A stretch of 64,000 nucleotides of DNA from a virus. Lineage: Duplodnaviria; Caudoviricetes. Position numbers and translations under genes: made by a program. The DNA is taken from the IMG/VR virus record IMGVR_UViG_3300014204_000113, positions 123,989 to 187,988 of that record; one strand, given 5' to 3'. Below are positions 1 through 64,000 of the stretch, in pieces. The notes beneath the pieces are model-generated. The model saw only the letters and a list, made by a program, of their open reading frames with translations. It ran no database searches and had not been told where the DNA came from. Numbering within the stretch: the stretch's first letter is position 1; each line of letters begins with the position of its first letter.

Positions 1-1284
1 CTTCTTGCATCGTTTCTCACAAGACAAAACATTCCTTCTAGAATTATAGACTTGGAAGTCCAAAGCATTGATTCTTTGAATCACATGTTAATAGACAACA
101 AACCAAAATTTACAGTAATTTGTGTCAGCGGGCATAATCCAAACGCGAGTATCATGAGCATGGCTGGTTTAGATGATTTATGCAAAAATATAAAAGATGT
201 TTGTGCAACTACTAAAATCATTCTTCATGGTTTATATCCCTCTTCTTGTCCAACAAAAGTTTTAGAAAAACATAAATTGGTAGATGAAATTCTAATGAAG
301 GAGGGTTTTTTAAGTCTAGGTCATTTGATGGGCTACAAAAGAACAGAACCTATATCAATAAATGATATAGGAAAAATTAATTGGTCTTTAATAGACATAG
401 CTAAATACCGCGCTCATAATTGGCATCTGTTTGGAAACATTCACAATAGGTCTCCATATGGAATTGCTTTCACTTCTTTTGGTTGTCCTCACAATTGCGA
501 TTTTTGTTGTGTAAATTTAATGTATAGTAAAGTACAATTAAGAGATATAGATTTGGTATTCCAAGACATTAAAAATCTATATGATAGAGGCGTAAAAAAT
601 TTTAAATTTATGGACGAGTTGTTTTTAATGCACAAGGGTAGGGTACAACAATTATGCTCAATGTTAATTGCTAATAAAATGCAAGACATCAATGGTTGGG
701 CTTACGCTAGAACAGATTCTATAGATGAAGATATAATTACACTAATGAAAAATGCTGGAGTGAAATGGCTAGGGCTGGGTTATGAGAGTGGTTCGCAATT
801 AATATTAGATTCTTCTGATAAAAAACAAAGTTTAAAAAAAGCATATCAAGCTACAGAAATATGCAAAAAGGTTGGGATGAATATTTGTGGTAATTTCGTA
901 TTTGGGTTGGCAGATGATAATTATGAAACCATGGAAGCCACTTCTAAATTAGCTATTGACTTACAACCAGAATGGGCTAATTATAATGTGGTTTTTGCTT
1001 TTCCTAGGACGAAGTTATATGATAAGGTGAAAAATGAGCCTTGGTTTAATGAACCAACTGAGTATGAGCAGTATTCTCAACATGGCTATTCCTGCACACC
1101 AATGGGAACAAAATATCTTAGCCCAAAAGAAGTCTTGGAATTTAAGGATGAAGCATTCAGAGAATTTTACCAGAACGAGAATTATCTGAGGATGTTAGAG
1201 GTAAAATTTGGGGTTGAAACCAGAGAATATGTAGCAAATTCACTAATTTACTATCCAAAAAGAAAACTTTATGATTTGACCTAA
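1..1284 (+). CDS. B12-binding-type radical SAM protein (5' partial)
   Basis: CPHNCDFC (CxxxCxxC), FMDELF, GYESGSQ, FVFGL motifs; frame open from position 1. Confidence 0.85.
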   Translation, partial: LLASFLTRQNIPSRIIDLEVQSIDSLNHMLIDNKPKFTVICVSGHNPNASIMSMAGLDDLCKNIKDVCATTKIILHGLYPSSCPTKVLEKHKLVDEILMKEGFLSLGHLMGYKRTEPISINDIGKINWSLIDIAKYRAHNWHLFGNIHNRSPYGIAFTSFGCPHNCDFCCVNLMYSKVQLRDIDLVFQDIKNLYDRGVKNFKFMDELFLMHKGRVQQLCSMLIANKMQDINGWAYARTDSIDEDIITLMKNAGVKWLGLGYESGSQLILDSSDKKQSLKKAYQATEICKKVGMNICGNFVFGLADDNYETMEATSKLAIDLQPEWANYNVVFAFPRTKLYDKVKNEPWFNEPTEYEQYSQHGYSCTPMGTKYLSPKEVLEFKDEAFREFYQNENYLRMLEVKFGVETREYVANSLIYYPKRKLYDLT

Positions 1285-1338
1285 AAGGACTTGCTGGCCA
1301 AGAAATTTTGAAGTATAATCTTAATAAGGAGAAGAAAT

Positions 1339-1545
1339 TTGACAGAAAAATTAATTTCAATGAAGGGTGGTAACAAACCTTCAATAACAAGAGAAACAAT
1401 AAGATTAATGAAAGAGGAATTACCATACATCCTTGAATATTTTCCTATTTATGCTGAAATGACAAAAGCTAAATTTGAGGCTTTAAAAGAGAAAGGGTTT
1501 ACTGAAATTCAGGCATTAGAATTGTGCAAGGGTTTTATGTTATAA
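1339..1545 (+). CDS. hypothetical protein
   Basis: AAGGAG SD before TTG; fits + strand gene run. Confidence 0.65.
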   Translation: MTEKLISMKGGNKPSITRETIRLMKEELPYILEYFPIYAEMTKAKFEALKEKGFTEIQALELCKGFML

Positions 1546-1554
1546 GGAGAAATT

Positions 1555-1737
1555 ATGGGTGATTATGCTTTGCCTTCTATTTATGAAAGATGCGGCTGGA
1601 AAAAAGACGAGGTTTATCTTCATTCCTTGCTTGAAAGATGTGCAGAAGGACTTGCAGCAGCAACTCAATATGGCGCAGGTAATTGGTCTGAACTAATTAA
1701 AGAAATTTATAGGGTGATAAATGTCCAAGAAGACTAA
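1555..1737 (+). CDS. hypothetical protein
   Basis: AAGGAG SD, tightly packed. Confidence 0.55.
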   Translation: MGDYALPSIYERCGWKKDEVYLHSLLERCAEGLAAATQYGAGNWSELIKEIYRVINVQED

Positions 1738-2422
1738 ATCCAAGAAACCTAAAGGTATCTCTCCAGAAGAATTCTTAAAAAACCTTAACACTCTAGATTT
1801 GTTGGATGGGAATTTTTCTGATAATGATGCCTTAGCTCTTATGAAATTAGCTAAAGAATCAATCAAAGATAAAAGTGGACCTTTTAATTTTTTAGAAATT
1901 GGAACATGGAAGGGGAAATCACTTATTTGTCTCTCTGTTATAATAAGTAAATTCCCAGAAAGTAAAATTTTTGCTATAGACCATTTTAAAGGTACATTTG
2001 GAACAAACGAAGAACAACTTGCTAAAACTAATGACATATTGACAACTTGTAAAAATAATTTAAAAATAGTAAATGCTAGTGATATTGTTTGTCTATTAAA
2101 TATGAATTACTTTGATGCAATCAAAATATTAAAGCAAAAATTTTTTGACTTTATATATATTGATATGGACAATAGTTATCAAGTAATGAAAAGTGTTTTG
2201 TGTGATTCTAGAAATTTAATTAAAAGTGGAGGAATGATATGTGGAAGAAATTTAATTGCAGATTATCTAGATGTAAAAGAAATTATAGACTCTAATCTTA
2301 ATAAAGAATATTTAGAAGAATCAAAAATGCATCCTGGAATTATACGATCTGTCTATGATGTTTTTGCAAATAAATATCAAAAAATGGATAATAGTTCTTT
2401 TTGGTATTGGATTAATAATTAA
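1721..2422 (+). CDS. class I SAM-dependent methyltransferase (Methyltransf_24-like)
   Basis: LEIGTWKGKS, AIDHF, FDFIYID, KSGG motifs. Confidence 0.8.
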   Translation: MSKKTKSKKPKGISPEEFLKNLNTLDLLDGNFSDNDALALMKLAKESIKDKSGPFNFLEIGTWKGKSLICLSVIISKFPESKIFAIDHFKGTFGTNEEQLAKTNDILTTCKNNLKIVNASDIVCLLNMNYFDAIKILKQKFFDFIYIDMDNSYQVMKSVLCDSRNLIKSGGMICGRNLIADYLDVKEIIDSNLNKEYLEESKMHPGIIRSVYDVFANKYQKMDNSSFWYWINN

Positions 2423-2434
2423 TAATATTTGGTA

Positions 2435-2560
2435 ATATCCAACTGGATATTGTGTTGTAATGTTCTGTGTTGTGTGGCGCTGTAGTGTAATGTTAAGTCC
2501 TGTAGTGTGGCGTAGTGTGTTGTTATGTGTTCTATTCTAAGGGGATTCTGTATTGAATCC
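2435..2560 (+). ncRNA. 5-nt-period TGT-NN array (18 units, 2451-2540) flanked by hairpins; putative guide RNA
   Basis: 13 TGT units plus GGC, AGT, CGT and two TCT; hairpins ATATCC/GGATAT (2435-2450) and GGATTC/GAATCC (2543-2560); intergenic, directly upstream of RAMP-like gene. Confidence 0.7.
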
Positions 2561-2586
2561 AAAATAAATTTAAGGAGAATTAAATA

Positions 2587-3153
2587 ATGAAAATTAAAGT
2601 TACAATTCAAGGAACAGTTCCAATTTTATTTAATCGTTTTGCAGAAGAGAATGAAGTTAAAGTTGCTTCTGGAATTAATCCAGTTCAAGGAGGACAAAGA
2701 GGAACGCCTAGAGAACAAGCAGAAAAGAAACTATATCAAGACGTGGATGGGAATTTGTTTCTTCCAAGTCCTATGTTATTTTCTTGTTTAGTAGATGCTG
2801 GTAAATTCCATAAAGTGGGAAGAAATAAAGTTACGACTCAGAAGACTTCTTTAGTTCCTGCCGGTATATCTGTTGAAGAATTAATCATTCCGTTTAATAC
2901 TAAAGATTGGGAAATTGATTCTAGAAGCGTTGTGATACCATCTACTGGTGGTAGAATCATGTGTCACAGACCCCGGCTTGATGAGTGGCAATTAACTTTC
3001 ACTTTGGATGTTGATACAACAATGTTTGATCCTAAGTTTGTTAGGACTCTTATGGATGATGCAGGCAAGAAATGTGGCTTGGGTGATTATAGACCTAATC
3101 GTAAAGGGCCATTTGGTAAATTTGTTGTGATTAATTGGGAAGAAGAAAAATAA
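2587..3153 (+). CDS. stand-alone RAMP/Cas7-like protein (putative Vipr-type RNA-guided effector)
   Basis: N-terminal strand KVTIQGTVPIL, LFLPSPML..CLVDAG, RPR..W.LTF, C-terminal G-rich loop GLGDYRPNRKGPFGKF; AAGGAG SD; adjacent 5-nt arrays. Confidence 0.7.
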   Translation: MKIKVTIQGTVPILFNRFAEENEVKVASGINPVQGGQRGTPREQAEKKLYQDVDGNLFLPSPMLFSCLVDAGKFHKVGRNKVTTQKTSLVPAGISVEELIIPFNTKDWEIDSRSVVIPSTGGRIMCHRPRLDEWQLTFTLDVDTTMFDPKFVRTLMDDAGKKCGLGDYRPNRKGPFGKFVVINWEEEK

Positions 3154-3181
3154 TAAAAAATAAGATCAAGGATGGAGAATT

Positions 3182-3487
3182 ATGAAATTTGAATTAATGA
3201 AAGAATTAAACGAATTAATTCTTTCTATTGACAACCCGGTTGAAACAGCAACAGATTGGCTTTTTGATTATCAAACCTATAGTTATAATTATATAAGCGC
3301 AGAAACAAAAAATAGAGTTGATAAACAAGAAGAATGGTTAAATTTACATCAACAACCTATTCTTTTAGGCGAGGAAATACAAACTGAAGAAGAAACGCTT
3401 GAGGAAATACTTGATGAACTTGAATCTTGGCTTCCTGCTCTTCAATCTGCTATTTGGGCAGTAAAAGAACTAAAGAAGGAATATTGA
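3182..3487 (+). CDS. hypothetical acidic protein
   Basis: GGAG SD, ORF track. Confidence 0.65.
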   Translation: MKFELMKELNELILSIDNPVETATDWLFDYQTYSYNYISAETKNRVDKQEEWLNLHQQPILLGEEIQTEEETLEEILDELESWLPALQSAIWAVKELKKEY

Positions 3488-3497
3488 GGGTAAATAG

Positions 3498-4054
3498 ATG
3501 ACAGTATGGTTCAGTGGAGACCAGCATCTTTCGCATGACTCTAAACATGGAGGAATAATCCAATATTGTAATCGTCCATTTGTAAGTTTGAAAGAAATGA
3601 ATTCAGTAATTATTGATAGAATGTTAGAAAAAGTTCATAAAGGAGATACATTATATTCTTTAGGCGATTTAACTTTCAAAAAAGATGTTGCTTTAAAGTT
3701 TGTTGAAATAATTAAAAAAAATAACATCAATTTAATTTATATAAGAGGGAATCACGATAAAAATATCCTTCCTATTTTGAACACAGAAGGAATAAAAGTA
3801 TATGATTTATTAACAATAAATATTGCAAAACAACCTATAGTTTTGTGCCACTATGCGATGAGGACTTGGGACAATGGAGTTGCCATAACTCTTGGCAACT
3901 CCATTGTCACAGTCACCACACACTATCTCCGCAAGGTAAACAACTAGATTGTGGGGTGGATGGATTTGATTTTTATCCAGTTTCTTATGATACGGTAAGA
4001 AACATTATGAAGACAAGACCTGATAATTTTAATTTAACGAAAGGTAGAATTTAA
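3498..4054 (+). pseudogene. calcineurin-like metallophosphoesterase, frameshifted near 3870-3878
   Basis: GDQH, LGD, GNHD, LCHYAMRTW in one frame; SWQLHCHSH and DCGVD in another frame ending 4054. Confidence 0.75.
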
Positions 4055-4166
4055 AATTCCTACTAGAAACTACCTCTCAGAAGGTTATTTTCACGCCTGA
4101 AAATGCGTAGATATCACCCAGAATGAACGATAATTTAAAAGAGGTAGTTTGATAGGTAATTTTAAA
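4050..4166. other. long interrupted inverted repeat / structured RNA candidate
   Basis: TTTAAAATT-CCTA-AAACTACCTCT pairs with AGAGGTAGTTT-TAGG-AATTTTAAA; inner ATTTTCA/TGAAAAT hairpin. Confidence 0.55.
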
Positions 4167-4201
4167 AAACGACCAGTTTTGAGGCTAATAATGATGATTG
4201 T

Positions 4202-4303
4202 GGTCTGGTTAGGTTAGGTGAGGTGAGGTCAGGCTGGGTGGGGTGCGGTAAGGTGTGGTATGGTAGGGCGAGGGAACTGACTCATTTACAGATGAGTCAG
4301 TTC
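4202..4303 (+). ncRNA. GGY-NN array (14 units) with 12-bp 3' hairpin; putative guide RNA
   Basis: 14 consecutive GGT/GGC trinucleotides at exact 5-nt spacing (4202-4271); GAACTGACTCAT/ATGAGTCAGTTC stem 4274-4303 followed by ATTTT. Confidence 0.8.
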
Positions 4304-4345
4304 ATTTTAAACTAAGAATCTTACGGATGTTAATAAGGAGGATTG

Positions 4346-4789
4346 ATGGACTTTCTTGTTCTCTCAAGGCAACAATCTGAATTGATTGACCCAACTAAAA
4401 GCCATATTATCATATCAATTACAGACCCATTTGATGTTCCTGCCAATTTATTTCCGAATGATAATTGCAAAGGAATATTGCAATTATCATTCCATGACAT
4501 TGATTCAGAAGTTATAGCAGACAAACATAAATTGGAATTGTTTACGAGAGAACAAGCAAGAAAAATTCTTGATTTTGTTGATGAAAATATAAACAATATC
4601 GAATTGATTATCGTAGCGTGTGAGGCTGGTATCAGTAGATCATCATCTGTTGCCGCTTTTTTAAGTGAGATATATAATGGACATGATTCTGGTTTCTTTA
4701 GAACTCATATTCCAAATAGGTTTGTTTTTAAACAATTGATGTATGAACATGAGAATATAAATATAGAGGACATGTTTTTAAACAATTGA
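4346..4789 (+). CDS. protein tyrosine/dual-specificity phosphatase-like protein
   Basis: IISITDP, FHD, CEAGISRS (CX5R) motif. Confidence 0.8.
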   Translation: MDFLVLSRQQSELIDPTKSHIIISITDPFDVPANLFPNDNCKGILQLSFHDIDSEVIADKHKLELFTREQARKILDFVDENINNIELIIVACEAGISRSSSVAAFLSEIYNGHDSGFFRTHIPNRFVFKQLMYEHENINIEDMFLNN

Positions 4790-4827
4790 TGTATGAACAT
4801 GAGAATATAAATATAGAGGACATGTTT
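4723..4827. repeat. perfect 50-bp tandem duplication
   Basis: 4723-4772 equals 4773-4822, with TGTTT microhomology. Confidence 0.95.
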
Positions 4828-4855
4828 GTATAAAATCAACTGAATAAAGGAGGAG

Positions 4856-5020
4856 ATGATGATTAATTGTTTATGTGATAAGATTAATTCATTTATAAGA
4901 TTTATTATATTTATTCTAACCTTATTTCTACTTGCTTTTGGAGGATTATTTGTTTTAATTGGACAAGGAATCTTATTTGTCGCTGAAAAAACAATTGTTT
5001 GTTCATTAAAGGAGAAGTAG
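4856..5020 (+). CDS. small membrane protein
   Basis: AGGAGG SD, 54 codons with hydrophobic core (read by hand). Confidence 0.5.
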   Translation: MMINCLCDKINSFIRFIIFILTLFLLAFGGLFVLIGQGILFVAEKTIVCSLKEK

Positions 5021-5023
5021 TTA

Positions 5024-5206
5024 ATGGCTTTGAAATTAACAATTTATAGAGAATTCATCTTAGACGATTTATGGGGAACCAAAGAAGAATTTGACGAACT
5101 AGGTGAAAATACATTTCTAGATATGATTGCTGATGCAGACCCATTAAGTATCATTGAAGAGGCGGGTGGCTTTAGAGAAATATTTAGAAAATTAGAATGG
5201 ATTTGA
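5024..5206 (+). CDS. hypothetical protein
   Basis: AAGGAG SD; last + strand gene before convergence. Confidence 0.6.
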   Translation: MALKLTIYREFILDDLWGTKEEFDELGENTFLDMIADADPLSIIEEAGGFREIFRKLEWI

Positions 5207-5565
5207 AAATAATAGTTATTGTATATCTTTCTACTATTGTTGTGGAGGCTGGAACTGCTGGAGTTAAGTTGTTTCCCCAAATACTACGGACATACCCGAC
5301 TCTCAACGCCCCGGACACCCTCATCTTTTGTGACTGTCGTGGTCTTCCGTAACACCGTAGACGCTATGGCCTCTCCGGTTTGCTTCCAAGCGGTTGCGGC
5401 AGAGTTCACCTCATAAGAAGCAGACGTGGCTACCGTCCAGGCCCGACAAAATGGATAACCCAGTCTGGCATATTGATTTCCCTCCCTTCACTGCGTGGCT
5501 GTTTGTTAACCCAAACTACTGAATCCACATATTAATCTGCGCATCATCAATCCAGGTTATCCTAT

Positions 5566-6012
5566 TCATGCCAATTCTACTCTCCCCAGGAGAACTTCAA
5601 GTTTTACCTTGGGATCGGACAAGTCATTGGGAGTGAAATCAATCACCGGAGTTTTCCCAGCTATGATCTCCGCTTTGAGGGTGTAATACTGTCCCAGGAC
5701 GCTTTGTACCCAAACCCAAGCCGCTTCGATTGCCGCTTTGAGTTCCGGGGTTGCAGAAGGGCCAACATAGAGGGCCGTGAAGCTTTGCTGTGTGCTCTGG
5801 GCATAGTGCGAATAGATATAGCTGTGCAGTGCTGTTTCCAACGCTGCCAGCCGAGAGTCAATCAATTCTTGTGCCAGCAACGCCGCCCTCTCAGGGAACG
5901 CCGCAAGCTTTTCATCTTCGGTAAGTTCACGGTCAAACACAACCTCCCAGGGTTGTTCCATGCCGAGGTCGATTGATCGCACACTATTGCCATTGTCTGA
6001 ATACGCAAACAT
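5566..6012 (-). CDS. tail fibre assembly/chaperone-like protein
   Basis: directly after tail fibre gene, GGAG SD; assignment by position. Confidence 0.55.
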   Translation of the reverse strand: MFAYSDNGNSVRSIDLGMEQPWEVVFDRELTEDEKLAAFPERAALLAQELIDSRLAALETALHSYIYSHYAQSTQQSFTALYVGPSATPELKAAIEAAWVWVQSVLGQYYTLKAEIIAGKTPVIDFTPNDLSDPKVKLEVLLGRVELA

Positions 6013-6022
6013 TGTTGATCTC

Positions 6023-7759
6023 CTAAAGGTTATCTATCCAGCCATAACAAAACAAGTGAGCGTTAGCATTGTTGGATGCATAATAGATGTTAGTACTTTC
6101 AAGCATCAAAGCAGCCACGCCACCCAAAGCTACGGAAATTGAATATAATAATGGACTATTGGTGTAATTGCCCCAACCTCCATAGGAATTATTAGGAGCC
6201 ACTATAATTTGCACATCTGACAGTGCATAGTTTATGATAATTTGGGCGGCAGTCGGAGGTACAAAGTTACCAACTGCAACAGCTACCCAAGTTGGTGTAC
6301 TAATATTTCCTTGTACCCCACTTGCCATCGTGGGCAATCCAGTGCCGGTATTGATATACTGGACCGACTTATCTTTTTGAATAGTTCGCAGCAAATTGGC
6401 GCTTGCATCTGCCCGCACCCACCCTAACCGGGCAGCATAAGTATAGCCATCTGGCAACGTCGGGGCCGTGGCAGAGAGGGAAAGCAGCCCAGCCAGATCA
6501 TCCGTGGTGGGGTTATAGGCCGCATGGACGGCATACCAAGTGCTAACTGCAACCGTCCCCGTATCAAGACCACCCGCCCCGGAAACTGCGGTATCTATGT
6601 CAATATCAACTGTCCGCACCGTCTTGTATTTGTTGTCAGGGTCCTCAAGTACCACTTCGTCGGCAGTGACAGTAATCTCCGTGTTAGATGTAACCTGTAT
6701 TTGGAGGTTGCTTGCCTGGCCCTTAATGCCGACTTTGCTGGGCTCAAGTGATTCAATACTTACCCCACTATCACCTTTCCATTCACCATATTTAATATAG
6801 ACCAAAGACCCATAGACAATAGTTCCTGCCCCATCAAATATCTGATATGGACCAGCGTCCAGGGTCCCATTAATTGTCAGGGTTTTTCCGACAGCTATCG
6901 TCAGGACATTACCGGGCGGGATGACCAAATTAGTGGCGACATTGATGGCCATGTCATCAGAGATCGTTGCTGTTTCGGTTATTTCCAGCCGGGTATCTAC
7001 CGACCCAATACAGGCTATGGCCGTCGCCAGGTCCGCAAACCAACCGGAATACACAGTAGACCCGGCGGCAAAAACTACCTTCCCCGTGCCGGTGCAGGAG
7101 AAGATTTGATAGAGGCCGGCGTCGAGGGAGCCGTTGATAGTAAGAGTTTTGGTAGTAGCTACGGCAAACGGTACCCCCGGCTGAACCGTAACCATCGGGG
7201 CTGCCAGGGTCACATCGTCGTCAATCGTGTAGGCGTAGGTGATGCGCAGTTCTTTGTCCGCCGCAGCCGCCACCGCATCCGCAGTTTCCAGGGCGGCTCG
7301 GTCGGTGCCGTAATCCCGGGCCACCACGTAGCCCGGGCCATTGGGCCACAGGCCGTCTCGGGTGGCAACTACATAGACTCGGGTGATTGGATCCGTAAGA
7401 ACAGTGTCCGACAAATTAACTGTGGTGGTAGGCGCAGCGTAAGAAGATGAGGCCACAGTGGAATAGGCCATCCCAGCGGCCACCTGGACCTGCACCACAG
7501 CACCAGCGGCGAATCTGGAAGTGTAGTCGCCGGGCAAGGTAAAAGTGTCAGCGTCAGAATAGGTGCAGGTGACTGGGATCATGGTCACGATCTGATCTTC
7601 AATAGCCCAATTGTTAATTAAATCTGGTAAAGGAACAAGAGTCTGTAAAAAAGCATCTGTGGCATCCAGGGCAGCATTATATGCATTATAAGCAGTAGGA
7701 CCACTTTCTCGATAAGGAGGCTTTGGAAAAAAATTATTGGGAGTATATTCCATAGTCAT
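6023..7759 (-). CDS. tail fibre / receptor-binding protein
   Basis: Thr/Ala/Gly-rich; repeated KTLTINGxLDAGxYQIF motif; GAGGLDTG..ST WY and SATAPTLPDGY..ARLGW motifs. Confidence 0.75.
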   Translation of the reverse strand: MTMEYTPNNFFPKPPYRESGPTAYNAYNAALDATDAFLQTLVPLPDLINNWAIEDQIVTMIPVTCTYSDADTFTLPGDYTSRFAAGAVVQVQVAAGMAYSTVASSSYAAPTTTVNLSDTVLTDPITRVYVVATRDGLWPNGPGYVVARDYGTDRAALETADAVAAAADKELRITYAYTIDDDVTLAAPMVTVQPGVPFAVATTKTLTINGSLDAGLYQIFSCTGTGKVVFAAGSTVYSGWFADLATAIACIGSVDTRLEITETATISDDMAINVATNLVIPPGNVLTIAVGKTLTINGTLDAGPYQIFDGAGTIVYGSLVYIKYGEWKGDSGVSIESLEPSKVGIKGQASNLQIQVTSNTEITVTADEVVLEDPDNKYKTVRTVDIDIDTAVSGAGGLDTGTVAVSTWYAVHAAYNPTTDDLAGLLSLSATAPTLPDGYTYAARLGWVRADASANLLRTIQKDKSVQYINTGTGLPTMASGVQGNISTPTWVAVAVGNFVPPTAAQIIINYALSDVQIIVAPNNSYGGWGNYTNSPLLYSISVALGGVAALMLESTNIYYASNNANAHLFCYGWIDNL

Positions 7760-7773
7760 TTATTTATCCACCC

Positions 7774-9009
7774 TTAACTTGGAAGTCGATATGCAACCCG
7801 ATAGCAATTGTTTGCATAAATATAATATTTACAGTTCAATATGCCTATATCAACTGTGCCCCAAGCTGAATCCCCAGTTACTGAAGTGCCAGAGTCTACG
7901 GTTTTGTTGGTAAGTAATGGATGGCCCGCTACGGCCCGTTCACCACTAAGCCACATTGTAAGTCTGGCTTCAGTCGCCATTGGGCAGGCAATACGAATAT
8001 CTTCCACAACGACAGAGCCAACAGAAATTTCATGGTTTCCGGTGCCCAAATTCCATTGGATTAAATCTCCGCACTGAATAAACCCGTCTATATTACTTGA
8101 TGCATTGTTCAATATATTGCCGATCCATCTGAAATTCGTGGCTGGCAAAACGATAAACCAGTCCCCTTGGGTCATGGTCAAAGCAGTACCGGAATATTCA
8201 ATGGTGCCTCCAGTGGCATCATTATTGTTATTGTGAATGATGGGGCGCATTAGCCCCTTACTGGCACCAGATAAGACATAGATCATGGCCCCAATAAGCT
8301 CATCTGTGGTAAACCCATAACCGATGTTTGCGGCGTTCAAATTATTACGAAGCGTGATAACCTGGGAAGCCTGGGAACTGAACCGCATGAAAGGCATGGC
8401 CTTAAGTTCAAAATCGGTGTCGGTGTCTCCGGCCAGTGCAAAAATGGCATACCATTGCGAGGCCTTCTCCGTTTGGGTGGTCCCGTACAGCCCGCCAGCC
8501 CCAAAAATGCAGGAGACATTAGCCGTAATCGTTCTGACTTTTCCGTCGCTAAGTCCGCCGTCCGCCTGGCACACGGGGTTCATAATATTCGGCATCCCGG
8601 TCAAAGCTGTTTCGGCAGGGCAATCGGCGGTGGCTTCAACCCGTATCGTCCCGGCGTCTACCCACACCAGGGGCGGCTTCAGACGTACTGAGGGCTGGCT
8701 TTGGATTTGATTTTCCAGTGCCAGAAAATCAGCTTTGGTTATTGGTTGCCGCCCGAAATCCACCGTCTCGGTGCCTGCAAAAGTCTCAGCAACGTAGGTG
8801 GCCGTGATAACAATTTCGTTAGTGGTTTTTGAGTTAATTGCATAAGCACCATCGTAATTGGTAGTCCCCGCAATGACCACCACTTGCTCTGCCAAAAACG
8901 CATGGCCAGTAATAGGTAGTCCGACTTCTCCGCCACCCTTGTCTACGGCTGCGGCATTATCTATAGTATCAGATACCGCAGGTTGCCACTTTGGATTAGG
9001 AAAGGTCAT
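7774..9009 (-). CDS. tail / tail fibre-associated protein
   Basis: beta-rich, WYAIFA motif, tail-module position. Confidence 0.6.
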   Translation of the reverse strand: MTFPNPKWQPAVSDTIDNAAAVDKGGGEVGLPITGHAFLAEQVVVIAGTTNYDGAYAINSKTTNEIVITATYVAETFAGTETVDFGRQPITKADFLALENQIQSQPSVRLKPPLVWVDAGTIRVEATADCPAETALTGMPNIMNPVCQADGGLSDGKVRTITANVSCIFGAGGLYGTTQTEKASQWYAIFALAGDTDTDFELKAMPFMRFSSQASQVITLRNNLNAANIGYGFTTDELIGAMIYVLSGASKGLMRPIIHNNNNDATGGTIEYSGTALTMTQGDWFIVLPATNFRWIGNILNNASSNIDGFIQCGDLIQWNLGTGNHEISVGSVVVEDIRIACPMATEARLTMWLSGERAVAGHPLLTNKTVDSGTSVTGDSAWGTVDIGILNCKYYIYANNCYRVAYRLPS

Positions 9010-11741
9010 TATGTTTCTCCCAAAAATCTTACGAGCGTTAAGGCAGTGTCCCGGCTACCCTGGTCAAGATTTACTTCTTTAGTTCGGACCTGATAGTTTT
9101 GCGCCTCATCATTCAGCAACTCATCCCGGAGACTTACTGTATCGGTCATTAATTCCAACCTAGCGCCAGCAAGTGACATACTTACTGGTTCAATAATGTC
9201 TTTGGCTGAAAGGAACTTGAGCAACAGTTCAGCCTTGGCAGACATAACGTCCCGAATTTCGCAACATACCATGTCATCCCAGGTACAAGAAAGAGATGTC
9301 CCTTGTCCCCCAGCCTCCTGGATTCCGGCCAGGTAAAACAAGGAGGGGTTTCGGGCATACCAACCATAAACCACAGAGACAAAGGCATTAACCTCAGTCA
9401 AATCTATGGTCTGACTATTTTCCCATTTATTCGAAGCCGTGAGTGCCAGTACCGGGCCAACCGGCGGGGTTCCAGCGTAAGGAATTATCTTGATTTTCCC
9501 GGAGTCCATGAAAAACCAGTACATCATTCTAGAACAGATTTCTTTTATTGCATCAGAGGCAGATATTCCCAGATTAGCAATGTCTTTGAGCCCCCGTTTT
9601 TCCAGACTCCCACCTTCAAATCTCGAATGGATAATGTCATCAGGTGCGGCTATATATGCATCAGATAGGACATCAGCATCGATATAATCTGTCAGGCCAT
9701 AGGTTGCTAAAAATGCTTGGATTCCCGCTAAACTTTTAGTACAAGTCAGCCACTCGTCTACCATGTCATCAAAGACGGAAAAGGAAGCTAACTCTGATAA
9801 TCCGTTTAAAATAATTACCCCTAGATGGTCTAGGGCATGGCGCCCTCCGGCATGTTCAACCACCCGGATAAGCACATCCCCATCTGGATCAAAATCAGGG
9901 TCGGTAGATTCAAACTGGACCATGCCATATTCAGGATATCGAGTAAGCGTCTGAGTGTAGGCCCCCCCCTCAACTGTCTTGCTTGCGGGTTGCGCCAGAT
10001 TATCAATGTATATCGGGCCAATGGATTCAAACGGACCACCATATACTTGATAGGCGTTATGGTAATACTTCGACCTGATTTCAAGATCATCAAAGTCAAC
10101 AGTCCATGATTCAGACACTGCACTAGTAACAGCACCTATTCTGAATTTCATAGGAGAAGCTGCGGAAAAATCAGCACTGTAATTCATCACCACGTCGCCG
10201 TTAATCCACAATACTGCGCGCCCTGTTGTAACTGGTGAATACCACATAGCAAATGTTAATGGCACATCAAGGTAAGCCAAGATGTTGAAATCACATTGAC
10301 CACCTGCGTTAGTATAAATCGCTCCGGTTTCGTCTACATACACATAAAAATAAGCTGAAACTCCAGTAGCATCGACAATACTTAGGATAGTAGTGTTAGC
10401 AGAAGTTGGTGTAGTCGGAGCCACTACAACTCTAAAAGTTCCGGTAACAAATATCTCCCCCGCCGACCCTAATGATAATTCTCCGTATGCTGACTGACTA
10501 GCCCCTGTGACTTCACATCTGACTGCTCTGTTTCCGGTAAGTCCTGGGGTTATCAGTGAAATAACCCCCCCACCAGCAGCAACTATATGATCCAGTTCGT
10601 TAAAATTGTTTTCCTCAAAATAGGCAGACCGGGCAATGGGGGCAGGGGACCAACCGGACACCGCCTGGCCTTCACAGAGAAATTCCCCGAGAATGAGAGG
10701 GTTTGGGGTTCCATCCGCAGCAGGTAAGGCAATCCGTTTTTTAAGGCAATCGCTGATAAAATCCTCTGCGTACACTTCAACATTATTTGGCGACCCTACA
10801 GCCCTAGTCACTGGTCCCCATTGCTTCACCAAACCATGAAACAGAGTGATGAACTCAGTGAAATTATCTGCCATCCATTCGTCTTCACCCCACTCAGAGG
10901 TAAACCAACCACCTTTTGACCAGCCGAGTTGAATTTTCAGTTGGAGATTATACCAATCCTGTCCTGCCAAAAAGAAACTGCTTTTGTCTGGGGAAAACAA
11001 AGGGGTCGGGGTTTTGACATATTGAATTTCTTCACCAGGGACTATTACTGTAACCTCATCAGAAAATTGGCGGTTATTTAACAACAACCCTGAATGTGAT
11101 CCAGCCACCAGGTCATCAAATGCCGTGGGCGCTTCCATGGAAACGCTGCCAACTTGCTCAATATCCCGGACAATGGCAAATTCTCCCAGGGGTTCGATAT
11201 CTTTCACATAGGTAAGCAAGTCCCCGGACACGTTCTGGTCTTCAGCATATCCTTGGTAGACACTTGCAAATATCGTATCCTCTGCCCAAGTGCTAAAATC
11301 ATTGGTGGTGGCTAAACTTTCTTCAACCCAGGCCCGGACACCTTCTATAGTTATCTTAAATTGGTAGTAAGGATAAATAATAATCGTGTCACCAGATTCG
11401 ATAGCAGTCCAGGCAGCGGCGGCAAAGGCCGTTATATCGTTGGCACTACGATAAAAAACAGCCAGGTCATATCCTGGTGAGTTCCAATCCCAAGTTATGA
11501 CCGCCGGTGACGTAGGCTCCTGTAAATTAGAAATCAGCGCCTCTGATATCCAATATCCACCAGTAAAGCCATGAAAGTCAGCTTGGATTCGATCCGTGGA
11601 TATAAAAGAACACTCCACAAAATTACCATCGGCATTGACCCCGTTCGGCCAGATATAGGGCAAGAAAACAGCACGAACCGCTGGTTGTGCCCCAATGGTC
11701 AGAGCCTCATATGCTATGAAATCTGCGCTAGCCAGGAGCAT
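9009..11741 (-). CDS. large tail tip / baseplate-hub-like protein
   Basis: 910 aa, second gene after tape measure; assignment by position. Confidence 0.6.
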   Translation of the reverse strand: MLLASADFIAYEALTIGAQPAVRAVFLPYIWPNGVNADGNFVECSFISTDRIQADFHGFTGGYWISEALISNLQEPTSPAVITWDWNSPGYDLAVFYRSANDITAFAAAAWTAIESGDTIIIYPYYQFKITIEGVRAWVEESLATTNDFSTWAEDTIFASVYQGYAEDQNVSGDLLTYVKDIEPLGEFAIVRDIEQVGSVSMEAPTAFDDLVAGSHSGLLLNNRQFSDEVTVIVPGEEIQYVKTPTPLFSPDKSSFFLAGQDWYNLQLKIQLGWSKGGWFTSEWGEDEWMADNFTEFITLFHGLVKQWGPVTRAVGSPNNVEVYAEDFISDCLKKRIALPAADGTPNPLILGEFLCEGQAVSGWSPAPIARSAYFEENNFNELDHIVAAGGGVISLITPGLTGNRAVRCEVTGASQSAYGELSLGSAGEIFVTGTFRVVVAPTTPTSANTTILSIVDATGVSAYFYVYVDETGAIYTNAGGQCDFNILAYLDVPLTFAMWYSPVTTGRAVLWINGDVVMNYSADFSAASPMKFRIGAVTSAVSESWTVDFDDLEIRSKYYHNAYQVYGGPFESIGPIYIDNLAQPASKTVEGGAYTQTLTRYPEYGMVQFESTDPDFDPDGDVLIRVVEHAGGRHALDHLGVIILNGLSELASFSVFDDMVDEWLTCTKSLAGIQAFLATYGLTDYIDADVLSDAYIAAPDDIIHSRFEGGSLEKRGLKDIANLGISASDAIKEICSRMMYWFFMDSGKIKIIPYAGTPPVGPVLALTASNKWENSQTIDLTEVNAFVSVVYGWYARNPSLFYLAGIQEAGGQGTSLSCTWDDMVCCEIRDVMSAKAELLLKFLSAKDIIEPVSMSLAGARLELMTDTVSLRDELLNDEAQNYQVRTKEVNLDQGSRDTALTLVRFLGET

Positions 11742-12118
11742 TAGATTTCCTCAAAACTTACATCAAATGAATACAATTCTTCCCCATTGTAAAAAGCTTC
11801 TTCTGATGTTGGGGCTGGGCAATCCACCATCAATACTGTAGCATCAAGATTGGTTCCATCTAAATACAAATCTATAGGACATTGAAAATCCCAAAGTGTT
11901 AAAAAATAATCCTTTTGAGATTTTTCAACTAGAGTAAAAGATAAATCATATTTCTTTTTTGTTGGCCCTGAATATCTAAGACTAGTTCCATCAAAAGTTC
12001 TGACATCATCATTAAGATTTATTCTTGTTCCTGGACTATGGCCGAAATCAAAGTTTTGTGGGAAAATATATGTAACTTGATCTGGATCGCCAGATGGGTA
12101 AATGAGTTTTCCATTCAT
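11741..12118 (-). CDS. distal tail protein-like
   Basis: RTFDGT motif, C-terminal SFEEI, directly after tape measure. Confidence 0.6.
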   Translation of the reverse strand: MNGKLIYPSGDPDQVTYIFPQNFDFGHSPGTRINLNDDVRTFDGTSLRYSGPTKKKYDLSFTLVEKSQKDYFLTLWDFQCPIDLYLDGTNLDATVLMVDCPAPTSEEAFYNGEELYSFDVSFEEI

Positions 12119-12125
12119 GTTTTAT

Positions 12126-15100
12126 TTATCTCCCACTACCAATACTTTGACCACGATTACCAATTTCTTTATTAATCGCTTTAACGATATGTTTTGCATC
12201 CCGTTGATAATCAGCTTCAGTTGCTTTGTATCTATAAGTTGGAGAATGAGTTACATTAATATTATAAGCATTAGAAGTACCACTACCATTTCCACCTACT
12301 TGACCATTATTAAGCATATCAAAAGTGATACCCTTTCTTGAATACAAGTCCATTGTTGACCGTTTAATGATACCTTCACCTACTTGAGCCTTTATCATTC
12401 TCTCGTCTACCATCAAACCAGCATGAGCAACGCCATAACCTACAACACCACCAGTGTGATAACCTTCAGTATATCCACCACCAGTAGATTGCATACCAGG
12501 ACTAGCACCTAAACCCGAGCTTCCTCCACCGCCCCCCATATTACCAAACATCATAGTGGCAACAAATGCGGCGGCCGCGGCTATGGGAGCAGCAACAACA
12601 TTAAATGGAAAAGGTACTGCTTCCCAGACTGACCTAAATGCAGCAGCAGCAGCCCTACCAGCATCCATCAAAATTGCTGCTTTAGCTAACGCAGAAAAGA
12701 TTTGAATTGCCTTAAGAGCGAAACCAATTATACCAACTATTCTTGAAGTATTACCTTCAACGCCAGCAGCAGTCATAAGACCTTGTGCTACACCCCAAAT
12801 ACTAGTCATATTCTCTGTCATATCAGTAAATGAATCTTGGTAATCATTTATATAATCAGAAGTAAAAGCATCTTGGTTATTTTGTATCCAATCGCCTTGT
12901 ATATCACTATAAGTATCTCCTTCTTTAATCCACCCTTTAAAAGAAGAATCTACTAATCTATCAGTCTTCCTCCAATCTTTTTGTAATCTATTGTTGTCTC
13001 TAATCAATTCATCAAACGGACTCTTAGTTCTGAATTGTTTAGATAATTTAGTAAGTCCGCCAAGTTCACTACTAATATCATCATCCTTATGTCTCCCGCC
13101 AATTGAATAAGCTGTCTTTTTAGCTTTCTTCATTGTTCTATCAAACTTAGAATCAGGTAATATGGATTTATCCAATCCTGGCATATTAGCTACTTCTACA
13201 TACATCGGATTAGTTTTAGTCCCTAGAACACCTTTACCAAATAATGAACTTAAAAAACTTCCTTCTTCTTTACCACTAGATTTAACAGGATTTAATAACC
13301 CTCCAATTAAATCAAAACCTCTAGAAACTCCCATCTTCATTATTTGTTTAACAAAAGTTTCGCCTAAATCCCAAAACATATCTTCAAGTATTATTTTCTT
13401 TCCTCTAATACTATCAATAAAAGCTGTGCCAGCCATATCTCCTATTCCAGATTCAAGATTGTCCATTAATGCTTTGAAATCAGCAGCACCACGTTTACTT
13501 GCTTCGTTAGCTCTTTCTACTCCATAAATTTTTGCACCGCCAGCAAATCCTTGAGTTTCCCATTTTTTCATTTCAAGTTGTAATTTTTCTGCTTCTTGAC
13601 TTTGTTTATGAAGACTGCGTAAACGATCTTCATCAAAGCCAGCAGATTTCAAAGCGTATTCATTTTTCTTAATCCATATCTCCAATTCATTCAAACTGAC
13701 TTTTTGTTGGATATTTAAACTTTCTTCCTGATATCTCAATTGGTCTGTGTATAACAAAGAATTGGAAGCAAGATTAGATATATGTTTATTTATTTCATTT
13801 AACCATGTATTTTGCTGTTCCAAAGGTCTGTTTTGTTGATTAATATTTTCTGCACGTTCTTTTTCTATTGCTAACAAATTATTGTTTTGTCTAAGTAAAT
13901 TAGCAGTTCCTTCGTCTAATCCATTCAATCTAATCAATTGTTCTACTTTTGCTTGGTCAATCATAAGTTCAAAATTAAGTGCTTTTTTGCTATATTCATT
14001 TTGCTTTTCTGCTGGAATATTCATCGCAACTAATGTGCTATAAGAACTTTTCATAATTTCGTTTATTTTTAGAAAATTATCCATGGAAGCCTTATCTATT
14101 GCAAATGCTTGTTTTTTAGCTTCCATCTGTTCTTGAGGCATTCCAAGTTGTGTTGTCAATTTATTTTGTGCAGTACCTCTCATTCCCTGAAATTCACCAA
14201 CAACTTTGGTTTGTGATTCATGGAAAGCAAGTGCTTTAGCAAGTTCTGTAGAAGGAAGGCCAGCAATATTTGTTTCTCGTCCAGCGCCCAATCTATTCAT
14301 TAAAAACGTTAGATATTCTTCGGTATTATTTTCATTGGGAGGAGCATATTGATAAATAAATTTTTCAAGGGAAAGTTGTTCTGATTGTCTTCTCTCCACT
14401 TGTTTTACGAGAGCACTAAAGCCAGCTTCAGCACTTGGGAAAGCGGTGAATTTGTTGCTTATAGGAGATACAAAACCTCCTTGTTCAGCTTGATATTGAT
14501 ATGGTTGGCCAGTTCCTTGGTTATAAGTTAATAAACCTGGATTGTTTAACGGTAAAGCTTTTCCTGATTTACTTCTATCTTCTGGAATGATAACTTGAAA
14601 TTTATCAAGTCCAGTAGGTGTAGAAATAGAACTACCAATAAGTCCTCTCATCTCAGCAGCAAATTTATCTGTATTAAAACCACCTGCTCCTATCCCTAAA
14701 GATTTTTTTAATTGATCTTCTCCAGTTGGAGGAACTTTTCCCAAATCAGTAACTTTTCCTATCAATCTGTCCAAACTATCAATAACGCTATCTATTTGTG
14801 TCATCCATGTTTGACCAAATTTTTTTCCAGCAGCGTCCATCACTTCGGAAGCAGTCTTGGCGTTTTCAATCAATTTTAAAAGTGGATCACCATTCAATTC
14901 ATCCATAGCTCCAGCAGAAGGGGCAGTTTGATATTTCCTGACAAATTCTTCATGTTGTAATAAAATTTTCTTATATTGATTATCTAATGTTTCTGGCACA
15001 CCTTCCAATGAATAAGCATAAATTTCCCTGTTTCTTTTTTCAAATTCTTGAGCGATAATTTGATCGCGTATATCTTTTAATTTTTGTTCATATGATGAGG

Positions 15101-17096
15101 CAAGTTTAGTGGTTTCATTTTGTTCTTTCATTTTGAATATGGTTTTATCAATTTGACTGTTCATTTTAACAAAGTCTGAAATTATTCTATCCATGCTGTT
15201 GCCAGAAATATTGCTCAATTGGCTGTTAAAACTCACCATTAAAGAACTAGCTGTTTGGAGAGCCTTAATATTTTTATCGTCCCAAATATTCAAAGTATCT
15301 TTTGGCTGGGCTTGAAGAGCATTGTTTGCTCCTTCAAGCGATTTTTTATAAAGGTCTGCGTTCTCTTTCAAACCGTAAAAAAACTTTTCACTTTCCGAAA
15401 GATTTTTGTTGATGTTAGACGTATTTTTATCAATGTCAGACGTATAAATTTCTGCCATCGCAAACGGGTCTCCCATCGCGGCGGCAGCAATCATCATAGA
15501 ATCTCGATCTCCAGACATTAAACGCGAGACAGCAAAAGCACCAGCGCCTATTCCTCCACCTATGGCACCAACGGTTCCGCCGATCATACCTCCCATAGCA
15601 AAACCCAATATCGCCATTGCCGCAGGGTCTTTGCTAAAATCATCAACAAGGTTTTTCATTTTGCTTTTTACATTTTCTATATGATTGGAAACTGTATTCC
15701 CTAATAATTCAAAACCGCCAATGGCCTCTATGATGGGTTCTGTTAAACCTGGCGCTATATTAGCCGCCAAAGCGATTATTCCAGCAGAAAGAAGGGCGAC
15801 AACAAGGGCCGGACCAAGCCCTAAAGAAGTCATCGCCGTAATAGCAGTAGTGATAGCAGCACCTAGAGAAGCCATAACAACAACTATTGCCTTTCCTATA
15901 GTTGCGAAAGCACCAACAGCGACTCCTCCCAATAATCCAAATACCCACATTAATGCTCTAACTGATAAAATAAAAGCAGTTATTTTTAATAAAATAATAC
16001 TAATATCAACAACAAGTTGAACAAAAACCGGATGTGCTTCATTGAATTCAGAAACCAACTTTGCAAATTCAGTAACATTATTCACAATGGCAATAATCCC
16101 AGAATCAATTCTTTGTAAAGAAGAAATTATTTCTGGGTTTAAGGTTATTTTTTTAGTTTGTTCATCAAATTTTATTGCCCAATTAAAAATATCCATCATC
16201 ACTTGTTTCAATTTCTCAAATGAACCAAGCGTTCCAGTCCCCATTAAATTCTGAAAAGCATCTTTCAAGTTTGAAAGAACTACTGTCCAATTGCTAAACG
16301 CTTGTTCTGCCATCACAGCAAGAGAAGCAGTTCTGGTCATAAATTCGGTATAAAACTTTCCAGATGCTTGCATTTGTTTGATAGTGGTATTATCGAGTCC
16401 AAGACCTTCCATTAAAGGTTTAACACGAGTCATCCTTGCTTGCATGACACCGGTTGTAAATGAACGAATTTCTTCATTCAACTGGTCCATAGGCACTTGA
16501 GCAATCTGGGCCAATTGAACGAAACGTTGGACAAAATCAACCATGTTTTCAAGAGGTACGCCAGCAGCCGAGGCGGGAGCCATCGCTTGCGTCATCGCTC
16601 TTAATAATTGATCATAAGTCGCGGCGGTAGTAAGACCAGCATAACGCAACTTTTCTTGTATTATAGTTGCGTCTTTCATCGCCATATTGAAAGAATCTTG
16701 AGTTGAAACTAAATTACCAGTTGCATCTCTATAACTATATAAAGAAGTAAGAAGAGCGGCAAGGGATAGTTTAGTATCTTCCAACATGGCATTAAATTCA
16801 TAGCCAGCTTGAAATGCAGCCATAGCATTTTTTACTGTATAGAAAACAGCAGCAATAGATGCTAAGGTTCTACCAAATTTCAATAAATCATTTTGGAAAC
16901 TATTGGTAGCTTCTTGCGCTTTTTTCTGGTTGTTAGAGAAGACAGTAGCACTATTACCAGCTTTCTTATGACCATCAGAAAGAATATTAGTGCTTTTAGC
17001 TGCCTTTTCAGAACTGGCGCTAAGATTATTTAATTGGGTAGATGCTTGTTCCGCGCCGGTTGTTTTTATAGCTATGAGGAGGGATGCAATGTCGAT
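12126..17096 (-). CDS. tape measure protein (probable non-canonical ATC start at 17096; ORF track start 16883)
   Basis: helical Ala-rich, hydrophobic segments, YHTGG motif; frame stays open 71 codons upstream to (I)DIASLLIAIK behind AGGTGA SD. Confidence 0.85.
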   Translation of the reverse strand: MDIASLLIAIKTTGAEQASTQLNNLSASSEKAAKSTNILSDGHKKAGNSATVFSNNQKKAQEATNSFQNDLLKFGRTLASIAAVFYTVKNAMAAFQAGYEFNAMLEDTKLSLAALLTSLYSYRDATGNLVSTQDSFNMAMKDATIIQEKLRYAGLTTAATYDQLLRAMTQAMAPASAAGVPLENMVDFVQRFVQLAQIAQVPMDQLNEEIRSFTTGVMQARMTRVKPLMEGLGLDNTTIKQMQASGKFYTEFMTRTASLAVMAEQAFSNWTVVLSNLKDAFQNLMGTGTLGSFEKLKQVMMDIFNWAIKFDEQTKKITLNPEIISSLQRIDSGIIAIVNNVTEFAKLVSEFNEAHPVFVQLVVDISIILLKITAFILSVRALMWVFGLLGGVAVGAFATIGKAIVVVMASLGAAITTAITAMTSLGLGPALVVALLSAGIIALAANIAPGLTEPIIEAIGGFELLGNTVSNHIENVKSKMKNLVDDFSKDPAAMAILGFAMGGMIGGTVGAIGGGIGAGAFAVSRLMSGDRDSMMIAAAAMGDPFAMAEIYTSDIDKNTSNINKNLSESEKFFYGLKENADLYKKSLEGANNALQAQPKDTLNIWDDKNIKALQTASSLMVSFNSQLSNISGNSMDRIISDFVKMNSQIDKTIFKMKEQNETTKLASSYEQKLKDIRDQIIAQEFEKRNREIYAYSLEGVPETLDNQYKKILLQHEEFVRKYQTAPSAGAMDELNGDPLLKLIENAKTASEVMDAAGKKFGQTWMTQIDSVIDSLDRLIGKVTDLGKVPPTGEDQLKKSLGIGAGGFNTDKFAAEMRGLIGSSISTPTGLDKFQVIIPEDRSKSGKALPLNNPGLLTYNQGTGQPYQYQAEQGGFVSPISNKFTAFPSAEAGFSALVKQVERRQSEQLSLEKFIYQYAPPNENNTEEYLTFLMNRLGAGRETNIAGLPSTELAKALAFHESQTKVVGEFQGMRGTAQNKLTTQLGMPQEQMEAKKQAFAIDKASMDNFLKINEIMKSSYSTLVAMNIPAEKQNEYSKKALNFELMIDQAKVEQLIRLNGLDEGTANLLRQNNNLLAIEKERAENINQQNRPLEQQNTWLNEINKHISNLASNSLLYTDQLRYQEESLNIQQKVSLNELEIWIKKNEYALKSAGFDEDRLRSLHKQSQEAEKLQLEMKKWETQGFAGGAKIYGVERANEASKRGAADFKALMDNLESGIGDMAGTAFIDSIRGKKIILEDMFWDLGETFVKQIMKMGVSRGFDLIGGLLNPVKSSGKEEGSFLSSLFGKGVLGTKTNPMYVEVANMPGLDKSILPDSKFDRTMKKAKKTAYSIGGRHKDDDISSELGGLTKLSKQFRTKSPFDELIRDNNRLQKDWRKTDRLVDSSFKGWIKEGDTYSDIQGDWIQNNQDAFTSDYINDYQDSFTDMTENMTSIWGVAQGLMTAAGVEGNTSRIVGIIGFALKAIQIFSALAKAAILMDAGRAAAAAFRSVWEAVPFPFNVVAAPIAAAAAFVATMMFGNMGGGGGSSGLGASPGMQSTGGGYTEGYHTGGVVGYGVAHAGLMVDERMIKAQVGEGIIKRSTMDLYSRKGITFDMLNNGQVGGNGSGTSNAYNINVTHSPTYRYKATEADYQRDAKHIVKAINKEIGNRGQSIGSGR

Positions 17097-17104
17097 GGCG
17101 TCAC

Positions 17105-17494
17105 CTATTTCTTCTTCTTAGTCTTCTTCTTTTCAAAATCAGAAATAATTCTGAGATACTTTGCGTCCATTATACGAAGAAGTTGTATTTCCCAATTAGA
17201 CAATTTTATGCCAGTCAACCTAGACCAAGCATCTATTTCACGATAATAAATTGGATTTTGACCCATGCCCACTTCGCGGCTAGAACCAAGTTCCAGAAAA
17301 AGTTGCCATAAATAAGCGATGTCTATCGGCAAATCAAATTCAGGTCTTTGTGGAGCACCACTAATTGGAATGAGCAAATTAGGATTCATTTCCAATCTCT
17401 TTTCATGTTGCTCCACTAAGTCATGTTGGGAAATGCCATCTTCATTTGGATAATTAAATTTTACCCAAACTTCAACGGCATCTTCCAACATCAA
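17105..17494 (-). CDS. tail assembly chaperone, second ORF
   Basis: LFLELGSSR..GM..NPI.Y.EI.AW motif; position before tape measure. Confidence 0.7.
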   Translation of the reverse strand: MMLEDAVEVWVKFNYPNEDGISQHDLVEQHEKRLEMNPNLLIPISGAPQRPEFDLPIDIAYLWQLFLELGSSREVGMGQNPIYYREIDAWSRLTGIKLSNWEIQLLRIMDAKYLRIISDFEKKKTKKKK

Positions 17495-17496
17495 AG

Positions 17497-17901
17497 TCAG
17501 TCCTGTAGGAAGTTCGCCCTGTCTTCGACAAACAGTTGCACTTGTTCTAAGAACCAAGGAAGTTTAGTCATCACCATTTTTACATTCTCAAAAGAACATG
17601 GTAAAGTAACACCTTCCCATTCCACATTTTCCCATTTGAGAACCATCTTGGAAATCAGTTCAATGTTGTTAGCTCGATTTTCTTCCGCACTTAAATTCAT
17701 GCGTACTTGATTTCTACGAACCATCTTTTTCATAGCTTTATTCTGCATAGATAGAGAAGTCTTTTGATACAAGTCTGAATCAATTCCAGCAACCCAGACC
17801 TTAGTAGGTGGCTCAAAAGATTGCTCAGTAATAGGATGGACAATTTCCATCTCAACACCTTCATCAGACGCAGAAGCTACACTTAATTTTGTGAAATCCA
17901 T
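17497..17901 (-). CDS. tail assembly chaperone
   Basis: between tail tube and tape measure; GIDSD, W.NVEW.G..LP.S.EN, F..D.ANF. Confidence 0.8.
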   Translation of the reverse strand: MDFTKLSVASASDEGVEMEIVHPITEQSFEPPTKVWVAGIDSDLYQKTSLSMQNKAMKKMVRRNQVRMNLSAEENRANNIELISKMVLKWENVEWEGVTLPCSFENVKMVMTKLPWFLEQVQLFVEDRANFLQD

Positions 17902-17951
17902 AAAAATACATTCTCCATTTTTTTTGGTTTTTTAGATATTAGTTATCTTAT

Positions 17952-19109
17952 TTAAACATCGACCCTGGTAATCTGAGCAGTAAATCCATAAGTAGGTGAA
18001 TAAATAGCTTGGAATGGCATCTTCAAAGTTATGGGTTTTTCATCACTTACAGCGTGGTCAGAACCACTAAATTTAACATTAGGAATGAAGAATTTGTAAT
18101 ATTCATCAGTTCCACCAACATCAAATTCAAGCAAAGAAGCAGTTTCATTCACGAACTTATTAATCATAGTAGAATCTTGAAAATATACTTCCACCGTACC
18201 AGTTATATTGCATCTTCCAAGAACGATCTTTTGCGTGTATTGACTGCCAATAACAAAAGTGTCTTGTCCAGCATTATCTAAAGAGAAATCAATGCTAGTT
18301 ATCAACGCTATTGCAGTCCCAGCCTCTTTAACAGTTCCAGTAAAGGTATCAAATGGTGAATCAGTCTGAGAAGCAATAGGTGTAGCATCTATAGAAACTG
18401 TAGCAATCGTAACACTACGACCCATTATACTGAAGGTTCCAGTAACAATGTTGTTTGGTTTCAAACTGAGTGCAATTTTATTTACAACACCACCAGCATA
18501 TCTTTCATAAACATCAATATCAGTGTATCCACGTTCAAAAGTGAAAGACCTATCAAGCACACCATTGGATAGAGAAGAAAGTCTTTTTACATTAACAGCA
18601 ACGGTATTAGTTGCAGCTTTTGTACCCAATGTGGAATATCCCAAAGTCAAGGTATGAGTACCAGTAATGGCAGTGACAAGATGGACGCCATTTGTGGTTA
18701 AACCAGTGCCAGTAAAACCACTGACATAAATACAGTCGCCAGTTCCAAGATAACCAAAGGTGAGTGCGGAACTGTAAAGAGTTTTTAATGTGGTTGCACA
18801 ACCCACAGTTGCCGCAGATTTTGAAGCCACAGTTTGCCAAGTGCCACAAAAACCTGCTTCAAAAAGTGGATCGTGCTCTGCCCAACTCAGTTCGATCCCC
18901 ACGTCCCCCGCAATCTTTTGAGTTCCTAATCTGTGGTCAACTATTTGGCGATCTGAACGCAATTCTTTGGATTGAAAAGCATCCCTTGTTAATTGTAATG
19001 AACAAGATGTGTGTCTTAGCTCAGTGTAAGTAGCTGGACTTGTTCCAAATGTCGTCTCAGCCACAGAATATAAAAGTTGATGGAAACTTCCGGCCCCTAG
19101 CTCCGTCAT
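17952..19109 (-). CDS. major tail tube protein
   Basis: ETTFG, S.ELRSDRQ, SFTFERG..D motifs; Thr-rich insertion. Confidence 0.85.
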   Translation of the reverse strand: MTELGAGSFHQLLYSVAETTFGTSPATYTELRHTSCSLQLTRDAFQSKELRSDRQIVDHRLGTQKIAGDVGIELSWAEHDPLFEAGFCGTWQTVASKSAATVGCATTLKTLYSSALTFGYLGTGDCIYVSGFTGTGLTTNGVHLVTAITGTHTLTLGYSTLGTKAATNTVAVNVKRLSSLSNGVLDRSFTFERGYTDIDVYERYAGGVVNKIALSLKPNNIVTGTFSIMGRSVTIATVSIDATPIASQTDSPFDTFTGTVKEAGTAIALITSIDFSLDNAGQDTFVIGSQYTQKIVLGRCNITGTVEVYFQDSTMINKFVNETASLLEFDVGGTDEYYKFFIPNVKFSGSDHAVSDEKPITLKMPFQAIYSPTYGFTAQITRVDV

Positions 19110-19167
19110 TTTATTAATCCTCCAAATAGTTTCTTAACTATTAAAATGTTGTTTATCATTTTGATAA

Positions 19168-20484
19168 TCAAATATCCAACATATTTGCTATCTTATTTTT
19201 GTTATAATATCTTTTGTTTACCATTTCTGAATAAAAAGATTGATGCCATTCTCTATCAAAATTGGCCTTGGTGTTACAAGAGGTGCATAATGTAATTAAA
19301 TTCTTGGGATGGCAATTTAATTTATTATAATCAAGATGGTGAATTGTTAATTTATTATCATATTTTTTATTACATAGTGGATTAAGACACATATAATTAT
19401 CACGCTCTTTAATACTTTCTTTGTATTCTTTATCTTTCCACACACAACAATATGGTTCATAAGATTTACCACCTTGCCAATTATAATTGTTTGAACCACT
19501 TTGTGAAATAGATGATTTTATACTGCCACATTTTCTACATCTATGACCTTGAGAAAAACTATTATAAGAAATAAAAGATATATTTCCACATTCACATTTA
19601 TATTTTAATTTTTGATGACATCCTTTATATTCATTAAATAATGGAACACAACCACCTTCTATAAATTTTTCTTTAACAAATTCTAAACTATGTCTTATTT
19701 TATCTGAAAATTTTATAATCCCACATTCTTTACATCTATGGCCTCGCATAAGATTATCAAATGATGTATAAGAAATATTTCCACAACTGCATTGATATTT
19801 TAATTTTGTTCTAGCATCAATATATTCATTAAAGAGAGGGATGCAACCACCTTCTACAAATTTATTTTTTACATATTCAAGACTGTGTTTGCTATTGATA
19901 TTGCTTCTTTCAATTCCACATTTTCTACATCTATGACCATTACAGAAACCATTGAATGTGATTTGTGATTCATTCCCACAACTACATATATATTTTAATT
20001 TTTGTTGTGCATTTATATATTCATTAAATAATGGGATACATCCTTCTTCTATAAACTTATCTCTTACATATTCTATATCCAATCTTTTCTTTTCTGAAAT
20101 TCTTTTACCAACACAATTTGAACATCTTGATCCAGATTTAAAACTCGAAAAAGTTATAAAAGATATATTTCCACAATTACATCTATATCTCATTTTAGTG
20201 TGGTTATTTTTATAATTATCTTCTAAACATTCACACCCATTATCAATAAAAACTTTTTTGACATAGTTAAAATCTAATTTATAAAGTTCTTTATTTTTAT
20301 CAATATTACAAAATTTACATCCACTACCATTTTTTAAACCATTAAGACTAATTTTTGTTATATGACCATTATTACATTTACATTCAAGTGGAATTCTAGC
20401 ATACTTATATTCATTTTCTAATAAAACAAATCCTCTATTCTTAAATTCCCCCCTTGCTATATCTATAGTTATAATTTTAGACAT
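19168..20484 (-). CDS. HNH endonuclease with tandem Zn-ribbon repeats
   Basis: repeats of GCxPLFNEY..KLKYxCxCGN..F..GHRCxxC; RDNYMC..IHH.DYNK.N..NL.TLC.SC. Confidence 0.8.
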   Translation of the reverse strand: MSKIITIDIARGEFKNRGFVLLENEYKYARIPLECKCNNGHITKISLNGLKNGSGCKFCNIDKNKELYKLDFNYVKKVFIDNGCECLEDNYKNNHTKMRYRCNCGNISFITFSSFKSGSRCSNCVGKRISEKKRLDIEYVRDKFIEEGCIPLFNEYINAQQKLKYICSCGNESQITFNGFCNGHRCRKCGIERSNINSKHSLEYVKNKFVEGGCIPLFNEYIDARTKLKYQCSCGNISYTSFDNLMRGHRCKECGIIKFSDKIRHSLEFVKEKFIEGGCVPLFNEYKGCHQKLKYKCECGNISFISYNSFSQGHRCRKCGSIKSSISQSGSNNYNWQGGKSYEPYCCVWKDKEYKESIKERDNYMCLNPLCNKKYDNKLTIHHLDYNKLNCHPKNLITLCTSCNTKANFDREWHQSFYSEMVNKRYYNKNKIANMLDI

Positions 20485-20487
20485 AAT

Positions 20488-20901
20488 TTAACTCTGACTA
20501 TAAGCAACATAGTATATTGACACGCTTTTTTTATAAAAAATTCCATCAACATCCCCTGGTTCGACGGAAGATTCCTTTATTCTAACTTGAACATCGTTGT
20601 ACGTTGCTAGCGTTCCCCTTTTAAAGTGGTTATAAATTGCGTCAGCTTTAACAGTAGCAGAATTCCATCCTTCATTTGCTGGATATAAACAATCAATTTG
20701 AAACACCCCCGGAAATTCAGCCCAAGATTGATTCCCAAGAGTTAAAGTTGTAGTCCTCCCTGGCATTAACCAAGCCCTCAAATAGGGCGTTGAAATTGAT
20801 GGGTCTATCTCAATATTTTCCCACGCTATCATCATTGTTGTTGGAGTTAATAAAGAAAGATGTTTATTTAAAGCTGATGCAATATTTGTATTAATCCCCA
20901 T
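20488..20901 (-). CDS. tail terminator-like protein
   Basis: IAWEN, GVFQID..P..G, HFKRG motifs; position. Confidence 0.75.
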   Translation of the reverse strand: MGINTNIASALNKHLSLLTPTTMMIAWENIEIDPSISTPYLRAWLMPGRTTTLTLGNQSWAEFPGVFQIDCLYPANEGWNSATVKADAIYNHFKRGTLATYNDVQVRIKESSVEPGDVDGIFYKKSVSIYYVAYSQS

Positions 20902-20905
20902 CCAC

Positions 20906-21556
20906 TTATGCTCCTAAATTTTCTTTTAACCCACCACTCTGCACAGATGTCACCGCCTCAGAACTTATACTTCCAAATTCTGCCAATGTTATTCTCACCA
21001 TTCCTCTTGGCGCTTGCGGCGAACCATAAGGCGGACTTGGATATACTCTACCGCCTTCAAGATAAATTGCATATCTAACATTATTAAATATATATGCGAT
21101 TAACCCATCATGAATATCCATGCCACTTTGAATGAATTGCCTGCCTCTATTTATTGTGCCACTAGCTGATTCAAAGATTCCAGATGTCTTTACGGTTTCT
21201 GTCGTCTTACCTTCCCAATAACCAGTAGTTGTTCTTTTTCCTTTAGGTGTTGCTCTACTTACTTTCTTCCAAGTGGTTTTTGACTCAACAGATGATTGAA
21301 TAGGAGAAGAATTAGAAGGAGTCAAACCCACGGCCCAGGCGGATGATAGACGACCTGTGTCCCGCGGTGTCCTCATAACAATCCTTTTAAATACTTCAAA
21401 CACCATCTTGCGAATTGCTTTATCAACATTATTTAATGCTTTAGCATTGAACAAATTGACCTGCGCTACGAAATCACCTAGTCCTAAGTTAGAAACTTGG
21501 CTTTGACTTCCTCGAATATACGTACTTGTATGGGTTATTCCCATTTTACGACCCAC
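20906..21556 (-). CDS. neck / tail completion protein (HK97 gp10-like)
   Basis: TPRDTGRL..W, NNVRYA.YLE.G, SPQAP.GMVR. Confidence 0.75.
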   Translation of the reverse strand: MGRKMGITHTSTYIRGSQSQVSNLGLGDFVAQVNLFNAKALNNVDKAIRKMVFEVFKRIVMRTPRDTGRLSSAWAVGLTPSNSSPIQSSVESKTTWKKVSRATPKGKRTTTGYWEGKTTETVKTSGIFESASGTINRGRQFIQSGMDIHDGLIAYIFNNVRYAIYLEGGRVYPSPPYGSPQAPRGMVRITLAEFGSISSEAVTSVQSGGLKENLGA

Positions 21557-21776
21557 TCTTGTTAAACAAAGATACTATCATTCCACCAAATCCTTGACTT
21601 ATAAATATATAAGTCAGTGCTTGTATCCCACCAGTCATATCTTTTTGAATCCAATAACCGTAATAAACGTACATAAAAATCGCAGTCAAGAAACCGAAGA
21701 AGCAGCAAAAACACGCTATGGCAAATATCACATTTGTTCTAATTTCTGATCCATTAACTAAATCTGAAAGTGCCAT
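21546..21776 (-). CDS. small two-TM membrane protein (holin candidate)
   Basis: two hydrophobic segments. Confidence 0.5.
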   Translation of the reverse strand: MALSDLVNGSEIRTNVIFAIACFCCFFGFLTAIFMYVYYGYWIQKDMTGGIQALTYIFISQGFGGMIVSLFNKSGS

Positions 21777-21778
21777 TT

Positions 21779-22084
21779 TTAATCTCTCTCTGGTTCTGGT
21801 TTTGGCCTAGCTTTTCCGCCCATTCTAGAAGAAATAGAATCAGAAGCACTTCTAGTAAGATATGCTCCCAAACCTCCTGTTCCACCACCACCAACTATCA
21901 AACCTAATATTAATTTAACAGTCTCACTATCTATTCCTTTACCATGATAAAAACAATGATAACAAACAAGAATTATAGCTAATAAGAATAATATTCCAGT
22001 AAGAACCATCATAGCGGTAGCTACAATAGTAGGACTATTAACTGTATTATTTGAAGAACTAATATATTCTTGCCACCAAGCCAT
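21779..22084 (-). CDS. two-TM membrane protein with charged tail (holin candidate)
   Basis: two hydrophobic segments, charged C-terminus. Confidence 0.5.
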   Translation of the reverse strand: MAWWQEYISSSNNTVNSPTIVATAMMVLTGILFLLAIILVCYHCFYHGKGIDSETVKLILGLIVGGGGTGGLGAYLTRSASDSISSRMGGKARPKPEPERD

Positions 22085-22086
22085 GA

Positions 22087-22467
22087 TTATTCTCGAAGCA
22101 AACCCCTATAGAAAAGCACTGTCGAAGACGGCTCTAATACAGATATTCCAACAATTCCATATACTTTGCTATTCAAAGTAAGTCTATCACCCAATTCCGG
22201 GTCTGAAGTAGCATTTGTGGTGAATAAAACGATGCGGTCGTTCTGAAGTATAAGTGTTCCCCCAATGTATGTTTCACCATAACCTTTCAAATAAGTTTTA
22301 GTAGGCGTCACATCAACTAAATTAATATTGTAAACAGCAGATGAAGAAGAAGCATAAATTCCCTGGGACGCTAAAAATGTCCCCATAGTGAAGTGCTTCA
22401 AAACACCAACTGTCCCAAATTTGGTGATAAGTTTATTGGTTCTATTTGCTAATGCAGTATAATTCAC
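22087..22467 (-). CDS. head closure / stopper protein
   Basis: A..LI.KFG, GTLI..D, P.LGD motifs; position. Confidence 0.7.
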   Translation of the reverse strand: MNYTALANRTNKLITKFGTVGVLKHFTMGTFLASQGIYASSSSAVYNINLVDVTPTKTYLKGYGETYIGGTLILQNDRIVLFTTNATSDPELGDRLTLNSKVYGIVGISVLEPSSTVLFYRGLLRE

Positions 22468-22470
22468 TTA

Positions 22471-22980
22471 TTATGCTCTCTGGATGATAATTGCATTTTT
22501 TGAGCGGACCCATTCTCTGAGTAATGTATCTATATATGGTTGTGAAGGAACTTGCTGCGCGCCACCAGAATCATATTGTATTTCTACTACATCAACTTTT
22601 TCTCTAATGACATTACCAGTAGTATCATTATCTGGTAATGGATCATCACCATTAAGAAATCTATAAGCAAGTTCTGCTTGCACCCACTTGATTTGAAGGG
22701 GGATCGCTGTACTACTGATATAGAATAAATTTTTATCAGTTACATTTCTTCTAGGCCATTCAAGAGGTTGGGTTGATAGTGCTTTAGTACCGATCCAATT
22801 TTGCAATTCCATAAAGTAGCAAGAACGGATCAATGCGGCACTTTGTGTAGTTGTGGTTCCAGAAGCCCAATTAGTTAGCTTTCCAATGTTTGTAAAATAT
22901 GAAGTTGCAGAAGCAATACTTAGATATGAATTCGCGGATGCTAAGGTGCCCACGCCAGTTTCCACAACAATTTCAGGCAT
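22471..22980 (-). CDS. head-tail adaptor protein
   Basis: VETG.G...ANSY.S, Q.LEWPR, IP..IK..Q.ELA, EKVD..EI.Y. Confidence 0.8.
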   Translation of the reverse strand: MPEIVVETGVGTLASANSYLSIASATSYFTNIGKLTNWASGTTTTQSAALIRSCYFMELQNWIGTKALSTQPLEWPRRNVTDKNLFYISSTAIPLQIKWVQAELAYRFLNGDDPLPDNDTTGNVIREKVDVVEIQYDSGGAQQVPSQPYIDTLLREWVRSKNAIIIQRA

Positions 22981-23170
22981 TTACATTACTCCTATTCCCA
23001 AAACTTCCACCAAGATTTCTTTTCTGGTAAATCATAAATCACTTTAACAATATCACTAATCGACATCTTTCTTTGTTCTAATAATTTTATCTCTCTACGC
23101 ATTTCTAGTATATTTTTGACAATGAATTTCTTTTGTTTTAATGAAAAATTCATTATTGGAATCCAACCTT

Positions 23171-23329
23171 TTAAAAACCTCTTAGCCTTGAACTTCTTGA
23201 ACGGGGGTCAGATGCCGTTCCTTTCAGCTTTGACAATCTCATCGACTTGGGAATTTTTGTTTTAATCGCCTTCTTCTTTTTCTTTTTATCTTTTGGGTTT
23301 TTCTTACCTTTTTGTGACTTGTTAGCCAT
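23171..23329 (-). CDS. small Lys/Arg-rich protein
   Basis: GAGG SD before ATG at 23329. Confidence 0.5.
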   Translation of the reverse strand: MANKSQKGKKNPKDKKKKKKAIKTKIPKSMRLSKLKGTASDPRSRSSRLRGF

Positions 23330-23379
23330 ATCCTCACCAACTTCCCTCTTGGTTAAACCTATTAAAGTTGTCGATGACA

Positions 23380-23607
23380 TTACTTTTTCTTTTTCTTAGC
23401 CCCAACCTTTTTCATATTACGCGCAAAGTTAGCGCGCTTTACTGTAGTGAGACTAAATTGGTCTGTATTATTCATAACCTTATCAGCAAATTCTTGAACG
23501 CCCATACCTGCCTTTTTTGCTTGGGCCGTAAAAGTTCCTTCTTTCAAATCCTTTGGAATCCATTTTTTCTTAGCGGGTTTAATTTTTTTTGTTTTAGTAG
23601 TACCCAA
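23380..23607 (-). CDS. small Lys-rich protein
   Basis: AGGAG SD; KKWI..K.G.F..AK..G..RANFA. Confidence 0.6.
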   Translation of the reverse strand: MGTTKTKKIKPAKKKWIPKDLKEGTFTAQAKKAGMGVQEFADKVMNNTDQFSLTTVKRANFARNMKKVGAKKKKK

Positions 23608-23618
23608 GGTGTATTCTC

Positions 23619-23801
23619 CTAATCTATCATCTCAACCTTACAACCAACAATCTTAATGCCCAATTTCATTATCTTTTTACCTAACCACATTCTAAATCTG
23701 AACATAGGATTGATGTTAAATCTAATCTGAATGCATACTTCTCTGAATAAATCAGAAGCGTTAATGTTTACTGTTTCAAGAGGTTGTTGATTATTCATCA
23801 T
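23619..23801 (-). CDS. hypothetical protein
   Basis: purine-rich SD, operon fit. Confidence 0.5.
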   Translation of the reverse strand: MMNNQQPLETVNINASDLFREVCIQIRFNINPMFRFRMWLGKKIMKLGIKIVGCKVEMID

Positions 23802-23837
23802 TTCCCCTTTCCCTTTTTCTTTCCACCTTTACATTTG

Positions 23838-24347
23838 TTATTCATTAGGGGTGTCCTTTTCTCTGTCTTTGGCATACCATCTTATGTCTTGTCTACGCGC
23901 AGGTGCTCCCCACCATAATTCATTAGCAGGTACGTCACGAGTCACAACACTTCCGGCTCCAATTGTTGCTCCCTCACCTATGGTCACTGGGCAAACTAAT
24001 GTGCTATTCGCACCCACGGTAGCCCCTTTTTTAATGATTATTTTTTCATATTTTCCGCGGCGGCCAGCCTTTGGTTTTTTGACATTTGTAAGTACACAAG
24101 ATGGTCCTAAAAAAACTTCATCTTCAATAATGCACCCATCAAAAATTGAAACATTATTTTGTATGCGAACACCATCACCAATGCGGGCTGTTGCCGCTAC
24201 AAAACACCCTTGCGAAATTACACAATTTTTGCCGATGACCGCACCGGCCATGATATGGGAAAAACGCCATACTTTCGTCCCTTCCCCTATTTGGCAGCCA
24301 GCTTCCGCGTCTGCAAGCGGGTGGATATAGATGGGAGGTTTATACAT
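23838..24347 (-). CDS. hexapeptide-repeat sugar N-acetyltransferase (WbpD-like)
   Basis: IGEGTKVWRFSHIM, VFLGPSCVLTN, GATVGANST, GAGSVVTRDVP; start at MYKPP behind AGGAG. Confidence 0.85.
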   Translation of the reverse strand: MYKPPIYIHPLADAEAGCQIGEGTKVWRFSHIMAGAVIGKNCVISQGCFVAATARIGDGVRIQNNVSIFDGCIIEDEVFLGPSCVLTNVKKPKAGRRGKYEKIIIKKGATVGANSTLVCPVTIGEGATIGAGSVVTRDVPANELWWGAPARRQDIRWYAKDREKDTPNE

Positions 24348-25347
24348 AAATTGCTTCTCCTTTTGGAGTTGAGTTATATTTATATTCTTTACATTTCCTA
24401 AAATCATAATATGTACAACCATCTTGTTGATGAACAAGTTTATGACAATCTACACATAAAGTAATACACATATCTAGGTCAGCACTTTCAATTGGATTTA
24501 TCCAAATTCCTTCATAATGATGACAATGAATTTCACCGCCTCTTATTTCACACCGCTGGCATGTATAGTCGTCTAATTCAAATCTCATCTGTCTCAGTTC
24601 TGGTTGAACTTCTCTGTTAAGAGGAATTGTTCCATTCATATAATTTAAATAAGATTTTTCAGTTTTATGAAACAAAGGACATGATTTTTGACATCCCGTA
24701 GAACAGTATAGATTATTCTCTCTTATAGAAGTTCCTTCAATAAAACGACACCTCTCCATTGCTTCTTTTGGCTTAGGAGAAAATTTCTTTCCACAATATT
24801 TACACTTCACTTGTAATACTTCTGGTTCATTTGGATGCCTATTTACTTCTTCCCCTCCAGCAATTAATCTATCTGCATAGGTATCATAATCTGCATAACC
24901 AAGTTGGTTTGCTTTTTTTATAAAATTTTTTCTTTGCGTTTCTCTTGCTGTTCTACTAATTAAACATCCACAAGCCTTAGTTGTTCCTTTAACAAGATGG
25001 TCATCTCTAACAATAGTTTCGTTACCACAATCACATTTACATAACCAATATGTTACATTTCTATTTCTTTCTATCTTAATAACTTTTTCTAAAACTATTA
25101 ACTTGTTATATTTTTCACCAATTCTATTAACCATATGTTTTTTCATTCTTTTTTCTAGGGTATAAGCAAATGCGCATTTTCTACTGCAAAATATTCCTAT
25201 ATTGGAAGTATCACTAAAACTATCTTCTCCACAGTGTAAACATTTTATAATTTTAAAATATCTAACACATCTACCTGGATTATTATACCTAAACAATTCC
25301 TCACTTATCCACACTCCATTCTTTAAGACTTCTTCAGTTATTTTCAA
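24340..25347 (-). CDS. HNH endonuclease
   Basis: WLCKCDCG, DDYTCQRC..HCHH...N..TLC..CH. Confidence 0.75.
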   Translation of the reverse strand: MKITEEVLKNGVWISEELFRYNNPGRCVRYFKIIKCLHCGEDSFSDTSNIGIFCSRKCAFAYTLEKRMKKHMVNRIGEKYNKLIVLEKVIKIERNRNVTYWLCKCDCGNETIVRDDHLVKGTTKACGCLISRTARETQRKNFIKKANQLGYADYDTYADRLIAGGEEVNRHPNEPEVLQVKCKYCGKKFSPKPKEAMERCRFIEGTSIRENNLYCSTGCQKSCPLFHKTEKSYLNYMNGTIPLNREVQPELRQMRFELDDYTCQRCEIRGGEIHCHHYEGIWINPIESADLDMCITLCVDCHKLVHQQDGCTYYDFRKCKEYKYNSTPKGEAIYV

Positions 25348-25348
25348 A

Positions 25349-26236
25349 CTATTTCTCCATTTTTGAAGTTTTATATGATTCTTTCATATTATGTATTAAT
25401 TCAATGGCTGATCTTGCGTCTTCAATTCCGTATCCAATTCCTTGCAAAATATTTGAGTAAACGCTTACGTGTAAATCTGTGAACCCTTGGTCCAAATTCA
25501 ACACATATTCATCTATTTCAAAACATCTTTTTGGAAGCCCTTCAATCACATCATCCTTATCACATGATAAAAACCATTCTACATTTCCTTTTTCAAGATG
25601 TAATTTTCCATGTGCTTTATTATGAGATAAAGAAAATAATTCTGCTTTGTTGCAATTTCCCATCAAAAAACAGCAAGCATCAAAAAGATGAATTCCTAAA
25701 TTGTATAAAATAGAACCAGACTTTTCTTCTATTCCTTTCCAACATCCTGAAAAATACCACGGTCCACGCGGGGTTACATAGCGTAAATTTCCATTATATT
25801 CATTGTAATCACTTGCTTCTAGAACTTCTTTCAATCTAACTAAATCTTTATGAAGTCTAAGTTGTAATATAGACCAAACTTTCTTTCCAGTAGTTTGTTC
25901 AAGGGTAGATAATTCATGTAAATGTTCTGGTTTAATCACAAGAGGTTTTTCACATATCACATCACAGCCACTTTCAAGTCCGAACTTTATTTGTTCAAAA
26001 TGGTTGTAATTGGGAGTTGTCACACATAAATAATCCGGTTTGTTTTCCTTGCAATAGTTTCTAAATTTATTTTCATCTCTAAAAAAAAGACAATCATTGA
26101 AGTACGCATCTATCGAACCGACCACATCATGAGTAGTATCACAAATAGCAAGAAGTTCACCGCCATTCTCTTTAATGGCACGGAAGTGTTTGGGGGAAAC
26201 GTATCCAACCCCAACTAACGCGAATTTTGGTTTCAT
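25349..26236 (-). CDS. Gfo/Idh/MocA oxidoreductase (WbpB-like UDP-sugar dehydrogenase)
   Basis: GVGYV, TPNY.H, VICEKP, LQLRLH, Y.T.RG.WY..WKG..KSG..N.G.H.FD, GFTDLH. Confidence 0.85.
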   Translation of the reverse strand: MKPKFALVGVGYVSPKHFRAIKENGGELLAICDTTHDVVGSIDAYFNDCLFFRDENKFRNYCKENKPDYLCVTTPNYNHFEQIKFGLESGCDVICEKPLVIKPEHLHELSTLEQTTGKKVWSILQLRLHKDLVRLKEVLEASDYNEYNGNLRYVTPRGPWYFSGCWKGIEEKSGSILYNLGIHLFDACCFLMGNCNKAELFSLSHNKAHGKLHLEKGNVEWFLSCDKDDVIEGLPKRCFEIDEYVLNLDQGFTDLHVSVYSNILQGIGYGIEDARSAIELIHNMKESYKTSKMEK

Positions 26237-26417
26237 TCATTCACCCTTTATTTTTTCTTCTTAGTTTTAGTTTTCTTAACTATCTTAACTATTTTTACAG
26301 TTTTATTGTGAAGTTCGCTTTTTAATTTATTCTTTTGAGTTTCGCTCATTGTTGATCCCTTACTTAACAAAAATCTGACCTGCTTAAGTGTTTTAGTTTT
26401 AGCCATATTTAATTACC

Positions 26418-27644
26418 TCACTGATTCACTACTACTTTAAACACATCCAAATTATAATTTTTATCTTTTTCTACTTCATTTTTAAATTCAATATCACTTA
26501 TTAAATTACTTAGACCCATACCATTCAAGTTTGTTTTTAATTCTTGGATTATATCAGGGGGAGCGGTTGATAATTGTGGTTTAATGGAATTTAATGCATT
26601 CACTCCCTCGTGAAGACTAGCGACCGATAAGCGATAAACTTGGAGGAGTAGGGAGTCTTCGCGAAGTGTGAAGTAGAACTGGCCGCCGCGATTTTCTGGC
26701 GACTGTGACATTTCCCTATAGCCCCTAATAAATCGCCGTGCTCCATCTGCCATCACTGCCAAGTTATTATTTGCTGCACCCCAATCACTTAACGCATATG
26801 CCAAATCAGGATCATAAGGATTTTCTTTTAACGCCTCAATATTCAATTTATATGCTTCTTCCATCTTTCCGGTTTCAAAATACGACTTTATGATGGTATA
26901 GAATATTGTTTTATTAAATTTGCTGGGATCAATTTTATCTTTCAAACTAATATACCACTTTCCATACTTTATTGATTCTTCTGTATATCCATGATGTCCC
27001 AAAAGCTGACTTAGGTAAAAAAGCGTGTCGAGACGCCTTGGATTACCATCTTCATCCAAGTCTTCCATTTCTTTCATCAATAAACTATGCGTTCTTTCAA
27101 ACTTCAATTGCATTTTTTCTTCAGACAAATCGTATCCATAATGTTCTATTTCCAGCATGTCACAAAGAACTGCCGCGCCTTCGAATATAGGTGAATTATG
27201 AATCCTATGTTTATATTCTACTTTGCCTTTCTTGAACAACCTGGCACTATTGCAAGACATTACTGTTTGGCCTTGTTGCATATCTCTGATTGGAATAGCA
27301 ACAACATTGTATTTGTCTTGTACCATTTCTAACCATTTCTTTAATTTGTTCTTATTAAAATCTGGTGAAGTAATTAACTTCTCATCTGCATCTATTATCA
27401 AAATCCAACTTGCGCCATTTTCTTCCGCATATTTAATAGATTGATTCCTATGTAGACTGAAATTGTTCTGCCAAGGTGAATGGTATATTTTAACATTATT
27501 AAATGATTCTAAAATAGAAACTGTCCGATCTTTGCTACCTGTATCTACCACGCAAATATTATCAACAGTTCCTTTCAAGGAGTTTAAACATTGTTTGATG
27601 AATTTTTCTTCATCCTTAACCATAAGACACGCAGTAAGTTTCAT
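26418..27644 (-). CDS. GT2 glycosyltransferase with helical (TPR-like) C-terminus
   Basis: CLMVKDEE, VDTGSKD, F..RN, IDADE, IH, HYGY. Confidence 0.85.
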   Translation of the reverse strand: MKLTACLMVKDEEKFIKQCLNSLKGTVDNICVVDTGSKDRTVSILESFNNVKIYHSPWQNNFSLHRNQSIKYAEENGASWILIIDADEKLITSPDFNKNKLKKWLEMVQDKYNVVAIPIRDMQQGQTVMSCNSARLFKKGKVEYKHRIHNSPIFEGAAVLCDMLEIEHYGYDLSEEKMQLKFERTHSLLMKEMEDLDEDGNPRRLDTLFYLSQLLGHHGYTEESIKYGKWYISLKDKIDPSKFNKTIFYTIIKSYFETGKMEEAYKLNIEALKENPYDPDLAYALSDWGAANNNLAVMADGARRFIRGYREMSQSPENRGGQFYFTLREDSLLLQVYRLSVASLHEGVNALNSIKPQLSTAPPDIIQELKTNLNGMGLSNLISDIEFKNEVEKDKNYNLDVFKVVVNQ

Positions 27645-27679
27645 TTATTTTCCCTTTTGTTTTTATTCCAAGGCTTTAA

Positions 27680-28066
27680 TTAAGGTCTACCACCAGTTTT
27701 AATAAAATAGTTCATAGTTCCAGAAGTATAATTATCAGTTTTAATTCCAACTCTAATACTACAAGCCACGCCATAATCCAATGCTACAACTTGATTGCCA
27801 GTATATGAAGACAGATCATACCAAGTAGCAGGAGTCGCAGCCGTACTCAAAGATAGTTGTGAAAATACGGTTGCGGTCCATGTGCCAGAAAAAACAACTA
27901 AGGCTTTTCCTAATCCGTAAATTGGAAGTGATGTTCCAAATGAGTTGGATGTGGCTATGGAACCTGATTTTTGATTGACGCTTGTAATGCCATAATCAGT
28001 AATTTGTAAAAGTTGGTCAGAATGCTTGTCTCTTAAGTTAGTATAGTTCGAGGTCGGTATCGCCAT
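27680..28066 (-). CDS. putative virion structural protein
   Basis: Ser/Thr-rich, SGTW.ATV, RVG.K..YTSGT. Confidence 0.55.
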   Translation of the reverse strand: MAIPTSNYTNLRDKHSDQLLQITDYGITSVNQKSGSIATSNSFGTSLPIYGLGKALVVFSGTWTATVFSQLSLSTAATPATWYDLSSYTGNQVVALDYGVACSIRVGIKTDNYTSGTMNYFIKTGGRP

Positions 28067-28085
28067 AAGTTTACTCCGTTAAAAT

Positions 28086-28628
28086 TTACTTATTCGTACT
28101 TATATATAATTCTAAATAACGATCTAATTTATTGTCTATAGATTTCAAACGGTCTTTAAGGTCTATCAAATCACTTTTCGAAACATAATCTGATGGTAAT
28201 CTTTCTCTTAAGGATATTTGACGCTTGTTGACTTCTTTAATTTCCAACCAAATAGACCTGCATTCTTCAACAAGAGAAGTGATAGTTGTCGTGAACCCAC
28301 TATGTTCTTGACAAGTTTGAAGTTCAAGTGCTTCTGGATTACACCCAACATTAACTTTGTCTTTAGTAAAGGTAACTATGTTGTATTTGATCATGAAGAA
28401 GCCTACTAAAAGAAAAACTCCAGCCACAACAACTAACGCTATAATAGCTCCAACAAGCGTGTCTAAGACACTAAAATCGATTTGGCCACTACCAGAAATC
28501 CCAGTTACATTAGTAGGAACGCCAGAATTTCCCATCGCAACAGTTATAGAAATAGTTCCTATAAATAAAACAAATAAAAATAGGAACAAGAAATATTTTA
28601 ATTTTTTGTTTTTAAATTTAATAGTCAA
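28086..28628 (-). CDS. membrane protein with C-terminal coiled coil
   Basis: two TM segments; YVSK.D...ID.KLD. Confidence 0.6.
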   Translation of the reverse strand: MTIKFKNKKLKYFLFLFLFVLFIGTISITVAMGNSGVPTNVTGISGSGQIDFSVLDTLVGAIIALVVVAGVFLLVGFFMIKYNIVTFTKDKVNVGCNPEALELQTCQEHSGFTTTITSLVEECRSIWLEIKEVNKRQISLRERLPSDYVSKSDLIDLKDRLKSIDNKLDRYLELYISTNK

Positions 28629-28642
28629 CGCATAACTCCCCC

Positions 28643-28691
28643 AAAAAGAAAAAGGACAATTTCAACACTTTAAATTAAGGCAAAATTGTCC
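28643..28691 (-). terminator. intrinsic terminator-like hairpin
   Basis: GGACAATTT/AAATTGTCC stem followed by T-run on minus strand. Confidence 0.55.
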
Positions 28692-28759
28692 CGTAGTTTT
28701 ATCCAATGTAATGCTCCACTTATGCTTCTCCGCTAGCAATTAATATCAAAGACATAAAT

Positions 28760-29041
28760 TTAAAGTTTTTCAAAATGGGAAGGAATGAATTCACCTTCCT
28801 GAAATAGTTCGGTTTCGCCTTGGAGATAAAGTTTCTTCTTGGTAGAAACCCAACATTTGTTGCGACAAATATATTTCTTGGGCCAAGTTTCTTCCACAAC
28901 TTCTGGTTCAACAACCACTTCTTCTTTGACTTCCACAACTGGTTCTAGAATCATTTCTTCAACAGATTCCACAATAGGTTCAATAACTTCTTCAACTTTA
29001 TCTTCATATACATCGTTAAAGGCTGACTTCATTTTAGCCAT
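28760..29041 (-). CDS. acidic hypothetical protein
   Basis: GGAG SD, Glu/Val-rich. Confidence 0.6.
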   Translation of the reverse strand: MAKMKSAFNDVYEDKVEEVIEPIVESVEEMILEPVVEVKEEVVVEPEVVEETWPKKYICRNKCWVSTKKKLYLQGETELFQEGEFIPSHFEKL

Positions 29042-29057
29042 AAATTAATCTCCAATC

Positions 29058-29098
29058 AAAAAGGTTCTGAAAAGGGAGACGCCAATCTCCCTTTTCAG
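29058..29098 (-). terminator. 13-bp hairpin after cement gene
   Basis: CTGAAAAGGGAGA/TCTCCCTTTTCAG then AACCTTTTT on minus strand. Confidence 0.6.
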
Positions 29099-29106
29099 GT
29101 TAATGG

Positions 29107-29571
29107 TTATTCATAGGTTTGGGGCAGCGAAGCAGAATCCAACCAAACATCAACAGTACCAGCACTACAAGTAGCAGCACCAACAGTACCTTTGACACGT
29201 AGATAACGTTTACAAACAGGAGGCAGGGCGGCGCTATAGACCAACTTACCAGCAGTAAGCAAATTCTGAGTCATGCTGGAAGCGCCAGCCAAATTCATAT
29301 TCACTAAATTGGAAAAAGAAGCTGCGGAATTGGCAGTGGCATTCTGTAGAAACAGAGCAATAGTGCCAGTAGCAGCATTACCAGCAACGGCAGTGCCAAT
29401 GCGAGCATGAATGTAAATCGGCTCGCCGCGGCCTACGTTTGGATTGACAGCAGTGCCATTCCAATCTACCGCGGGTCCAAGATCGATGACATTACCAGTG
29501 ACAGTGGCATCGGCAGAACCAGCAAGAGATTGTGCATCCATAAAACTAAGTTTTGCATCTAAAATTGCCAT
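29107..29571 (-). CDS. capsid cement/decoration protein (Bbp16-like)
   Basis: ILD..L.F..AQ, NVIDLG, G.GEP, LP..KRYLR. Confidence 0.75.
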   Translation of the reverse strand: MAILDAKLSFMDAQSLAGSADATVTGNVIDLGPAVDWNGTAVNPNVGRGEPIYIHARIGTAVAGNAATGTIALFLQNATANSAASFSNLVNMNLAGASSMTQNLLTAGKLVYSAALPPVCKRYLRVKGTVGAATCSAGTVDVWLDSASLPQTYE

Positions 29572-29702
29572 GATGAATACTCCTATTAGAACTGATAAGT
29601 TCTATGTATCAAAAGGTGTTTCTGCTTTGTTCTTGTTGCAATTTTATGGATGAACTTTTTGTTCAGTGCTTAAAGAACATCAGAAAATTAATTTATTGGA
29701 TG

Positions 29703-30434
29703 TTATTTAACACCCACAACTTTTAAATGTTTGCGTTTTTGTAATTTTAATTCTTTTTCGAGCCAAGAAGTCAGCATTTGTAGTTCTTCAAGGTTGTATT
29801 TATTCTTCATAAAGTTCGCTCGATTTGAAATTACCACAACATTTCCTTTAATATAACCATCCTCTGGAATTAAACGGTCTAAGGTTGGACTGTTTTGACC
29901 TATAACTTTTTTATTACTTTCTAGTTTAATATCGGGAAATACAGGACAATATTCTGGAATTACAATATCAGATAACTCTAAGTTGAATGGCAAATTTTTC
30001 TGTTTAGCTCTCCTTTTTGCAGCCACAAAAATATTATATTCAACAGATTTCTTACCTCTTATACATTGTCCATGTTTGATCCTATTTTTTCTTTCATATC
30101 TCTTATAACAACCACAACTTTTAGTGTGGTCACTATTTAATGAACCAGTAGTAACAATAACTTCATTACCACAGTCACATTTACATAACCAGAGTTGATT
30201 TTTACCTCTCATTCCATGAAAACTTAAAACAAGAAGTTTCTGAAATCTTTCACCAACCAAATCCATTTTCTTTCGTTGATTAATAGGACAGTCAAGTTCT
30301 TTAAGAATCCTTCCGACTCGGACTCCTCCTATTCCAAATTGCTTACCAACTTCATTCATGTTTAAACCAGTTTTATAAAGATTCACAATCTTTTGATTGC
30401 GTTCTAGCATTTTTGCATCTGCTTTTGCTGGCAT
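29703..30434 (-). CDS. HNH-like endonuclease with N-terminal HTH
   Basis: WLCKCDCG, KSCGC, CPV, SPTLDR..P..GY..GNV..IS.RAN..K. Confidence 0.7.
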   Translation of the reverse strand: MPAKADAKMLERNQKIVNLYKTGLNMNEVGKQFGIGGVRVGRILKELDCPINQRKKMDLVGERFQKLLVLSFHGMRGKNQLWLCKCDCGNEVIVTTGSLNSDHTKSCGCYKRYERKNRIKHGQCIRGKKSVEYNIFVAAKRRAKQKNLPFNLELSDIVIPEYCPVFPDIKLESNKKVIGQNSPTLDRLIPEDGYIKGNVVVISNRANFMKNKYNLEELQMLTSWLEKELKLQKRKHLKVVGVK

Positions 30435-30459
30435 AATTTTCCTTTTACATAGTAGGGGG

Positions 30460-30499
30460 TACAAGGAAGATAAGCGACATTCTATTTATCTTCCTTGTA
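30460..30499. terminator. 14-bp hairpin after capsid gene
   Basis: TACAAGGAAGATAA/TTATCTTCCTTGTA; no clear U-tract. Confidence 0.5.
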
Positions 30500-30513
30500 A
30501 GTTGTTGAAATAA

Positions 30514-31488
30514 CTACGTAAGTGCAGACTCAGTGCTTAGCAAAACGTCAGCTTTTTTCACCGGGACACCTCGGAAATGGAGAGTTGGAATCCCGAATGG
30601 ACCTGATGGTAAATACTGAACATTAGTCTTATCTTTAGCTTCTTTATCAAGACAAGAAAGTACAGTAGAATTTGCATACATAACAGAACCAGCACCATCC
30701 ATATCCATCTGGCGAAGGGCATCAATCAGTTTGTCAGAAAGATTAGAAGCAGTTGCAGGGATATTGCATACGCGTTGCACACACTTGTCATTTATAATGG
30801 CAAGTCCACACCACACTTTGAAGTGGCTTTGATAAACCTTATATGGCAATCCGTTTGCATCTGTGACAACCAATTCGTCATCATTAGTCATAGTAATACC
30901 AGCATTAGGTTGAGCATTACGAGGATAAACCAAATGGGCTTTGGTTGGACCCCATTGTACAATCCAAATGCTATTCAAAGTTGATCCAGTTCCGCCATAG
31001 TTATGGACATTATGTACAGCACTTACACCAGCAGTAGTCAGAGTTGCATAACGGGTAGCAAGACCATCAAATTTCTCAGGAGAACCAACAGTGGTCCCAT
31101 AAAAAATCTGATTAGCTAAAGTCTGGGACATACCCTCAACAAAGGCTAAATCTTCAGACATCCGAAAAGCAGCAGGATCGGGGTTAAGTTCAATGAGAGC
31201 AGAATCAATACGGCTATAAGATTCTAATAGAGCGATACTCTCAATGACTTGAGTGGTGGTGGATTTTTCCAGAGCCACACCAGAATTAATCTTACGAAAA
31301 CTACCTGCGGGCAAAGACAAACGCTTGGCAGAGATGTGTTGGGTGTCTCCATTTCCTCTCAACCACGGAGCATCGTCCAATACAGTATTTACTTTATTTA
31401 GAACTTCTGCTATAGCCATAACGACATTATCTTTAGTACGTTTGGCAGCATCAATCAAAGTCATTTGAGTTGCAGTTAATAGAGCCAT
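30514..31488 (-). CDS. major capsid protein
   Basis: TL.D.AKR, IAE.L...N..L.D, FVEGMSQ, F.GLATRY, FRGVP...D.L..TE; follows scaffold. Confidence 0.85.
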   Translation of the reverse strand: MALLTATQMTLIDAAKRTKDNVVMAIAEVLNKVNTVLDDAPWLRGNGDTQHISAKRLSLPAGSFRKINSGVALEKSTTTQVIESIALLESYSRIDSALIELNPDPAAFRMSEDLAFVEGMSQTLANQIFYGTTVGSPEKFDGLATRYATLTTAGVSAVHNVHNYGGTGSTLNSIWIVQWGPTKAHLVYPRNAQPNAGITMTNDDELVVTDANGLPYKVYQSHFKVWCGLAIINDKCVQRVCNIPATASNLSDKLIDALRQMDMDGAGSVMYANSTVLSCLDKEAKDKTNVQYLPSGPFGIPTLHFRGVPVKKADVLLSTESALT

Positions 31489-31509
31489 CTATTTGTTACT
31501 CCTGTTTAT

Positions 31510-32340
31510 TTACCTTTCTTTATTAAACATAGTAGGGTATAGGGTTTCGGCAAGGGATTTTTCCTTATCATTAGTACGAGCACCAGGATTAGACATCCCT
31601 CCACCAGCACCATCAGTTCTTAAAATTCTATCTCGTTGTGGATCGCGATTAACTAAAATTTCAATAGCCTCTTCTGGAGAAGCTATTTCGCCAGGGTTAG
31701 CTTTAGAAATGATAGGTTTGTCATCTATCTTTCCAACAGCGGTAAGTTTTCCGTTTTTTTCTTCGATGGTAAAGTAGTCTCCAAAATAACTAAAAGCAGC
31801 ACTTGGAAAAAGATAAGTTTTGTCTCTAAGGAAATCAGAACGATCAAAAGCACCTCTTACTAATTGGTCACGTATCTGACTCTCTTTTAATTTAATTGCC
31901 TTCTCTTTTTCCATTAAGGCGTTTTCATAACTATCTTTCGCCTCTTTAAGTAAAGCCTCATAACCTTCTTTCGCGCTTGATTTAATTCTCTCTACCTCGC
32001 CTGCATCAACCATTTGTTTGTCAGTATAATTTTTAACCGTTTCGATTGCTTTCTTAGCTTTCTCTGGGTCTAAACCGTCAAACTTTCTGGTGAGTTCATT
32101 AAAAGAGTTAGTCGTTTCTGTAAGAGAATTTTCTAATTCTTGAATTTTCAAGCGACGTTCTTTGCTTTCACTATTGGCCATTTTGAGATCACCCCAAAGT
32201 TCAGCCGCATCTAATGCTACCTCTTGTTTATTTTGGTCAATATAAAGTGGTTTACCTTCTTCATTTAAAACTACATAACCATCTTCATTTTTCTTCAATT
32301 CTAACGGAAACTTAATATCTGGTTTATTATCAGCACTCAT
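31510..32340 (-). CDS. capsid scaffold protein (DUF6651-like)
   Basis: coiled coil, D.EKA.KA, F..S.F, PGE.A..EEA.E.LV..P..D.IL..G.GGG. Confidence 0.75.
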   Translation of the reverse strand: MSADNKPDIKFPLELKKNEDGYVVLNEEGKPLYIDQNKQEVALDAAELWGDLKMANSESKERRLKIQELENSLTETTNSFNELTRKFDGLDPEKAKKAIETVKNYTDKQMVDAGEVERIKSSAKEGYEALLKEAKDSYENALMEKEKAIKLKESQIRDQLVRGAFDRSDFLRDKTYLFPSAAFSYFGDYFTIEEKNGKLTAVGKIDDKPIISKANPGEIASPEEAIEILVNRDPQRDRILRTDGAGGGMSNPGARTNDKEKSLAETLYPTMFNKER

Positions 32341-32342
32341 TT

Positions 32343-32453
32343 GGAATCTCTCCTCTTTCCAGTTGGTATCACACCATGATAACCAATTAAAAATTTATAT
32401 TATTAATAAAAAAAAAGAACTGGACAGGGCATCACGCCCTTGTTTGCCAGTTC
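32343..32453 (-). promoter_or_regulatory. scaffold leader with terminator and three GNGAU-loop hairpins
   Basis: GGGC-GTGAT-GCCC, TGGT-GTGAT-ACCA, GGA-GAGAT-TCC (overlaps SD); GAACTGG/CCAGTTC outer stem plus T-run. Confidence 0.6.
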
Positions 32454-32546
32454 CTTCAATTGCCCTCTTAATGAGGATTGGTGGATAATCTGAATTATTT
32501 AATTATATGTTTAATTATCAGTAGGGTCTCTAGGCATATAACCTCT

Positions 32547-32708
32547 CTATTTTATAGGTTCACGATAATCAACAAATGCGCTCATCAACTTACCAGACAT
32601 GAAATTAAATTCAAAATTGAACTTGCCAGTCTTATTGGAAGACTGCCATTTGTCCAATTCAAGTCTTAATCTCTGTATGACTTTTTCTGGTGATGGTGAT
32701 GTTTGCAT
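32547..32708 (-). CDS. small hypothetical protein (53 aa)
   Basis: MQTSPSPEKVIQRL...EPIK read by hand. Confidence 0.45.
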   Translation of the reverse strand: MQTSPSPEKVIQRLRLELDKWQSSNKTGKFNFEFNFMSGKLMSAFVDYREPIK

Positions 32709-32857
32709 AAGTATAGGTAAATAATTGTTATCCTTTCTATATTAAGTTTAACATAATTTGATAGTCATTACAAGGAAAGAATGACATTTTCGTATAATAA
32801 AATGCATTTTATTTGCATTTTTGTTTATTTTTACAATAAACGATCCAATTGGGCCAT

Positions 32858-33088
32858 TTATGAGCCAATTCTACTTTCAAATTTTTCACAAACACAACAT
32901 GGAACACATATCCAATCTTCAATCGCTGTTTGCATTAGGCAATCTTCATAATGCAAACAATTTCTTCTTTCTGTATCCCTATGTTTCTTTATACCTATTG
33001 GTGTAACATTCCTCATATCCTTATGGATAGTCTTTCTTCCGCATATTACACATCTACCATTTTGTATGATTGGTGAAATAGTGGACAT
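32858..33088 (-). CDS. Cys-rich hypothetical protein
   Basis: CxxC motifs; abuts upstream gene. Confidence 0.5.
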   Translation of the reverse strand: MSTISPIIQNGRCVICGRKTIHKDMRNVTPIGIKKHRDTERRNCLHYEDCLMQTAIEDWICVPCCVCEKFESRIGS

Positions 33089-33091
33089 ATA

Positions 33092-34108
33092 CTATGTTCT
33101 TACTGGGTAGAAAGTTGTAGTTAAACTCACGACTCTATTGGGTGCAATTGATATTTCAAAAATCCAAAAACCCATAGCAGCACTTAATTTTCTCCCTCTC
33201 ATAAATGGAGTTTGCATTTGTGTAGTCCCACCTTGAATAACACAAACTCCTCGATAAAATAAAACTTCAGCTTTATGATAGTGGCCCAAACACATCACGT
33301 CCGGCTTTGTTCCGCTAGGAAGGGCTTCAATATATTTTTGAGCATTGTAACTTATTGCGTAGGCTGTGCCTCCGTCCGGGTGGCACAATCTTATCGTAGC
33401 AGTACAATCGTCATCGCCAATAGTGATATCAGCTTCTTGATGACCCAAACAAACTAAATCTGAACGCTTATCAGATATTTTTACACCAATATCATTTCCA
33501 CCATCTTTCCAAAAACTTCTATCATGATTACCTACAATAAAATATGTAGTTATCCCATTTCTTTTAGGATAAACTTCAGTAATTAAATTTACTTGAGCAT
33601 CACTTCCAATCGCCTCAATTTCATATTCCTGACCCTTGAACATCTTCTGGCCTTCTGCAATATCTCCAGAATGAAACACCGTTTTGATATTCTCTAATTC
33701 AAAAACATCATAGGCATAATTAAGCAACGCTTTGTCCGAATACAAACTTCCCAAATGGGTGTCTGACACATAACCAAATTTATGATGAGTTCCATCCAAA
33801 CACAGCTTAGGACTTTGTATATGCCTAGTCAACTCCTGCACTTGTCTTTGTAATTTCTTCACTTGTTCTTCTGCATCAGAAGTTTTTGGACCAGTTTCTT
33901 CTTTTTCCACAACAGGAATTTCATCACCCATTTCAGCAAGATACTTCTTGGCTTCTTCCAAAGCATCTCCCCATTTGCCAAAAAGTCTATAGAGAACACG
34001 CCTTGATGGTTTCTCTGTTTTCAGAGTGTCATAGACAACAGCAGATATGGTCCCTTGTTCTTTGATAATTGAAGCGAACTTTTCAAGTGCTTGATTTTTA
34101 TCAATCAT
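33092..34108 (-). CDS. metallophosphoesterase with N-terminal helical domain
   Basis: SDTH, HSGD, GNHD, HP.GG, GHYH. Confidence 0.85.
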   Translation of the reverse strand: MIDKNQALEKFASIIKEQGTISAVVYDTLKTEKPSRRVLYRLFGKWGDALEEAKKYLAEMGDEIPVVEKEETGPKTSDAEEQVKKLQRQVQELTRHIQSPKLCLDGTHHKFGYVSDTHLGSLYSDKALLNYAYDVFELENIKTVFHSGDIAEGQKMFKGQEYEIEAIGSDAQVNLITEVYPKRNGITTYFIVGNHDRSFWKDGGNDIGVKISDKRSDLVCLGHQEADITIGDDDCTATIRLCHPDGGTAYAISYNAQKYIEALPSGTKPDVMCLGHYHKAEVLFYRGVCVIQGGTTQMQTPFMRGRKLSAAMGFWIFEISIAPNRVVSLTTTFYPVRT

Positions 34109-34140
34109 TTATTTTTCCTTTTTAAATAGGTTTTTAAATA

Positions 34141-34473
34141 TTATCTTATTCCTCTTCTCTTCATTTCTCTGTTCATAGCATTAGAAATAGTTTTATCAAG
34201 AACGCCACTCTTGATAACTTTTTTAATTTCATCTTCATTAACATTTATATTAACTGAGCGACCATTATTCATAATCTTACGAATATCATCTTCATTAGGA
34301 GGAAAGTTATTGACAATTATTCCGCCACTATGCCAAATTTTTTCTCTTTCCAATTCCTTATCCATTCTTCTGACAGTGAGCAAGGCGTTCCACGCCAACT
34401 CTATTGTCTGCCATCTTTCTGCCTCAGTCATTATTCTGAGAAGTTCTTCTTGAATTAAGATTTTGTTAGGCAT
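34141..34473 (-). CDS. hypothetical protein
   Basis: GAGG SD before MPNK. Confidence 0.55.
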   Translation of the reverse strand: MPNKILIQEELLRIMTEAERWQTIELAWNALLTVRRMDKELEREKIWHSGGIIVNNFPPNEDDIRKIMNNGRSVNINVNEDEIKKVIKSGVLDKTISNAMNREMKRRGIR

Positions 34474-34486
34474 TTGATATTTCCTC

Positions 34487-34825
34487 TTATTTCCAAAATT
34501 GATACCAAGATTTCTTTTCTTCTTTCTTAGGTTCAACAGGCACCACATTAGTAAGTTGTTCTACCAATGCTTCAATAGCCATATCTCTTTCATCAAAACC
34601 ACCTTCAACACCAATCATATATTCTTCAAGTTCACCAATAAAACCAAGAGGCATCTTGTCGAAATCTTGTCTATTCGGTGGTTTTAGCTTTGGCCTTGGC
34701 GTTAGGTCTTTTAATGTTACTGCTGGTGTTCTTGGTTGAGGTGGGAGGTACTTTATTGTTGTACACCCTAAGCCAATTGTCATAAAGATAATCACGGTTA
34801 TTATCGCTAACTGCTTTCTTAACAT
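34487..34825 (-). CDS. o-spanin (lipoprotein)
   Basis: signal peptide with LGC lipobox, Pro-rich, overlaps i-spanin 3' end, AGGAG SD. Confidence 0.75.
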   Translation of the reverse strand: MLRKQLAIITVIIFMTIGLGCTTIKYLPPQPRTPAVTLKDLTPRPKLKPPNRQDFDKMPLGFIGELEEYMIGVEGGFDERDMAIEALVEQLTNVVPVEPKKEEKKSWYQFWK

Positions 34826-35090
34826 CAGAAGTCTCCTTCTGTACCTTCTGTCTTAAAGATAGTTGGTTTCTTTGAAATTTTATAGTAGCTTCCAAATCAG
34901 CCACTTTCTGTCTTTCTTGATATAAATCAAGCAATGCTTTGTCTCTTTCTTTTTCTATTTTTGTTATTTTGCTTTCATAGTTCCAAGCAGACAGTTTGTT
35001 ATATATCCCAAAAGCGCCTACAGCAAGACAAGCGATTACTATGATGCCTATCTTGCTGCTTATGAATGTCCATATTAAACTTATGCCCAT
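34671..35090 (-). CDS. i-spanin
   Basis: N-terminal TM plus coiled coil, after endolysins. Confidence 0.75.
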   Translation of the reverse strand: MGISLIWTFISSKIGIIVIACLAVGAFGIYNKLSAWNYESKITKIEKERDKALLDLYQERQKVADLEATIKFQRNQLSLRQKVQKETSDVKKAVSDNNRDYLYDNWLRVYNNKVPPTSTKNTSSNIKRPNAKAKAKTTE

Positions 35091-35096
35091 GATTAT

Positions 35097-35585
35097 TTAT
35101 CCCTGGAATATTTCTTTGAATTGTTCTGCTCTATCCAAGACATCAGAAGAGTAATTTTTATTCGCAGTTCTATTGTCAATGTTTTCACCATTGCGAACAA
35201 CTCTCATCATATTTCCTTCACCACAATTATATGCTGCGATTGCTGCTTGTTCTGCTTCTTCTTGATTCATATTGTCAAAGCCACCATGCTCGTTCAAATA
35301 ATTATATTTATCTGTAAGTATCTTAACGCCCATTTCTATATTAATAAATGGGTCTTGCCAATCATGGTTAGCTAACCAACTGCCAAAACTACGGTCATCT
35401 ATTTGAACTAGACCGTGCCCATGACCATTATCTCCTGTCATGTCTGGGTCAAGAATTAATCCGAATCTTGATTCTCTAGAAATAATCGCTGAAATAACTT
35501 CTGGTCTCCAATCATATTTCTCAGCAAGAGGTTTGATGATTGGTGCTAATTCTTTGCATAATTCAAATTCTTCTTTTTTAATCAT
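35097..35585 (-). CDS. goose-type (GH23) lysozyme-like endolysin
   Basis: AIISRESR.G, GL.QID.R, AAYN.G, D.RT...YS.DV..RA. Confidence 0.85.
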   Translation of the reverse strand: MIKKEEFELCKELAPIIKPLAEKYDWRPEVISAIISRESRFGLILDPDMTGDNGHGHGLVQIDDRSFGSWLANHDWQDPFINIEMGVKILTDKYNYLNEHGGFDNMNQEEAEQAAIAAYNCGEGNMMRVVRNGENIDNRTANKNYSSDVLDRAEQFKEIFQG

Positions 35586-35594
35586 AAAGGCTCC

Positions 35595-36080
35595 TTAAAA
35601 ATCAACGACTTCGTGCCAAGGGAACAAATCTCCAGGGTCAACTTTGCCCGCAGTTCGATCTGGAATATCTACATGACCAAAAATATCTTCAATTTTATAA
35701 ACTTCTCCCAAAGCGGTAATTAATTTCTTATTGGCTTCTATTTGTTCTTTTGGCCAATCACTACCATTTCCAACATTTTCAATCCCAACAGAATGAGAAT
35801 TAACTGTAAGTCCCTGATAATGTCCTTTGGCGTGCCATCCTTTAATATTAAATGGGAGTAACTGATAAATAGTCCCATCTTTAGCAATTACAACATGAGC
35901 AGATACTTGAGAGCGAGATGCACAAAGCCAAGATAAAGCACCTTCAAGTGAATTGTCACCAGTATAATGAATTACAATAAATTTTATTTCTATCTCACCA
36001 CCATGATTAGGTGATGGTCTATATTCTACTTGTACTCCATCTATATATAAAAAGTTGTCTATGACTTCGTATTTGGACAT
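35595..36080 (-). CDS. N-acetylmuramoyl-L-alanine amidase (Amidase_2)
   Basis: IVIHYT, VSAH, WHA, N..SVGIE, GH.D, K.DPG..FPW. Confidence 0.9.
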   Translation of the reverse strand: MSKYEVIDNFLYIDGVQVEYRPSPNHGGEIEIKFIVIHYTGDNSLEGALSWLCASRSQVSAHVVIAKDGTIYQLLPFNIKGWHAKGHYQGLTVNSHSVGIENVGNGSDWPKEQIEANKKLITALGEVYKIEDIFGHVDIPDRTAGKVDPGDLFPWHEVVDF

Positions 36081-36251
36081 TCTGCATTCTCCTTTTTATT
36101 ATATCCTTTTATTGGACATAGTTGATTAAAATCTTTTTTATTTTTATCATTATGACACAATCCAGAAATATCTCCGAAAAAACGACACTCATTTATTCCA
36201 CAATCTTGCCAACCTTGATAAAATTTGCACATTCATAAAGCCTCCTAAAAG

Positions 36252-36470
36252 TTAAGGTTTAATAAAGTTGTTTTTCAAAATAATTCTCAACAATATATTA
36301 ATTCTTTCATTTATCATATAACTCAACACTTCTCTTAATTGGTATTTGTTAATAACTCCTTCTTCAAACAATATTAGTAATTTTGCAGAATCTTTCACAG
36401 GAATTAATTCAAAGAAAAAATTGGTTCTGCTCATATTAAATTTTTTAGCCAAGAGTCTGATTATATCCAC
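36252..36470 (-). CDS. hypothetical protein
   Basis: AAGGA SD, GTG start. Confidence 0.45.
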   Translation of the reverse strand: MDIIRLLAKKFNMSRTNFFFELIPVKDSAKLLILFEEGVINKYQLREVLSYMINERINILLRIILKNNFIKP

Positions 36471-36497
36471 TATTGTAATTCCTTTAGAAGAAGGAAG

Positions 36498-37397
36498 TTA
36501 CTTTATTTTTATTTTTTTATTTCTTCTATCTTCATTAAAACAATTTCGGTGGTATATTACAACTCTCCCATTTGATCTTATCCCAATATACATGTTGTTT
36601 TTAGGATCATCGTATTTTTTACAATATCTACATTTTACCCAATCATAATGACCGCAAATTTCAAAAGCTTTTTCTTTTTTATTTTTCTCTCTTGTTTCCT
36701 TCATTTTCTTTTTTCTTTCATCTGATAATTTCAATCCAAAATTTGGATTATTTTCTCCCAACCATCTTTCTCTTGCTTGTTGTCTACTTTTTTCAGTAGC
36801 CCGAGATTTTCCTATTTGTGATTCTCCTATCTTTTCTTTTGCTTCTTTTGTATGATGTTTGCCAAAAAATGGATTGTTTTCTCCAGAAGTAACAACACTT
36901 AATTTCTGCTTAGTTTCTTCAGAACGAGGGACTCCAGTTTTTGATTTACTCATTTTTTCTCTGGTTTCTTTTGTTCTCTTTCTTCCTCTATTTTTAATAC
37001 TAATTTTTTGTTTAGATTCTTCTAAATGGCTAAATCCACTAATACCTTCTCCTCCGTCTGTCATATTTGTTAAGATTCCAGTCCCGTTATTTTCTCTGCC
37101 ATAGAAAGCTATTAATTCAATTTCTAAAGCAAATGCCTCTTCTTCTGTCAGGTTTATGGCATAATATTCTTCTTCATAATCTAGACCGTTTTTCAGCAAT
37201 TTATTAATTACTCTATTTTTATAAATATTTTGAACTTCTTTACCATTTTTATAAGCACTAAATTCCCAACGATGTTCGTTTATTCTTCCGTTACAACCCT
37301 TGCCAACATAAAATGGACAAGATAACCATTTGTAGAAAGGATCGTGGTTATCAGGTCTGCGAAAGATATAAACATAAAAAATATTTAAATTATCCAT
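36498..37397 (-). CDS. GIY-YIG (LEM-3-like) endonuclease with NUMOD3-like repeats
   Basis: FYVY..RPD, PFYVGKG...R, E..LI..YGR..GTG.L.N.TDGGEG, HxEExKxKIS repeats. Confidence 0.8.
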   Translation of the reverse strand: MDNLNIFYVYIFRRPDNHDPFYKWLSCPFYVGKGCNGRINEHRWEFSAYKNGKEVQNIYKNRVINKLLKNGLDYEEEYYAINLTEEEAFALEIELIAFYGRENNGTGILTNMTDGGEGISGFSHLEESKQKISIKNRGRKRTKETREKMSKSKTGVPRSEETKQKLSVVTSGENNPFFGKHHTKEAKEKIGESQIGKSRATEKSRQQARERWLGENNPNFGLKLSDERKKKMKETREKNKKEKAFEICGHYDWVKCRYCKKYDDPKNNMYIGIRSNGRVVIYHRNCFNEDRRNKKIKIK

Positions 37398-38496
37398 CAA
37401 CTAAGTCCTTTAATAAAATCAACTTTCCATCAGTTCGATTCACAAGGTCTTCCCACTTAACTTTACCAGAATTAAGCAACTCAACGCGTCTAGGACCGAG
37501 TAAATTTTTTTGTTGAATAGGAGTTTGTTTGTTAAAAAATTGCTCATAATTTCCAGTTTCAAAACCAAAATCTAATATCTTGCGCCTTCCGCCCGCATCA
37601 ATATTTTTATTATCTCTAGCAACCCAAGGACGTGCAATTTCATCAAGTTCTTGAATTGAATTAAAACCTAACTCTTTCCAGCTAACTAGCTGGGTTACAT
37701 AAAAACATCTTCATCGTGGGTGGAGTAAAAGTTGTGGTCTTGGCTCTCCTTTTAAATACACCATTCCATCTAAAATAGCGCATCTTTCACAGAGACCCCG
37801 TCCAGTCTTACTAGCATAAGAAGTTTCTAGTGTCGCGCAATACTTGTAACCAGTAATTATATCTTGATTTTTAGAATAGACCTCTTCACGTGCAAAGTTA
37901 TTAATAGCAGATACATAATCTCGTCCAAGTGAGATGGCTTCTTTTTTGCTCATATCAAAACCAGTTGTCAATCTTGTTGTAAATTCTGCGTAGCTATCAC
38001 CTTGTAGCATTCCAGAAGTTATTTCATTTCTAATTTCTTCTGCCATTCCAGAATAATTTTTTTGAACCCAACCACTTAATGTATTGCCACCAACGGGAAC
38101 ATCTCGAATAATTCCTTGGAGTTGTTCCGCAGTTAAAGAAGTTTCATTAAAACTTGGAACTTTACCATCAAATGATAAGATACTGTTATGAACAAGAAAA
38201 CTAGATGTTCCTACTTGGGTGGCGATAGAGGTAATACCATTATATAAAATATATTGTATTCCTAAAGTCATATTGCTAAGATTGTCAAGAACTGCTAATG
38301 CTCTACCTTCATACCAATCTGGCATTGAACTTCTATATGTATCTATCTTTGATAATATTTCTGTTTCAGCTTTGCGGACTGACTTTAATAGTTTCTTCAA
38401 TTCTTCGTCTGAATATTTATGCAACTCATAATGCCAATCTATATTCTTGGCTAGCAATATTAATTCTATCGTTTCTTGTTCAGTTAATTTAGCCAT
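37390..38496 (-). CDS. minor head / head morphogenesis protein (SPP1 gp7 / Mu gpF-like) with in-frame UGA at 37711-37713
   Basis: ATL...C..C..LDG, HPR[TGA]RC, then 106 further codons with family-like C-terminus (Y.QFF..Q....Q..LG..R..L...G..DLV). Confidence 0.85.
37669..37697 (-). promoter_or_regulatory. SECIS-like hairpin
   Basis: CCAGCU-AGUU-AGCUGG stem 18-33 nt after UGA; lower UAAC/GUUA stem. Confidence 0.6.
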
Positions 38497-38532
38497 TTAT
38501 AATCTCTTATTTATTTTAAATTTTTTAGAAAT

Positions 38533-38817
38533 CTATTTTCTTTTCATTGTAACAATACCAAACTCTATTTCTTCTTCATGTGTTAATTTTCTAATCTTCC
38601 CCACCATTCCTTTATCATTCTTTTCTTCATGAATTCGCATATTTAACATTCCAGAATTGTTTGTATCAATATTAAAAAAACTACAATGACCTTTTCCTAA
38701 ATAAGCCACGCCTTCTGTACTTATAATTCTAGCACAATTTGGAATTAGATAATGATTAACACATTTTTCTTCACAATCTCTCTGTAGAAATGGGCACCAA
38801 CTTTTTTTATTAGACAT
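38533..38817 (-). CDS. hypothetical protein
   Basis: GGAG SD; Cys-containing. Confidence 0.55.
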   Translation of the reverse strand: MSNKKSWCPFLQRDCEEKCVNHYLIPNCARIISTEGVAYLGKGHCSFFNIDTNNSGMLNMRIHEEKNDKGMVGKIRKLTHEEEIEFGIVTMKRK

Positions 38818-38841
38818 ATAATCTCCGAATATATTTTATTT

Positions 38842-39108
38842 TTAAGTTAAATCCATCATTCTTAATAATTGCCTAAAATTAGCTTCATCAATATTATCAT
38901 GACAATATTTTTTCATCTTTTGTATAACAAATTCAAATAGGTCATTGGAATCAACATCCATTGAAATTGGATTTGGGGAATATTTTACGATAGTTACTTC
39001 TCCAGAAAAATCTCCATCGTGTTTAATCATCAACGTTTTGCCATGAAATGTTTTACCTTGATTTTTCATAAAATCCATAAATACTCCTATATCATTTTTA
39101 TAATTCAT
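38842..39108 (-). CDS. hypothetical protein
   Basis: operon packing. Confidence 0.55.
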   Translation of the reverse strand: MNYKNDIGVFMDFMKNQGKTFHGKTLMIKHDGDFSGEVTIVKYSPNPISMDVDSNDLFEFVIQKMKKYCHDNIDEANFRQLLRMMDLT

Positions 39109-39313
39109 TCAACCTATTTTTAGCCCATGTATGAAAATCAAGAAGTGGCATTTCGTCTATCATTCCATCATCAAACAATTGTCTTTCTTCAATATCTGTG
39201 CTCACCATCAAATCACTACCGCCTTTAGTCAAAGAGTACATTCTATTTATCTCTTTGATGGCTTCTCTGTAGATAGATTTAATAGTAACTGATTTGAATT
39301 GGATTATGGTCAT
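39098..39313 (-). CDS. hypothetical protein
   Basis: ATGA overlap with upstream gene. Confidence 0.55.
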   Translation of the reverse strand: MTIIQFKSVTIKSIYREAIKEINRMYSLTKGGSDLMVSTDIEERQLFDDGMIDEMPLLDFHTWAKNRLNEL

Positions 39314-39972
39314 ACTCCCACCAAAATACCACCTTTATGGTCAGTAACGGTCCCATCATTTAAAACAACTTTATAATTACCAAACAAATCATTATTAACA
39401 AAAATAAAATCTGGAATAGATTCACCAATCAACTTAAATCCATTATCCAGAATCATCTTAAAACAATTGTTATTTTTATCGAAATTAAAATCACCACCAA
39501 GGACTACAACACTATCTAGGGATTTAACAAAATCAAGTAGTTTATTTACTTGTGATTCTCTATCAGTTTGTGTTTTTGGTGAACTAGATAAATGTACATT
39601 CACATACCAAATATTATTTATCTTAGTTGCAATAACTCTTCTTCTAAAAGGAATTGGCAAAGCATCTAACCATTCTTTCTGTGGAATTTCAATATAACAA
39701 GAATTTGTTTCTGTTATTTCATTCTTAGATAATATTCCCAATCTCCATTCTTGAAAAAATAATACACCTAAATATGAACGTTGATAATTGTTAAAATTTA
39801 ATTTATTGGATAGATATGAAATTGTATTATATAACAAACAAGAACGAACACCTTCTTGCAACAAAAGTATGTCTACATTTTCTTGATTTACAAAATTTAT
39901 TATTTTATCTAGTCGTTCTTTTCTAGAATGACCAGATAAGTCTAAACAAAGATTCAAAGATAATATTTTCAT
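39310..39972 (-). CDS. endonuclease/exonuclease/phosphatase (EEP) family protein
   Basis: MKILSLN, D..LLQE, NVHL, GGDFN, D.IF, TDH. Confidence 0.85.
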   Translation of the reverse strand: MKILSLNLCLDLSGHSRKERLDKIINFVNQENVDILLLQEGVRSCLLYNTISYLSNKLNFNNYQRSYLGVLFFQEWRLGILSKNEITETNSCYIEIPQKEWLDALPIPFRRRVIATKINNIWYVNVHLSSSPKTQTDRESQVNKLLDFVKSLDSVVVLGGDFNFDKNNNCFKMILDNGFKLIGESIPDFIFVNNDLFGNYKVVLNDGTVTDHKGGILVGV

Positions 39973-40004
39973 ATTAGGCTCATTTTTAAAGATAAGTGGA
40001 AAGA

Positions 40005-40077
40005 ACGCAAGCGTCCAAAACACTTACGATATATCTTGTAGTGATTGATTAATCTTTTATGAAATGGACGCTTGCGT
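40005..40077. other. 13-bp inverted repeat with inner hairpin
   Basis: ACGCAAGCGTCCA/TGGACGCTTGCGT. Confidence 0.6.
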
Positions 40078-40140
40078 AATTTAATCATTTAAAATTCCAA
40101 AATGTAGTTATTTTACAATTTAATTATATTATTCTTTTTA

Positions 40141-41100
40141 TTAATCTTTCTGTGGTAAAATACAAAAATTATCCCCTCTTTTGTTTTGTAATCTTACATA
40201 ACCAGGATAATTTTTTCTTAATCGTTGGCGAAAAGCATTTACAGTTATTCCAACAAATTTAGCTGCTTCTATTGTACTTTCAAATATCATCCCATTCACT
40301 TCAACTGGAATTTTACTTTTATCCCCAATTTTTCTTTTAGTTTCTCCAGAAGGATGTTTGCCAAATAAATAATGTTTCTCACCAGAATTTAAACCTAAAT
40401 GTGACTCACTATTTTTTCTTCTTGATTCTTCTGAATGTTTCATGCCAAGGCATGGATGAACATTATTAGAATAAAACTCAATAAGAAATTCACTAATTTT
40501 CTTTTTTGTTTCTTCTGTATGACGACAGCCAAAAAATGGGTTCTTTTCACCAACTTGAACTCCTTTAAATCTATCGCTCACTATTTGTTTTTCTTCTGCG
40601 GAATAAATTCTCCCAAAATTGGGGTTCAATTCTCCTTTCCATCTTTCACTCAATTCTTTTTTATGTTCTTCTGTATGTTTCTTTCTTTTTTGAAATATTC
40701 TTAACCATTGTATAATTTCTTCTGTATGTCTATACCCAACACTGCCTTCACCACCATCAGTTAGGTTGGCAAGGCATCCCGTACCATTGTTTATTCTTCC
40801 ATATTTAGCAATCAATTTCTTTTCCAAAGCAAACGCTTCTTTTTCAATTAAATTGTCAAACAGTATAACTTCTTTGAAGTCTGAATTATTTTCCCAAAGT
40901 GTATGGATTATATTAATCTTAATATCTTTTCTTCCAGATTTATTTAAAAGTTTATTTGCTTCTTGTCTATGACGATACATTCTCCAATCACAACCTTTAC
41001 CAAAATAAAATGGTTGCCACAACCAAATATAGAATGGATCAGGATAATCTGGTCTTAATAAAACATAGACATAAAAACAATTCAAATCGGCAGTAGCCAT
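40141..41100 (-). CDS. GIY-YIG (LEM-3-like) endonuclease with NUMOD3-like repeats
   Basis: same N-terminal motifs as 36498 ORF; HTEETKKKIS repeats. Confidence 0.8.
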   Translation of the reverse strand: MATADLNCFYVYVLLRPDYPDPFYIWLWQPFYFGKGCDWRMYRHRQEANKLLNKSGRKDIKINIIHTLWENNSDFKEVILFDNLIEKEAFALEKKLIAKYGRINNGTGCLANLTDGGEGSVGYRHTEEIIQWLRIFQKRKKHTEEHKKELSERWKGELNPNFGRIYSAEEKQIVSDRFKGVQVGEKNPFFGCRHTEETKKKISEFLIEFYSNNVHPCLGMKHSEESRRKNSESHLGLNSGEKHYLFGKHPSGETKRKIGDKSKIPVEVNGMIFESTIEAAKFVGITVNAFRQRLRKNYPGYVRLQNKRGDNFCILPQKD

Positions 41101-41313
41101 AATCTGCTCCTTTCAATCACATCATCCTTGAAGTAGACAGACTGACCACTTAAACTATTCTTTAAAGTCTGTTGGTTCTTTGTGATTTGAATTTTATTTT
41201 TTATTTAATTTTTTACCTAGTTTTTTACTTCTCCTTTGACTTACCATCTAAAAGTCAGTATTTTTAAAGATGGTTGTTTTATTTTTACTTCCAAAAGAAG
41301 TTTGTTAACTAAC

Positions 41314-42093
41314 TCATAGTTCTTGATCTGCAACTATATTCTTGATTATCCCTTCATTATAATAAACTATTTCATTATTTTTACAAAATTCCATAATCTT
41401 ATTTGTAGTTTCCAAATAATACAGTTTATCTTCATTAGTTAGCTTTCCAAAATAATTCAATCCACCAAATACAATCTCATCTACAAAAACTATTTCATTT
41501 AATAAATTATTTATATCCCCAACCTTTAAATGTAGAGGCATATATGGAGTTATAGATACCCAAGTTTTATAACCATTTGCATGTATTTCATATAACCTAT
41601 TAATTCTATACATAGGATTGGTAACATATGGTTCATAAAATAAATTACTTTTGAGACTAGTTATTGTAATCCCATAAATACTTTCTTTATTATAGATATT
41701 TGCTTTAGGATATAACCCTTTAGTTAACACTCTACAATATCTATTACAGTTATGAATTATATTAATCAATTTGATATACATTTCGTCAAGATTAACAAGG
41801 TTCATAAAAGGGTCTGTCGTTTTACAAACAAAAATAACGTCTTTTTCTTTAGTTTTATTAATCAATTGTTCTTCTAATACAGAATATGGATCATTGAACC
41901 TCAATATTGGTATGGGCCACGCAAGGGCGTTATACCCATTCATATACTTAGAAGCATAAAATTTTGCATCACAGTATTTACAATCATAAGCACACCCAAC
42001 AACTGGTTCAAGGAACCATTGTGTTCTATCTGTGGGCATAGGAAATAATATATCCCCATCTAAATAATTATCCTCTATTACTATTTCTGGCAT
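41314..42093 (-). CDS. radical SAM protein (SplB-like)
   Basis: GCAYDCKYC, TDPF, LTKG, G.TIT, EP, TWVS. Confidence 0.8.
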   Translation of the reverse strand: MPEIVIEDNYLDGDILFPMPTDRTQWFLEPVVGCAYDCKYCDAKFYASKYMNGYNALAWPIPILRFNDPYSVLEEQLINKTKEKDVIFVCKTTDPFMNLVNLDEMYIKLINIIHNCNRYCRVLTKGLYPKANIYNKESIYGITITSLKSNLFYEPYVTNPMYRINRLYEIHANGYKTWVSITPYMPLHLKVGDINNLLNEIVFVDEIVFGGLNYFGKLTNEDKLYYLETTNKIMEFCKNNEIVYYNEGIIKNIVADQEL

Positions 42094-42094
42094 T

Positions 42095-42313
42095 TCAATA
42101 ATTACCACCCACAATATTTTCTGGCGTGTCCGGCCTTACATAATCTGGTGAACCATTCTCTAACCAGTAGGATATAGATTTAGTATGACTCTTATTCCAT
42201 GACTCTCCACAATTCGGACACCTTTCTTTATTTCTAACCCAATCTTTAATGGTAAATGTTAGACAACAATAACTACAAGTTCCTAAAAGTTCATCATCCA
42301 TAACTTTTTTCAT
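42095..42313 (-). CDS. small Zn-finger protein
   Basis: CSYC, CPNC. Confidence 0.55.
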   Translation of the reverse strand: MKKVMDDELLGTCSYCCLTFTIKDWVRNKERCPNCGESWNKSHTKSISYWLENGSPDYVRPDTPENIVGGNY

Positions 42314-42390
42314 AATAAACCCCTCTTTTATTTGGCTGCTACTATCTTCCCAAAAGAGGGATTAAGGGGCTTGCCATTTTATTTTTACTT

Positions 42391-42896
42391 TAAATCATCA
42401 TTTAAGACAAGTAGATAGAAAATTAATTGTTATTTATTTATTTTGTAGATGGAGGGCCAGCAGCACAAACCCATTTGTCTATGGTTTTTCCATCTTCACT
42501 CATAGCGTAAGCAATAACATCAATCCCAGCAATTGCATGAATAACTCCTTGTTTATCTGTCATCCATATCATAAGAAATTCCATTGGGGTTTCATCAGAA
42601 ATCTCAGAACCAAGAACATAGACAGAACTACCGCCTTCTAGTAATGGTTCAACAATTTTTCTGTATTCTTTCTCCCCATGAAAACGGTATTTTCTGATAT
42701 CCACAAAGGAACACTCAAATAGTCTATCGGTATGAGGAACAACCGTGTTTAACCATTCTCCTTTAGAATTAGAAATTCCCTCGCCATGCCGCACATAGCT
42801 GGAATCATCCATATGGTGTGATACAATTTTCAGATACATGGTATTTCTCCTATCTTTCTTCTATCTATCTATCTACTTGTCTTAAACAATGATTTA
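42391..42896 (-). repeat. 29-bp inverted repeat enclosing a whole ORF
   Basis: arms 42391-42419 and 42868-42896; 27/29 Watson-Crick, other two are G.U on the minus strand. Confidence 0.85.
42438..42839 (-). CDS. hypothetical protein
   Basis: AGGAG SD; ends AYAMSEDGKTIDKW. Confidence 0.7.
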   Translation of the reverse strand: MYLKIVSHHMDDSSYVRHGEGISNSKGEWLNTVVPHTDRLFECSFVDIRKYRFHGEKEYRKIVEPLLEGGSSVYVLGSEISDETPMEFLMIWMTDKQGVIHAIAGIDVIAYAMSEDGKTIDKWVCAAGPPSTK

Positions 42897-43082
42897 ATTA
42901 ACCTTTATCCCATACAATTCAGGATTCTTATCCTCAAATCTTTTCAATCTAACAAATGAATTTATAACTCTATTCAACATATCTCTTAATTCGTCCGCAT
43001 CAAATTCGTTATACAACTCTTCATCCATTTTAACTTCACAAAATATTCCTAGTTCATCAGTTTCAGCATCAAAGGCTAACAT
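42894..43082 (-). CDS. hypothetical protein
   Basis: GAGG SD. Confidence 0.55.
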   Translation of the reverse strand: MLAFDAETDELGIFCEVKMDEELYNEFDADELRDMLNRVINSFVRLKRFEDKNPELYGIKVN

Positions 43083-43094
43083 ATTTTATATCCT

Positions 43095-43430
43095 CTAGAA
43101 TTTAATAGACTTAATATATTCTGACATATCTGAAAAATAGGCTGGATGCTTCTCAACCTCCCATCCTTTTCTCTTAGCAGTATCAGCTAATATTTTTAAC
43201 GCTTCTTCAGATTTCCAGCATAACGGATTGCCGTCTGGCCCATTAATCCTTTCCCAACCTCTACTCTCCCAGCCGCATTCCTCTTCATTCTCTAACATCC
43301 TTGACACTTTTGTGAACACATAATTATCTGAACTATAAGCAAATTCACGAAGATAAAGAACACCTTGTTGCATCACTTCCTTCGACAAATGCAAAATTTC
43401 TACTGATTCTTCATTGTTGTTTTCTGTCAT
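43095..43430 (-). CDS. hypothetical protein
   Basis: AAGGAG SD. Confidence 0.65.
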   Translation of the reverse strand: MTENNNEESVEILHLSKEVMQQGVLYLREFAYSSDNYVFTKVSRMLENEEECGWESRGWERINGPDGNPLCWKSEEALKILADTAKRKGWEVEKHPAYFSDMSEYIKSIKF

Positions 43431-43530
43431 TATTTTCTCCTTTTCTCTTTATAGGAGGTTTTTTCTTTTTATTGTCATCTCTGTGTATCATTTTTGTCAA
43501 CAGAACTTCTAATGGAATTAGGTCTCCCAA
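43411..43530 (-). CDS. 39-aa ORF (MGDLIPLEVLLTKMIHRD...), gapped match to adjacent array
   Basis: GAGGAG SD, TTG start; below ORF-track cutoff. Confidence 0.5.
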   Translation of the reverse strand: MGDLIPLEVLLTKMIHRDDNKKKKPPIKRKGENNDRKQQ

Positions 43531-43554
43531 TTTTTTCTCCTCTAAAAATAAAAA

Positions 43555-43644
43555 ACCATACCCTAGCCTACCCTACCATACCTTACCGTACCAAACCAAA
43601 TCACACCTGACCATACCGGACCATACCAAACCTCACCCCACCAT
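43555..43644 (-). ncRNA. GGT-NN array (18 units); putative guide RNA
   Basis: 16 GGT plus GAT and GCT at exact 5-nt spacing on the minus strand, intergenic, followed by T-run. Confidence 0.8.
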
Positions 43645-43676
43645 ATTAGAAATTATTTATATTCTTTTATTTTTTC

Positions 43677-43874
43677 CTACTCATTTTCTACAATTAATCT
43701 GCCAGAAAAAACAAACACTGGTTCATAACTTTCAGCACAATCCAAACAGAAAAAAGTTATAGACAATTCCCTTAAAGAATCATCATCCATTTCAACTTCT
43801 GTATTTGGAGATACCCTATCGCTTCCACAATAAGGACACAATTCAGGACTACCTTTGATTTCTTTGCTATCCAT
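43677..43874 (-). CDS. small Zn-ribbon protein
   Basis: CPYC, CLDC. Confidence 0.6.
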   Translation of the reverse strand: MDSKEIKGSPELCPYCGSDRVSPNTEVEMDDDSLRELSITFFCLDCAESYEPVFVFSGRLIVENE

Positions 43875-43887
43875 TTTTAATTTCCTT

Positions 43888-44226
43888 TTACTTTTCCTTT
43901 TTAGTAACTTTAGTTTTTGGTTTGTCCAATTTTTTAATTTGTTTCTTTTCTATCTTTTTGGGTTTATCTGTTTTTGATTTAGAAGTATTTCCCATGTCTT
44001 TCTTCTTATCTTTCATAGCAAGATTAGATAAAGCATCATGTTCAACCTTCATATCTTCCATACGCTTTGCTTTGTCTTCTGCCATTTTTCCAGCCATCTT
44101 TTTAGCTGCTGCCATCCGCATTTGGTCGTTTTGAATCACAGAGGCATTAGCGATTGTTTCTGCGTCCATCTGTGCTTGCCAATCTGCTTCACTCATTGGT
44201 TTATCAACTACAGTATTCTTTGCCAT
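43888..44226 (-). CDS. Lys/Met-rich hypothetical protein
   Basis: GAGG SD; WQA..DA.T..A..I..D..R..AA. Confidence 0.65.
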   Translation of the reverse strand: MAKNTVVDKPMSEADWQAQMDAETIANASVIQNDQMRMAAAKKMAGKMAEDKAKRMEDMKVEHDALSNLAMKDKKKDMGNTSKSKTDKPKKIEKKQIKKLDKPKTKVTKKEK

Positions 44227-44254
44227 TTTTAATTCCTCTTTTATGTTTTATTAT

Positions 44255-44506
44255 TTATTTATGTTTTAAGAATGTAAATAAAAAATCTGGTGTACTGTTT
44301 ATAAGTTCTTCTAATTCATTTTCCCTCCAAGGGAAGTTTTGCATTTTTTGAAACAATTCAGATATTCCAAGTTCACTCAAAGCTCTATTAAAATTATGAT
44401 TAATATCTTTATTATCATAATTTTTTCCTTCAAACAGATACGTAATAGCTTTAGTTAATCTACGACAATCTCTAACATTAAGAATTAAACCTTTTATTTC
44501 TTCCAT
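44255..44506 (-). CDS. hypothetical protein
   Basis: GAGG SD. Confidence 0.55.
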   Translation of the reverse strand: MEEIKGLILNVRDCRRLTKAITYLFEGKNYDNKDINHNFNRALSELGISELFQKMQNFPWRENELEELINSTPDFLFTFLKHK

Positions 44507-44531
44507 AGTTTATTATCCTCTATCTTTTCAA

Positions 44532-46148
44532 CTATTTTCCTGGGCCTCTTTTGATCGAGAAGGGCGTTCCTACGCCAGCAGGTGACTTAGAAGTATCAGT
44601 AGCAACGCTCGTATATTTACTTAGATCAGGACTACCTATTGACATAGCACCACCAAGAAAATCTTCCTTATCAAACATTGCCATCACTTCTGCCCATTCC
44701 CAATCAGCATTTAAAATGCCTCTGCGTCTCAATTCTTCAAATACCAATTCTTTAGGCAGAATCTTAAATTGTGCAGCACGAAGCAATACTTCAGCATCCA
44801 TCGTCTGCATCCATCTAAAGTCAGTATTAACATCAACCGAACCACCAGAATTTTCACCAATATACTTAGAAGTAAACACAAGCAGTTGTTCAACAAAGTC
44901 TTTGAATTCCAACGCCCAACTTCTTAATGTGCTATCACTCTCACCAGATGACAATGCTCTTTCAGTAGCAGTCACATTACCAGTATTAGGCATAAGCAAT
45001 TGCAATCCAAACAAAGCCATTTTGGTTTCTAAATCAATCAATTGGGAGTGACCGGCATTGATAGCAGCGCCTTGATGTTCTACATATTTAAGTTCTGAAT
45101 CTGGATGGTCTGAATGAATCATTCTATTAGGACCAAGTTCTATTTCACCTAATTTATTTGGATCAGATAACTTCTTACCAAACAAGATAGGCAATCTTGT
45201 AAAATGCAAAATATTGGTTTGGTCAGAAGTTGACTGCCAGTGAGAAAGGTTAAGATAAGCTAAATCTTCCAAAGGTGGTTTAGCAGTCAATGCAGACAAT
45301 CTTTCTCCTGGCATAAACACAGCTAATGGTATCAAATCTTTAATTGAGTTTGTACCAGAATCTATTTTAACCCAATCGCTGTTATTTTTCTGTTTTGTTT
45401 TGTCTGGTTCTTCCCATACTTCATATTTTCCAGGTTCAAGTAATCTGATTCTATTAACTTCAACAGTATTATAAGAATTTTCTGGATCATCTTTTTCAAA
45501 CACTTCTTTAATTCTAAGTTGAGTAAAAACCTCTTTCCCATTTCTTCTTTCTGTTTTCCAACCTATAATTGACTCAGTAGGAATATGCACCCAATATGGA
45601 CGCAAACCTCTTTTATCTGCTTCAGCCTTGGTCATTGGTCCATCAGTAGGAGGATATTCAGCAAGACAAGTAGTGACGCCATCACTTATCCCTCTAGCAA
45701 AAACATCCGCAAGAAAAACATCAGCATTGTTGCCTCTCAAGTCCATATCTTCTATATAACCATCTTTATTTTTAGTTCCACGAATAACTTCTGGAATATC
45801 TTCTTTCCAAGTAATAGGTTTTGAAAATATTTGTCCAGTAAGATATGAAACGGTTCTCCCAAAACCATTGAATAGAATAGTTTTACTTAGTCTATTATTA
45901 TAATTTTCTGTGCTTTCTTTAGGTTCTTTAGGAAGATAAGTAGTGCCTGCTGCAAGCATCGCCTCAGTGCCACCAAGCAAAGTCCTAATCAAGTCTAATC
46001 TTGCTTGTTGTTGAACATAATTATTACAAGGCTTGGAAATATCACCTTTTGTACTAGCAGAAGAATCGCCTTTTACATCAATCTGAATCTTCTCCCCCGT
46101 AATGCTATCTAATAATACACGTCCTTTGTCGTCAATTGCTATTGCCAT
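44532..46148 (-). CDS. portal protein (DUF4055-like)
   Basis: GGT.AM..AG..YLP...E....Y..RL, RPYWV, PPL.DLA.LN..H.Q..SD..IL, TATE. Confidence 0.9.
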   Translation of the reverse strand: MAIAIDDKGRVLLDSITGEKIQIDVKGDSSASTKGDISKPCNNYVQQQARLDLIRTLLGGTEAMLAAGTTYLPKEPKESTENYNNRLSKTILFNGFGRTVSYLTGQIFSKPITWKEDIPEVIRGTKNKDGYIEDMDLRGNNADVFLADVFARGISDGVTTCLAEYPPTDGPMTKAEADKRGLRPYWVHIPTESIIGWKTERRNGKEVFTQLRIKEVFEKDDPENSYNTVEVNRIRLLEPGKYEVWEEPDKTKQKNNSDWVKIDSGTNSIKDLIPLAVFMPGERLSALTAKPPLEDLAYLNLSHWQSTSDQTNILHFTRLPILFGKKLSDPNKLGEIELGPNRMIHSDHPDSELKYVEHQGAAINAGHSQLIDLETKMALFGLQLLMPNTGNVTATERALSSGESDSTLRSWALEFKDFVEQLLVFTSKYIGENSGGSVDVNTDFRWMQTMDAEVLLRAAQFKILPKELVFEELRRRGILNADWEWAEVMAMFDKEDFLGGAMSIGSPDLSKYTSVATDTSKSPAGVGTPFSIKRGPGK

Positions 46149-46260
46149 TATTTATTCTCCTCTTGGTATTCTATTAGTGCTTCTTCATAAACATCTTTAA
46201 TCCAAGAGGCTATGAATAAAGCTGCTATTTCAGTGCCAATTATAAATAAAAAATTCATAG

Positions 46261-46491
46261 TTATAGCCTCATATCTACTATTTCTATATTTCTAATTTCA
46301 GAAGTCAATTTTAATTTTCCATCCCAATATAATGGATTTAAATTTTCCAAACCATCTGTTGGATATCTAATTAATTGCCCAGTCGAGTCATCTACTGCAA
46401 CTACTAAAGGAATTTTCTTCCCAGTTTTTCTATCAAATACTTTGCAATACCAAGTCAAATCATTTTGTTCTTCTCTAATGTCCAATCTCAT
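46261..46491 (-). CDS. hypothetical protein (paralog of 53478-53696)
   Basis: MRLD...IPLV..DD.TG..R...E.RNIE. Confidence 0.65.
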   Translation of the reverse strand: MRLDIREEQNDLTWYCKVFDRKTGKKIPLVVAVDDSTGQLIRYPTDGLENLNPLYWDGKLKLTSEIRNIEIVDMRL

Positions 46492-46673
46492 AATTTCTCC
46501 GTATCAACTAAAAATCTTTTTGCTTTAATTCTAGCTATTTTCAATTTTCCATTATCATTAGTAATAAACAAAACTTCATCTTCTGTTAAACTAGTTAGAG
46601 CATCCCAAGCCTCCAACTCTGATATATATTCCTCTTTAATATTTTTATGTTTTGAAAAGTCTATTACTTTCAT
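46488..46673 (-). CDS. hypothetical protein
   Basis: ATGA overlap with next gene. Confidence 0.55.
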   Translation of the reverse strand: MKVIDFSKHKNIKEEYISELEAWDALTSLTEDEVLFITNDNGKLKIARIKAKRFLVDTEKL

Positions 46674-46674
46674 A

Positions 46675-46956
46675 TCAAGAATTTTCTTTTAACCATTTCC
46701 AAACATACTTAACAATTTTAATTCTATTCCAAAAACCTTTCATATTATAAATTGAATAAATATGAAAATTATTTACTTCACAACTCAAATCTTTCCCATC
46801 ATAATCAGTCAACCCATAAAAAGAAGCCTCTTTATTGCTAATTGTATATTTATTATCATTCCACAAATCTATAGAAATAGCACACTCATTCTTAGATAAA
46901 GTTAAATTACCATCGCCATTAAAAATTAAAATATTTTGATTTTTAGAAACCTTCAT
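46675..46956 (-). CDS. hypothetical protein
   Basis: AAGGAG SD. Confidence 0.6.
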   Translation of the reverse strand: MKVSKNQNILIFNGDGNLTLSKNECAISIDLWNDNKYTISNKEASFYGLTDYDGKDLSCEVNNFHIYSIYNMKGFWNRIKIVKYVWKWLKENS

Positions 46957-46965
46957 AAATTCTCC

Positions 46966-47178
46966 TTATATCTCAAACTTCTTTCTAGGAATTTCATTTG
47001 TCCAAATAAACAAAGGTTGACCATTTTTCCATCTACACCACACTTCAATATCTTTCTTATCTTTTCTTATCTTTTCTACCATAAGCGTGAAGCAAAACAT
47101 TGGTATAATCAGGTTGATAATCCATTGTACCAGAATAAAGACTAACCCCAGAAATTTCAGACAAAACTTCCAAAGCAT
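46966..47178 (-). CDS. hypothetical membrane protein
   Basis: hydrophobic N-terminus; weak SD. Confidence 0.35.
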   Translation of the reverse strand: MLWKFCLKFLGLVFILVQWIINLIIPMFCFTLMVEKIRKDKKDIEVWCRWKNGQPLFIWTNEIPRKKFEI

Positions 47179-47223
47179 TTTGCGACATTGGAATAAGTAA
47201 GAATAAAAAGATGAGAAGATATT

Positions 47224-47736
47224 TCATTTCATTTCTCTTGGTTTTCCGCTATAAATCAACACCCAATCATCGCCAGCCATGCAATCATCATGCAACAAAT
47301 CCACGTTGATGCCCCACCAAGAACCTCTCGCCCTAGCACCAACCAAGAATTTAGCAACCAACTCAGAACAAACCGTTTTCTTCCAATGAAACCATTTGGC
47401 AATATGCGTCGCGAAAAGAAGAAGGCGAAAATACGGATAAATTTTTCCCAATTGATCGCCAACATTGAGACAACCTTGAGCAAAAGCTGGTTGTGTCATG
47501 TTCTTCCATCTAAAGATTATCACTTCGCTGCCAGGATGATCGGAAAACAAATTCAGACATTTGGTTTTCCATTCCGTGGTTTCAAAAGTGGTGCCATATT
47601 CATCCAAGATTATTCCAGAATGGGTATAATTCGATTTGCCGTCACCATTCCAAAGCGCTTGAAAGAAATTGATGAATCTGTCCAACCAACCAGTTCCCTC
47701 CAACAAGAATATGTCTCCGGGCTTAATGTTTACCAT
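47224..47736 (-). CDS. permuted papain-like (NlpC/P60, YiiX-like) protein
   Basis: PGDI, YTHSGI, G..Y, CSELV. Confidence 0.75.
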   Translation of the reverse strand: MVNIKPGDIFLLEGTGWLDRFINFFQALWNGDGKSNYTHSGIILDEYGTTFETTEWKTKCLNLFSDHPGSEVIIFRWKNMTQPAFAQGCLNVGDQLGKIYPYFRLLLFATHIAKWFHWKKTVCSELVAKFLVGARARGSWWGINVDLLHDDCMAGDDWVLIYSGKPREMK

Positions 47737-48048
47737 CTATCTCTCCATGGTCTCAATTTCTATTTGAAGGTCTTCTTCGCGAATCTTTTCTAATTCCTCC
47801 AATTCTTCATCAAACAATTTTCTCATGTGATCGTCTGCTTCAACAATAACTTCTTCTGGCAAGGTATTTGGTTTGCTAATTTTACCACCAGTGACATGAT
47901 CGTAAACCAGACTGACAGATGAAAGCAACCAATAATAATCAGACAATTCTCTAATCAATCTGTCTTTGTTTATAGTGCCATCTAAATTCTCAACCAAATC
48001 TTTCCAAAAGGTTTCATAGATTACTGTTGGGTCTTGTGTGTTGTACAT
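47737..48048 (-). CDS. hypothetical protein
   Basis: GGAG SD; VYDHVTGG.ISKP. Confidence 0.65.
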   Translation of the reverse strand: MYNTQDPTVIYETFWKDLVENLDGTINKDRLIRELSDYYWLLSSVSLVYDHVTGGKISKPNTLPEEVIVEADDHMRKLFDEELEELEKIREEDLQIEIETMER

Positions 48049-48052
48049 TTAA

Positions 48053-48406
48053 TTAGCTCCCATAGTCTATCGCTACTGGCTTTGCATCAAGCCAACCAAA
48101 CGAATTTGATTTATTTTCTGCTGGAATTCTATATTCTGGTTTTTCAACCAATTCTTCATAATCAAATTCATAATATTCGGTGTCTGTCAATTCAACCAAT
48201 TTTGGCATTACAACTAAAAAACCTCCAGGGAAAGAAAACAAAATTGGACAAATTCCTTCATAATAACCAGCTTTGGATATTTGTCTTTCTTGCATATTCG
48301 CCAAAAGACCACACAAAAACAACCTCCACTCTCCTAGATATGGTATTTTAATAGCATAATTCTTAGTTAAGAATACATATCTTGTGGCTCCTCTGGTAAA
48401 TTTCAT
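48053..48406 (-). CDS. hypothetical protein, possibly kinase-like fold
   Basis: G.TR.V, AIKIP, E, N.FG, IDYG. Confidence 0.55.
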   Translation of the reverse strand: MKFTRGATRYVFLTKNYAIKIPYLGEWRLFLCGLLANMQERQISKAGYYEGICPILFSFPGGFLVVMPKLVELTDTEYYEFDYEELVEKPEYRIPAENKSNSFGWLDAKPVAIDYGS

Positions 48407-48564
48407 TAATTAGTCCTTATGTTTTAAAGAAGTGATTTTCTTTCCTGTCTTTGGATCAACTATAATAGCATAAATCAAACCTTTGTCATAAATTTCAAAG
48501 AATTTTTCTTTAATCTTTTTCAATCTGTCAGAAAATGTTGCACAATGAAACATAGTCATTAATC

Positions 48565-48864
48565 CTATTTAAAATTATTCAACTTCTGCTTCTGTTGATT
48601 TATCTTCTCTTTCAACTCTTTCATTTCTTGCTTGATGACAGAATCAGTAACCTTATCGCAATCAGAACCAAACCTATCTTCCAACTTCCAAAGACGATTC
48701 TGGTCACTTGACAATACATCAGTTTGAATCTTATAGTCCAATCTTTTTTCAAGAAGCATCACCTTCTCATCCCTAGCGTAAGTTTTATCAACAAAAAAAT
48801 AAATTCCGAAGCAAAACGATATGATAGTAGCCAATGAAATTATTGATTTTGTTAAGTTAGACAT
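48565..48864 (-). CDS. single-TM coiled-coil protein
   Basis: N-terminal TM segment. Confidence 0.6.
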   Translation of the reverse strand: MSNLTKSIISLATIISFCFGIYFFVDKTYARDEKVMLLEKRLDYKIQTDVLSSDQNRLWKLEDRFGSDCDKVTDSVIKQEMKELKEKINQQKQKLNNFK

Positions 48865-49035
48865 TATTCCTTCCTGTGCTAATTGAAATGATTACGACAA
48901 ACAATAGCAAGACAATTAACATAACAAAAGTCCAAAACGTTATTCCAGAACAATCATTCGCAGCATTGTTAATTATGGTTATTAATTTAGATGCGTTAGT
49001 GAGCATGATTGATTTAAAAATTATTATTTATTAGT

Positions 49036-49440
49036 TTAATATCCATCTTCCCATTGAAAGTCAAAGTTACCTCTGATTGTCCTGCCATCCTCAAACATAA
49101 CATAGCCAGTCTCAACTCCATGACCACAACAAGCGTGAGCCACTCCTGGTAAATTAGCAATACATGGATCGTGACCATCTTTTGTTGGTTTTTTACCACA
49201 TCTAGGACAAGGCCATTTGTGTTTCTCTGGACCACTAGTTTTGGTTATAAACCTATATTCCTCCATTGGAATGATTGCATAACCATCTAATTGAGGCGTA
49301 ATTCTGCCTAATCTGTCAAAATGAAATAATTCTTCATCCCAAGGATTCTCTTTAATGAGACAATTATTAAGATAACCTCTTCTAAGTCGTTTCAGACGAT
49401 TGCGAAGATGTTCTAATTCTTCATTTTGATTTTTGGGCAT
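49036..49440 (-). CDS. Cys/His-containing hypothetical protein
   Basis: CPRC, GHDPCI..LPGV..ACCGHG. Confidence 0.65.
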   Translation of the reverse strand: MPKNQNEELEHLRNRLKRLRRGYLNNCLIKENPWDEELFHFDRLGRITPQLDGYAIIPMEEYRFITKTSGPEKHKWPCPRCGKKPTKDGHDPCIANLPGVAHACCGHGVETGYVMFEDGRTIRGNFDFQWEDGY

Positions 49441-49444
49441 TTAG

Positions 49445-50464
49445 TTATCCGTTAGATACTTTATCTAGATTTAAAGAAAACTGTTGGGATTGTTTTTCTT
49501 TTTCTGCTTTATTGCGAGCCACAGTAGCTTTTCCTTTTTCAATAGATTCTTTAGTTCTTTTTCTACCAGTCATAGTTTCGCTTTGTTTCTTTTTATGTTC
49601 TTCTGATTTTGGTTTTCTCAATTTTTGTTTAGTCTCTTCTGTATGAGTAGAACCAACCTTGGCCTTATGTTGGCAATCTGTAGAACAGTATTTTCTTTTA
49701 TTATTTTCATTTATGTTTCTAGGCATGAATGGTTTTCCACAAAGTTCACATGGTTTTTCTTCAAAGAAGTTTTTCTTTTTGAAACCGCTATCTCCTTTTC
49801 TCTCTTTTGCTGCCAAACTCTGTTTATTTTTAGTTTCATCAGAACGTTTTTGACCAACTTGAGAAAGATGATAGCATTCAGGAGAACAATATATCTTCTT
49901 AGGGTTCTTTGAATGAAACGGATTACCACATTGAGCACAAGGTCTATCTGGTTTTCTGCGAATTACCGAACATGCTTTATAAAAACATTCTGAAGAACAA
50001 TATTTCTTTTCTTGATAATGAACAATTAAAAATTTCTTACCACATTCTAGGCAAGTTCTCGGTTCTTTATATTTTTCAGAAAATCCAGACGGTCCTTCAC
50101 CACCATCTGTTAAGTTACATAAAATTCCAGTGCCATTACTTCTCCTTCCATAAAGAGCAATGAGTTCCATTTCTAAATCAAGCGCTTCTTGTTCAGTTAA
50201 ATTTTCAGCAAACTTTATTTTTATTACAGACAGGCCATTCTTCCATAATTTATGAATAACTTTAATTTTTAAATTTCTCTTTTTAGAACCGAGGAGTTTT
50301 CTAGCTTCTTTTTCATGATCATTTATTCTCCTTCCTTTTCCTTTACCCACATAAAACGGACAAGGGTTCCATTTGTAGAATGGATCATGATCATCATTGC
50401 GACAAAGGAGGTAAACATAAAAAATCCTTTTATAACTGTTTTTTGTCATATCTTTAATATCCAA
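49445..50464 (-). CDS. GIY-YIG (LEM-3-like) endonuclease with Zn-finger and NUMOD3-like repeats
   Basis: FYVY, PFYVGKG, NLTDGGEG; three CxxC..YCSxxC repeats. Confidence 0.8.
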   Translation of the reverse strand: MDIKDMTKNSYKRIFYVYLLCRNDDHDPFYKWNPCPFYVGKGKGRRINDHEKEARKLLGSKKRNLKIKVIHKLWKNGLSVIKIKFAENLTEQEALDLEMELIALYGRRSNGTGILCNLTDGGEGPSGFSEKYKEPRTCLECGKKFLIVHYQEKKYCSSECFYKACSVIRRKPDRPCAQCGNPFHSKNPKKIYCSPECYHLSQVGQKRSDETKNKQSLAAKERKGDSGFKKKNFFEEKPCELCGKPFMPRNINENNKRKYCSTDCQHKAKVGSTHTEETKQKLRKPKSEEHKKKQSETMTGRKRTKESIEKGKATVARNKAEKEKQSQQFSLNLDKVSNG

Positions 50465-50481
50465 ATATATAAGTTATTGAA

Positions 50482-52662
50482 TTACCACAAGATTTCAGTT
50501 GAACTAGATTTTATTTCATTTATCGGCCAGCGGGCAGCGCAGTAGTATCCGGCCGCGTCGGACCAGTGAGTAAGTAAAGGTGTGGATTTCTTATCAATTT
50601 CGCCGCTCCCCCCTTCAAGCACTTTGGTCCCTTCAAAACATTTCACAACAGAGGGAGCACGTCTAGAATCCACGAGGAACCTTATAACACCAGACACGGA
50701 GCAGAGACGGCTGTTGACCGCGTTTACACGCGAACGTTCGCGAGGATTGGCAGATTGGAAGTAGAAGTATACTCGTGAATCTCCATTAGGTTTCATCCAT
50801 TTATTGTGAAAGCATTTCTTTATAATATCGATATCACTTCCAGTGGTTTGTGCAGAACCGCCTGCTCCACCAGTCGCATCACCATATACATGAATTTCTC
50901 CTTCATGCATACCCCAATCTGATATCAATTTGTTACATACTGCAACTGTATTGCTATTATGAGGAATATGTACTTCTCCAATTACACCAGTACCAATAAC
51001 TGGACGAGTAAACTCTTGATTTTTTACTTTATCATAAATTACTTCCGTAACTCCTGGCATCAATTGCTCTTGACAAACTACCGCTACACCAGGACTAATA
51101 TTAAAGTCAAAACAAAAGATTAATGGTAATTTTTTATTATATTCTAATGGACGACAATGTGTTTTTTCTGTAAAAGGATAATATGCACGTCCTTGGAACG
51201 ATTCGAACGATCCCATGAATTCCTGATTGAAGGTCAATTCATCTAGAAATTCGCGGGCTGACGCTATTTCAGCAGCATCCAAAATGTCGGCTGAAACCCA
51301 ATGAAAGTACGAAAATTCCGGTATTTGACCTAACTCAATGGCTTTTGCTTCTATCCTCTTTGCATGTTGTGCCAAATCATAATAATGATTCCTACCCTCT
51401 GGCACCCCAATAAAGTCACACCACCCTTTCCTATCAGACAGAGCAGGTCGCACATGCTCAGGCCAAGCTCTAGCTTTCATATTTCCATATTCATCTAATA
51501 TCCCCCCATCCCAAGGCGATCCCTCAATTCGCTCTGGTTTATCCATCCCAATAACCCACAGTTCAGCACTGCTCTTGAACTTAATCACCATATCAGATTC
51601 ACGTATTGCAGTTCTTCTATCCCTTCCTGGCAATGCCCAATCAGGCACCATGGCTTTCAGGTCAGCCCAATAAATACGTTTTGCTTGTCCCCATGTAGGC
51701 GCAGCCACGAAGTATCTTGGCCCATAATCTTTAGAACAACTCATAGGGTCCAATGTACATGGCAATGGCATATCTATATTAGTATTCCATGGATCAATGC
51801 ATCTCAATATCAGTTTTCTTTTTGCCAATTCAGTATTGTGAGTAACTATTCCATTAGCAAGAAAGTTGTGATAATCTTTAACTGTTAGGTCATAAGTTTT
51901 TTCTGGTTTAACTTCTTTTACTGATAATACTCTTTCCCATGTTATATCTGCATTAACTAGAAAATTATATAAGTTTAAATCTAAATATTTCTTGATTTTG
52001 TTTAATTTGTTTATTGTAATTCTTTCAACAAGAGCCTTTCGTTTATTATTTTTTATCCAAGAACTTAATTCTTTTACTAAATCAGTAGGAGCATCAATAT
52101 AATCTATTTGAATATGCTTTCTATAACCTTGTGCTTTAACAGATTCATATTTAAGACTAGAAACAACCTCATCATAAGTCAATGGAATAAATTCACATCC
52201 ATCAGAATATTGCTTTGATACTGCGACCAACATTCCTCTTTCCAGATCACCTGCTTCAACCCATTTTTTGTTTGCCCATATTGGATGGTTAGAAGTGCAT
52301 CTTAAATATCTGAATGCTTCATTGGTGCCTGATAATTTTATTTGTACAATAGACTTCTTACCATTCTTTAATACATGCTCTACTTCTTTAGACTCCAAGA
52401 CATACATTGGATTAGCAGACAATACCATATCACCAGCCTTAATTTTCTCTACTGGTTTTTGTTTGCCATTGGCCATAGTGACAAGAGTGCCTTTGGCAAG
52501 ACATTTACCAGAACGTCTTCCTGCTGGCACTACTTTGAATCTAGCTGGACTGTTTACAAGTCTAGATTGCTCATCATGGTCTCTTAACTTAGTCCATCTG
52601 GCTGGAAAATCATTACCAAGTTGTTTTGACTCTGGTACTCCATAACTATGTTTAGGTGACAT
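50482..52662 (-). CDS. terL: terminase large subunit (intein-containing)
   Basis: AGRRSGK|T Walker A, ILDE Walker B, PEG.NH.Y, DFN nuclease motif, H..DA..Y. Confidence 0.92.
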   Translation of the reverse strand: MSPKHSYGVPESKQLGNDFPARWTKLRDHDEQSRLVNSPARFKVVPAGRRSGKCLAKGTLVTMANGKQKPVEKIKAGDMVLSANPMYVLESKEVEHVLKNGKKSIVQIKLSGTNEAFRYLRCTSNHPIWANKKWVEAGDLERGMLVAVSKQYSDGCEFIPLTYDEVVSSLKYESVKAQGYRKHIQIDYIDAPTDLVKELSSWIKNNKRKALVERITINKLNKIKKYLDLNLYNFLVNADITWERVLSVKEVKPEKTYDLTVKDYHNFLANGIVTHNTELAKRKLILRCIDPWNTNIDMPLPCTLDPMSCSKDYGPRYFVAAPTWGQAKRIYWADLKAMVPDWALPGRDRRTAIRESDMVIKFKSSAELWVIGMDKPERIEGSPWDGGILDEYGNMKARAWPEHVRPALSDRKGWCDFIGVPEGRNHYYDLAQHAKRIEAKAIELGQIPEFSYFHWVSADILDAAEIASAREFLDELTFNQEFMGSFESFQGRAYYPFTEKTHCRPLEYNKKLPLIFCFDFNISPGVAVVCQEQLMPGVTEVIYDKVKNQEFTRPVIGTGVIGEVHIPHNSNTVAVCNKLISDWGMHEGEIHVYGDATGGAGGSAQTTGSDIDIIKKCFHNKWMKPNGDSRVYFYFQSANPRERSRVNAVNSRLCSVSGVIRFLVDSRRAPSVVKCFEGTKVLEGGSGEIDKKSTPLLTHWSDAAGYYCAARWPINEIKSSSTEILW
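51835..52503 (-). mobile_element. intein (223 aa) in terminase Walker A
   Basis: starts CLAKGT, TSNHP block B, YDLTV...HNFLANGIVTHN|T; no LAGLIDADG motifs seen. Confidence 0.9.
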
Positions 52663-52692
52663 TTATTAATTAGTCCTTATAAAAATTAATAT

Positions 52693-53466
52693 TTATTTTA
52701 TATATACGCATTTCTCTTTTCTATTTTTTAAACAGAGTGAACATAAATTAGTTTTGTAGAATTTCTTTAACTCTTTAACCATTGAAGGATACATTTGTTC
52801 TCCAATATCTGGACGTTCATATTTATTTGCTATTTTTTGCTCTTCGAATAGTTTATATATCAAATACATTTTCTCAGAATAGTCAAACAATCTATTAACT
52901 AAACGTTCCATTTCACCATACTCTTTTGAAGCGAACATCTTTGAAATGGTTTTAAATATAGAAGTACCTTCTTGCTCAATATATTTGATTTTAAATTCAG
53001 TTCTTTGACAAGGGTCTGACAATAACCAAATTAATACTTCATTATTCTTTCCTATGTCAAAATCTTTGCCCATACAAGGAAGCATTTCAAGTTCACAAAT
53101 TCCTGCAATTTCTGGTTTGATATTTTTATTAAATTTATTATAATTTCCACAATCAACCTTCATAATAGCATTTCTACTTAGGTGTTTTTCTACAAGATAC
53201 TCAATGGCTTCTTCAAAATCAGCTAATTCTCCTGTTCGATTAGAAAGTATTTCAGCATCCTTATGACTACCAACTATTTTCAAATTCCCATGAATTCTTT
53301 TAACTTTAAAATTTTTTCCAAAATGGGCATAGGCCAAGTCTGGGTACAACATTGTCTTCTCTCTTAAAAATCTAGAGTGGTTGAATGCACTTTTAATCAT
53401 GAAGTTATAAAGTTTATCCACTTCCTCTCTCAAAATTTCCAGTTCTTTTTCTTTGTCAATATCCAT
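52693..53466 (-). CDS. scaffold-domain paralog
   Basis: AF..S.FLR.KT.L.P..A...FG..F, GE.A..EEAIE.LV shared with 31510-32340. Confidence 0.7.
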   Translation of the reverse strand: MDIDKEKELEILREEVDKLYNFMIKSAFNHSRFLREKTMLYPDLAYAHFGKNFKVKRIHGNLKIVGSHKDAEILSNRTGELADFEEAIEYLVEKHLSRNAIMKVDCGNYNKFNKNIKPEIAGICELEMLPCMGKDFDIGKNNEVLIWLLSDPCQRTEFKIKYIEQEGTSIFKTISKMFASKEYGEMERLVNRLFDYSEKMYLIYKLFEEQKIANKYERPDIGEQMYPSMVKELKKFYKTNLCSLCLKNRKEKCVYIK

Positions 53467-53477
53467 AAATCCTCACT

Positions 53478-53696
53478 TTAATTGTGTATAAATTCAATAT
53501 TTCTAACTTCACAAATAGCATTGTTATATGGTTCTTCATCCAATTTCTGGAAATCTGGCTTGAATCTCATTATTTCACCAGTTTCATCATCAGCCATAAA
53601 TACTAGTGGAATTACTTCACCATTATCTTTATCAACAAGTTTGCTATCCCAAACAATCCATTCTGGAATTTCATCGTATCTGCAATCAAGTCTCAT
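53478..53696 (-). CDS. hypothetical protein (paralog of 46261-46491)
   Basis: shared motifs. Confidence 0.65.
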   Translation of the reverse strand: MRLDCRYDEIPEWIVWDSKLVDKDNGEVIPLVFMADDETGEIMRFKPDFQKLDEEPYNNAICEVRNIEFIHN

Positions 53697-53902
53697 TTCT
53701 TTTTCTCCTTTGTTTCTCCATCATTACCCCATACAGAATGCATTATTTGTATTATATATAAACTCTCACAAGACTTATGGATAACATATTTATCATCCAT
53801 CATTACTATAGGCAAATCTTCTTTAGAGTTTATTTCTTTTTCACATACACTACAAACATATCCAAATGCTTTAGCAAAATCATTAATTATTTCAACTTTC
53901 AT
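53693..53902 (-). CDS. small Zn-finger protein
   Basis: CSVC...H..C. Confidence 0.55.
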   Translation of the reverse strand: MKVEIINDFAKAFGYVCSVCEKEINSKEDLPIVMMDDKYVIHKSCESLYIIQIMHSVWGNDGETKEKKK

Positions 53903-54200
53903 CTTTATATTCCTTCAATTTGCAATTATCACAAGGAGGTGGTTGAATTTTTTCTAGGGTATCATGTCTTTCACAAGCCTCATTGTGCATTTTATATCTC
54001 TGTTGACAAATTTCACAATCCTTCTTAGCCAACCCAGAAATAGAGGACATAAATCGCTTCTCATCGCCTTTGGGAAAACCACCCCTAGTGTCTTTAACAA
54101 GTAAATATAGAAGTTCATTAGTAATTTCAAGTTGTTTACTTAGTTTTTCAACAAACTCTTCTATTGTTATAAACCTGACATCAAATTCATCTCTTTCCAT
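53892..54200 (-). CDS. hypothetical protein
   Basis: GAGG SD. Confidence 0.6.
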   Translation of the reverse strand: MERDEFDVRFITIEEFVEKLSKQLEITNELLYLLVKDTRGGFPKGDEKRFMSSISGLAKKDCEICQQRYKMHNEACERHDTLEKIQPPPCDNCKLKEYKDES

Positions 54201-54211
54201 AAATCCTCGCT

Positions 54212-54535
54212 TTATTTATCAATAGACACTTGTGTTCTGTAATGAAAATATTTTCTTGCTATTTCTCTTGTTTCTTCCTCTCCAACTTTTGGCTCAAATA
54301 TTCTCCAAACCAAAGAGATTAGTAATGGGTAAGAACAAGTGGAATAAAAGAATTTATCAATTGCCAACATCATATCTTTCAAATCAGCAGGATATTTTTC
54401 ATAAAAACTATCTGGTAAACGATTTATATGCTCATTCAAAGCCGACTGCAATTCTTCCTGTGTAAAATCATTGCCACAATCATTATTGTCAAACTCAATT
54501 TCAATCTTTAACGGCAATTTCAATTCATATTTCAT
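54212..54535 (-). CDS. hypothetical protein
   Basis: GAGG SD. Confidence 0.6.
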   Translation of the reverse strand: MKYELKLPLKIEIEFDNNDCGNDFTQEELQSALNEHINRLPDSFYEKYPADLKDMMLAIDKFFYSTCSYPLLISLVWRIFEPKVGEEETREIARKYFHYRTQVSIDK

Positions 54536-54547
54536 ATAATCCTCACT

Positions 54548-54850
54548 TTATTTATTATTATGTTTATGTATCCAAATATAAGTTTTTATGATATTTTCTA
54601 AATCATCTCCCAACATACCAACCATTTCCTCATCTAGATATTTGCAATTTGGATGACCAAAATTTATTTTAATCAATCCTTCTATGCCATCATTATCCAT
54701 TGTCAAAGATGTATAAAATTCATTGCCAAATTTTTCTCCTGGTTTATTAGGAAAATTGTAAGATAAATAATCATGTACTCTATGAAGTTTTTCACGTTGT
54801 CTTACTTTCTTTTGTTCCTCTGATTCAGGAATTATAGGCAGTGGTTTCAT
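54548..54850 (-). CDS. hypothetical protein
   Basis: TAATG coupling. Confidence 0.6.
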   Translation of the reverse strand: MKPLPIIPESEEQKKVRQREKLHRVHDYLSYNFPNKPGEKFGNEFYTSLTMDNDGIEGLIKINFGHPNCKYLDEEMVGMLGDDLENIIKTYIWIHKHNNK

Positions 54851-55689
54851 TATAATTCTTCATCGCCTCCATAAAGTGCATATCTTAAATTATTAGCAGC
54901 CCTTGCCAACTCTTGATACAACTCGCAAGTTTCTTTAACTACTTCTTCCCACTTATTTTGTTCTTTGGTGGCAGAAGCAGCCAAATCAATCAATTTTTCT
55001 TCGGTAAATTCCATTTCATTAATTTCTTTTGGTTTTTTAGGTAAAGTATCAGCCATTGAATTAATTTCACTTCTTACTTTGTCATAGTAATCATCGTCTT
55101 TCAATTTATATCCTCTAGCTTTAAGACCACACTTATGATCATCGTCCCTACAATCAATACAATCTATCAAATTAGCTCTCCCAAATATAAGGTCTAACCC
55201 ATAATTTTCATTACCACACCAATTGTTTGGTTTAAAAAACTTACAATCAACACAAAATTTTATTCTTGATAGATAGTCTTCTTTTTTTTCATTTTCAATT
55301 GTTGATCTCATTTTTGAATTAACAAGTTCTTTCCATACTATAGGTTTTTCAATAACTCCTTCATTTAAAATTGCTTCATCCCTTTTGCTCTCTTTATCTT
55401 TTTCCCCAAAATATTCTTTCCATAAAGTCGTCAAGACTAATCCATTTCCAGTTAAAGATATATTCTTCTCCATCTGTTCAAATAACCATTTTTCAAAATG
55501 TGGTTTTGCTTTTTTAAGTTCATTATTAAACTTTCTTCTTAAAGTGCTTACACTTATTGGGCCACTAGGATAAATAACCAATGCTATTTCTTCTGGTGTA
55601 TGACCAAAAGCAGTCAACATAGTCACTACACTTTTTTGTTCACCACTTGGTATCCAACCATTAACATCTTCTTCATTTAAAACTCGCAT
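54850..55689 (-). CDS. terminase small subunit-like HTH protein, paralog 3
   Basis: W.P....V..L.A.G..EEIA..I...GPIS.STLRRKF..EL. Confidence 0.55.
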   Translation of the reverse strand: MRVLNEEDVNGWIPSGEQKSVVTMLTAFGHTPEEIALVIYPSGPISVSTLRRKFNNELKKAKPHFEKWLFEQMEKNISLTGNGLVLTTLWKEYFGEKDKESKRDEAILNEGVIEKPIVWKELVNSKMRSTIENEKKEDYLSRIKFCVDCKFFKPNNWCGNENYGLDLIFGRANLIDCIDCRDDDHKCGLKARGYKLKDDDYYDKVRSEINSMADTLPKKPKEINEMEFTEEKLIDLAASATKEQNKWEEVVKETCELYQELARAANNLRYALYGGDEEL

Positions 55690-55880
55690 AAATCCTCCAA
55701 AGTTTTGTTTTCAAGACCTTTATTAAATTCATCAAAATTCTTTCCAATCTTCTTATAACCTTTATCAAAAACTTTCCTTTCATCATAAGACCAAATTCTT
55801 TTATCTGGGACCAAAACGGAAGCCAATTCACAATATGCATTTATACAACTTTGTTTAAGTTCACTTAAATTTTCTTGCAT
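55677..55880 (-). CDS. hypothetical protein
   Basis: GGAGG SD. Confidence 0.55.
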   Translation of the reverse strand: MQENLSELKQSCINAYCELASVLVPDKRIWSYDERKVFDKGYKKIGKNFDEFNKGLENKTLEDLCEF

Positions 55881-55901
55881 TGTAAACCTCCAAAGGTTTG
55901 T

Positions 55902-56093
55902 TTAGATCACACCAAGAAGTCTAAAATCACCTACAGTCAATTTTATAGCATGACCAGGAAATAACAAATGAGCCACCATCATTAGTACATCATAACCGTC
56001 TGTTGAACTAGTCCCAGCTAACTCAAAATGACCAACCACCTTCATTGCTAGTGCCAATTTTTCATCTTTTGTTAATTTCTTTAATTCTTCCAT
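55902..56093 (-). CDS. hypothetical protein
   Basis: AGGAG SD. Confidence 0.55.
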   Translation of the reverse strand: MEELKKLTKDEKLALAMKVVGHFELAGTSSTDGYDVLMMVAHLLFPGHAIKLTVGDFRLLGVI

Positions 56094-56111
56094 AAATACT
56101 CCTATTATTTT

Positions 56112-56480
56112 TTATTTATCTTTAAAATATTTGCAAACTTTAGGACAAAATTTGGTATCTTTATGTTTAAATTCCTCTCTAAAACAATGTTCACAAATAG
56201 CTGGCATCAACTTAACTGTTATTGGACCACAATTTTTACAGGCTTGCTCATGTAGTTGTCCAATTATTTTCATCATAAGTTTAGCTTTTCCTTCTATCAA
56301 TTCATGATTAAATTTCCTCCTCACCGTACTCTCACTTATAGGCCCGTCAGAATGAATATTTTGCGCTATATGTGATGCCGTTTGACCAACAGAAGCCCAT
56401 TCAATAACATTCTTCCTATCATCCTCAGTAGGCTCCCAGCCACTAGCTCTATATCTTTTCTTATTTACAATTTTGCTCAT
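56112..56480 (-). CDS. terminase small subunit-like HTH protein, paralog 2
   Basis: WEPTEDDR, GPISESTVRRKF.HEL..GK. Confidence 0.55.
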   Translation of the reverse strand: MSKIVNKKRYRASGWEPTEDDRKNVIEWASVGQTASHIAQNIHSDGPISESTVRRKFNHELIEGKAKLMMKIIGQLHEQACKNCGPITVKLMPAICEHCFREEFKHKDTKFCPKVCKYFKDK

Positions 56481-56667
56481 TTTTCAATTTTTCCAATACC
56501 AAATCAGATACTTTCATGTCTTCACCAGTGTGAATACCCTCATCACAATCATGACAATACCAACCAGGCATCTCAAAAGTGGTTGATTTGTTTTCATAGG
56601 TCAATATTATGGGGCGCATCCCGCGGTGCATCGGCGCACCCGTTTTCGGACAGACGGGATTATTCAT
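56461..56667 (-). CDS. YgiT/MqsA-type zinc-finger protein without HTH
   Basis: CPKTG..M.RG.RP..LTY......MPGWYC..CDE.IH...DMKVSD. Confidence 0.7.
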   Translation of the reverse strand: MNNPVCPKTGAPMHRGMRPIILTYENKSTTFEMPGWYCHDCDEGIHTGEDMKVSDLVLEKLKNEQNCK

Positions 56668-57220
56668 TCTCAACCTTTTTGGGTGCTTTAGGCAAAGTAT
56701 CTACCATGCCTCCAATTTCTTTACCAACTTTTTCAAAATAAGTTTCTTCTTCATCTTCTTTCTGATATCCCTTACCAACAGGTTGTCTTCTTTCTGGTGA
56801 GGCACTGCCCCAAGTCTCTTTGTAGAGCATATTCAAAAGGATGGCACCCTTATCTGTAGCTGCTCTCTTAATTATTTCTCCCACCCAATATTTCTTGAAA
56901 TGAACTTTACCATATTTCAACTCGTAGCCAAACTTTCTAATAACAGTGGTATAACTAATAGGACCATAAGGACAAATGACTTGCGCTATTTCTTCCGGTG
57001 TACTGCCAGTGGCTACCATAGCGGTAACAGTAACTCTATCATCCTCAGTAGGCTCCCAATTTTTGATTACGCTTGATTTGACTTTTTTTTCAGCAGGAAT
57101 TTTTCTTATTTTGTGGGAACTTTTTTCTAGTGGAACTGGAAGGTCTAAACCTTTTGCTATTGGAATTACATTCGCTGGCGGATTTTCTTTCTTGATTCGT
57201 TTGATAATTTTCTTAGCCAT
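56660..57220 (-). CDS. terminase small subunit-like HTH protein, paralog 1
   Basis: WEPTEDDR..V..M.A.G..EEIA, GPIS...RKF..EL..GK; first gene of minus-strand block. Confidence 0.6.
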   Translation of the reverse strand: MAKKIIKRIKKENPPANVIPIAKGLDLPVPLEKSSHKIRKIPAEKKVKSSVIKNWEPTEDDRVTVTAMVATGSTPEEIAQVICPYGPISYTTVIRKFGYELKYGKVHFKKYWVGEIIKRAATDKGAILLNMLYKETWGSASPERRQPVGKGYQKEDEEETYFEKVGKEIGGMVDTLPKAPKKVENE

Positions 57221-57339
57221 CTTCTCTCTCTAAATTATGTTGACTTGAATTCGTCTAAATTTTAATTGTACTATCTTTATTATAGAATTTATATACTTAG
57301 AGCGCAAGTCAAAACTAACCATTAATACTTGCGGGATAC

Positions 57340-57368
57340 TTGACAGATTCATTTTTATTTAATATAAT
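57340..57368 (+). promoter_or_regulatory. sigma70-type promoter
   Basis: TTGACA-17 nt-TATAAT, perfect consensus. Confidence 0.85.
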
Positions 57369-57411
57369 AATAAGAGAAAGTAATTTTTTATTCATTAAAG
57401 GAGAAATTTCT

Positions 57412-58821
57412 ATGAAACAATACTCTACTGACCCGATTTATTACGTTTATAAATTAGTAAGACCAGACCTGCCCGACCCCTTTCACGTTTGGGAAAGCCA
57501 ACCATTTTATATTGGAAAGGGGTGCAACAACAGAATAAAACACCATCGTAGAAAAGCAAAAAGGGCTTATAACAATTATAAAGGGAGCGACCCTTTGTTT
57601 TTAGAAATTCACGACTTGTGGGATAGAGGGTTAGATTTTAAAGAAATCAAAATACAAGAACAAATTCCCTCAGAACTAGTTTTTGAAATTGAAAATAAAT
57701 TTATTAGAAAATATGGAAGAAAAAACAATGGGACTGGATGTCTTGTAAATAAATCTGGAGGAGGAGAAGGTGGAAACAAAAAAACCAGAGAAGAATTTCT
57801 AGAAGATTTGAAAGATAGATATGGAGAAATTATATATAAAATACTATTAGATTATCCAAACAATCCTATAATAACCCAAGCTGATATCGCCAAAGCCATG
57901 AATATTTCAAGAGAAGCTGTTCGCGTTCTATTAGATAAAATTCATGGGCAGAATGCTTCAAATCTACAATCAAATATGATTGAAATAAACAAACAAAAAT
58001 GTTACATAGGGGGAATTAAAGGGATAGTCGGGGAAAAATTAAGAAAAGAAAAAATTAAATACAAAAAGAAAATTGGAACAATTTGGAAATGTGAAAATGG
58101 CAAAACATTCGCTGTTCACAAATTAGTACTACATAAACAAAGTGGATTATATATAGTAGATTTTGCAGTTAAAGCCGATTACATCATAGTCCATAAAAAC
58201 GACAATATATATATAATACCATCTACAAATAATGATTCTAAAAGAATATATTTACATTATCCAGAAGATTTCAAGCATTTCAAAGACTTTTCTTGTTTAA
58301 AAGATATTGTTAGTCTTGAAAATAAACTACCAGAAAAACAAGAAAAACAAGAAAAACAAGAAGAACCGATTGAAAAAGAAATACCTTATGGATATTGTCA
58401 TTGTGGATGTGGAAAGAAAACTAATATTATAAAAGCTAATAACAAAAAAGGTGGACAAATAAAAGGAGAACCAAATAAATATGTCTTTGGACACAACAAT
58501 AATAAATTATCAGATGATGATATCAAAAGTATAATTTTAAAATATAATAATAATAATATTTCGATGTGTGCATTAGCTAAAGATTATAAAGTCACTCCGG
58601 CTACTATAAAATATCATTTAAAAAATAACAATGTTAAACTAAAACCACATAGAGGAATGAAAAAAGGCAGTAGCTATTCTTGCAAAGAAAAAGAATTCAT
58701 TTGTTCTATTTGTGACAAAATTTTTATAAAGAAAAGGAGACCTAAAGAGATGATTTGCTCTGATTGTAGAAAAAAAGAAAAAGAAGTCGATATAGAATTG
58801 ACTTGCCATTTATTTTATTAA
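57412..58821 (+). CDS. GIY-YIG (LEM-3-like) multidomain protein with HTH and Zn motifs
   Basis: YYVY.L.RPD, PFYIGKG, YGR..GTG.L.N..GGEG; TQADIAKAMNISRE HTH; CHCGCG; ATG behind AAGGAG. Confidence 0.75.
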   Translation: MKQYSTDPIYYVYKLVRPDLPDPFHVWESQPFYIGKGCNNRIKHHRRKAKRAYNNYKGSDPLFLEIHDLWDRGLDFKEIKIQEQIPSELVFEIENKFIRKYGRKNNGTGCLVNKSGGGEGGNKKTREEFLEDLKDRYGEIIYKILLDYPNNPIITQADIAKAMNISREAVRVLLDKIHGQNASNLQSNMIEINKQKCYIGGIKGIVGEKLRKEKIKYKKKIGTIWKCENGKTFAVHKLVLHKQSGLYIVDFAVKADYIIVHKNDNIYIIPSTNNDSKRIYLHYPEDFKHFKDFSCLKDIVSLENKLPEKQEKQEKQEEPIEKEIPYGYCHCGCGKKTNIIKANNKKGGQIKGEPNKYVFGHNNNKLSDDDIKSIILKYNNNNISMCALAKDYKVTPATIKYHLKNNNVKLKPHRGMKKGSSYSCKEKEFICSICDKIFIKKRRPKEMICSDCRKKEKEVDIELTCHLFY

Positions 58822-58916
58822 AAAATAATTATTATAGAAAAACCCTTAAAAATCAAGAAGTTATAAATTTTTAGAGGGAAATTTCTTCTATTCTAAAAAT
58901 TCCTTGAAAATTTTTC

Positions 58917-58945
58917 TTGACAAGAATTTCCAGACAAGGTAGGCT
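58917..58945 (+). promoter_or_regulatory. possible sigma70 promoter
   Basis: TTGACA-17 nt-TAGGCT. Confidence 0.45.
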
Positions 58946-58994
58946 ATAAATAATTCAAGGATTAAAAAAATTATGGGCAAAGGGCATTATTTTC

Positions 58995-59022
58995 TTGACA
59001 TGGGGTTCTGAGTATATATAAT
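58995..59022 (+). promoter_or_regulatory. sigma70-type promoter
   Basis: TTGACA-16 nt-TATAAT. Confidence 0.75.
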
Positions 59023-59031
59023 GAAGGTAAC

Positions 59032-59102
59032 GGATAGGGTTGTCCTGTCCTGCGACCTTCCCAATCTAAACCCCGCTCCCCCGGCTATGGGTTGGGGAGG
59101 TC
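59032..59102 (+). ncRNA. two-hairpin structured RNA candidate
   Basis: GGATAGG/CCTGTCC stem; 15-bp stem 59054-59068/59088-59102 with three G.U pairs and C-rich loop; starts just after promoter. Confidence 0.55.
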
Positions 59103-59357
59103 AATTATCCAAGAAGGATGAAAATAGTTGCCAACATTCAATTCATTCGACGAATTAAGGAAATTCTATTTTCCAAAACGGTATGTCAAAGAACACATAC
59201 TGGAAATAATTGAAGAATTGCTTTATCAAAATATATCAAAAGAAGACTTTTTGAAACTAATGGACGAAGTGAAGGAGAAAGAATAAAAGTTTATGGACCT
59301 GAGAATCAATGAAACCCTTGAAACGAATGTCCATAATTTTTATAACAAAGGTTTTGA

Positions 59358-59729
59358 ATGACCCAATCTAAATTAATTTCACTTGCCATAGATGAAGCAT
59401 TCAAATCGACACACCAACACAAGATTGGTGCCATCATCTATACCAACAAAGGCATTATAAGCAGAGGACATAATGATGCCAACACATGGCGACACAATCT
59501 GCATCCTAAATATAAAAGGTGGCCTACATCTATACATGCTGAGGTTGCGGCCATATTGTCAGCCAAAAAAGATTTGAAAGGATGTTTCATCTTGGTTATC
59601 AGAGTAAACAAAATAGGTGAGTTGAGAATGGCCAAACCTTGTAATTTATGTATGAACTATATAAGTTATGTTGGAATCAAGAAGGTTACTTATTCTACTG
59701 GAAATGGAATGGAGACTATTGTATTATGA
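59358..59729 (+). CDS. cytidine/deoxycytidylate deaminase family protein
   Basis: HAE and PCxxC motifs. Confidence 0.85.
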   Translation: MTQSKLISLAIDEAFKSTHQHKIGAIIYTNKGIISRGHNDANTWRHNLHPKYKRWPTSIHAEVAAILSAKKDLKGCFILVIRVNKIGELRMAKPCNLCMNYISYVGIKKVTYSTGNGMETIVL

Positions 59730-59884
59730 AAATTCCTTTATATGTGCCAGAAGAAAACGCTTTGGAAGTAGCTAAAATTATCATAATTGGAATATCAAAC
59801 ACATCTGAAATTTCAGAAGATGTCAGGAAGGGTTTAGAAGAATGGTGTAAAGAAGTAGAAAAATATATTTTGGAGGAGAATTAA
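59726..59884 (+). CDS. small hypothetical protein
   Basis: ATGA overlap with deaminase (MKIPLYV...). Confidence 0.5.
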   Translation: MKIPLYVPEENALEVAKIIIIGISNTSEISEDVRKGLEEWCKEVEKYILEEN

Positions 59885-59885
59885 C

Positions 59886-60293
59886 ATACAAACTTTCCTT
59901 CCAATTCCCAATTTTCAAGAGACAGCAAAATGTCTTGATTACAGACGTTTGGGAAAACAAAGAGTTGAAACCAAAATGATTATAGACATATTAGAAGGCA
60001 ATGCCAAATCAAACGCTTGGAAAAATCATCCAGCAGTCAGAATGTGGAAAGGATATGAATTGGCATTGAAATATTATTTTAATGTTATTTCAGAAGAGTG
60101 GGTAAAAAGAGGATACAAACATAATATGGGTTTTTATTTCCCTTTAGCTCATTATGTGGAATATCCACCTTGGTTTAAAAATGAAGAATTTCATTTAAGT
60201 CATCAAAGCAATTTAGTCAGAAAATTACCAGAACATTACAGCAAATATTTTCCAAATGTGCCAAACGATTTGCCTTATATTTGGCCTGTGTAG
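59886..60293 (+). CDS. MSMEG_6728 / pyrimidine-dimer glycosylase-like protein (ATA start)
   Basis: (I)QTFLP..F...A..LD.RRLGKQRVE, HPAV.MW.GY, H.SHQSNL.RK..HY, LPY.WP. Confidence 0.8.
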   Translation: MQTFLPIPNFQETAKCLDYRRLGKQRVETKMIIDILEGNAKSNAWKNHPAVRMWKGYELALKYYFNVISEEWVKRGYKHNMGFYFPLAHYVEYPPWFKNEEFHLSHQSNLVRKLPEHYSKYFPNVPNDLPYIWPV

Positions 60294-60305
60294 AGGTTAT
60301 ATGAA

Positions 60306-60479
60306 ATGAATAAAACTTGTAATCATGATTATGAAAATTGTATTCGCAAAGGATGATCACACTATATTTGTCCTTTATGTGGTAAAGATATAAGTTTAAT
60401 TTTAATATTGATGGAAGAAGCAAAAGACAAATATCTTGGTTTAGGTTATTCAGATGAACAGCGCGAGAAAATGAAATGA
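60306..60479 (+). CDS. 57-codon Cys-rich ORF with in-frame TGA at 60354 (readthrough or pseudogene)
   Basis: MNKTCNHDYENCIRKG*SHYICPLCGK...; fills gap and overlaps next start as ATGA. Confidence 0.45.
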
Positions 60480-60682
60480 ATAATGAAATTGGACCGACAA
60501 AAAACATAGATAATTTAATTGAAGAAGAAATAAGTCGTCTTGAAAACATGCTTCGCGATGATTTATCAGTTAAATTTTGTACTTGTATGTTATCTTATGA
60601 TGAATGCCGTAAATGCAAAATATTAGCAAGATTAACCAAACTGAAATTAAGTCAAGGTAAGGGGAAATTAAATAAGGAATAA
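60476..60682 (+). CDS. hypothetical protein
   Basis: ORF track, packing. Confidence 0.55.
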   Translation: MNNEIGPTKNIDNLIEEEISRLENMLRDDLSVKFCTCMLSYDECRKCKILARLTKLKLSQGKGKLNKE

Positions 60683-60686
60683 TAAG

Positions 60687-61058
60687 ATGGCAAAAATATT
60701 TGATGGTTTTGATTTCACAGAATTATACACTGTTTGGAATCTTGAACTTTGTCCAGAAGAAGAAATAGCAGAAGACAATCCAGAAGATTTAACTGATTAT
60801 CCCGCAAAAGCCATACAAGAATATTTAGATTGGGTATTAATGATTTCTATGGGTGGTTTAAGAAATACTGGTTATGGCCCACAAAGAATATTGCAAGAAA
60901 CTGCATTTGATTTGCGTTTATTTTTAATCGCATTGGCAGACGATTTGGATAGCGGCTGGGGTTATCACGGACCCGTATTTCGCGGTTTATCACAAGTAGA
61001 AGATGATTGGTCTATGGTTCAAATGGCAGTAGGTTTGATACCATCTATGTGGAGTTAA
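60687..61058 (+). CDS. hypothetical protein
   Basis: AAGGA SD. Confidence 0.65.
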   Translation: MAKIFDGFDFTELYTVWNLELCPEEEIAEDNPEDLTDYPAKAIQEYLDWVLMISMGGLRNTGYGPQRILQETAFDLRLFLIALADDLDSGWGYHGPVFRGLSQVEDDWSMVQMAVGLIPSMWS

Positions 61059-61061
61059 ACA

Positions 61062-61274
61062 ATGAATATTAAAGAAATCACAACACAAGAAATTTCCTAC
61101 GGATTTGGCAAACCATGTTGCAGAGATTTACAATCTCATATTCATGCCGGTTCTATACGAATAGAAACTATTGCAGAACATGGGACTGGTAAAAAAGTTT
61201 GGTCTGTAGTATTTGTGAAAAGTAAAATCAATTTTTGTCCGTTCTGTAGTGAAAAATTCGAGATGGGTGAATAA
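61062..61274 (+). CDS. small Cys-containing protein
   Basis: CC, FCPFC. Confidence 0.6.
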   Translation: MNIKEITTQEISYGFGKPCCRDLQSHIHAGSIRIETIAEHGTGKKVWSVVFVKSKINFCPFCSEKFEMGE

Positions 61275-61276
61275 AA

Positions 61277-61486
61277 ATGACTAATTTTAAAGAAATAAAA
61301 ATAACCAAAGGCGAATTAAAAGGCAAGACGGCAATATTCGAAACTGAAGGAAAAACGGTGCAAATATGTTGCCAAAATTGTGGATACACCGATTGGCAAA
61401 CTTTCTTTATCAAAGTATTTGGTGTCAGAGACATAGGAAGAAATTGCCCAGAATGTGGGTCTGAATTGTGGTTTGATGAGGAATAA
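61277..61486 (+). CDS. small Zn-ribbon protein
   Basis: CQNC, CPEC. Confidence 0.6.
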   Translation: MTNFKEIKITKGELKGKTAIFETEGKTVQICCQNCGYTDWQTFFIKVFGVRDIGRNCPECGSELWFDEE

Positions 61487-61518
61487 AATACTATACCAAT
61501 TTAGTAGGAATTAAATAA

Positions 61519-61986
61519 ATGATTAAAAATCCAATAACCAAAAAACCACCTTTAGACGAAACGCCAAGAAACAAATCTGGAAGAAAGAAACGAAGAGAAA
61601 CTGTCTGTGAAGATAAAAGGCGTGGATTAAATTGTCATATTTGCGGGTCTGATGATATTGTTTATGAAGTTTTAGGTTGGTGTGAAGTTTGTGGTAAAGA
61701 AACTTTTAATATTTCTCTTTCAGCATGTTATTGGAGGTTTGATTGGAGTGACATAGAATCACCATGTAATTGTGATGATATCCAATACAAAGAATATAAA
61801 TTAAGAAGACGATGGAAGAAAAATCCCAGACATTATGATTCAAACAAGGTGTGTTTGACTTGTAGTAGTATGGAAGCAAAAACTTGTCCTAATTGTCATG
61901 GAAATTGTTGGACTTCGCCATTCGGAGAAAAAAGATGCAGTAGTTGTGGTTATAGACATAAAGGATACAAAAAGGAGAAATCATGA
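61519..61986 (+). CDS. multi Zn-finger protein
   Basis: five CxxC motifs. Confidence 0.6.
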   Translation: MIKNPITKKPPLDETPRNKSGRKKRRETVCEDKRRGLNCHICGSDDIVYEVLGWCEVCGKETFNISLSACYWRFDWSDIESPCNCDDIQYKEYKLRRRWKKNPRHYDSNKVCLTCSSMEAKTCPNCHGNCWTSPFGEKRCSSCGYRHKGYKKEKS

Positions 61987-62216
61987 CAGACCTTCCAATC
62001 CACCTTCCGCCTTCACAAGACCCTCACAGCGAACCATCTATCCATGTGGAGGTATGGCTTCCACAATCTAATCTTGATGGCCTTCACGCGCTGTTGCAAT
62101 GGCTTGACGGCTATGAAAGCGCCAAAAGCGGCAAGATACCCGGACATTTTGAATTGATAAGCCATTTTCGGCAATTGAAGTCGAGTATTTATGCTTTGAA
62201 AGACAAGGATAAATAA
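61983..62216 (+). CDS. hypothetical protein
   Basis: ATGA overlap, AAGGAG SD. Confidence 0.6.
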   Translation: MTDLPIHLPPSQDPHSEPSIHVEVWLPQSNLDGLHALLQWLDGYESAKSGKIPGHFELISHFRQLKSSIYALKDKDK

Positions 62217-62471
62217 ATGCTTAAATTCCATGAAAAATGTTGTTTTACTTGCCGTTATTACAGAAGTGGAAATGTAGTTACTGATTGTCTAAATCTAGGT
62301 AGAACTCTCTCATTTGCAGATGTTCTTTATGCAGACCGCGCTAGATATTGCGATTTTTGGAAAAAGCGACCTAAAACTTGGGATGTTCACACTGACAAAA
62401 ATCCTTTCTGGGAAGATAAATATATTCCAAGAGAGGTGCAACTAAATCTTCCCGGTAGAAAATGTAAATAA
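62217..62471 (+). CDS. Cys-containing hypothetical protein
   Basis: CFTC.YY, CDFW. Confidence 0.6.
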   Translation: MLKFHEKCCFTCRYYRSGNVVTDCLNLGRTLSFADVLYADRARYCDFWKKRPKTWDVHTDKNPFWEDKYIPREVQLNLPGRKCK

Positions 62472-62810
62472 ATGAAATGTCCAGAGTGTAATTCAGAAAT
62501 GATTCTTAAAAATTCCCGTTATGGTAAATTCTATAGTTGTATTAATTGGCCAAAATGCAAAGGCTCTCATGGGGCGCATCCAAATGGCTTACCGTTAGGC
62601 ATTCCTGCCGATGCAGAAACTAAAAAATTAAGAATAGAAGCACATAAACTATTTGACAAACTATGGGAAAATAGTAATATGACAAGAACGCAAGCCTATC
62701 AAAAATTACAAAATTTAATGAATATGACAAAAGAAGAGGCACATATAGGAAAATTTAATAAAGAACAGTGTTTAAAAATGATTGAAATATTAAATAGAAA
62801 AGGCAAATAA
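62472..62810 (+). CDS. topoisomerase-type C4 Zn finger + DUF3268-like protein
   Basis: CPEC..M.L...YGKFY.C..WPKC; PLG.PA...R..AH..FD..W; HIG.F. Confidence 0.75.
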   Translation: MKCPECNSEMILKNSRYGKFYSCINWPKCKGSHGAHPNGLPLGIPADAETKKLRIEAHKLFDKLWENSNMTRTQAYQKLQNLMNMTKEEAHIGKFNKEQCLKMIEILNRKGK

Positions 62811-62812
62811 TT

Positions 62813-63055
62813 ATGGGTGATATGGCAGATTTTTCTTTAGACAATTTATATGATTTTGATGAAGTATATTGCAATGGAGAAATAGATGAAGAAACTAATG
62901 AAGTCATAAAATCACCATTTATGTATGAACAAAAAGTTCATGGCCCTGGAAATTGTCCAATTTGTAAAGGTTTAACACATCTTATAAATGGTAAATATGG
63001 ATTATTTTATGGATGTAATAATTTTCCTAAATGTAAAGGAAGAAGAGGAATTTAA
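62813..63055 (+). CDS. topoisomerase-type C4 Zn-finger protein
   Basis: CPIC...GKYG.FYGC.NFPKC. Confidence 0.7.
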   Translation: MGDMADFSLDNLYDFDEVYCNGEIDEETNEVIKSPFMYEQKVHGPGNCPICKGLTHLINGKYGLFYGCNNFPKCKGRRGI

Positions 63056-63262
63056 ATGACTTACCAAATCTTATATCTCATTATAGGTCTAGTTGTTGCT
63101 TATCTATTTTCTCAAAATACTTTCAGAGAACTTTCACCATGCAGTTTTGAAGATTGTATCGTGGTAGGAATTGCTTTTGTTGCAGGTTTATTTTTATGGC
63201 CTATTTTATTAGGATTGTTGTTAATCGGTAGCGTTGTTTGGATTATAAAAAAATATCTCTAA
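63056..63262 (+). CDS. small membrane protein
   Basis: two TM segments, LWP motif. Confidence 0.6.
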   Translation: MTYQILYLIIGLVVAYLFSQNTFRELSPCSFEDCIVVGIAFVAGLFLWPILLGLLLIGSVVWIIKKYL

Positions 63263-63466
63263 TGACTCTATAAATACCAAAACCCACCATATTTTTAAAA
63301 CCAGTTTCAACAAATGAATAGAAAGTGGTTAGGTTATGAATAAAAGACAACGTAAAAAGAAGAAAAAGAAATTCATTAGAGGTACATTACTACCACCTGG
63401 AAAAACACATAAGTCTAAAAAAGATTACAATAGGAAAAATAAAAAACAGATAGAAGAGGAATAAAT

Positions 63467-63676
63467 ATGGAATACGTTTCAAATGTTCTGCTCAAGAAAG
63501 ATGACAATGATGCAAACTTTATCCACCTATACATACCTGGAAACTATTATTTATGTTCTCTACATATAGATTCTTTATATGATCTTTTTGGAGAATATAA
63601 TCAGAAAGAAATAAAAAATCTTCTCGCTAATGGTGGATTAGTTCCTTTCACTCTAGGTTTACAACTGCAATCATAA
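63467..63676 (+). CDS. hypothetical protein
   Basis: GAGG SD. Confidence 0.55.
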   Translation: MEYVSNVLLKKDDNDANFIHLYIPGNYYLCSLHIDSLYDLFGEYNQKEIKNLLANGGLVPFTLGLQLQS

Positions 63677-63693
63677 AAAGGAGGACAACTATC

Positions 63694-64000
63694 ATGTATC
63701 TACTAAAAATTTTAATCTCTTTATCACTTCTTTTAAATTCTTTTGCTTGTGGAGAATTGCCCCCTTCAAATGCGGAAAGTTTTCTAAAAGGGGAACATCA
63801 ACTTCGCAAGATGGTAGAAAAAGAAGAACTGTTTGGAACTATGTCTGGTGGTTTTTTCTTATTCATGGGAGGAATTAACGGTGAGATGAAATCTCAAACA
63901 AATGTGAAATTTGCTTGGGAAATGAATGACAAGACTTATGCAATCTCATCACTACCAATAGAAAGATTTCGTATAAAATTTGATGAGTCCATCACAAACC
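63694..64000 (+). CDS. putative exported protein / lipoprotein (3' partial)
   Basis: AGGAGG SD, signal-like N-terminus ending FAC, frame open to window end. Confidence 0.55.
   Translation, partial: MYLLKILISLSLLLNSFACGELPPSNAESFLKGEHQLRKMVEKEELFGTMSGGFFLFMGGINGEMKSQTNVKFAWEMNDKTYAISSLPIERFRIKFDESITN

Follow-up and report, generated by a model that had tools for sequence, protein, structure and literature searches.

A small gene for a Cas7-like protein, lying near tracts of DNA in which a fixed trinucleotide alternates with two changing bases, raises the question of what such a combination represents in a phage. The gene (positions 2587-3153) is found in the window, that is, the whole 64,000-nt stretch of DNA analyzed here, which belongs to a complete 188-kb phage genome with direct terminal repeats (CheckV 100%, virus record) and a portal gene assigned to PHROG 145 (E 1e-107). 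An earlier note on this DNA had pointed to a phage family called VIPR (Viral Interference Programmable Repeat); that family does exist (bioRxiv 10.64898/2026.04.26.720920, 10.64898/2026.04.26.720927 and 10.64898/2026.10.15.759431), and the arrays fit its published definition of the guide, the vrRNA. The small Cas7-like gene with its five-base tracts is a real member of this family of RNA-guided systems by which phages silence DNA, of a kind already published in 2026, and the locus leaves the known VIPR mechanism unchanged. Overall, we put at roughly 0.9 the probability that the locus is a VIPR system, in which ORF 2587-3153 is to be read as Vipr, the family's minimal Cas7-like RAMP protein, and arrays A1, A2 and A3 as guides. 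Homology, fold, contact residues, array statistics, co-occurrence, comparison with a sister phage and a near-match of A3 are what the analysis establishes, and from them we infer transcription, loading, the pairing of paralogues with arrays, and silencing.

A Vipr homologue with a Cas7-like fold

2587-3153, plus strand: vipr gene (paralogue C), 188 aa, recognized by homology to PDB 36pp, by its AF2/Foldseek fold and by contact residues

The 188-aa ORF is present on the plus strand and its product ends as had been described earlier (GLGDYRPNRKGPFGKF), with a G-loop, GLGDYRP...GPFGKF, readable in the protein sequence. When PDB sequences were searched with phmmer, the sole match was entry 36pp, 'SUSP1 Vipr protein' (E 1.2e-6), which was also matched by a profile of 41 clade sequences (E 1.6e-10), and a tblastn search reached Felixounavirus (SUSP1-family) phages at approximately 23% identity. 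Moreover, the AF2 model (pLDDT 85, pTM 0.78) gave Foldseek matches to type VII Cas7, Csm3 and Cas7-11 (E 3e-7 to 1e-4, probability 1.00), so that the RAMP/Cas7-like fold proposed in the earlier note was recovered, together with the sequence match to SUSP1 Vipr. As the fold library, which ends on 8 April 2026, yielded no Vipr chain, Cas7 comes out as the top structural match because it is the nearest fold on offer.

In SUSP1 Vipr, the repeat bases are contacted by H17 and D177 (G1), R138 and W178 (G2), and R179 and C173 (Y3) (10.64898/2026.04.26.720927). Alignment with the ESCO50 Vipr pairs R128 of our protein with SUSP1 R138, D167 with D177, Y168 with W178, R169 with R179 and C163 with C173; the four contacts for repeat bases 2 and 3 are thus kept, and so is the Asp in the G-loop that takes part in contacting the first base. 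In the same alignment the other first-base contact, His17, is replaced by Asn16 and K33 is not alignable, while the other two paralogues of this phage retain His at the His17 position.

These paralogues correct the view that the gene stands alone. What had been said of cas genes and CRISPR arrays stood as far as it was followed, as Cas1, the cas gene searched for individually, was not found in the 188-kb genome, and CRISPR-like repeats are absent across its whole length (no 18-mer recurring at least three times at 45-95-nt spacing). In total, three vipr paralogues and 13 arrays are dispersed over approximately 100 kb of the genome, with the two additional paralogues outside the window; one paralogue, at genome positions 83123-83653, is flanked by GGT arrays. 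None of the three matches a PADLOC or NCBIfam Cas model, and the clade of ORF 2587-3153 is in no Pfam, NCBIfam or PADLOC model.

No vap accessory gene, typical though not universal in VIPR systems, is linked to this vipr. The 101-aa ORF downstream was considered for that role and rejected, being 91% conserved in a sister phage where this vipr is missing; neither it nor the phosphoesterase, phosphatase and methyltransferase genes, likewise rejected, has a homologue in 59 clade loci. Among the 59 homologue loci, no neighbour gene is common to more than seven.

Array A1 and the homologue clade

2363-2392, plus strand: sigma-70-like promoter match, TTGCAA-17-GATAAT (9/12 to consensus), approximately 60 nt upstream of A1
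2412-3166, plus strand: cassette of A1 and vipr, 755 nt, without counterpart in the sister phage
2451-2540, plus strand: array A1, 16 NGY/NN pentamers, with TGT in 13, extended by two TCT units; candidate vrRNA for the Vipr encoded next to it
2543-2560, plus strand: 6-bp hairpin GGAUUC/GAAUCC, possible vrRNA 3' tail, before the vipr ribosome-binding site

The TGT-NN array reported earlier at this place is real; its NGY units span 2451-2530, with the two TCT units extending it to 2540, and it sits 56 nt upstream of vipr on the same strand. In 15 of the 16 units it deviates from GGY. The hairpin that follows (-8.2 kcal/mol, z -1.17) is not significant alone. With 17 promoter-consensus matches seen in the region against 9.8 expected, the match at 2363-2392, taken by itself, is weak evidence for a promoter; an A1-vipr transcript could be driven from this candidate. 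An Rfam scan near the arrays returned no hammerhead and no other family.

To judge array length, 30 first-order Markov windows served as the random comparison, in which the longest runs were four units for GGY, four for TGT and eight for NGY, against 14-16 units in the arrays here. A VIPR locus is marked by tandem 5-nt repeats, GGY/NN or related, of at least four units on the strand of vipr, and both A1, although as TGT/NN, and A2 are tracts of this kind. The earlier note had staked its reading on homologue loci being linked to 5-nt arrays, and in 57 of the 59 IMG/VR homologue loci the gene has period-5 arrays immediately next to it, running on its own strand. The arrays of the clade are of the NGY/NN kind: position 2 is G, position 3 is a pyrimidine, and position 1 depends on the locus; T-dominated arrays flank the homologues at L040 (eight arrays), L012/13 and L001. 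The clade itself is large, exceeding 1000 protein clusters when grouped at 90% identity, and conserved: 41 of its sequences, 60-80% identical, align with 45 invariant columns. The closest homologues reach 78-82% identity.

A1 fits the YNNNG variant repeat, with position 1 relaxed in the clade, and it is probably the own guide of this Vipr, co-transcribed with it. Because the protein has Asn16 and A1 has T at position 1, binding of the array is deduced from adjacency and the clade pattern, not from the solved contacts. Asn at the His17 position is the clade norm (52 loci, with flanking arrays in all except L042). Replacement of His17 by Asn was rejected as a simple cause of the relaxed position 1, as loci with Asn range from 7% to 100% G there. 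When 117 arrays were cross-scanned against all fetched loci, no targeting rule stood out for the NGY clade.

Array A2, a free-standing guide

4060-4201, plus strand: non-coding leader of the A2 vrRNA gene, conserved in alignment with the sister phage
4202-4271, plus strand: array A2, 14/14 GGY/NN units, free-standing vrRNA gene, recognized by unit count and by its orthologue in the sister phage
4274-4303, plus strand: perfect 13-bp hairpin that closes A2 as a 3' tail and precedes AUUUU; unchanged in the sister phage and supported by its folding z-score

Array A2 lies 1 kb downstream of vipr and has the 14 GGY units, with the series of NN pairs, that had been listed for it. Its hairpin was understated: the arms (4274-4286 and 4291-4303) form a perfect 13 bp, rather than 12, with a folding energy of -19.3 kcal/mol (z -6.45), and none of 200 shuffles folds as well. 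The segment 4060-4345 shows 94% mean column identity to the sister phage, and the differences within the array fall on NN, or are C/T swaps at Y, plus one whole-unit indel, near which one unit of the sister copy reads GGG. That the array is not a microsatellite, as the earlier note had argued, agrees with its 11 distinct dinucleotides alternating with the fixed triplet, with only 76% matches in TRF, and with changes in the sister phage that spare GG. A2, the array stressed in the earlier note, is not specifically the guide of ORF 2587-3153: since the sister phage keeps A2 without this gene, it is a free-standing guide gene, and would act as an independent unit that brings a conserved leader and a hairpin tail of its own.

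Comparison with the sister phage and targets

The two sister phages have 98% identity in the portal. Where our phage has the A1-vipr cassette, the sister phage has, between the same flanking genes, 242 nt with an ORF for a zinc-ribbon protein of 68 aa. It carries approximately 10 GGT arrays, yet no GGT-flanked vipr. Two cassettes differing in C versus T have equal GC content.

Targets were tested under a rule in which one nucleotide is skipped after every two read (NNx), requiring at least 80% match of NN and no self-target, with the scans of the collections restricted to exact patterns. Under this rule, array 68927 of our phage matches the sister phage at 18/18 guide positions, and array 1116 of the sister phage matches ours at 24/24, both in coding sequence and in codon register, so that the NNx code holds for this lineage. 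In the GGT arrays, the final four units or so are semi-constant and lie outside the target match.

The gapped search with the NN series of A2, proposed in the earlier note, yielded nothing above chance. Exact NNx patterns of 10-11 A2 units had no match in IMG/VR or the metagenome collection; two GTDB matches were discarded, being out of frame, not extending and equal in number to chance expectation, as was a local best of 14/22 in a 60-aa ORF (5054-5085), which is at chance level. For A1, no target was found in the own or sister genome with skips of 0-3 nt or with position 1 as a third guide base, nor by exact-pattern scans of IMG/VR or GTDB genomes. Taken together, neither A1 nor A2 has a target in its own phage, in the sister phage, or, by exact patterns, in IMG/VR, the metagenome collection or GTDB genomes. 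Full-length guides gave no match above the shuffled-guide null in the own genome, and the published VIPR systems are likewise reported to lack self-targeting.

Array A3 beside a near-cognate gene

43553-43642, minus strand: array A3, 16/18 GGY/NN units by unit count, solo vrRNA gene, with a T-run afterwards
43530-43672, minus strand: insertion of 143 nt that contains A3 and is missing from the sister phage (pairwise alignment with L063)
43490-43527, minus strand: A3 near-cognate site, codons 2-14 of a small ORF (GDLIPLEVLLTKM), matching 22/26 guide positions

A third array had been placed at 43555-43642; it is real, spans 43553-43642 and lies on the minus strand. Its 3' side has the T-run and no significant hairpin. 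The insertion separates the stop codon of a zinc-ribbon gene (65 aa) from the beginning of an ORF of 36-40 aa, and the near-cognate site in that ORF, 26 nt downstream of A3, is matched in frame with its codons, each wobble base being skipped. This site is the unique best in the genome, with 22/26 against a maximum of 20 for 200 shuffled guides, and the sister allele of the small ORF matches at 23/26. Both figures refer to the first 13 units, as over its full length A3 reaches only 25/36. A metagenome match of A3 was set aside as chance, since this single hit fails to extend and belongs to a GC-rich, unrelated contig. In our reading, A3 is a guide that was inserted just ahead of a small gene and is directed against the variants of this gene carried by related phages.

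Proposed mechanism

By analogy with the solved SUSP1 complex, Vipr 2587-3153 would be a RAMP/Cas7-like subunit that polymerises on the vrRNA, one protomer binding each 5-nt unit, and the fixed trinucleotide would flip into protein pockets so that the two variable bases are presented. The resulting filament would pair with double-stranded DNA, two bases being read and one skipped, and this pairing would block transcription of the target. The GGT guides would probably be loaded by the GGT-flanked paralogue (genome 83123-83653) or by any Vipr in the cell. In addition, we tentatively consider a more elaborate arrangement, which we regard as possible though improbable, of three orthogonal VIPR 'dialects' (TGT, GGT and GGC scaffolds) in one phage, accompanied by scattered solo guides, each beside the phage's own escape allele of the gene attacked in sister phages.

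Alternative explanations

Two of the alternatives we consider very improbable. If the pentamer tracts were DNA-level elements (iterons, G-rich structures or slippage repeats) lying near a RAMP-like gene by coincidence, to which we concede only a slim chance, their G-richness and strict period would be expected features, and it is also true that no promoter or terminator consensus match is prominent; however, slippage does not yield non-identical units such as those of A2, the substitutions in the sister phage leave GG untouched and, except in the one GGG unit, position 3 still a pyrimidine, and 57 of 59 loci have the arrays on the coding strand of the neighbouring vipr. Moreover, guides of this genome pair spell rival coding sequence perfectly and in codon register, and published small-RNA sequencing and cryo-EM show such tracts to be Vipr-bound RNAs. 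Still harder to credit is that the gene is a remnant or minimal class 1 CRISPR-Cas effector, a lone Cas7, even though type VII and type III Cas7 proteins head the structural matches from the PDB fold library: that library offered no Vipr chain, the only significant PDB sequence match is SUSP1 Vipr, and Cas1, CRISPR-like repeats and matches to Cas models of PADLOC, Pfam or NCBIfam are all missing from the searches described above.

A less remote alternative, although in our view an unlikely one, keeps the locus within VIPR and takes A1 and vipr 2587-3153 to be a decaying or inactive cassette, the working system being the paralogue at 83123-83653 with dispersed GGT guides, including A2 and A3. 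The Asn in place of His17, the reader of the first G that is kept in the other two paralogues, is in line with decay, as are the departure of A1 from GGY in all units but one, the failure of any skip rule to find it a target, its weak tail hairpin, and the existence of a sister phage without the cassette. Nevertheless, the ORF is intact and belongs to the strongly conserved clade described above, in which Asn is the norm at loci that, L042 apart, have flanking arrays; and thirteen parallel G-to-T changes at position 1 are unlike decay, with T-dominated arrays found at other loci as well (eight at L040).

Relation to known systems

Characterised VIPR comprises two type II systems, both from Proteobacteria, within a family of seven types that includes variants with YNNNG, NNNGG or NNNNG repeats and vap-less or single-vrRNA types (10.64898/2026.04.26.720920). 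With the type II system of SUSP1 (Vipr, vrRNA and vap1; 10.64898/2026.04.26.720920, 10.64898/2026.04.26.720927; 36pp) our locus shares a phage-encoded protein of approximately 190 aa that combines a predicted RRM core and thumb with a G-loop, the GxGD[W/Y]RP...FG.F motif with its Arg, Asp, aromatic and Arg contacts, same-strand 5-nt arrays of 9-16 or more units up- and downstream, with a 3' structure that is clear for A2 and weak for A1, and the lack of a CRISPR array and, in the searches described above, of cas genes. Guides that spell rival coding sequence with the wobble skipped are also common to both, here in other guides of the genome and, imperfectly, in A3. The two differ in that our Vipr is only approximately 26% identical to SUSP1-family Vipr and has Asn for His17, that the array next to vipr is TGT/NN instead of GGY/NN, and that the tails are simple array-specific hairpins whereas SUSP1 has a conserved pseudoknot. 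Moreover, no vap1-like partner gene accompanies our vipr, and three divergent paralogues and 13 arrays over approximately 100 kb stand against one compact locus in SUSP1, with the semi-constant, non-matching final units of the GGT arrays as a further difference.

The clade repeat, with G2, a pyrimidine at 3 and a free or locus-specific position 1, resembles the YNNNG variants (10.64898/2026.04.26.720920), and the absence of a conserved accessory gene recalls the vap-less types. In turn, A2 and A3, which have no adjacent vipr, resemble the solo vrRNAs of satellites and VIPR-null SUSP1-like phages (10.64898/2026.10.15.759431), as does the sister phage, which retains A2 without this vipr and has one GGT array matching our phage at 24/24. 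However, the solo guides here are scattered through a VIPR-positive genome and A3 adjoins the phage's own diverged copy of its target, whereas published phage solo guides sit at the vipr-vap1 deletion site (10.64898/2026.10.15.759431). Compared with class 1 CRISPR-Cas, the likeness to Cas7, Csm3 and type VII Cas7 lies in a RAMP fold that has a G-loop and whose thumb interrupts the pairing of guide and target at regular intervals; for the repeat-spacer array, adaptation genes and other Cas subunits the searches described above gave no counterpart here, and the VIPR period is 5 nt on the guide RNA and 3 nt on the target, against 6 and 6 in CRISPR.

Significance

The locus adds an uncultured Vipr clade in which the first repeat base is relaxed and no accessory gene is found. 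With three paralogues and three scaffold variants, this one complete genome is a natural test bed for what decides which protein takes up which guide, a point that matters for whether VIPR tools could be run orthogonally, several to a cell. Signs of conflict between the sister phages are seen in the gain or loss of a cassette, in guide drift confined to variable bases, and in a guide inserted beside its own near-target; read from the two genomes, this comparison would constitute direct genomic evidence for the inter-phage warfare model and suggests that the conflict is recent. Should the tentative arrangement of dialects and solo guides prove true, VIPR would serve near-identical phages in co-infection as a weapon against each other, acting by allele exclusion or in a homing-like way, and the guides of sister phages may borrow the Vipr of a rival.

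Pentameric Arrays and the Vipr Protein of the Window

A register-aware scan of both strands of the window recovered three long period-5 arrays, candidate vrRNA guides in which a fixed triplet is followed by two variable bases (NN). They are listed here together with the vipr gene:

2451-2530, plus strand: array A1, 16/16 NGY units, 13 of them TGT
2587-3153, plus strand: vipr gene (188 aa), with the TGT array upstream
4202-4271, plus strand: array A2, 14/14 GGY units
43553-43642, minus strand: array A3, 16/18 GGY units

All three arrays claimed in the earlier note are real, as they hold 14-16 GGY or NGY units, against at most four consecutive GGY or TGT units and eight consecutive NGY units in 30 random first-order Markov windows; A3 stood as an array, although its position on the minus strand had gone unmentioned. 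At the 3' end, A2 carries a perfect 13-bp hairpin (z -6.45), A1 a weak 6-bp hairpin and A3 a T-run alone. A weak promoter match at 2363-2392 is a candidate start for A1 and vipr, which would be co-transcribed from it.

The 188-aa product, which ends with the C-terminal motif quoted in the earlier note, had no matches to Pfam, NCBIfam or PADLOC models, and in PHROGs it belongs to the unannotated family 4652 alone. Compared with all PDB chain sequences, its sole match was 36pp, "SUSP1 Vipr protein" (E 1.2e-6), in an alignment spanning the G-loop, and a clade profile of 41 sequences matched the same chain better than the single sequence did (E 1.6e-10). Moreover, the RAMP/Cas7-like fold proposed from the sequence is supported by an AlphaFold2 model (pLDDT 85), whose structural matches are type VII Cas7, Csm3 and Cas7-11 (probability 1.00); the fold library extends to 8 April 2026, and the Vipr chain is absent from its matches.

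VIPR is the subject of three 2026 preprints. Vipr has been described as a minimal RAMP with an RRM core, a thumb and a G-loop, and the vrRNA as 9-16 YNNGG units with a 3' tail, with NNNGG, YNNNG and NNNNG as variant repeats; targets are read by a "1-nt skip" (NNx), and the family, whose hosts are mostly viral, is divided into seven types and has six accessory (vap) genes (10.64898/2026.04.26.720920). G1 is contacted by H17 and D177, G2 by R138 and W178, and Y3 by R179, C173, E71 and M72 (10.64898/2026.04.26.720927). Solo vrRNAs are known on satellites and VIPR-null phages (10.64898/2026.10.15.759431). According to these papers, one protomer binds per pentamer with the scaffold bases flipped, and NN pairs with the target while one target base is skipped, leading to transcriptional silencing. 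Our contact reference was the SUSP1-family Vipr of Escherichia phage ESCO50, in which the published numbering of H17, K33, R138, D177, W178 and R179 was reproduced.

Contact residues of Vipr (SUSP1 numbering) and their counterparts in the window protein, from the alignment with ESCO50 Vipr
H17: N16
K33: unalignable
R138: R128
C173: C163
D177: D167
W178: Y168
R179: R169

The second- and third-base contacts are thus kept, as is Asp from the pair that holds the first base, whereas His is replaced by Asn. Altogether, Vipr homology, the RAMP fold, the contacts and the arrays support the VIPR identity proposed in the earlier note: the window locus is a genuine VIPR, adding to the kind published in 2026.

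The Homologue Clade and the Array Scaffold

Among 90%-identity clusters, 1047 are related to the window protein, many of them 60-80% identical, and at E <= 0.001 the representative clusters number 2536; the relatives in cultured phages are all distant (<30% identity). Linkage between gene and arrays, a check that the earlier note had itself proposed, was found at 57 of 59 IMG/VR loci with a relative, where same-strand period-5 arrays adjoin the gene. No neighbouring gene was common to more than seven of the 59 loci.

Where identity is at least ~55%, NGY/NN is the form of many flanking arrays, and their first base is free or locus-specific (T in L040, L012/13 and L001; A in L046; G in L006 and L010), while at most loci of ~50% identity or less they are near-strict GGY. 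The TGT of A1 therefore fits both the clade and the YNNNG class. A1 is probably the cognate guide of the window protein, which would load it with one protomer per pentamer, as described in the papers. In this clade the His17 position normally holds Asn (52 loci); taken alone as a predictor of the first base, this Asn was rejected, since the G fraction spans 0.07-1.0. The L046 homologue carries Cys and Ser at the SUSP1 His17 and Asp177 positions, and its three flanking arrays have A as first base in 42/45 units (scaffold AGC/AGT); protein and scaffold may co-vary here.

Paralogues in the Whole Genome

The window is the final 64 kb of a virus record of 187,988 bp that is rated complete and has direct terminal repeats. 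This genome holds 13 arrays and three vipr paralogues: the window gene and two others.

83123-83653 (genome): vipr flanked by GGT arrays, closest to SUSP1 (E 1.9e-14)
87107-87661 (genome): vipr flanked by GGC arrays

GGT guides would be loaded by the GGT-flanked paralogue. As GC content is 0.41 in both of these genes, base composition does not explain the choice of C or T in the scaffold. Neither Cas1 nor CRISPR-like repeats were found in the genome. Upstream of the GGT-flanked vipr, a DUF559/Vsr-like endonuclease ORF (L060:2712-3026, genome 82712-83026; Pfam E 4.5e-8) separates the two GGT arrays, and a DUF7352 ORF follows that vipr.

Comparison with a Sister Phage

The sister phage IMGVR_UViG_3300029288_001872 (G001; 189,632 bp, portal protein 98% identical) keeps the flanks of A1 and vipr, namely a methyltransferase and a 101/104-aa ORF, but in place of A1 and vipr (window 2412-3166) it has a segment of 242 nt that contains a zinc-ribbon ORF of 68 aa. 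It also has genes absent here, a 135-aa ORF and an HNH-type endonuclease (G001:10044-11021, L078:3044-4021; PHROG 4645, 1271) between the 104-aa ORF and the phosphoesterase. This region is a hot spot for mobile cassettes. The 101-aa ORF was ruled out as an accessory of the window vipr, being conserved in the sister without A1-vipr.

A2 has an ortholog in the sister: identity is 94% over the aligned segment 4060-4345, which includes a 140-nt leader, and the hairpin does not differ. The array itself differs by NN bases, C/T swaps at the pyrimidine and one added whole unit; one sister unit near this indel reads GGG. As its presence, leader, hairpin and scaffold are kept, A2 is a guide gene in its own right, with selection acting on its scaffold, and does not serve the window protein privately. 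The sister has no A3; in this phage the array is carried by a 143-nt insertion, flanked on one side by the stop codon of a 65-aa zinc-ribbon gene and on the other by the start codon of a 36-40-aa ORF.

The sister has about 10 GGT arrays, and its only Vipr is of a divergent fourth type (G001:154992-155651, L086; 219 aa, G-loop GLGEGRP...GWGTF), encoded upstream of recA and followed by non-GGT repeat-like sequence; in this phage, a GGT cassette lies downstream of recA.

Other observations were made in the window. The metallophosphoesterase gene at 3498-4054 (Pfam Metallophos, PHROG 547) is split over overlapping frames (3498-3947 and 3845-4054), suggestive of a frameshift near 3880, and its first ~190 nt alone align to the sister (71% identity). 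A perfect 50-nt tandem duplication at 4723-4827 (2.1 copies, 100% match) extends across the 3' end of a dual-specificity-phosphatase-like gene (4343-4789). Homology with the sister's matching stretch ends at 5245, and GC rises from 32% to 46-52% at 5200-12000, a block whose large ORFs lie on the minus strand (one of 578 aa that matches PHROG 17105, another of 411 aa); a tail-fibre or host-range module may have been exchanged here. A 195-nt tandem repeat (TRF; 2.8 copies, 72-75% identity) lies at 19515-20073.

Targets of the Guides

Full-length guides gave no self-targets above the shuffled-guide null in their own genome. Without the last four units, our phage's array 68927 matched the sister at 18/18 guide positions, and the sister's GGT array at G001:1116-1195 matched this phage at 24/24 under the NNx rule, at genome 117934-117968, outside the window. 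These perfect cross-matches indicate that the NNx rule holds for this lineage, and that the final ~4 units, which are semi-constant (for example GGTAA or GGTAT), do not serve as guide. The two phages target each other.

The first 13 units of A3 have a unique best own-genome site at 43490-43527 (minus strand), 26 nt downstream of the array, scoring 22/26 against a null maximum of 20 (200 shuffles). The site is in codon register with the 36-40-aa ORF; in amino acids the guide reads G-[DE]-[FL]-[IM]-P-[IM]-[HQ]-V-[FL]-[FL]-T-[KN]-[IM]. The sister allele scores 23/26 and more distant relatives 20-22; no perfectly matching allele was found. These scores suggest that A3 is directed against variant alleles of the gene beside it, and they fit a guide from which the phage's own copy would have partly escaped.

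For A2, whose gapped target search had been proposed in the earlier note, and for A1, no target rose above chance in the own and sister genomes under any rule tried, nor in exact-pattern scans of IMG/VR, a metagenome collection and GTDB genomes, although absence from these collections is weak evidence, as such scans tolerate zero mismatches.

Overall, the points to retain are the TGT (YNNNG-class) scaffold together with Asn in place of His17, the presence of three paralogues and three scaffolds in one phage, the free-standing guide genes, and the turnover of cassettes between sister phages.

What the first reader, a model, noticed from the sequence alone, without database searches (positions are those of the whole stretch)
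2435..2586. Array cis to the effector uses TGT instead of GGY
Seen: 18 units, mostly TGT, with NN = GT AA TC GT GT GC AG AA TA CC AG GG AG GT TA GT AT AA. It has 6-bp hairpins on both sides and, like the 4202 array, ends in GGG plus a hairpin. It lies in the 5' leader of the RAMP-like gene. Inference: the scaffold rule may be NGY, or this is a lower-affinity autoregulatory leader, or two array classes coexist.
Basis: partly seen in the sequence, partly recalled or inferred. Interest (0 to 1): 0.7.

Follow-up and report, generated by a model that had tools for sequence, protein, structure and literature searches.

The report
VIPR guide RNA with UGU scaffold
The TGT repeat tract is a guide RNA of the recently described phage VIPR system (a CRISPR-like, Cas7-related DNA silencer) that uses U instead of G at the loosest position of its scaffold, and its variable letters spell a rival phage's version of the methyltransferase gene next door; it is a good new example of a known system rather than a new one.

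Summary
Window 2451-2540 holds 18 head-to-tail 5-nt units: 13 exact TGT, position 2 G in 16/18, position 3 T in 17/18. GGGG and a 6-bp hairpin follow, then the RBS and a 188-aa gene.

That gene is a Vipr protein, the Cas7-like RAMP of VIPR systems described in three 2026 bioRxiv preprints. The array is its upstream vrRNA.

Read by the published code (NN pairs, one base skipped), the array spells 14 consecutive codons of a rival allele of the adjacent methyltransferase gene (VASKYPSGRVYVI). The phage's own copy matches only 6 of 18 codons (20/36 bases). So this is a guide, not merely a leader.

U at scaffold position 1 is not unique:
- In 60 non-redundant loci of this Vipr clade, position 1 is G in only about 62% of units.
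- The closest relatives are U-rich or G-poor.
- The preprint's methods already mention "YNNNG" repeats.

The genome holds three Vipr paralogs, each beside its own array class (GGT, GGC, TGT). Whether the classes are orthogonal is untested.

The target DNA could not be fetched, so the match is shown at codon level only. This scan had already met VIPR arrays in this genome and NGY-type arrays on other DNA.

The parts
1721..2422 (+). Class I SAM methyltransferase gene (Methyltransf_24). This is the phage's own, mismatched copy of the gene the guide spells. The homologous site is codons 70-87, window 1928-1981.
   Evidence: Pfam E 1.6e-11. The site ranks first among in-frame hits and second overall in a genome-wide scan with the decoded peptide. 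It matches the guide at 20/36 bases. It is only 71% nt identical to the sister phage, against 88-91% for the flanks.
2430..2438 (+). Possible extended -10 promoter element (TGGTAATAT) just upstream of the array. This is an inference.
   Evidence: Read from the sequence. The consensus scan did not list it, because there is no good -35. Relatives have a promoter-like site directly before the array, e.g. L031 TTGACG-17-TATAGA.
2433..2452 (+). 5' hairpin (8 bp, loop AACU) overlapping the first unit.
   Evidence: Centroid fold.
2451..2540 (+). vrRNA repeat tract: 18 units of (U>N)-G-U + NN. Units 4-17 are the decoded guide core. The last two units (NN = AT, AA) resemble the 3' ends of the GGT arrays.
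2541..2560 (+). 3' end module: GGGG plus a 6-bp hairpin. GGG plus a hairpin also closes arrays A1, D and G of this genome.
   Evidence: No intrinsic terminator was called anywhere in window 1500-4500.
2572..2577 (+). Shine-Dalgarno AAGGAG of vipr-C, 9 nt before the ATG.
2587..3153 (+). vipr-C (P0001, 188 aa): Vipr/RAMP protein with G-loop CGLGDYR. It has N16 where SUSP1 has H17.
   Evidence: phrog_4652 E 1e-18. PDB SUSP1 Vipr 36pp_D E 1.2e-6. Alignment A1. AF2 pLDDT 85.6. Foldseek top hits are Cas7 of type VII, Csm3 and Cas7-11.
4202..4303 (+). Context: GGT-class vrRNA (14 units) plus GGG and a 12-bp hairpin, 1 kb downstream. It is conserved, with NN differences, in the sister phage that lacks vipr-C.
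43553..43642 (-). Context: GGT-class vrRNA (18 units) in front of a minus-strand gene.

Best explanation
The tract is the upstream vrRNA of a minimal one-guide VIPR cassette (promoter, vrRNA, vipr-C; window about 2412-3166). The cassette sits directly behind the phage's methyltransferase gene.

Shown here:
- The protein is a Vipr.
- The RNA has the VIPR architecture: a 5-nt period, fixed G2 and Y3, variable NN.
- Read with the published 1-nt-skip code in the sense direction, with the skipped base on the codon wobble position, the NN spell a foreign allele of the neighbouring methyltransferase. The phage's own allele is mismatched.

Inferred from the SUSP1 and P. fulva work:
- The array is transcribed together with vipr-C.
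- Vipr-C protomers polymerise one per repeat, sequester each U-G-U triplet and present the NN pairs.
- The filament binds the rival phage's methyltransferase gene during co-infection and blocks its transcription.
- The guide stays genetically linked to the resistant allele beside it.

U at scaffold position 1 is a lineage habit of this Vipr clade, which has Asn where SUSP1 uses His17 to read G1. Position 1 is the least constrained scaffold position in VIPR generally.
For: Protein:
- phmmer matches the solved SUSP1 Vipr chain at E 1.2e-6.
- R138, D177, R179 and the aromatic residue at 178 of SUSP1 are conserved (residue roles from 10.64898/2026.04.26.720927).
- The confident model matches the Cas7 fold.

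RNA:
- 18 units, far beyond chance.
- The 3' end, xxxAT xxxAA GGG plus hairpin, is like the GGT arrays of the same genome.

Target:
- The decoded peptide is V[KN]SVVA[RS][KN]YP[RS]G[RS]VYV[IM][KN].
- The homologous methyltransferases P0004/P0008/P0009 read ILSAVASKYPSGRVYVID and P0005 reads CLAVVASKYPSGRVYVID. That is 14 of 18 codon families, 13-14 of them consecutive, at exactly the homologous site.
- The phage's own allele matches 6/18 and the sister phage 9/18.
- Own site 20/36 nt and sister site 21/36 nt, both below the 80% cut-off used in the preprint.
- There is no better self-match anywhere in the genome.

Conservation:
- 41 of 60 non-redundant loci of this Vipr clade have an array ending within 400 nt upstream of vipr on the same strand.
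- Position 1 there is G 61-63%, T 16-19%, A 10-13%, C 8-10%.
- The closest relatives are G-poor: L024 has G in 5/76 units in a 60% GC contig (P 9e-7), and L029 has T in 12/15.
- An independent mixed-scaffold guide, the L056 upstream array, matches the gene upstream of vipr in relative L059 at 22/24 bases in codon register, while its own copy matches 20/30.

Cassette: the array plus vipr-C is absent from the otherwise 88-91% identical sister phage L002.

Literature: the preprint lists 'YNNNG' alternative repeats.
Against:
- The nucleotide match is therefore only bounded, from the amino acids, at 24-31 of 36. It may fall under the 80% rule.
- Units 1-2 of the guide (V, K/N) match no known allele.
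- No expression, processing or binding data exist for this phage.
- No conserved pseudoknot tail like that of type II vrRNAs is seen.
- No vap accessory gene belongs to the cassette.
- Nothing shows which of the three Viprs loads this RNA.
- The H17-to-N change does not track scaffold composition: L029 has His with a U-rich array, and SUSP1, with His, still has 24% non-G units.
Confidence: 0.8

Rival explanations
1. The tract is mainly a cis-regulatory leader. Vipr-C binds the repeats in its own mRNA and so limits its own translation or stability, and any guide function is secondary or absent.
For: The array lies in the 5' leader, and no terminator was called between it and vipr-C. In close relatives the last unit abuts the Shine-Dalgarno sequence (xGCAA ACCAAGGAG..ATG), so a filament would sit on the ribosome site.
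Against: The NN letters carry 14 consecutive codons of a foreign allele of the neighbouring gene, which a pure binding platform has no reason to keep. In this phage, 31 nt and a hairpin separate the array from the SD. SUSP1 also has a vrRNA upstream of vipr that is a separate functional guide.
Confidence: 0.07
2. The tract is a decaying or orphaned array that no resident Vipr loads efficiently: a relic of an acquired cassette.
For: It is the only TGT-class array among the 13 arrays of the genome. Five of 18 triplets deviate from TGT, two of them at G2. The first two guide units match no known allele.
Against: vipr-C is intact with all conserved contact residues. G2 and Y3 are kept in 16 of 18 units (17 of 18 for Y3 alone). 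T at position 1 (15/18) is a consistent choice, not random drift, in a genome with more A than T. The guide core is uninterrupted over 14 units. The closest relatives carry the same U-rich/G-poor scaffold.
Confidence: 0.1
3. The tract is a chance TG-rich simple repeat or a DNA-level element (G-rich strand structure, protein binding site) unrelated to the RAMP gene.
For: Tandem Repeats Finder did not score it. No Rfam family matches.
Against: Strict 5-nt phasing is far beyond chance. The position and strand are the same as arrays beside homologous vipr genes in dozens of contigs. The content decodes in codon register. A UGU array cannot form G-quadruplexes.
Confidence: 0.01

Closest known systems
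VIPR systems (Vipr protein + vrRNA): type II exemplars Escherichia phage SUSP1 and the Pseudomonas fulva prophage (bioRxiv 10.64898/2026.04.26.720920; structures 10.64898/2026.04.26.720927; satellite competition 10.64898/2026.10.15.759431)
   Same: - A small single-RRM RAMP protein with G-loop and thumb.
- A vrRNA of 5-nt repeats with a fixed triplet and variable NN.
- One vrRNA directly upstream of vipr.
- A target read with one skipped base falling on codon wobble positions.
- The target lies in a competing phage, and the phage's own genome is spared.
   Different: - The scaffold is U-G-U rather than G-G-Y.
- Asn replaces the His17 that reads G1.
- There is no conserved pseudoknot tail, only GGG plus a short hairpin.
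- There is no vap gene.
- There is a single guide.
- The guide sits next to the phage's own allele of the gene it targets.
[quoted passage not shown]
   Same: YNNNG written from the triplet is N-G-Y-N-N, which is exactly the class seen here and across the 80 clade loci. The one-guide architecture also matches.
   Different: The preprint gives no sequences, targets or tests for this class in the text held here. It does not describe a U-dominant, G-depleted position 1, or three classes in one genome. I could not assign the clade to one of the seven published types.
Class 1 CRISPR Cas7 backbone filaments (type III Csm3, type VII Cas7, Cas7-11)
   Same: The fold matches (Foldseek E 6e-7 to 1e-4). 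In both, one protomer binds per RNA repeat length and the thumb flips out bases.
   Different: The period is 5 nt rather than 6. Scaffold bases are read specifically inside the guide. There is no CRISPR repeat-spacer array, cas1/cas2 or large subunit. The pairing is gapped.
TRAP (trp RNA-binding attenuation protein) bound to (G/U)AG repeats
   Same: Triplets spaced by 2 nt in a leader RNA are read by an oligomeric protein. This was my first idea.
   Different: The protein fold is unrelated (RAMP, not the TRAP beta-sandwich ring). The spacers carry information here. I rejected this once the Vipr homology was seen.

Membership tests
VIPR system | Vipr protein: single-RRM RAMP with a glycine-rich loop and thumb, homologous to characterised Viprs | tested here: met
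   phmmer to PDB 36pp_D 'SUSP1 Vipr protein' at E 1.2e-6 over residues 50-180. Paralog A matches SUSP1 by tblastn at 2e-15 with 97% coverage. AF2 pLDDT 85.6. Foldseek top hits are Cas7/Csm3.
VIPR system | Scaffold-contact residues of the solved structures (H17, R138, D177, aromatic 178, R179) | tested here: inconclusive
   In alignment A1, R138, D177 and R179 are invariant and W178 becomes Y. H17 becomes N16, and N is present in at least 90% of 37 clade members. The one changed residue is the one that reads G1.
VIPR system | vrRNA: at least 9 tandem 5-nt units with a conserved triplet and hypervariable NN, beside vipr on the same strand | tested here: met
   18 units at 2451-2540, ending 46 nt before the vipr-C start.
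VIPR system | Triplet consensus GGY | tested here: not met
   Position 1 is T in 15/18 and G in 1/18 units; G2 is kept in 16/18 and Y3 in 18/18. The tract fits the published alternative class YNNNG instead.
VIPR system | Conserved structured 3' tail after the repeats | tested here: inconclusive
   GGGG plus a 6-bp hairpin at 2541-2560. GGG plus a hairpin of unrelated sequence also follows arrays A1, D and G. No shared tail sequence or pseudoknot was found, and the fold z-score of the leader is only -1.0.
VIPR system | NN spell a natural target by the 1-nt-skip rule, with the skip on wobble positions and no self-target | tested here: inconclusive
   Met at codon level: 14/18 codon families against P0004/5/8/9 at the homologous site. 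The best self-match is 22/36, no better than shuffled guides. The nucleotide-level count was not obtainable.
VIPR system | vap accessory gene next to vipr | tested here: not met
   The ORF after vipr-C (3182-3487) is 91% conserved in the sister phage that lacks the cassette, so it is not part of it. The preprint says 'typically', so this is not strictly defining.
VIPR system | vrRNA expressed and bound by Vipr; represses target DNA | not testable with these tools
   Needs sRNA-seq, pull-down and a reporter assay.
CRISPR-Cas | Repeat-spacer array with cas1/cas2 or a multi-subunit effector | tested here: not met
   No such repeats appear in the TRF output. Neighbouring genes are a radical SAM enzyme, a methyltransferase and phosphoesterases.
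TRAP-type attenuation | TRAP-fold ring protein and (G/U)AG triplets | tested here: not met
   The triplets are UGU, and the adjacent protein has a RAMP fold.

The most novel reading that the evidence does not exclude
The scaffold triplet may act as a private address. The three Vipr paralogs of this phage would each load only their own class of vrRNA (GGU, GGC or UGU). That would give three insulated RNA-guided channels in one genome and would protect Vipr-C from being hijacked by rivals' GGY solo vrRNAs, the counter-measure shown for SUSP1 satellites.

Points in favour:
- The classes are nearly pure: G1 in 130/131 GGT units, C3 in 41/51 GGC units, U1 in 15/18 TGT units.
- Each class abuts a different paralog.
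- G is actively depleted at position 1 in the closest relative.
- The residue that reads G1 is changed.
Probability: 0.25. Interest if true: 0.7.

Novelty: new member of a known kind. Interest (0 to 1): 0.4.

Why it matters
VIPR was described only in 2026, and all experiments so far used GGY guides. This locus is a natural case where the first scaffold base is U, with an intact partner protein and a decodable target. That makes it a ready test object for how strictly Vipr reads its scaffold.

The same 188-kb phage carries pure GGU and GGC classes beside two other paralogs. It therefore offers a three-way natural experiment on orthogonality, which matters for arms-race biology (hijack by solo vrRNAs) and for multiplexed tools.

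The locus also adds a further case of a guide sitting next to the phage's own resistant allele of the gene it targets. That linkage is reminiscent of homing elements.

Tried and rejected
- First idea: a TRAP-like leader or a G-rich DNA element. I dropped it once the protein proved to be a Vipr.
- Rfam at gathering and E-value thresholds gave nothing relevant. No hammerhead was called in 20 related loci, although L016/L037 show a CUGAUGAG-like motif.
- A self-target search with all 13 arrays found nothing above shuffled controls for TGT.
- The antisense reading of the guide gave no sensible match.
- Exact pattern scans of IMG/VR with guide units 1-10 and 7-16 gave zero hits.
- Ten methyltransferase loci from IMG/VR scored at most 21/36.
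- The metagenome scan with the methyltransferase alignment returned only the sister phage.
- The GTDB genome scan and the GenBank phage search with P0004 returned nothing.
- 'Relatives' are not available for a virus record.
- H17N as a simple specificity switch was rejected as a rule. L029 keeps His with a U-rich array, and G fraction varies from 7% to 92% among Asn-bearing loci.

Full report
**What is in the sequence**

- Thirteen triplets are TGT. The others are GGC, AGT, CGT, TCT and TCT.
- Position 2 is G in 16/18 units, position 3 is T in 17/18, and position 1 is T in 15/18.
- The genome has 18% G and 31% T, giving binomial P of 1.6e-10 for position 2 and 2.8e-8 for position 3.
- A period-5 detector makes 17 calls in the real genome (both strands; these reduce to 13 distinct arrays) and none in 20 Markov-shuffled genomes.

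- An 8-bp hairpin at 2433-2452 precedes the tract and overlaps unit 1.
- GGGG follows at 2541-2544, overlapping a 6-bp hairpin at 2543-2560.
- Then come AAGGAG (2572-2577) and the ATG of a 188-aa ORF (2587-3153).
- No terminator-like site was called anywhere in window 1500-4500.

**What the neighbouring protein is**

P0001 has no Pfam match and hits only phrog_4652, of unknown function. Three further results identify it.
- It matches the PDB chain 36pp_D, 'SUSP1 Vipr protein', at E 1.2e-6.
- An AlphaFold model from 37 homologues (pLDDT 85.6) finds Cas7 of type VII, Csm3 and Cas7-11 as its best structural matches (E 6e-7 and up).
- Notes from earlier agents of this scan on the same genome named the VIPR system and gave me the preprint. 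I read it and the two companion papers.

According to those papers:
- VIPR consists of a Vipr protein (a minimal RAMP) and vrRNAs made of GGY/NN repeats.
- One protomer binds each repeat and sequesters the GGY triplet.
- The NN pairs read double-stranded DNA while skipping every third base.
- Natural targets lie in competing phages and satellites, with the skipped base on codon wobble positions.

**The genome context**

The window is the last 64 kb of a 187,988-bp phage contig. Genome-wide I find 13 arrays.
- Eight are GGT arrays, with position 1 G in 130/131 units.
- Four are GGC arrays, with position 3 C in 41/51 units.
- One is this TGT array.

There are three Vipr paralogs.
- Paralog A (genome 83123-83653) lies behind GGT arrays.
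- Paralog B (87107-87661) lies amid the GGC arrays.
- Paralog C is P0001, directly behind the TGT array.

So each class abuts its own paralog. Several arrays, including TGT, end in xxxAT/xxxAA units followed by GGG, and some (A1, D, G, TGT) then carry a hairpin whose sequence is not conserved.

**What the array says**

I concatenated the NN with one wildcard between units. The array has no self-target: the best match is 22/36, the same as shuffled guides.

Read as codon positions 1-2 in the sense direction, it spells V[KN]SVVA[RS][KN]YP[RS]G[RS]VYV[IM][KN]. In a six-frame scan of the whole genome, the best in-frame hit is codons 70-87 of the methyltransferase gene immediately upstream (window 1928-1981, CLSVIISKFPESKIFAID). 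At the DNA level that site matches 20/36 bases.

Only a handful of homologues of this methyltransferase exist in the 5.8-billion-protein collection. At the same alignment columns:
- P0004, P0008 and P0009 read ILSAVASKYPSGRVYVID.
- P0005 reads CLAVVASKYPSGRVYVID.

That is 14 of 18 codon families, 13-14 of them consecutive. The phage's own allele matches 6/18 and the sister phage 9/18.

The array therefore encodes, in VIPR's gapped code and in codon register, an allele of the adjacent gene that this phage does not carry. The earlier agents reported the same logic for the recA and clamp guides of this genome.

The amino acids fix 24-25 of the 36 guide bases as matching and allow up to 30-31. The Ser and Arg codon families decide the rest.

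**Is U at position 1 a peculiarity?**

No. I fetched 80 loci of the Vipr-C clade, 60 of them non-redundant.
- 41 of the 60 have an array ending within 400 nt upstream of vipr on the same strand.
- In the closest relatives the last unit abuts the ribosome-binding site, and a promoter-like site sits just before the array.
- Across about 2,600 units, position 1 is G in 61-63%, T in 16-19%, A in 10-13% and C in 8-10%. G2 and Y3 defined the units.
- Among relatives at 58% identity or more, G falls to 38%.
- L024 has G in 5/76 units although its contig is 60% GC and its NN positions are 32% G (P 9e-7).
- L029 has T in 12/15 units.
- Even SUSP1's own four vrRNAs carry A or T at position 1 in about a quarter of units.

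[quoted passage not shown] YNNNG is N-G-Y-N-N, so the class is already in print, though without tests. This scan has also met NGY-type arrays in other genomes.

There is independent evidence that mixed-scaffold arrays of this clade are guides. The upstream array of L056 (T, A, C and G at position 1) matches the gene upstream of vipr in relative L059 at 22/24 bases in codon register, while its own copy matches 20/30.

**The protein side**

SUSP1 reads G1 with H17 and D177, G2 with R138 and W178, and Y3 with R179 and pocket residues. In the alignment:
- R138, D177 and R179 are invariant.
- W178 is Y or F in the paralogs.
- H17 is His in paralogs A and B but Asn in paralog C.
- Asn is present in at least 90% of the clade.

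This fits a looser or altered reading of position 1. It is not a simple switch, though. L029 keeps His with a U-rich array, and G fraction ranges from 7% to 92% among Asn-bearing loci.

**The cassette**

A sister phage (L002, a 189,632-bp contig) is 88-91% identical in the flanking genes. It has a small unrelated ORF where this phage has the TGT array plus vipr-C (window about 2412-3166). Its methyltransferase is only 71% identical.

The ORF after vipr-C is shared with the sister phage, so the cassette has no vap gene. It is a minimal one-guide VIPR module inserted behind the gene whose foreign allele it targets.

**How it most likely works**

Shown:
- Vipr homology.
- vrRNA architecture.
- Codon-register match to a foreign allele.
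- Mismatch to the phage's own allele.
- Conservation of NGY arrays upstream of homologues.

Inferred:
- The array is co-transcribed with vipr-C.
- Vipr-C assembles as a filament, one protomer per unit.
- The filament binds a co-infecting rival's methyltransferase gene and silences its transcription.
- The guide stays linked to the resistant allele.

An additional autoregulatory role of the leader cannot be excluded. It is more plausible in relatives, where the array touches the SD, than here, where 31 nt and a hairpin intervene.

**Verdict**

The tract is a new member of a known, very recently described kind.

The most interesting open point is whether the three triplet classes in this one phage are orthogonal addresses for the three paralogs.

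Noticed in passing
window 43553-43642 (-) and 43475-43527: The GGT-class array H decodes to G[DE][FL][IM]P[IM][HQ]V[FL][FL]T[KN].... Its best genome-wide match (25/36 nt) is the N-terminus (GDLIPLEVLLTKMIHRDD) of the gene immediately downstream. This is another guide sitting beside the phage's own mismatched allele.
   Followed up: partly
window 1727-2411 versus L002:3974-4661: The methyltransferase is only 71% nt identical to the sister phage, while the flanking radical-SAM gene and downstream genes are 88-91% identical. The local excess divergence falls on the gene family that the guide targets.
   Followed up: partly
window 1356-1726: About 370 nt with two small ORFs (1339-1545, 1555-1737) lie between the radical-SAM and methyltransferase genes. 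The sister phage has no counterpart.
   Followed up: no
L056:1409-1483 and L059:1252-1295: The upstream vrRNA of one Vipr-C-clade phage matches the gene upstream of vipr in a related phage at 22/24 bases (23/30 overall) in codon register, and its own copy only at 20/30.
   Followed up: partly
L024:404-1468: This relative has four arrays whose scaffold position 1 is G in only 5 of 76 units, in a 60% GC contig. That suggests active avoidance of G, an 'HGY' scaffold.
   Followed up: partly
genome 86984-88623 (L011:4985-6624): Four GGC-class arrays surround Vipr paralog B in a 34% GC genome. The G-loop of B has Ile where A, C and SUSP1 have the Cys that lines the Y3 pocket.
   Followed up: no
L016:2290-2375 (= L037): A hammerhead-like core (GUC GAAAC ... 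CUGAUGAG) lies just upstream of the vrRNA array. Rfam did not call it at gathering threshold.
   Followed up: partly
window 4723-4827: A perfect 50-bp tandem duplication (2.1 copies, 100% identity) spans the end of the phosphatase-like ORF 4343-4789.
   Followed up: no
window 19515-20073: There are about 2.8 copies of a 195-bp repeat at 72-75% identity. It may be a repeated coding module on the minus strand.
   Followed up: no
L014:2897-2956 (SUSP1): The fourth SUSP1 vrRNA has G at scaffold position 1 in only 6 of 12 units (A3, T3). So the published GGY consensus is already loose at G1 in the type II exemplar.
   Followed up: partly

Follow-up and report, generated by a model that had tools for sequence, protein, structure and literature searches.

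We find that an in-frame UGA at codon 262 of a phage head-morphogenesis (minor head) gene is likely decoded as selenocysteine (Sec), which would make the head protein a virus-encoded selenoprotein; we put the probability of this reading at about 0.78. The evidence is in silico, and Sec incorporation itself is inferred. The gene lies in the window, by which we mean the whole 64,000-nucleotide stretch analysed here, and the window is the final 64 kb of a virus record that is complete (187,988 bp, direct terminal repeats, 34% GC). The gene is Mu F / SPP1 gp7-like and occupies 37393..38496 on the minus strand, with its ATG at 38496 and a TAA stop at 37392..37390. Read with table 11 it consists of 261 codons followed by TGA at 37713..37711; with the TGA decoded it specifies 368 residues, including ...LLLHPR-U-RCFYVTQLVSW.... 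The 106 codons between the TGA and the TAA are open, and the gene end overlaps the ATG of the next gene (37397..37395). The initial annotation had reported HPR-TGA-RC at 37711-37713 followed by 106 codons ending in this overlap, and both claims held, coordinates and motif included.

The head gene sits in a head module on the minus strand in which the order is terminase large subunit (50482-52662, minus strand, assigned by profile search), portal (44532..46148, minus strand, upstream of the head gene; PHROG 145 portal, E 1e-107) and then the UGA-bearing head gene, as in Mu F/gp7 modules. The gene that follows, at 36498..37400 on the minus strand, encodes a GIY-YIG/NUMOD3 homing endonuclease (Pfam NUMOD3 E 3e-20, LEM-3 GIY-YIG E 4e-6). 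It begins before the head gene has ended; it is a neighbour only and has no part in the recoding.

The TGA is not an assembly slip, and chance is ruled out by the comparative data given below. At the site, Logan contigs from four public runs in three studies, two of landfill and one of groundwater, show zero differing letters. This was a reproducibility check proposed with the initial annotation, and the contigs agree, but the virus record itself may come from three of the four, and because of this the four-run support is weak on its own. The TGA forms of two other lineages were each found in three separate assemblies.

TGA is an ordinary stop elsewhere in this genome. Across the whole 188 kb it terminates 38 of the 183 non-overlapping ORFs of at least 100 aa, the TGG count is 711, and the criterion for genome-wide reassignment of TGA (code 4/25 type) is not met. 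Past TGA stops the in-frame extension is 6 codons in the median, and the longest, 106 codons, belongs to the head gene. When every other in-frame TGA with a long extension was inspected throughout the 188 kb, no second convincing coding-like continuation was seen. ARAGORN identified five phage tRNAs (Arg, Pro, Gly, Ser and Met), with no suppressor and no tRNA-Sec among them. The initial claim that TGA works as a stop elsewhere, that Trp is TGG and that there is no global recoding thus held. A TGA candidate at window position 47226 was dismissed, as it reads as low-complexity hydrophobic sequence.

Profile searches place the read-through protein in a head-protein family over most of its length. 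PHROG 241 ‘head morphogenesis’ matches residues 25-356 with E 3e-34 and spans the TGA, and in tblastn the annotated head-morphogenesis genes of cultured phages align with residues 25-367, again across the TGA. The Pfam family Phage_Mu_F (PF04233) matches with E 2.9e-5 and 25.2 bits, against a curated cut-off of 29.6, and the match stops at HPRURC; the score being under the cut-off, the protein appears to belong to a diverged subfamily of Mu F / SPP1 gp7 proteins. An AlphaFold model (pLDDT 79.7) has long helices at the N-terminus, with a small beta/alpha domain surrounding a Cys/His cluster. A Foldseek search of this model against the PDB returned nothing with E <0.001, only helical-bundle noise, and no relative with a solved structure came out of a profile search of PDB sequences. 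Megablast of the region against GenBank phages gave no match.

In an alignment of 35 sequences, C236, C239, D243, H259, C/U262 and C264 are invariant. The first half of the cluster is the CxxC formed by C236 and C239 (37780..37791, minus strand), and the second half is H259-P-R-U262-R-C264 (37705..37722, minus strand), in which H, C/U and C are the invariant positions. The CxxC...HPxCRC motif that the initial annotation had attributed to gp7/gpF proteins was therefore recovered, in the invariant form CxxC...HxxCxC. The proposed Sec codon, the in-frame UGA at codon 262 (37711..37713, minus strand), aligns with the first Cys of the invariant HxxCxC. The C-terminal domain of 106 codons (37393..37710, minus strand), which can be made only by decoding the UGA, is homologous to the C-termini of full-length relatives.

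Nine independent phage lineages, with GC contents of 34-60%, carry TGA at one Cys of HxxCxC. An initial protein search had returned relatives of 363-368 aa with HxxCRC, three of 260-262 aa ending at the motif, and others of 377-572 aa. The DNA of the three short relatives contains one in-frame TGA, about 102 more conserved codons and then TAA or TAG. L007 reads HPR-TGA-RC and is 93% identical to the window protein; L002, a 189-kb phage, also reads HPR-TGA-RC and is 52% identical; L004 reads HINCR-TGA, the TGA here being the second Cys of CxC. Scans of IMG/VR and JGI metagenomes added L044, an 84-kb contig of 55-60% GC reading HHR-TGA-RC, and likewise about 25 relatives with TGT/TGC at both Cys codons. 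We also used the N-terminal 261 residues as query in an exhaustive HMMER search of 1.8 billion representatives and considered the best 150 (50%-identity) representatives, eight of which terminate exactly one residue before the first Cys. The DNA of four of these eight (L062-L065) was examined, and in all four the codon is TGA and both frame and homology go on. The C-terminal fragment used alone as query found just three short proteins; L061, found via the C-terminal fragment, is a TGA form that apparently uses TGA as its terminal stop as well.

The TGA is at the first Cys in eight lineages (window plus L007, L061, L002/L015/L028, L044, L062, L063, L064 and L065) and at the second Cys in one (L004/L005/L006). 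Proteins of the TGA lineages are 33-93% identical to the window protein, and every TGA form has a single internal TGA and about 100 further in-frame codons running through the conserved C-terminus. Gene callers give proteins of 259-264 residues in all TGA lineages, so that these genes are currently cut short in annotation. In a maximum-likelihood tree the TGA state must have changed four times or more, on branches with good support, and close relatives differ in state: L009 is (C,C), L002 (U,C) and L004 (C,U). TGA at the first Cys and TGA at the second Cys are therefore independent events. The initial annotation had proposed looking among homologues for Cys/TGA pairs; these were found in the nine lineages, although in one of them at the neighbouring Cys.

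The part of the gene after the TGA evolves as coding sequence. When the window is compared with L007 over the 102 codons that follow the motif, dS is 0.79 and dN 0.14 (dN/dS 0.18), with 63 substitutions, zero stops and zero frameshifts. Other pairs have dN/dS of 0.19-0.28 over the downstream part, which is free of frameshifts and stops across lineages that are 35-50% identical. The earliest in-frame ATG, GTG or TTG past the TGA is codon 77 of the extension, and sequence conservation resumes directly after the TGA (R-C-F/L...LVSW). Given purifying selection, no early restart and immediate conservation, a split gene and a pseudogene are both excluded and ribosomes must pass the UGA; on the evidence of sequence alone, we conclude that the C-terminal part is translated through it.

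Downstream of the UGA the window has a SECIS-like hairpin, CCAGCU-AGUU-AGCUGG, at 37678..37693 on the minus strand, with its loop at 37687..37684 and the G and U of the loop at nt 25-26 after the UGA, just as the initial annotation had described it. A possible weaker lower helix stretches this hairpin to about 37670-37700. A hairpin of 6-8 bp is present in all nine independent TGA lineages, and the loop, which always includes GU, begins 16-23 nt past the UGA; its G is at nt 19 in six lineages and at nt 24-25 in three. Written as 5’ stem, loop and 3’ stem, the window hairpin (CCAGCU, AGUU, AGCUGG) can be set beside those of L007 (CCGGCU, AGUU, AGCUGG), L004 (CCAACU, AGUU, AGUUGG), L002 (GGAUGCCA, GUUU, UGGUGUCU), L061 (ACUUACCA, GUUU, UGGUAAGU), L044 (GUUGCC, CGUGAC, GGCAAC), L062 (UGUGAGAC, GGU, GUCUUACA), L063 (CUGUAAC, CGUGA, GUUACAG), L064 (UGGCUUC, CCGUGAC, GAAGUCA) and L065 (GGGACGUG, GUUA, CACGUUCC). 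Stem sequences vary between lineages, with compensatory changes. Window and L004 differ by a compensatory change of G-C to A-U made of two synonymous third-position changes, the L007 stem has a G.U pair relative to the window, and L002 and L061 differ by two double and three single changes with pairing kept. In published bacterial SECIS elements the stem has 6-8 bp and the conserved G of the loop lies about 20 nt past the UGA (PMC4605307), and the hairpins of the TGA lineages fit this geometry, a conclusion reached from sequence alone.

We scored hairpins by a fixed criterion, namely a stem score of at least 5.5 and a loop of 3-8 nt that starts 14-26 nt after the codon and contains GU. The criterion is satisfied in all nine independent TGA lineages but in only 2 of 25 Cys forms (Fisher p 1e-6); this p value overstates independence because the lineages are related. 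Conservation of the hairpin, which the initial annotation had named as a check, is thus borne out in that the bacterial SECIS geometry is found in every TGA form and in few Cys forms. As a control for pairing forced by the peptide, each peptide was recoded 5000 times with the gene’s own synonymous codons; the observed hairpin was matched in 0.2-6.8% of recodings per lineage (combined p 2e-9), and for the window in 53 of 5000. Conserved Pro (CCN) and Trp (UGG) codons account for part of the stem pairing. An Rfam scan of 36400-38700 with E up to 10 gave chance matches only and no SECIS family, a null result to be read with the caveat that bacterial SECIS elements are short and variable. The two Cys forms that also have the hairpin are L024 and L030. 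L024/L012 is the sister of the window’s lineage and shares its outer stem with the L061 hairpin; it is possible, as a speculation, that its hairpin reflects a recent reversion from Sec to Cys.

New selenoprotein families have been named where homologues with Cys exist, where the TGA is conserved in two or more sequences and where a SECIS element lies just downstream (PMC1976440), and the head-gene case satisfies these criteria. In the mechanism that we propose, host SelB and Sec-tRNA(Sec) would be recruited by the in-ORF mRNA hairpin 17-23 nt past the UGA, and SelB would deliver Sec at the UGA, the phage contributing the cis element alone. The product would be a 368-residue protein with Sec in place of one ligand of the CxxC...HxxCxC cluster, which, judged from its motif only, is probably a metal-binding or redox site. 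Replacement can fall on either Cys of CxC, which suggests that both play equivalent chemical roles, as partners in a redox pair or in binding one metal. Failed decoding, for example during selenium shortage, would leave a fragment of 261 residues in which the C-terminal domain and the final two residues of the cluster are missing. Inefficient decoding may be acceptable where only a few copies of a protein are required, as is known for SPP1 gp7.

Sec as the inserted residue, selABCD in the host, metal binding by the cluster and the presence of the protein in the virion are inferred only. Insertion of Sec by host SelB/tRNA-Sec, as the initial annotation had proposed, is supported in silico, with Sec incorporation inferred; its further proposals (a metal-binding cluster, head assembly linked to the supply of selenium, and a Sec-using host) are all three still inference. 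The evidence for the Sec reading comes without protein, RNA or selenium data, and it rests on an unidentified host.

No SelB wing domain was found in the phage genome, and the best match to RF01852 (38 bits, genome 40772-40852) was rejected as a tRNA-Sec, its anticodon UCU making it tRNA-Arg(UCU). Lacking both tRNA-Sec and SelB, the phage would therefore have to use those of its host. The closest cultured phages by portal protein have Proteobacteria as hosts and are only 36-38% identical, which leaves the host unidentified. A scan of genome contigs found a single Cys-form relative, whose 11-kb contig was binned in a SelB-encoding Desulfocapsa MAG. In a sample of 401 genomes of the phylum of this MAG there were three Mu F relatives, none of the three with an internal stop, and a protein search with the endolysin gave no usable host taxon.

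Of the rival explanations, the strongest is programmed readthrough independent of SelB, in which a near-cognate tRNA (Trp, Cys or Arg) would read the UGA now and then, perhaps helped by the hairpin, and would yield mostly truncated and little full-length protein. In its favour, there is clear evidence for translation beyond the UGA, only a few copies of a minor head protein are required, a hairpin on the 3’ side might stimulate readthrough too, and the data do not identify the inserted residue. Against it, the UGA falls solely on one of two invariant Cys codons in nine lineages, a restriction that readthrough serving only to set the ratio of short to long product leaves unexplained; Trp or Arg at an invariant Cys of the Cys/His cluster should harm the site; and the stem length, spacing and loop GU of the hairpin are as described for SECIS elements bound by SelB. 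We regard readthrough of this kind as unlikely. Still less likely, and in our view very improbable, is that the TGA is a true stop, with the 261-residue N-terminal part functional and the remainder a decaying or separately expressed remnant. Gene callers do predict proteins ending at this point in all TGA lineages, and TGT/TGC becomes TGA by a single substitution, but this explanation has to contend with strong purifying selection downstream, the absence of frameshifts and stops, the lack of a start codon for 77 codons, conservation from the very next codons, independent events on the same two codons, and the co-occurring hairpin.

The other two alternatives can be set aside almost completely. 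Some large phages recode stop codons, and a genome-wide code in which TGA is sense, of the code 4 or 25 type or with TGA as Cys, could be imagined in phage or host. Against this stand the long ORFs that end in TGA (38 of 183), the head gene as the sole convincing in-frame case, the absence of a suppressor among the five tRNAs, and L061, which apparently terminates at TGA. A sequencing or assembly error could have produced the codon, TGA being one base away from TGT/TGC, but the TGA is identical in contigs of four runs and many diverged relatives from other samples share the state. We are thus left with Sec insertion as the preferred reading of the UGA in the head gene.

A bolder reading, which we also consider likely, is that Mu F/gp7-type head proteins are a widespread phage selenoprotein family and the first of prokaryotic viruses. 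Under this reading either Cys of CxC would have been swapped for Sec repeatedly, with an in-ORF SECIS evolved each time and host SelB hijacked, in phages of unrelated hosts (GC 34-60%). If so, virion assembly or infectivity would depend on host selenium metabolism, and the hosts would be marked as Sec users. Sec decoding is usually treated as a property of cellular genomes. If the Sec reading is true, bacterial viruses would join the users of the 21st amino acid, the recoded gene would be a sequence-only marker of a Sec-using host, phage production would be linked to selenium supply, and the TGA lineages, with the Cys forms as matched controls, would supply a natural, diverse and compact set of SECIS elements. 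A chemically active site would also be indicated at the CxC of the Mu F domain, since Sec could then stand at either Cys and since this is the exact insertion point of inteins; to our knowledge, no function has been assigned to this site.

The head gene resembles bacterial selenoprotein genes, of which E. coli fdhF is the prototype (SelB-SECIS, PMC4605307), in having an in-frame UGA aligned with the Cys of its homologues, a hairpin of 6-8 bp immediately 3’ within the coding sequence, a G or GU in the loop about 19-25 nt after the UGA, and TGA as a stop otherwise. It differs from them in that the carrier is a lytic-type phage of 188 kb, the product is a head-assembly or virion protein and not a cellular oxidoreductase, and the decoding machinery is not co-encoded and would be that of the host; experimental proof is also lacking. 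With the Cys-form Mu F / SPP1 gp7 proteins (PF04233, PHROG 241) it has in common the fold family, the position after the portal gene, the invariant CxxC...HxxCxC cluster and the C-terminal domain, and it is distinguished from them by one cluster Cys being written UGA.

No phage selenoprotein was found in the literature that we searched, in which papers on ‘viral selenoproteins’ concern animal viruses. The selenoprotein surveys and databases that we consulted do not mention phages (PMC5029168, PMC12013277, PMC13326102); these sources are a comparative-genomics survey, a 2025 prediction method reporting new families and a 2026 bacterial selenoprotein database. The glutathione-peroxidase homologues of poxviruses (PMC6769590, PMC1802603) are likewise virus genes relying on host Sec machinery, but they are enzymes that animal viruses have acquired from cells, and their SECIS system is the eukaryotic one, whereas the phage head protein is structural or morphogenetic, belongs to a bacterial virus and has a bacterial-type hairpin within the ORF. 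The A1 protein of Qbeta is a further point of comparison: there, as proposed here, a UGA in a phage structural gene is decoded inefficiently to give an extended minor virion protein. The Qbeta A1 UGA is a leaky stop read by tRNA-Trp at the end of a complete coat protein; the head-gene UGA, unlike it, replaces an invariant Cys inside a domain and is accompanied by a SECIS-type hairpin. What is known, then, is the bacterial decoding mechanism; what would be new is its carriage by a phage, its use in a head-morphogenesis or virion class of protein, and its reliance on borrowed machinery.

In two relatives of the Mu F-like head protein from IMG/VR (L056:2489-4567 and L057:1229-3532), an intein lies between the HPR and CRC residues of the HxxCxC motif. 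The Intein_splicing matches, with E about 1e-6, fall short of the Pfam cut-off, and L057 carries an endonuclease domain as well. The junctions read HPR|C...intein...N|CRC, which makes the +1 extein nucleophile the very Cys that is written UGA in the window (37711-37713, minus strand). Thus a single codon is the target both of intein insertion and of Sec recoding, the latter being inferred. In the list of 150 representative HMMER hits, many of the proteins of 550-700 aa may likewise carry an intein.

Two relatives, L024 and L012, form a Cys-form sister lineage of the window head gene and still have a hairpin, ACUUAC-CCGUAUUA-GUAAGU, 3' of their Cys codons. The outer stem of this hairpin is common to the SECIS-like hairpin of the TGA-form relative L061, and the hairpin could be a relic of Sec-to-Cys reversion. 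The L061 gene (L061:3-692) apparently also terminates at TGA (…NLGD-TGA); if this terminal TGA holds, one mRNA would carry both a decoded and a terminating UGA.

The phage encodes an 83-nt tRNA with a UCU (Arg) anticodon about 83 kb before the window start (G000:C1:40773-40855 of the whole record), matching AGA, its commonest Arg codon. The variable region is an unusual 12 nt. The Rfam tRNA-Sec model gave 38 bits, below its gathering score. With its UCU anticodon, we rejected this tRNA as a tRNA-Sec and regard it as an odd class-II-like tRNA-Arg.

Free-standing homing-endonuclease genes (GIY-YIG/NUMOD3 and HNH) are scattered through the structural module of the window, at 19168-20484, 40141-41100, 49445-50464 and, overlapping the head-gene stop, 36498-37400 (all minus strand). 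The endonuclease at the head-gene end varies among relatives, being a 413-aa GIY-YIG protein in L009 and absent from L007. Immediately downstream of the head gene are genes for Amidase_2 and SLT lysins and for a metallophosphoesterase (window 35097-36080 and 33092-34108, minus strand), a layout kept in the TGA-form relatives L002 and L007 and in the Cys-form L009.

Follow-up and report, generated by a model that had tools for sequence, protein, structure and literature searches.

A candidate solo VIPR guide array linked to a less well matched allele of its probable target gene in a phage genome

How does a tract of tandem GGT-NN pentamers in a phage genome come to spell a gapped near-copy of the very gene that it precedes? 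The tract lies on the minus strand of the window, by which we mean the whole stretch of 64,000 nucleotides analysed here (positions 123989-187988 of a genome of 187,988 bp, hereafter G000). We propose, with a probability of roughly 0.8, that the tract is a solo vrRNA directed at the allele of the adjacent gene found in sister phages that lack the array, and that the resident copy is less well recognised.

The system to which such a guide would belong, VIPR (Viral Interference Programmable Repeat), a relative of CRISPR, was described in 2026 (bioRxiv 10.64898/2026.04.26.720920). There, Vipr is a small ancestral RAMP protein and the vrRNA consists of 9 to 16 GGY/NN repeats with a tail. The NN bases pair with double-stranded DNA and one base is skipped per unit, mostly at the wobble position of the codon (10.64898/2026.04.26.720920). 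A PAM is not required, both strands can be targeted, and binding leads to repression of transcription, the systems studied silencing rather than cutting (10.64898/2026.04.26.720920). The natural targets are rival phages and satellites; the cut-off for a natural target is an NN match of at least 80%, and no self-hits above it are reported in the same part (10.64898/2026.04.26.720920). According to the structural report, Vipr protomers bury the GGY, present bases N4 and N5 and flip out the third target base (10.64898/2026.04.26.720927). Solo vrRNAs, defined as having no vipr gene within 20 kb, lie far from any vipr and match their own genome less well than they match relatives, as stated in a further report (10.64898/2026.10.15.759431). 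Alleles, guide-target adjacency and homing are not mentioned in the searched sections of the three VIPR papers. An NN-x code that ignores wobble changes had been derived for this locus independently, and it is the '1-nt skip rule' of the published system.

The tract (array M) and its surroundings are organised as follows:

43677..43874, minus strand: upstream 65-aa zinc-ribbon gene, whose stop codon borders the cassette
43531..43676, minus strand: whole inserted cassette of 146 nt, absent from sister phages
43642-43553, minus strand: array M, 18 pentamers in an unbroken, perfect 5-nt register free of indels
43578..43644, minus strand: guide part of vrRNA M, AT plus 13 GGT-NN units (one a GAT variant)
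43553..43577, minus strand: 3' end of array M, five GGT/GCT units with AG, AG, AG, AT and TT
43411..43530, minus strand: 39-aa small ORF (putative target gene) with a TTG start at 43530, kept in relatives
43489..43530, minus strand: resident near-target, comprising codons 1-14 of the small ORF and matching guide M at 23/28
43095..43430, minus strand: downstream 111-aa gene in this operon, through which syntenic loci were retrieved

A vrRNA would be expected as a small RNA of approximately 100 nt that is recovered together with Vipr. By the measure used for vrRNA repeats (GGY plus NN in a strict 5-nt register over at least nine units) array M is one, with 18 units. Sixteen of its fixed triplets are GGT, one is GAT and one GCT. 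The dinucleotides run in strict register as originally listed, with a final TT to be added, and the AT at 43644-43643 that precedes the first GGT is a further unit in the published YNNGG register. The last five units probably form a 3' tail rather than guide, since they match no target and resemble the terminal motif of GGT arrays. Indeed, the end of array M is similar to that of array B and to a terminal motif common to the GGT arrays of G000. When array M was examined for a structured tail, this shared motif was present, no hairpin or pseudoknot was evident and the fold had a z of -0.5. One relative, with 10 nt inserted at 43561, differs in the number of units.

The cassette is composed, in order, of a 32-nt A/T-rich leader, array M, a T-run and a new ribosome-binding site, GGAG (43540-43537). 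The small ORF lies downstream on the same strand, from its TTG at 43530 to 43411; it begins 22 nt after array M, and the gapped match begins at 43527. No Rfam family was matched by the array M RNA or anywhere else in the window, which, together with the lack of a significant fold of its own, is consistent with a single strand coated by protein. Pfam returned nothing for the small ORF or the 111-aa protein. A blastn search of the locus against GenBank phages gave matches only in arrays of Felixounavirus and none in the flanking genes. The public runs that hold the G000 phage are DNA runs only.

Read as NN-x from 43527 onward, guide M matches the resident gene at 22 of 26 bases over the first 13 units, nine of them perfectly, and the last units match poorly, exactly as first reported; all 18 units together score 25/36. 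With the leading AT included, the 14 pairs match at 23/28 strict, and overall the NN match to the resident is 82-85%. It had been conceded that such scores might be common among shuffled strings. They are not: 22/26 is the top score of approximately 128,000 window positions on both strands (runner-up 18), and only 1 in 1000 shuffles of unit order or of bases attains 22 anywhere in the window. Within 1 kb of array M none of 300 shuffles does so, the maximum being 18. Sliding 10-unit scans of the carrier's own genome detected no significant self-target for any of its 13 arrays; only full-length or local tests set M, H, J and D apart from shuffles. The TTGACA pointed out inside the match is present at 43500-43495. 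It is not conserved in most relatives and is thus probably incidental. A scan for promoters and terminators beside array M returned only a TTGACA-GACAAT pair within the target, likewise non-conserved, and no terminator.

The decisive comparison is with phages that lack the cassette. The sister genome G001, an IMG/VR contig of 189,632 bp, is approximately 84% identical to G000 over 107 kb, and its copy of the 111-aa neighbour protein is 96% identical to that of G000. Its locus (L011) has no array. The ATG of the small gene follows the zinc-ribbon stop by three bases, and in the BLAST synteny positions 167521-167668 of G000 correspond to only 5 nt of G001. Five more loci (L024-L028) were fetched via homologues of the 111-aa protein, giving six array-less loci from other assemblies with five distinct alleles. 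The alleles were scored over the 14 presented pairs including AT, either strictly or with guide U allowed opposite target G:

L028: 27/28 strict, 28/28 with U.G
L027: 26/28 strict, 28/28 with U.G
L024, L025 and L026: 25/28 strict, 28/28 with U.G
L011 (G001): 25/28 strict, 27/28 with U.G
Resident allele of G000: 23/28 strict, 25/28 with U.G

All array-less alleles are thus natural targets by an NN match of at least 80% with the skipped base at the wobble position (25-27/28, in frame). The proposal that the guide is aimed at a competitor's allele from which the resident copy has escaped is supported by these scores, set against the 23/28 of the resident. The alignment of the leading AT with the start codon is also borne out, because every array-less allele begins with ATG and the AT of guide M matches it. 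The peptide MGDLIPIQVLLTKM, which had been decoded from the guide, is encoded exactly by all array-less alleles except that of G001. In four of the five alleles the sole remaining mismatches are swaps between the leucine codons CTN and TTR at the first base, where the guide reads TT, and at these CTN mismatches a guide U could pair with the target G. The G001 allele has one extra mismatch beyond the leucine swaps. Differences among the array-less alleles of the small gene are almost all synonymous. A search of related phages had been suggested; it did yield better-matching alleles at the syntenic locus, none of which attains a strict 28/28, and an exact-pattern scan of IMG/VR for a perfect 13-unit target was empty. 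A metagenome pattern scan for the conserved downstream stretch returned the G001 contig alone.

Both forms occur together in samples. The public runs X1-X4 derive from landfill and groundwater; X5-X22, which have small word shares, were left out as evidence. X2, X3 and X4 each contain an array-bearing and an array-less contig, although X2 and X3 share contigs of equal length and are perhaps not independent samples. The array-less allele of X4 matches guide M at 27/28. In the array-bearing contig of X4, among the differences listed, guide and leader are unchanged and the resident-type codons 7 and 8 are kept; its flanks are approximately 7% different.

The resident allele departs from the array-less ones at three paired positions: the start codon (ATG to TTG), codon 7 (ATT to TTA) and codon 8 (CAA to GAA). 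All three changes are transversions. These resident states are found in no array-less allele, from which we infer that they are derived, and they may well protect the carrier. The target (43489..43530) differs from its relatives by 17-24%, the downstream flanks by 7-19% overall and the upstream gene by 0-9% in the two closest relatives. The array-less L027 is identical to the window over the upstream gene (121/121) and 93% identical downstream, with 7 of the 42 target bases different. In G001 9 of the 42 target bases and 7-8% of the flanks differ. Even so, the 82-85% NN match of the resident exceeds the threshold of at least 80% set for natural targets in the first VIPR paper.

Every guide of both genomes was scanned against both genomes with shuffle controls, and six have a clear match in the other genome. 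Five of the six are at the level of shuffles in their own genome, guide M (23/28) being the exception:

Guide M (G000): 25/28 in the other genome, 23/28 on its own allele
Guide A (G000): 21/24 in the other genome (first ten units 20/20), 17/24 on its own allele
Guide B (G000): 24/28 in the other genome, 20/28 on its own allele
Guide g1_01 (G001): 31/34 in the other genome, 19/34 on its own allele
Guide g1_04 (G001): 24/28 in the other genome, 19/28 on its own allele
Guide g1_06 (G001): 32/36 in the other genome, 26/36 on its own allele

The five guides besides M match the other genome at 86-91% and their own allele at 56-72%. All six cross-genome matches keep the reading frame, the skipped base falling on the wobble position, and by BLAST synteny the targets lie 22-359 nt from the position that corresponds to the attacking array. 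Arrays M, g1_01 and g1_06 are each present in one genome and missing from the other, as is a block in which array B, a DUF559 protein, array C and vipr1 lie together. Arrays A and g1_04 are syntenic and differ in their guides; each guide matches the other genome's copy of the upstream gene. Six guides thus make a guide beside the probably resistant allele of its own target the rule in this pair of genomes and not a peculiarity of one locus.

Arrays H, J and D of G000 adjoin locally significant near-matches. The near-target of array H (L015 799-861, genome 112598-112660) is formed by the last 21 codons of an upstream epimerase-like gene and abuts the array; it scores 29/42, the middle eight units 15/16. 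For array J (L016 approximately 1240-1290, genome approximately 116740-116786) the near-target is on the opposite strand within the next gene and scores 19/22 over 11 units. Both near-targets are identical in G000 and G001, and no sensitive alleles were found for H or J.

Is there a Vipr protein to carry guide M? G000 encodes three Vipr paralogues, 27-40% identical to each other, and has 13 arrays, of which 12 are on the plus strand and array M is the thirteenth. Besides array M, the window contains two arrays and one of the vipr genes:

2451..2540, plus strand: TGT-NN array K, the leader of vipr paralogue 3
2587..3153, plus strand: vipr paralogue 3 (phrog_4652), the nearest vipr to guide M, which encodes a 188-aa RAMP protein resembling Cas7
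4202..4276, plus strand: GGT-NN array L, after which come a perfect hairpin and a T-run

In genome coordinates the nearest vipr is at 126575-127138 and array M at 167541-167630. The distance of approximately 40 kb exceeds the 20 kb of the published definition, which makes array M a solo vrRNA. Paralogue 3 aligns at 23% identity (E 2e-12) with the protein that Escherichia phage VpaE1 encodes between its arrays, and the alignment includes the glycine-loop motif at the C-terminus. VpaE1 is a Felixounavirus, as is the model VIPR phage SUSP1. The top Foldseek matches of its AlphaFold2 model (pLDDT 79) are Cas7 of type VII and Csm3. Pfam returned nothing for the Vipr paralogues. Other viral contigs encode homologues with GGC arrays at their flanks. 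The original prediction had named the 2587-3153 protein for tests of binding or repression. That it is a Vipr paralogue is upheld, but it is preceded by an array of the TGT type and the GGT guide may load elsewhere, perhaps on the paralogue flanked by GGT arrays approximately 84 kb away.

The core VIPR region of G000 (L014, genome 81500-89500) is situated behind a recA homologue. It begins with array B, a 104-aa DUF559/Vsr-like protein (L014:1213-1524), array C, vipr1 and a DUF7352 protein, and continues further on with array D, vipr2, two arrays of the GGC type (E and F), a 225-aa protein without a Pfam match and array G. G001 has nine GGT arrays, none of the three vipr paralogues of G000 and no copy of the DUF559 nuclease-like gene. 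A distant tblastn match (22% identity, E 2e-5) is present near its recA region at 155067-155621 (L036), and G001 may use a different type of Vipr. The Felixounaviruses JohannRWettstein (L009 2990-3240) and VpaE1 (L010 2850-3080) contain GGY-NN arrays with a conserved leader. No protein-coding gene is annotated between those of JohannRWettstein, in which this phage is like the VIPR-null phages with solo vrRNAs of 10.64898/2026.10.15.759431.

Several other features of the window were observed. Between vipr paralogue 3 and array L a calcineurin-like phosphoesterase gene (3498-4054) appears split into overlapping frames, 3498-3947 and 3845-4054; a sequencing error or a frameshift may be the cause. 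At 4723-4827 there is a perfect 50-bp tandem duplication, and at 19515-20073 a 195-bp tandem repeat (2.8 copies, 72-75% matches). Positions 5000-12300 form a GC-rich island of 43-52% GC, compared to approximately 32% around it, which encodes large tail-fibre-like proteins on the minus strand (e.g. 6023-7759 and 7774-9009). Most of the island has no BLAST counterpart in G001, and it may be a swapped host-range module. Downstream of the guide locus, at a distance of 2.3 kb, is a 319-aa gene (40141-41100). The syntenic counterpart in L024, likewise of 319 aa, has GIY-YIG/NUMOD homing-endonuclease domains (precomputed Pfam); if the 319-aa gene is likewise a homing endonuclease, it would be a protein-based selfish element in the neighbourhood of the guide.

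By analogy with the published mechanism, array M would be transcribed with its operon and coated by Vipr. The protomers would polymerise along the RNA, each burying one GGT and presenting the next two bases, and the presented dinucleotides would pair with one strand of the DNA, each third base of the target being flipped out. The 13-14 dinucleotides of the guide would then correspond to codons 1-14 of the small gene in the form carried by array-less sister phages. In a co-infection, guide M and Vipr would bind the start of the small gene in the sisters, with silencing, a block of replication or cleavage as conceivable effects on the rival. The three changes at paired positions of the resident mean that the carrier would be recognised less well than its rivals. 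The guide and its resistant allele would be inherited jointly, as the 146-nt cassette and the adjacent codons. Recombination in co-infection would otherwise yield a guide together with a sensitive target, and tight linkage of 'poison' and 'antidote' would therefore be favoured. The sister phages share the targeted gene, however, so that pure transcriptional silencing could be complemented in trans.

This last difficulty argues for an effect in cis and leads to an addition that we regard as tentative and rather doubtful, namely that the cassette spreads by RNA-guided 'intronless homing'. Either guide binding or a nuclease acting with it would damage the array-less allele in a co-infecting sister, and repair by recombination with the carrier would copy the cassette along with the resistant codons. 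At six loci in the two genomes, guide cassettes are indeed presence/absence polymorphisms, with their targets 22-359 nt away. The target in the array-less allele adjoins the insertion site and the carrier allele is less well matched. Divergence is locally raised at the target, with L027 a mosaic, and guide and leader are unchanged, among the differences listed, in a relative with approximately 7% flank divergence. The core VIPR locus, moreover, lies behind a recA homologue and has the DUF559/Vsr-like 104-aa protein between two arrays. Against this, the VIPR systems studied silence and do not cut, the DUF559 protein (predicted to be nuclease-like) is 84 kb from guide M, and G001, which has neither these vipr genes nor the nuclease, displays the same arrangement. 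The adjacency can also be accounted for by poison and antidote being tightly linked, with no homing involved. The two explanations of why a guide adjoins an escape allele are compatible with each other, and homing would extend the preferred explanation (a guide against array-less sisters) rather than replace it. If true, it would give VIPR guides a means of spread and explain their scatter through the genome beside their targets.

Three further readings would dispense with a sister-phage target or with a guide. The original prediction had allowed that the guide weakly represses its own locus, and one could suppose that it binds its own imperfect neighbour site and tunes the downstream genes in cis, rival alleles being irrelevant. 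What stands of this is the resident match of 82-85%, above the published cut-off of 80%, at a site where the downstream genes of the operon begin. We nevertheless consider it unlikely, given that the array-less alleles outmatch the resident in every case, that the derived resident changes all lower the match, that self scores below non-self in six of six guide-target pairs and that the TTGACA within the site is not conserved. It is also quite improbable that the adjacency reflects only the origin of the guide and not its function, new vrRNA guides being written from neighbouring sequence. No mechanism is known by which GGT would take the place of each wobble base, target sequence is not duplicated in the cassette flanks and some targets are 250-360 nt away. 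Such a birth would fit a guide that starts exactly at the start codon and a cassette inserted exactly at the 5' edge of the target, as well as the near-targets of H and B, which abut the array or lie just upstream; the available VIPR literature mentions no adaptation machinery. Finally, the tract could be no guide at all and the match fortuitous, if it were a protein-binding leader of the TRAP type, a G-rich structure or simple repeat DNA. TRAP sites have the form (GAG-NN)n, with a period of 5 nt and a fixed triplet, which array M resembles, and its GG runs could form two-tetrad quadruplexes. This we hold to be extremely improbable in view of the shuffle statistics, the 27/28 match in natural alleles, five further specific in-frame matches across genomes and the presence of vipr genes; an array of the TGT type would not form quadruplexes. 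The TRAP-like leader was rejected because it requires spacers free of information and those of array M spell a specific target. The ideas of a G-quadruplex or a primase site were dropped in light of the significant gapped match and the VIPR papers.

The VIPR code and system are already published. What is added is a well-documented natural case of a guide linked to an escape allele, and reciprocal targeting between sister phages. No new mechanism is revealed; the locus is of value for the natural history of a system first published only months ago. Environmental sequence reveals the guide, its natural sensitive targets and the escape allele of the carrier, and individual samples contain both forms. 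The locus provides a concrete test case of self versus non-self, in which three transversions are set against three leucine-codon swaps that a guide U might read, and the guide-target pairs are a ready set for measuring the mismatch tolerance of Vipr. Complementation in trans by shared genes is a problem for a model of silencing only. The findings point to linkage, or possibly homing, as the reason why solo guides are dispersed.

Among known systems, the Class 1 CRISPR-Cas backbones (Cas7/Csm3 on crRNA) share the RAMP fold and the periodic interruption of the guide-target duplex. Their period is 6 nt with five bases paired, whereas that of VIPR is 5 nt with three bases buried and two paired, and the locus described here has no repeat-spacer array. 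A closer biological parallel may be drawn with the free-standing homing endonuclease genes of T-even phages (SegF, SegG, MobE), which are known for 'intronless homing' and marker exclusion. In both cases some phages carry a small cassette that their close relatives lack, the target is in the neighbouring gene of cassette-less genomes, and a few polymorphisms protect the carrier or, for array M, would do so. The specificity of array M differs in that it would reside in an RNA guide for a protein encoded elsewhere.

With published VIPR of type II (Escherichia phage SUSP1, Pseudomonas fulva prophage) the locus shares tandem GGY-NN pentamers with hypervariable NN, as far as these are described in the available part of 10.64898/2026.04.26.720920. 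A small Cas7-like Vipr in the genome, one skipped base per unit at the wobble position and targets in rival phages are also common to both. Array M has 18 units, compared to the 9-16 reported there, and in place of the pseudoknot tail, which is not evident here, it ends in a short terminal motif of the same pentamer type. Three divergent Vipr paralogues, 13 dispersed arrays and a TGT dialect further set G000 apart from what is described in the available text. In that text there is no self-hit of at least 80% NN, while the resident neighbour in G000 matches at 82-85%.

The solo vrRNAs of satellites and of VIPR-null SUSP1-like phages, as presented in the available part of 10.64898/2026.10.15.759431, are the nearest relatives in kind. 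Like array M, 40 kb from the nearest vipr, they are guides far from any vipr gene. They too match self less well than relatives, which is proposed there to avoid autoimmunity, and they are located where relatives carry the target, in that case vipr (10.64898/2026.10.15.759431). Unlike the solos described in that part, array M has a carrier with a VIPR of its own. Its putative target is an ordinary small gene of sister phages, whereas those of the solos are vipr, vrRNA, a satellite or a host repeat. Two differences from the solos described there concern the arrangement itself: the insertion of guide M borders directly on its target, with an escape allele linked to it, and the targeting between the two sister genomes is reciprocal.
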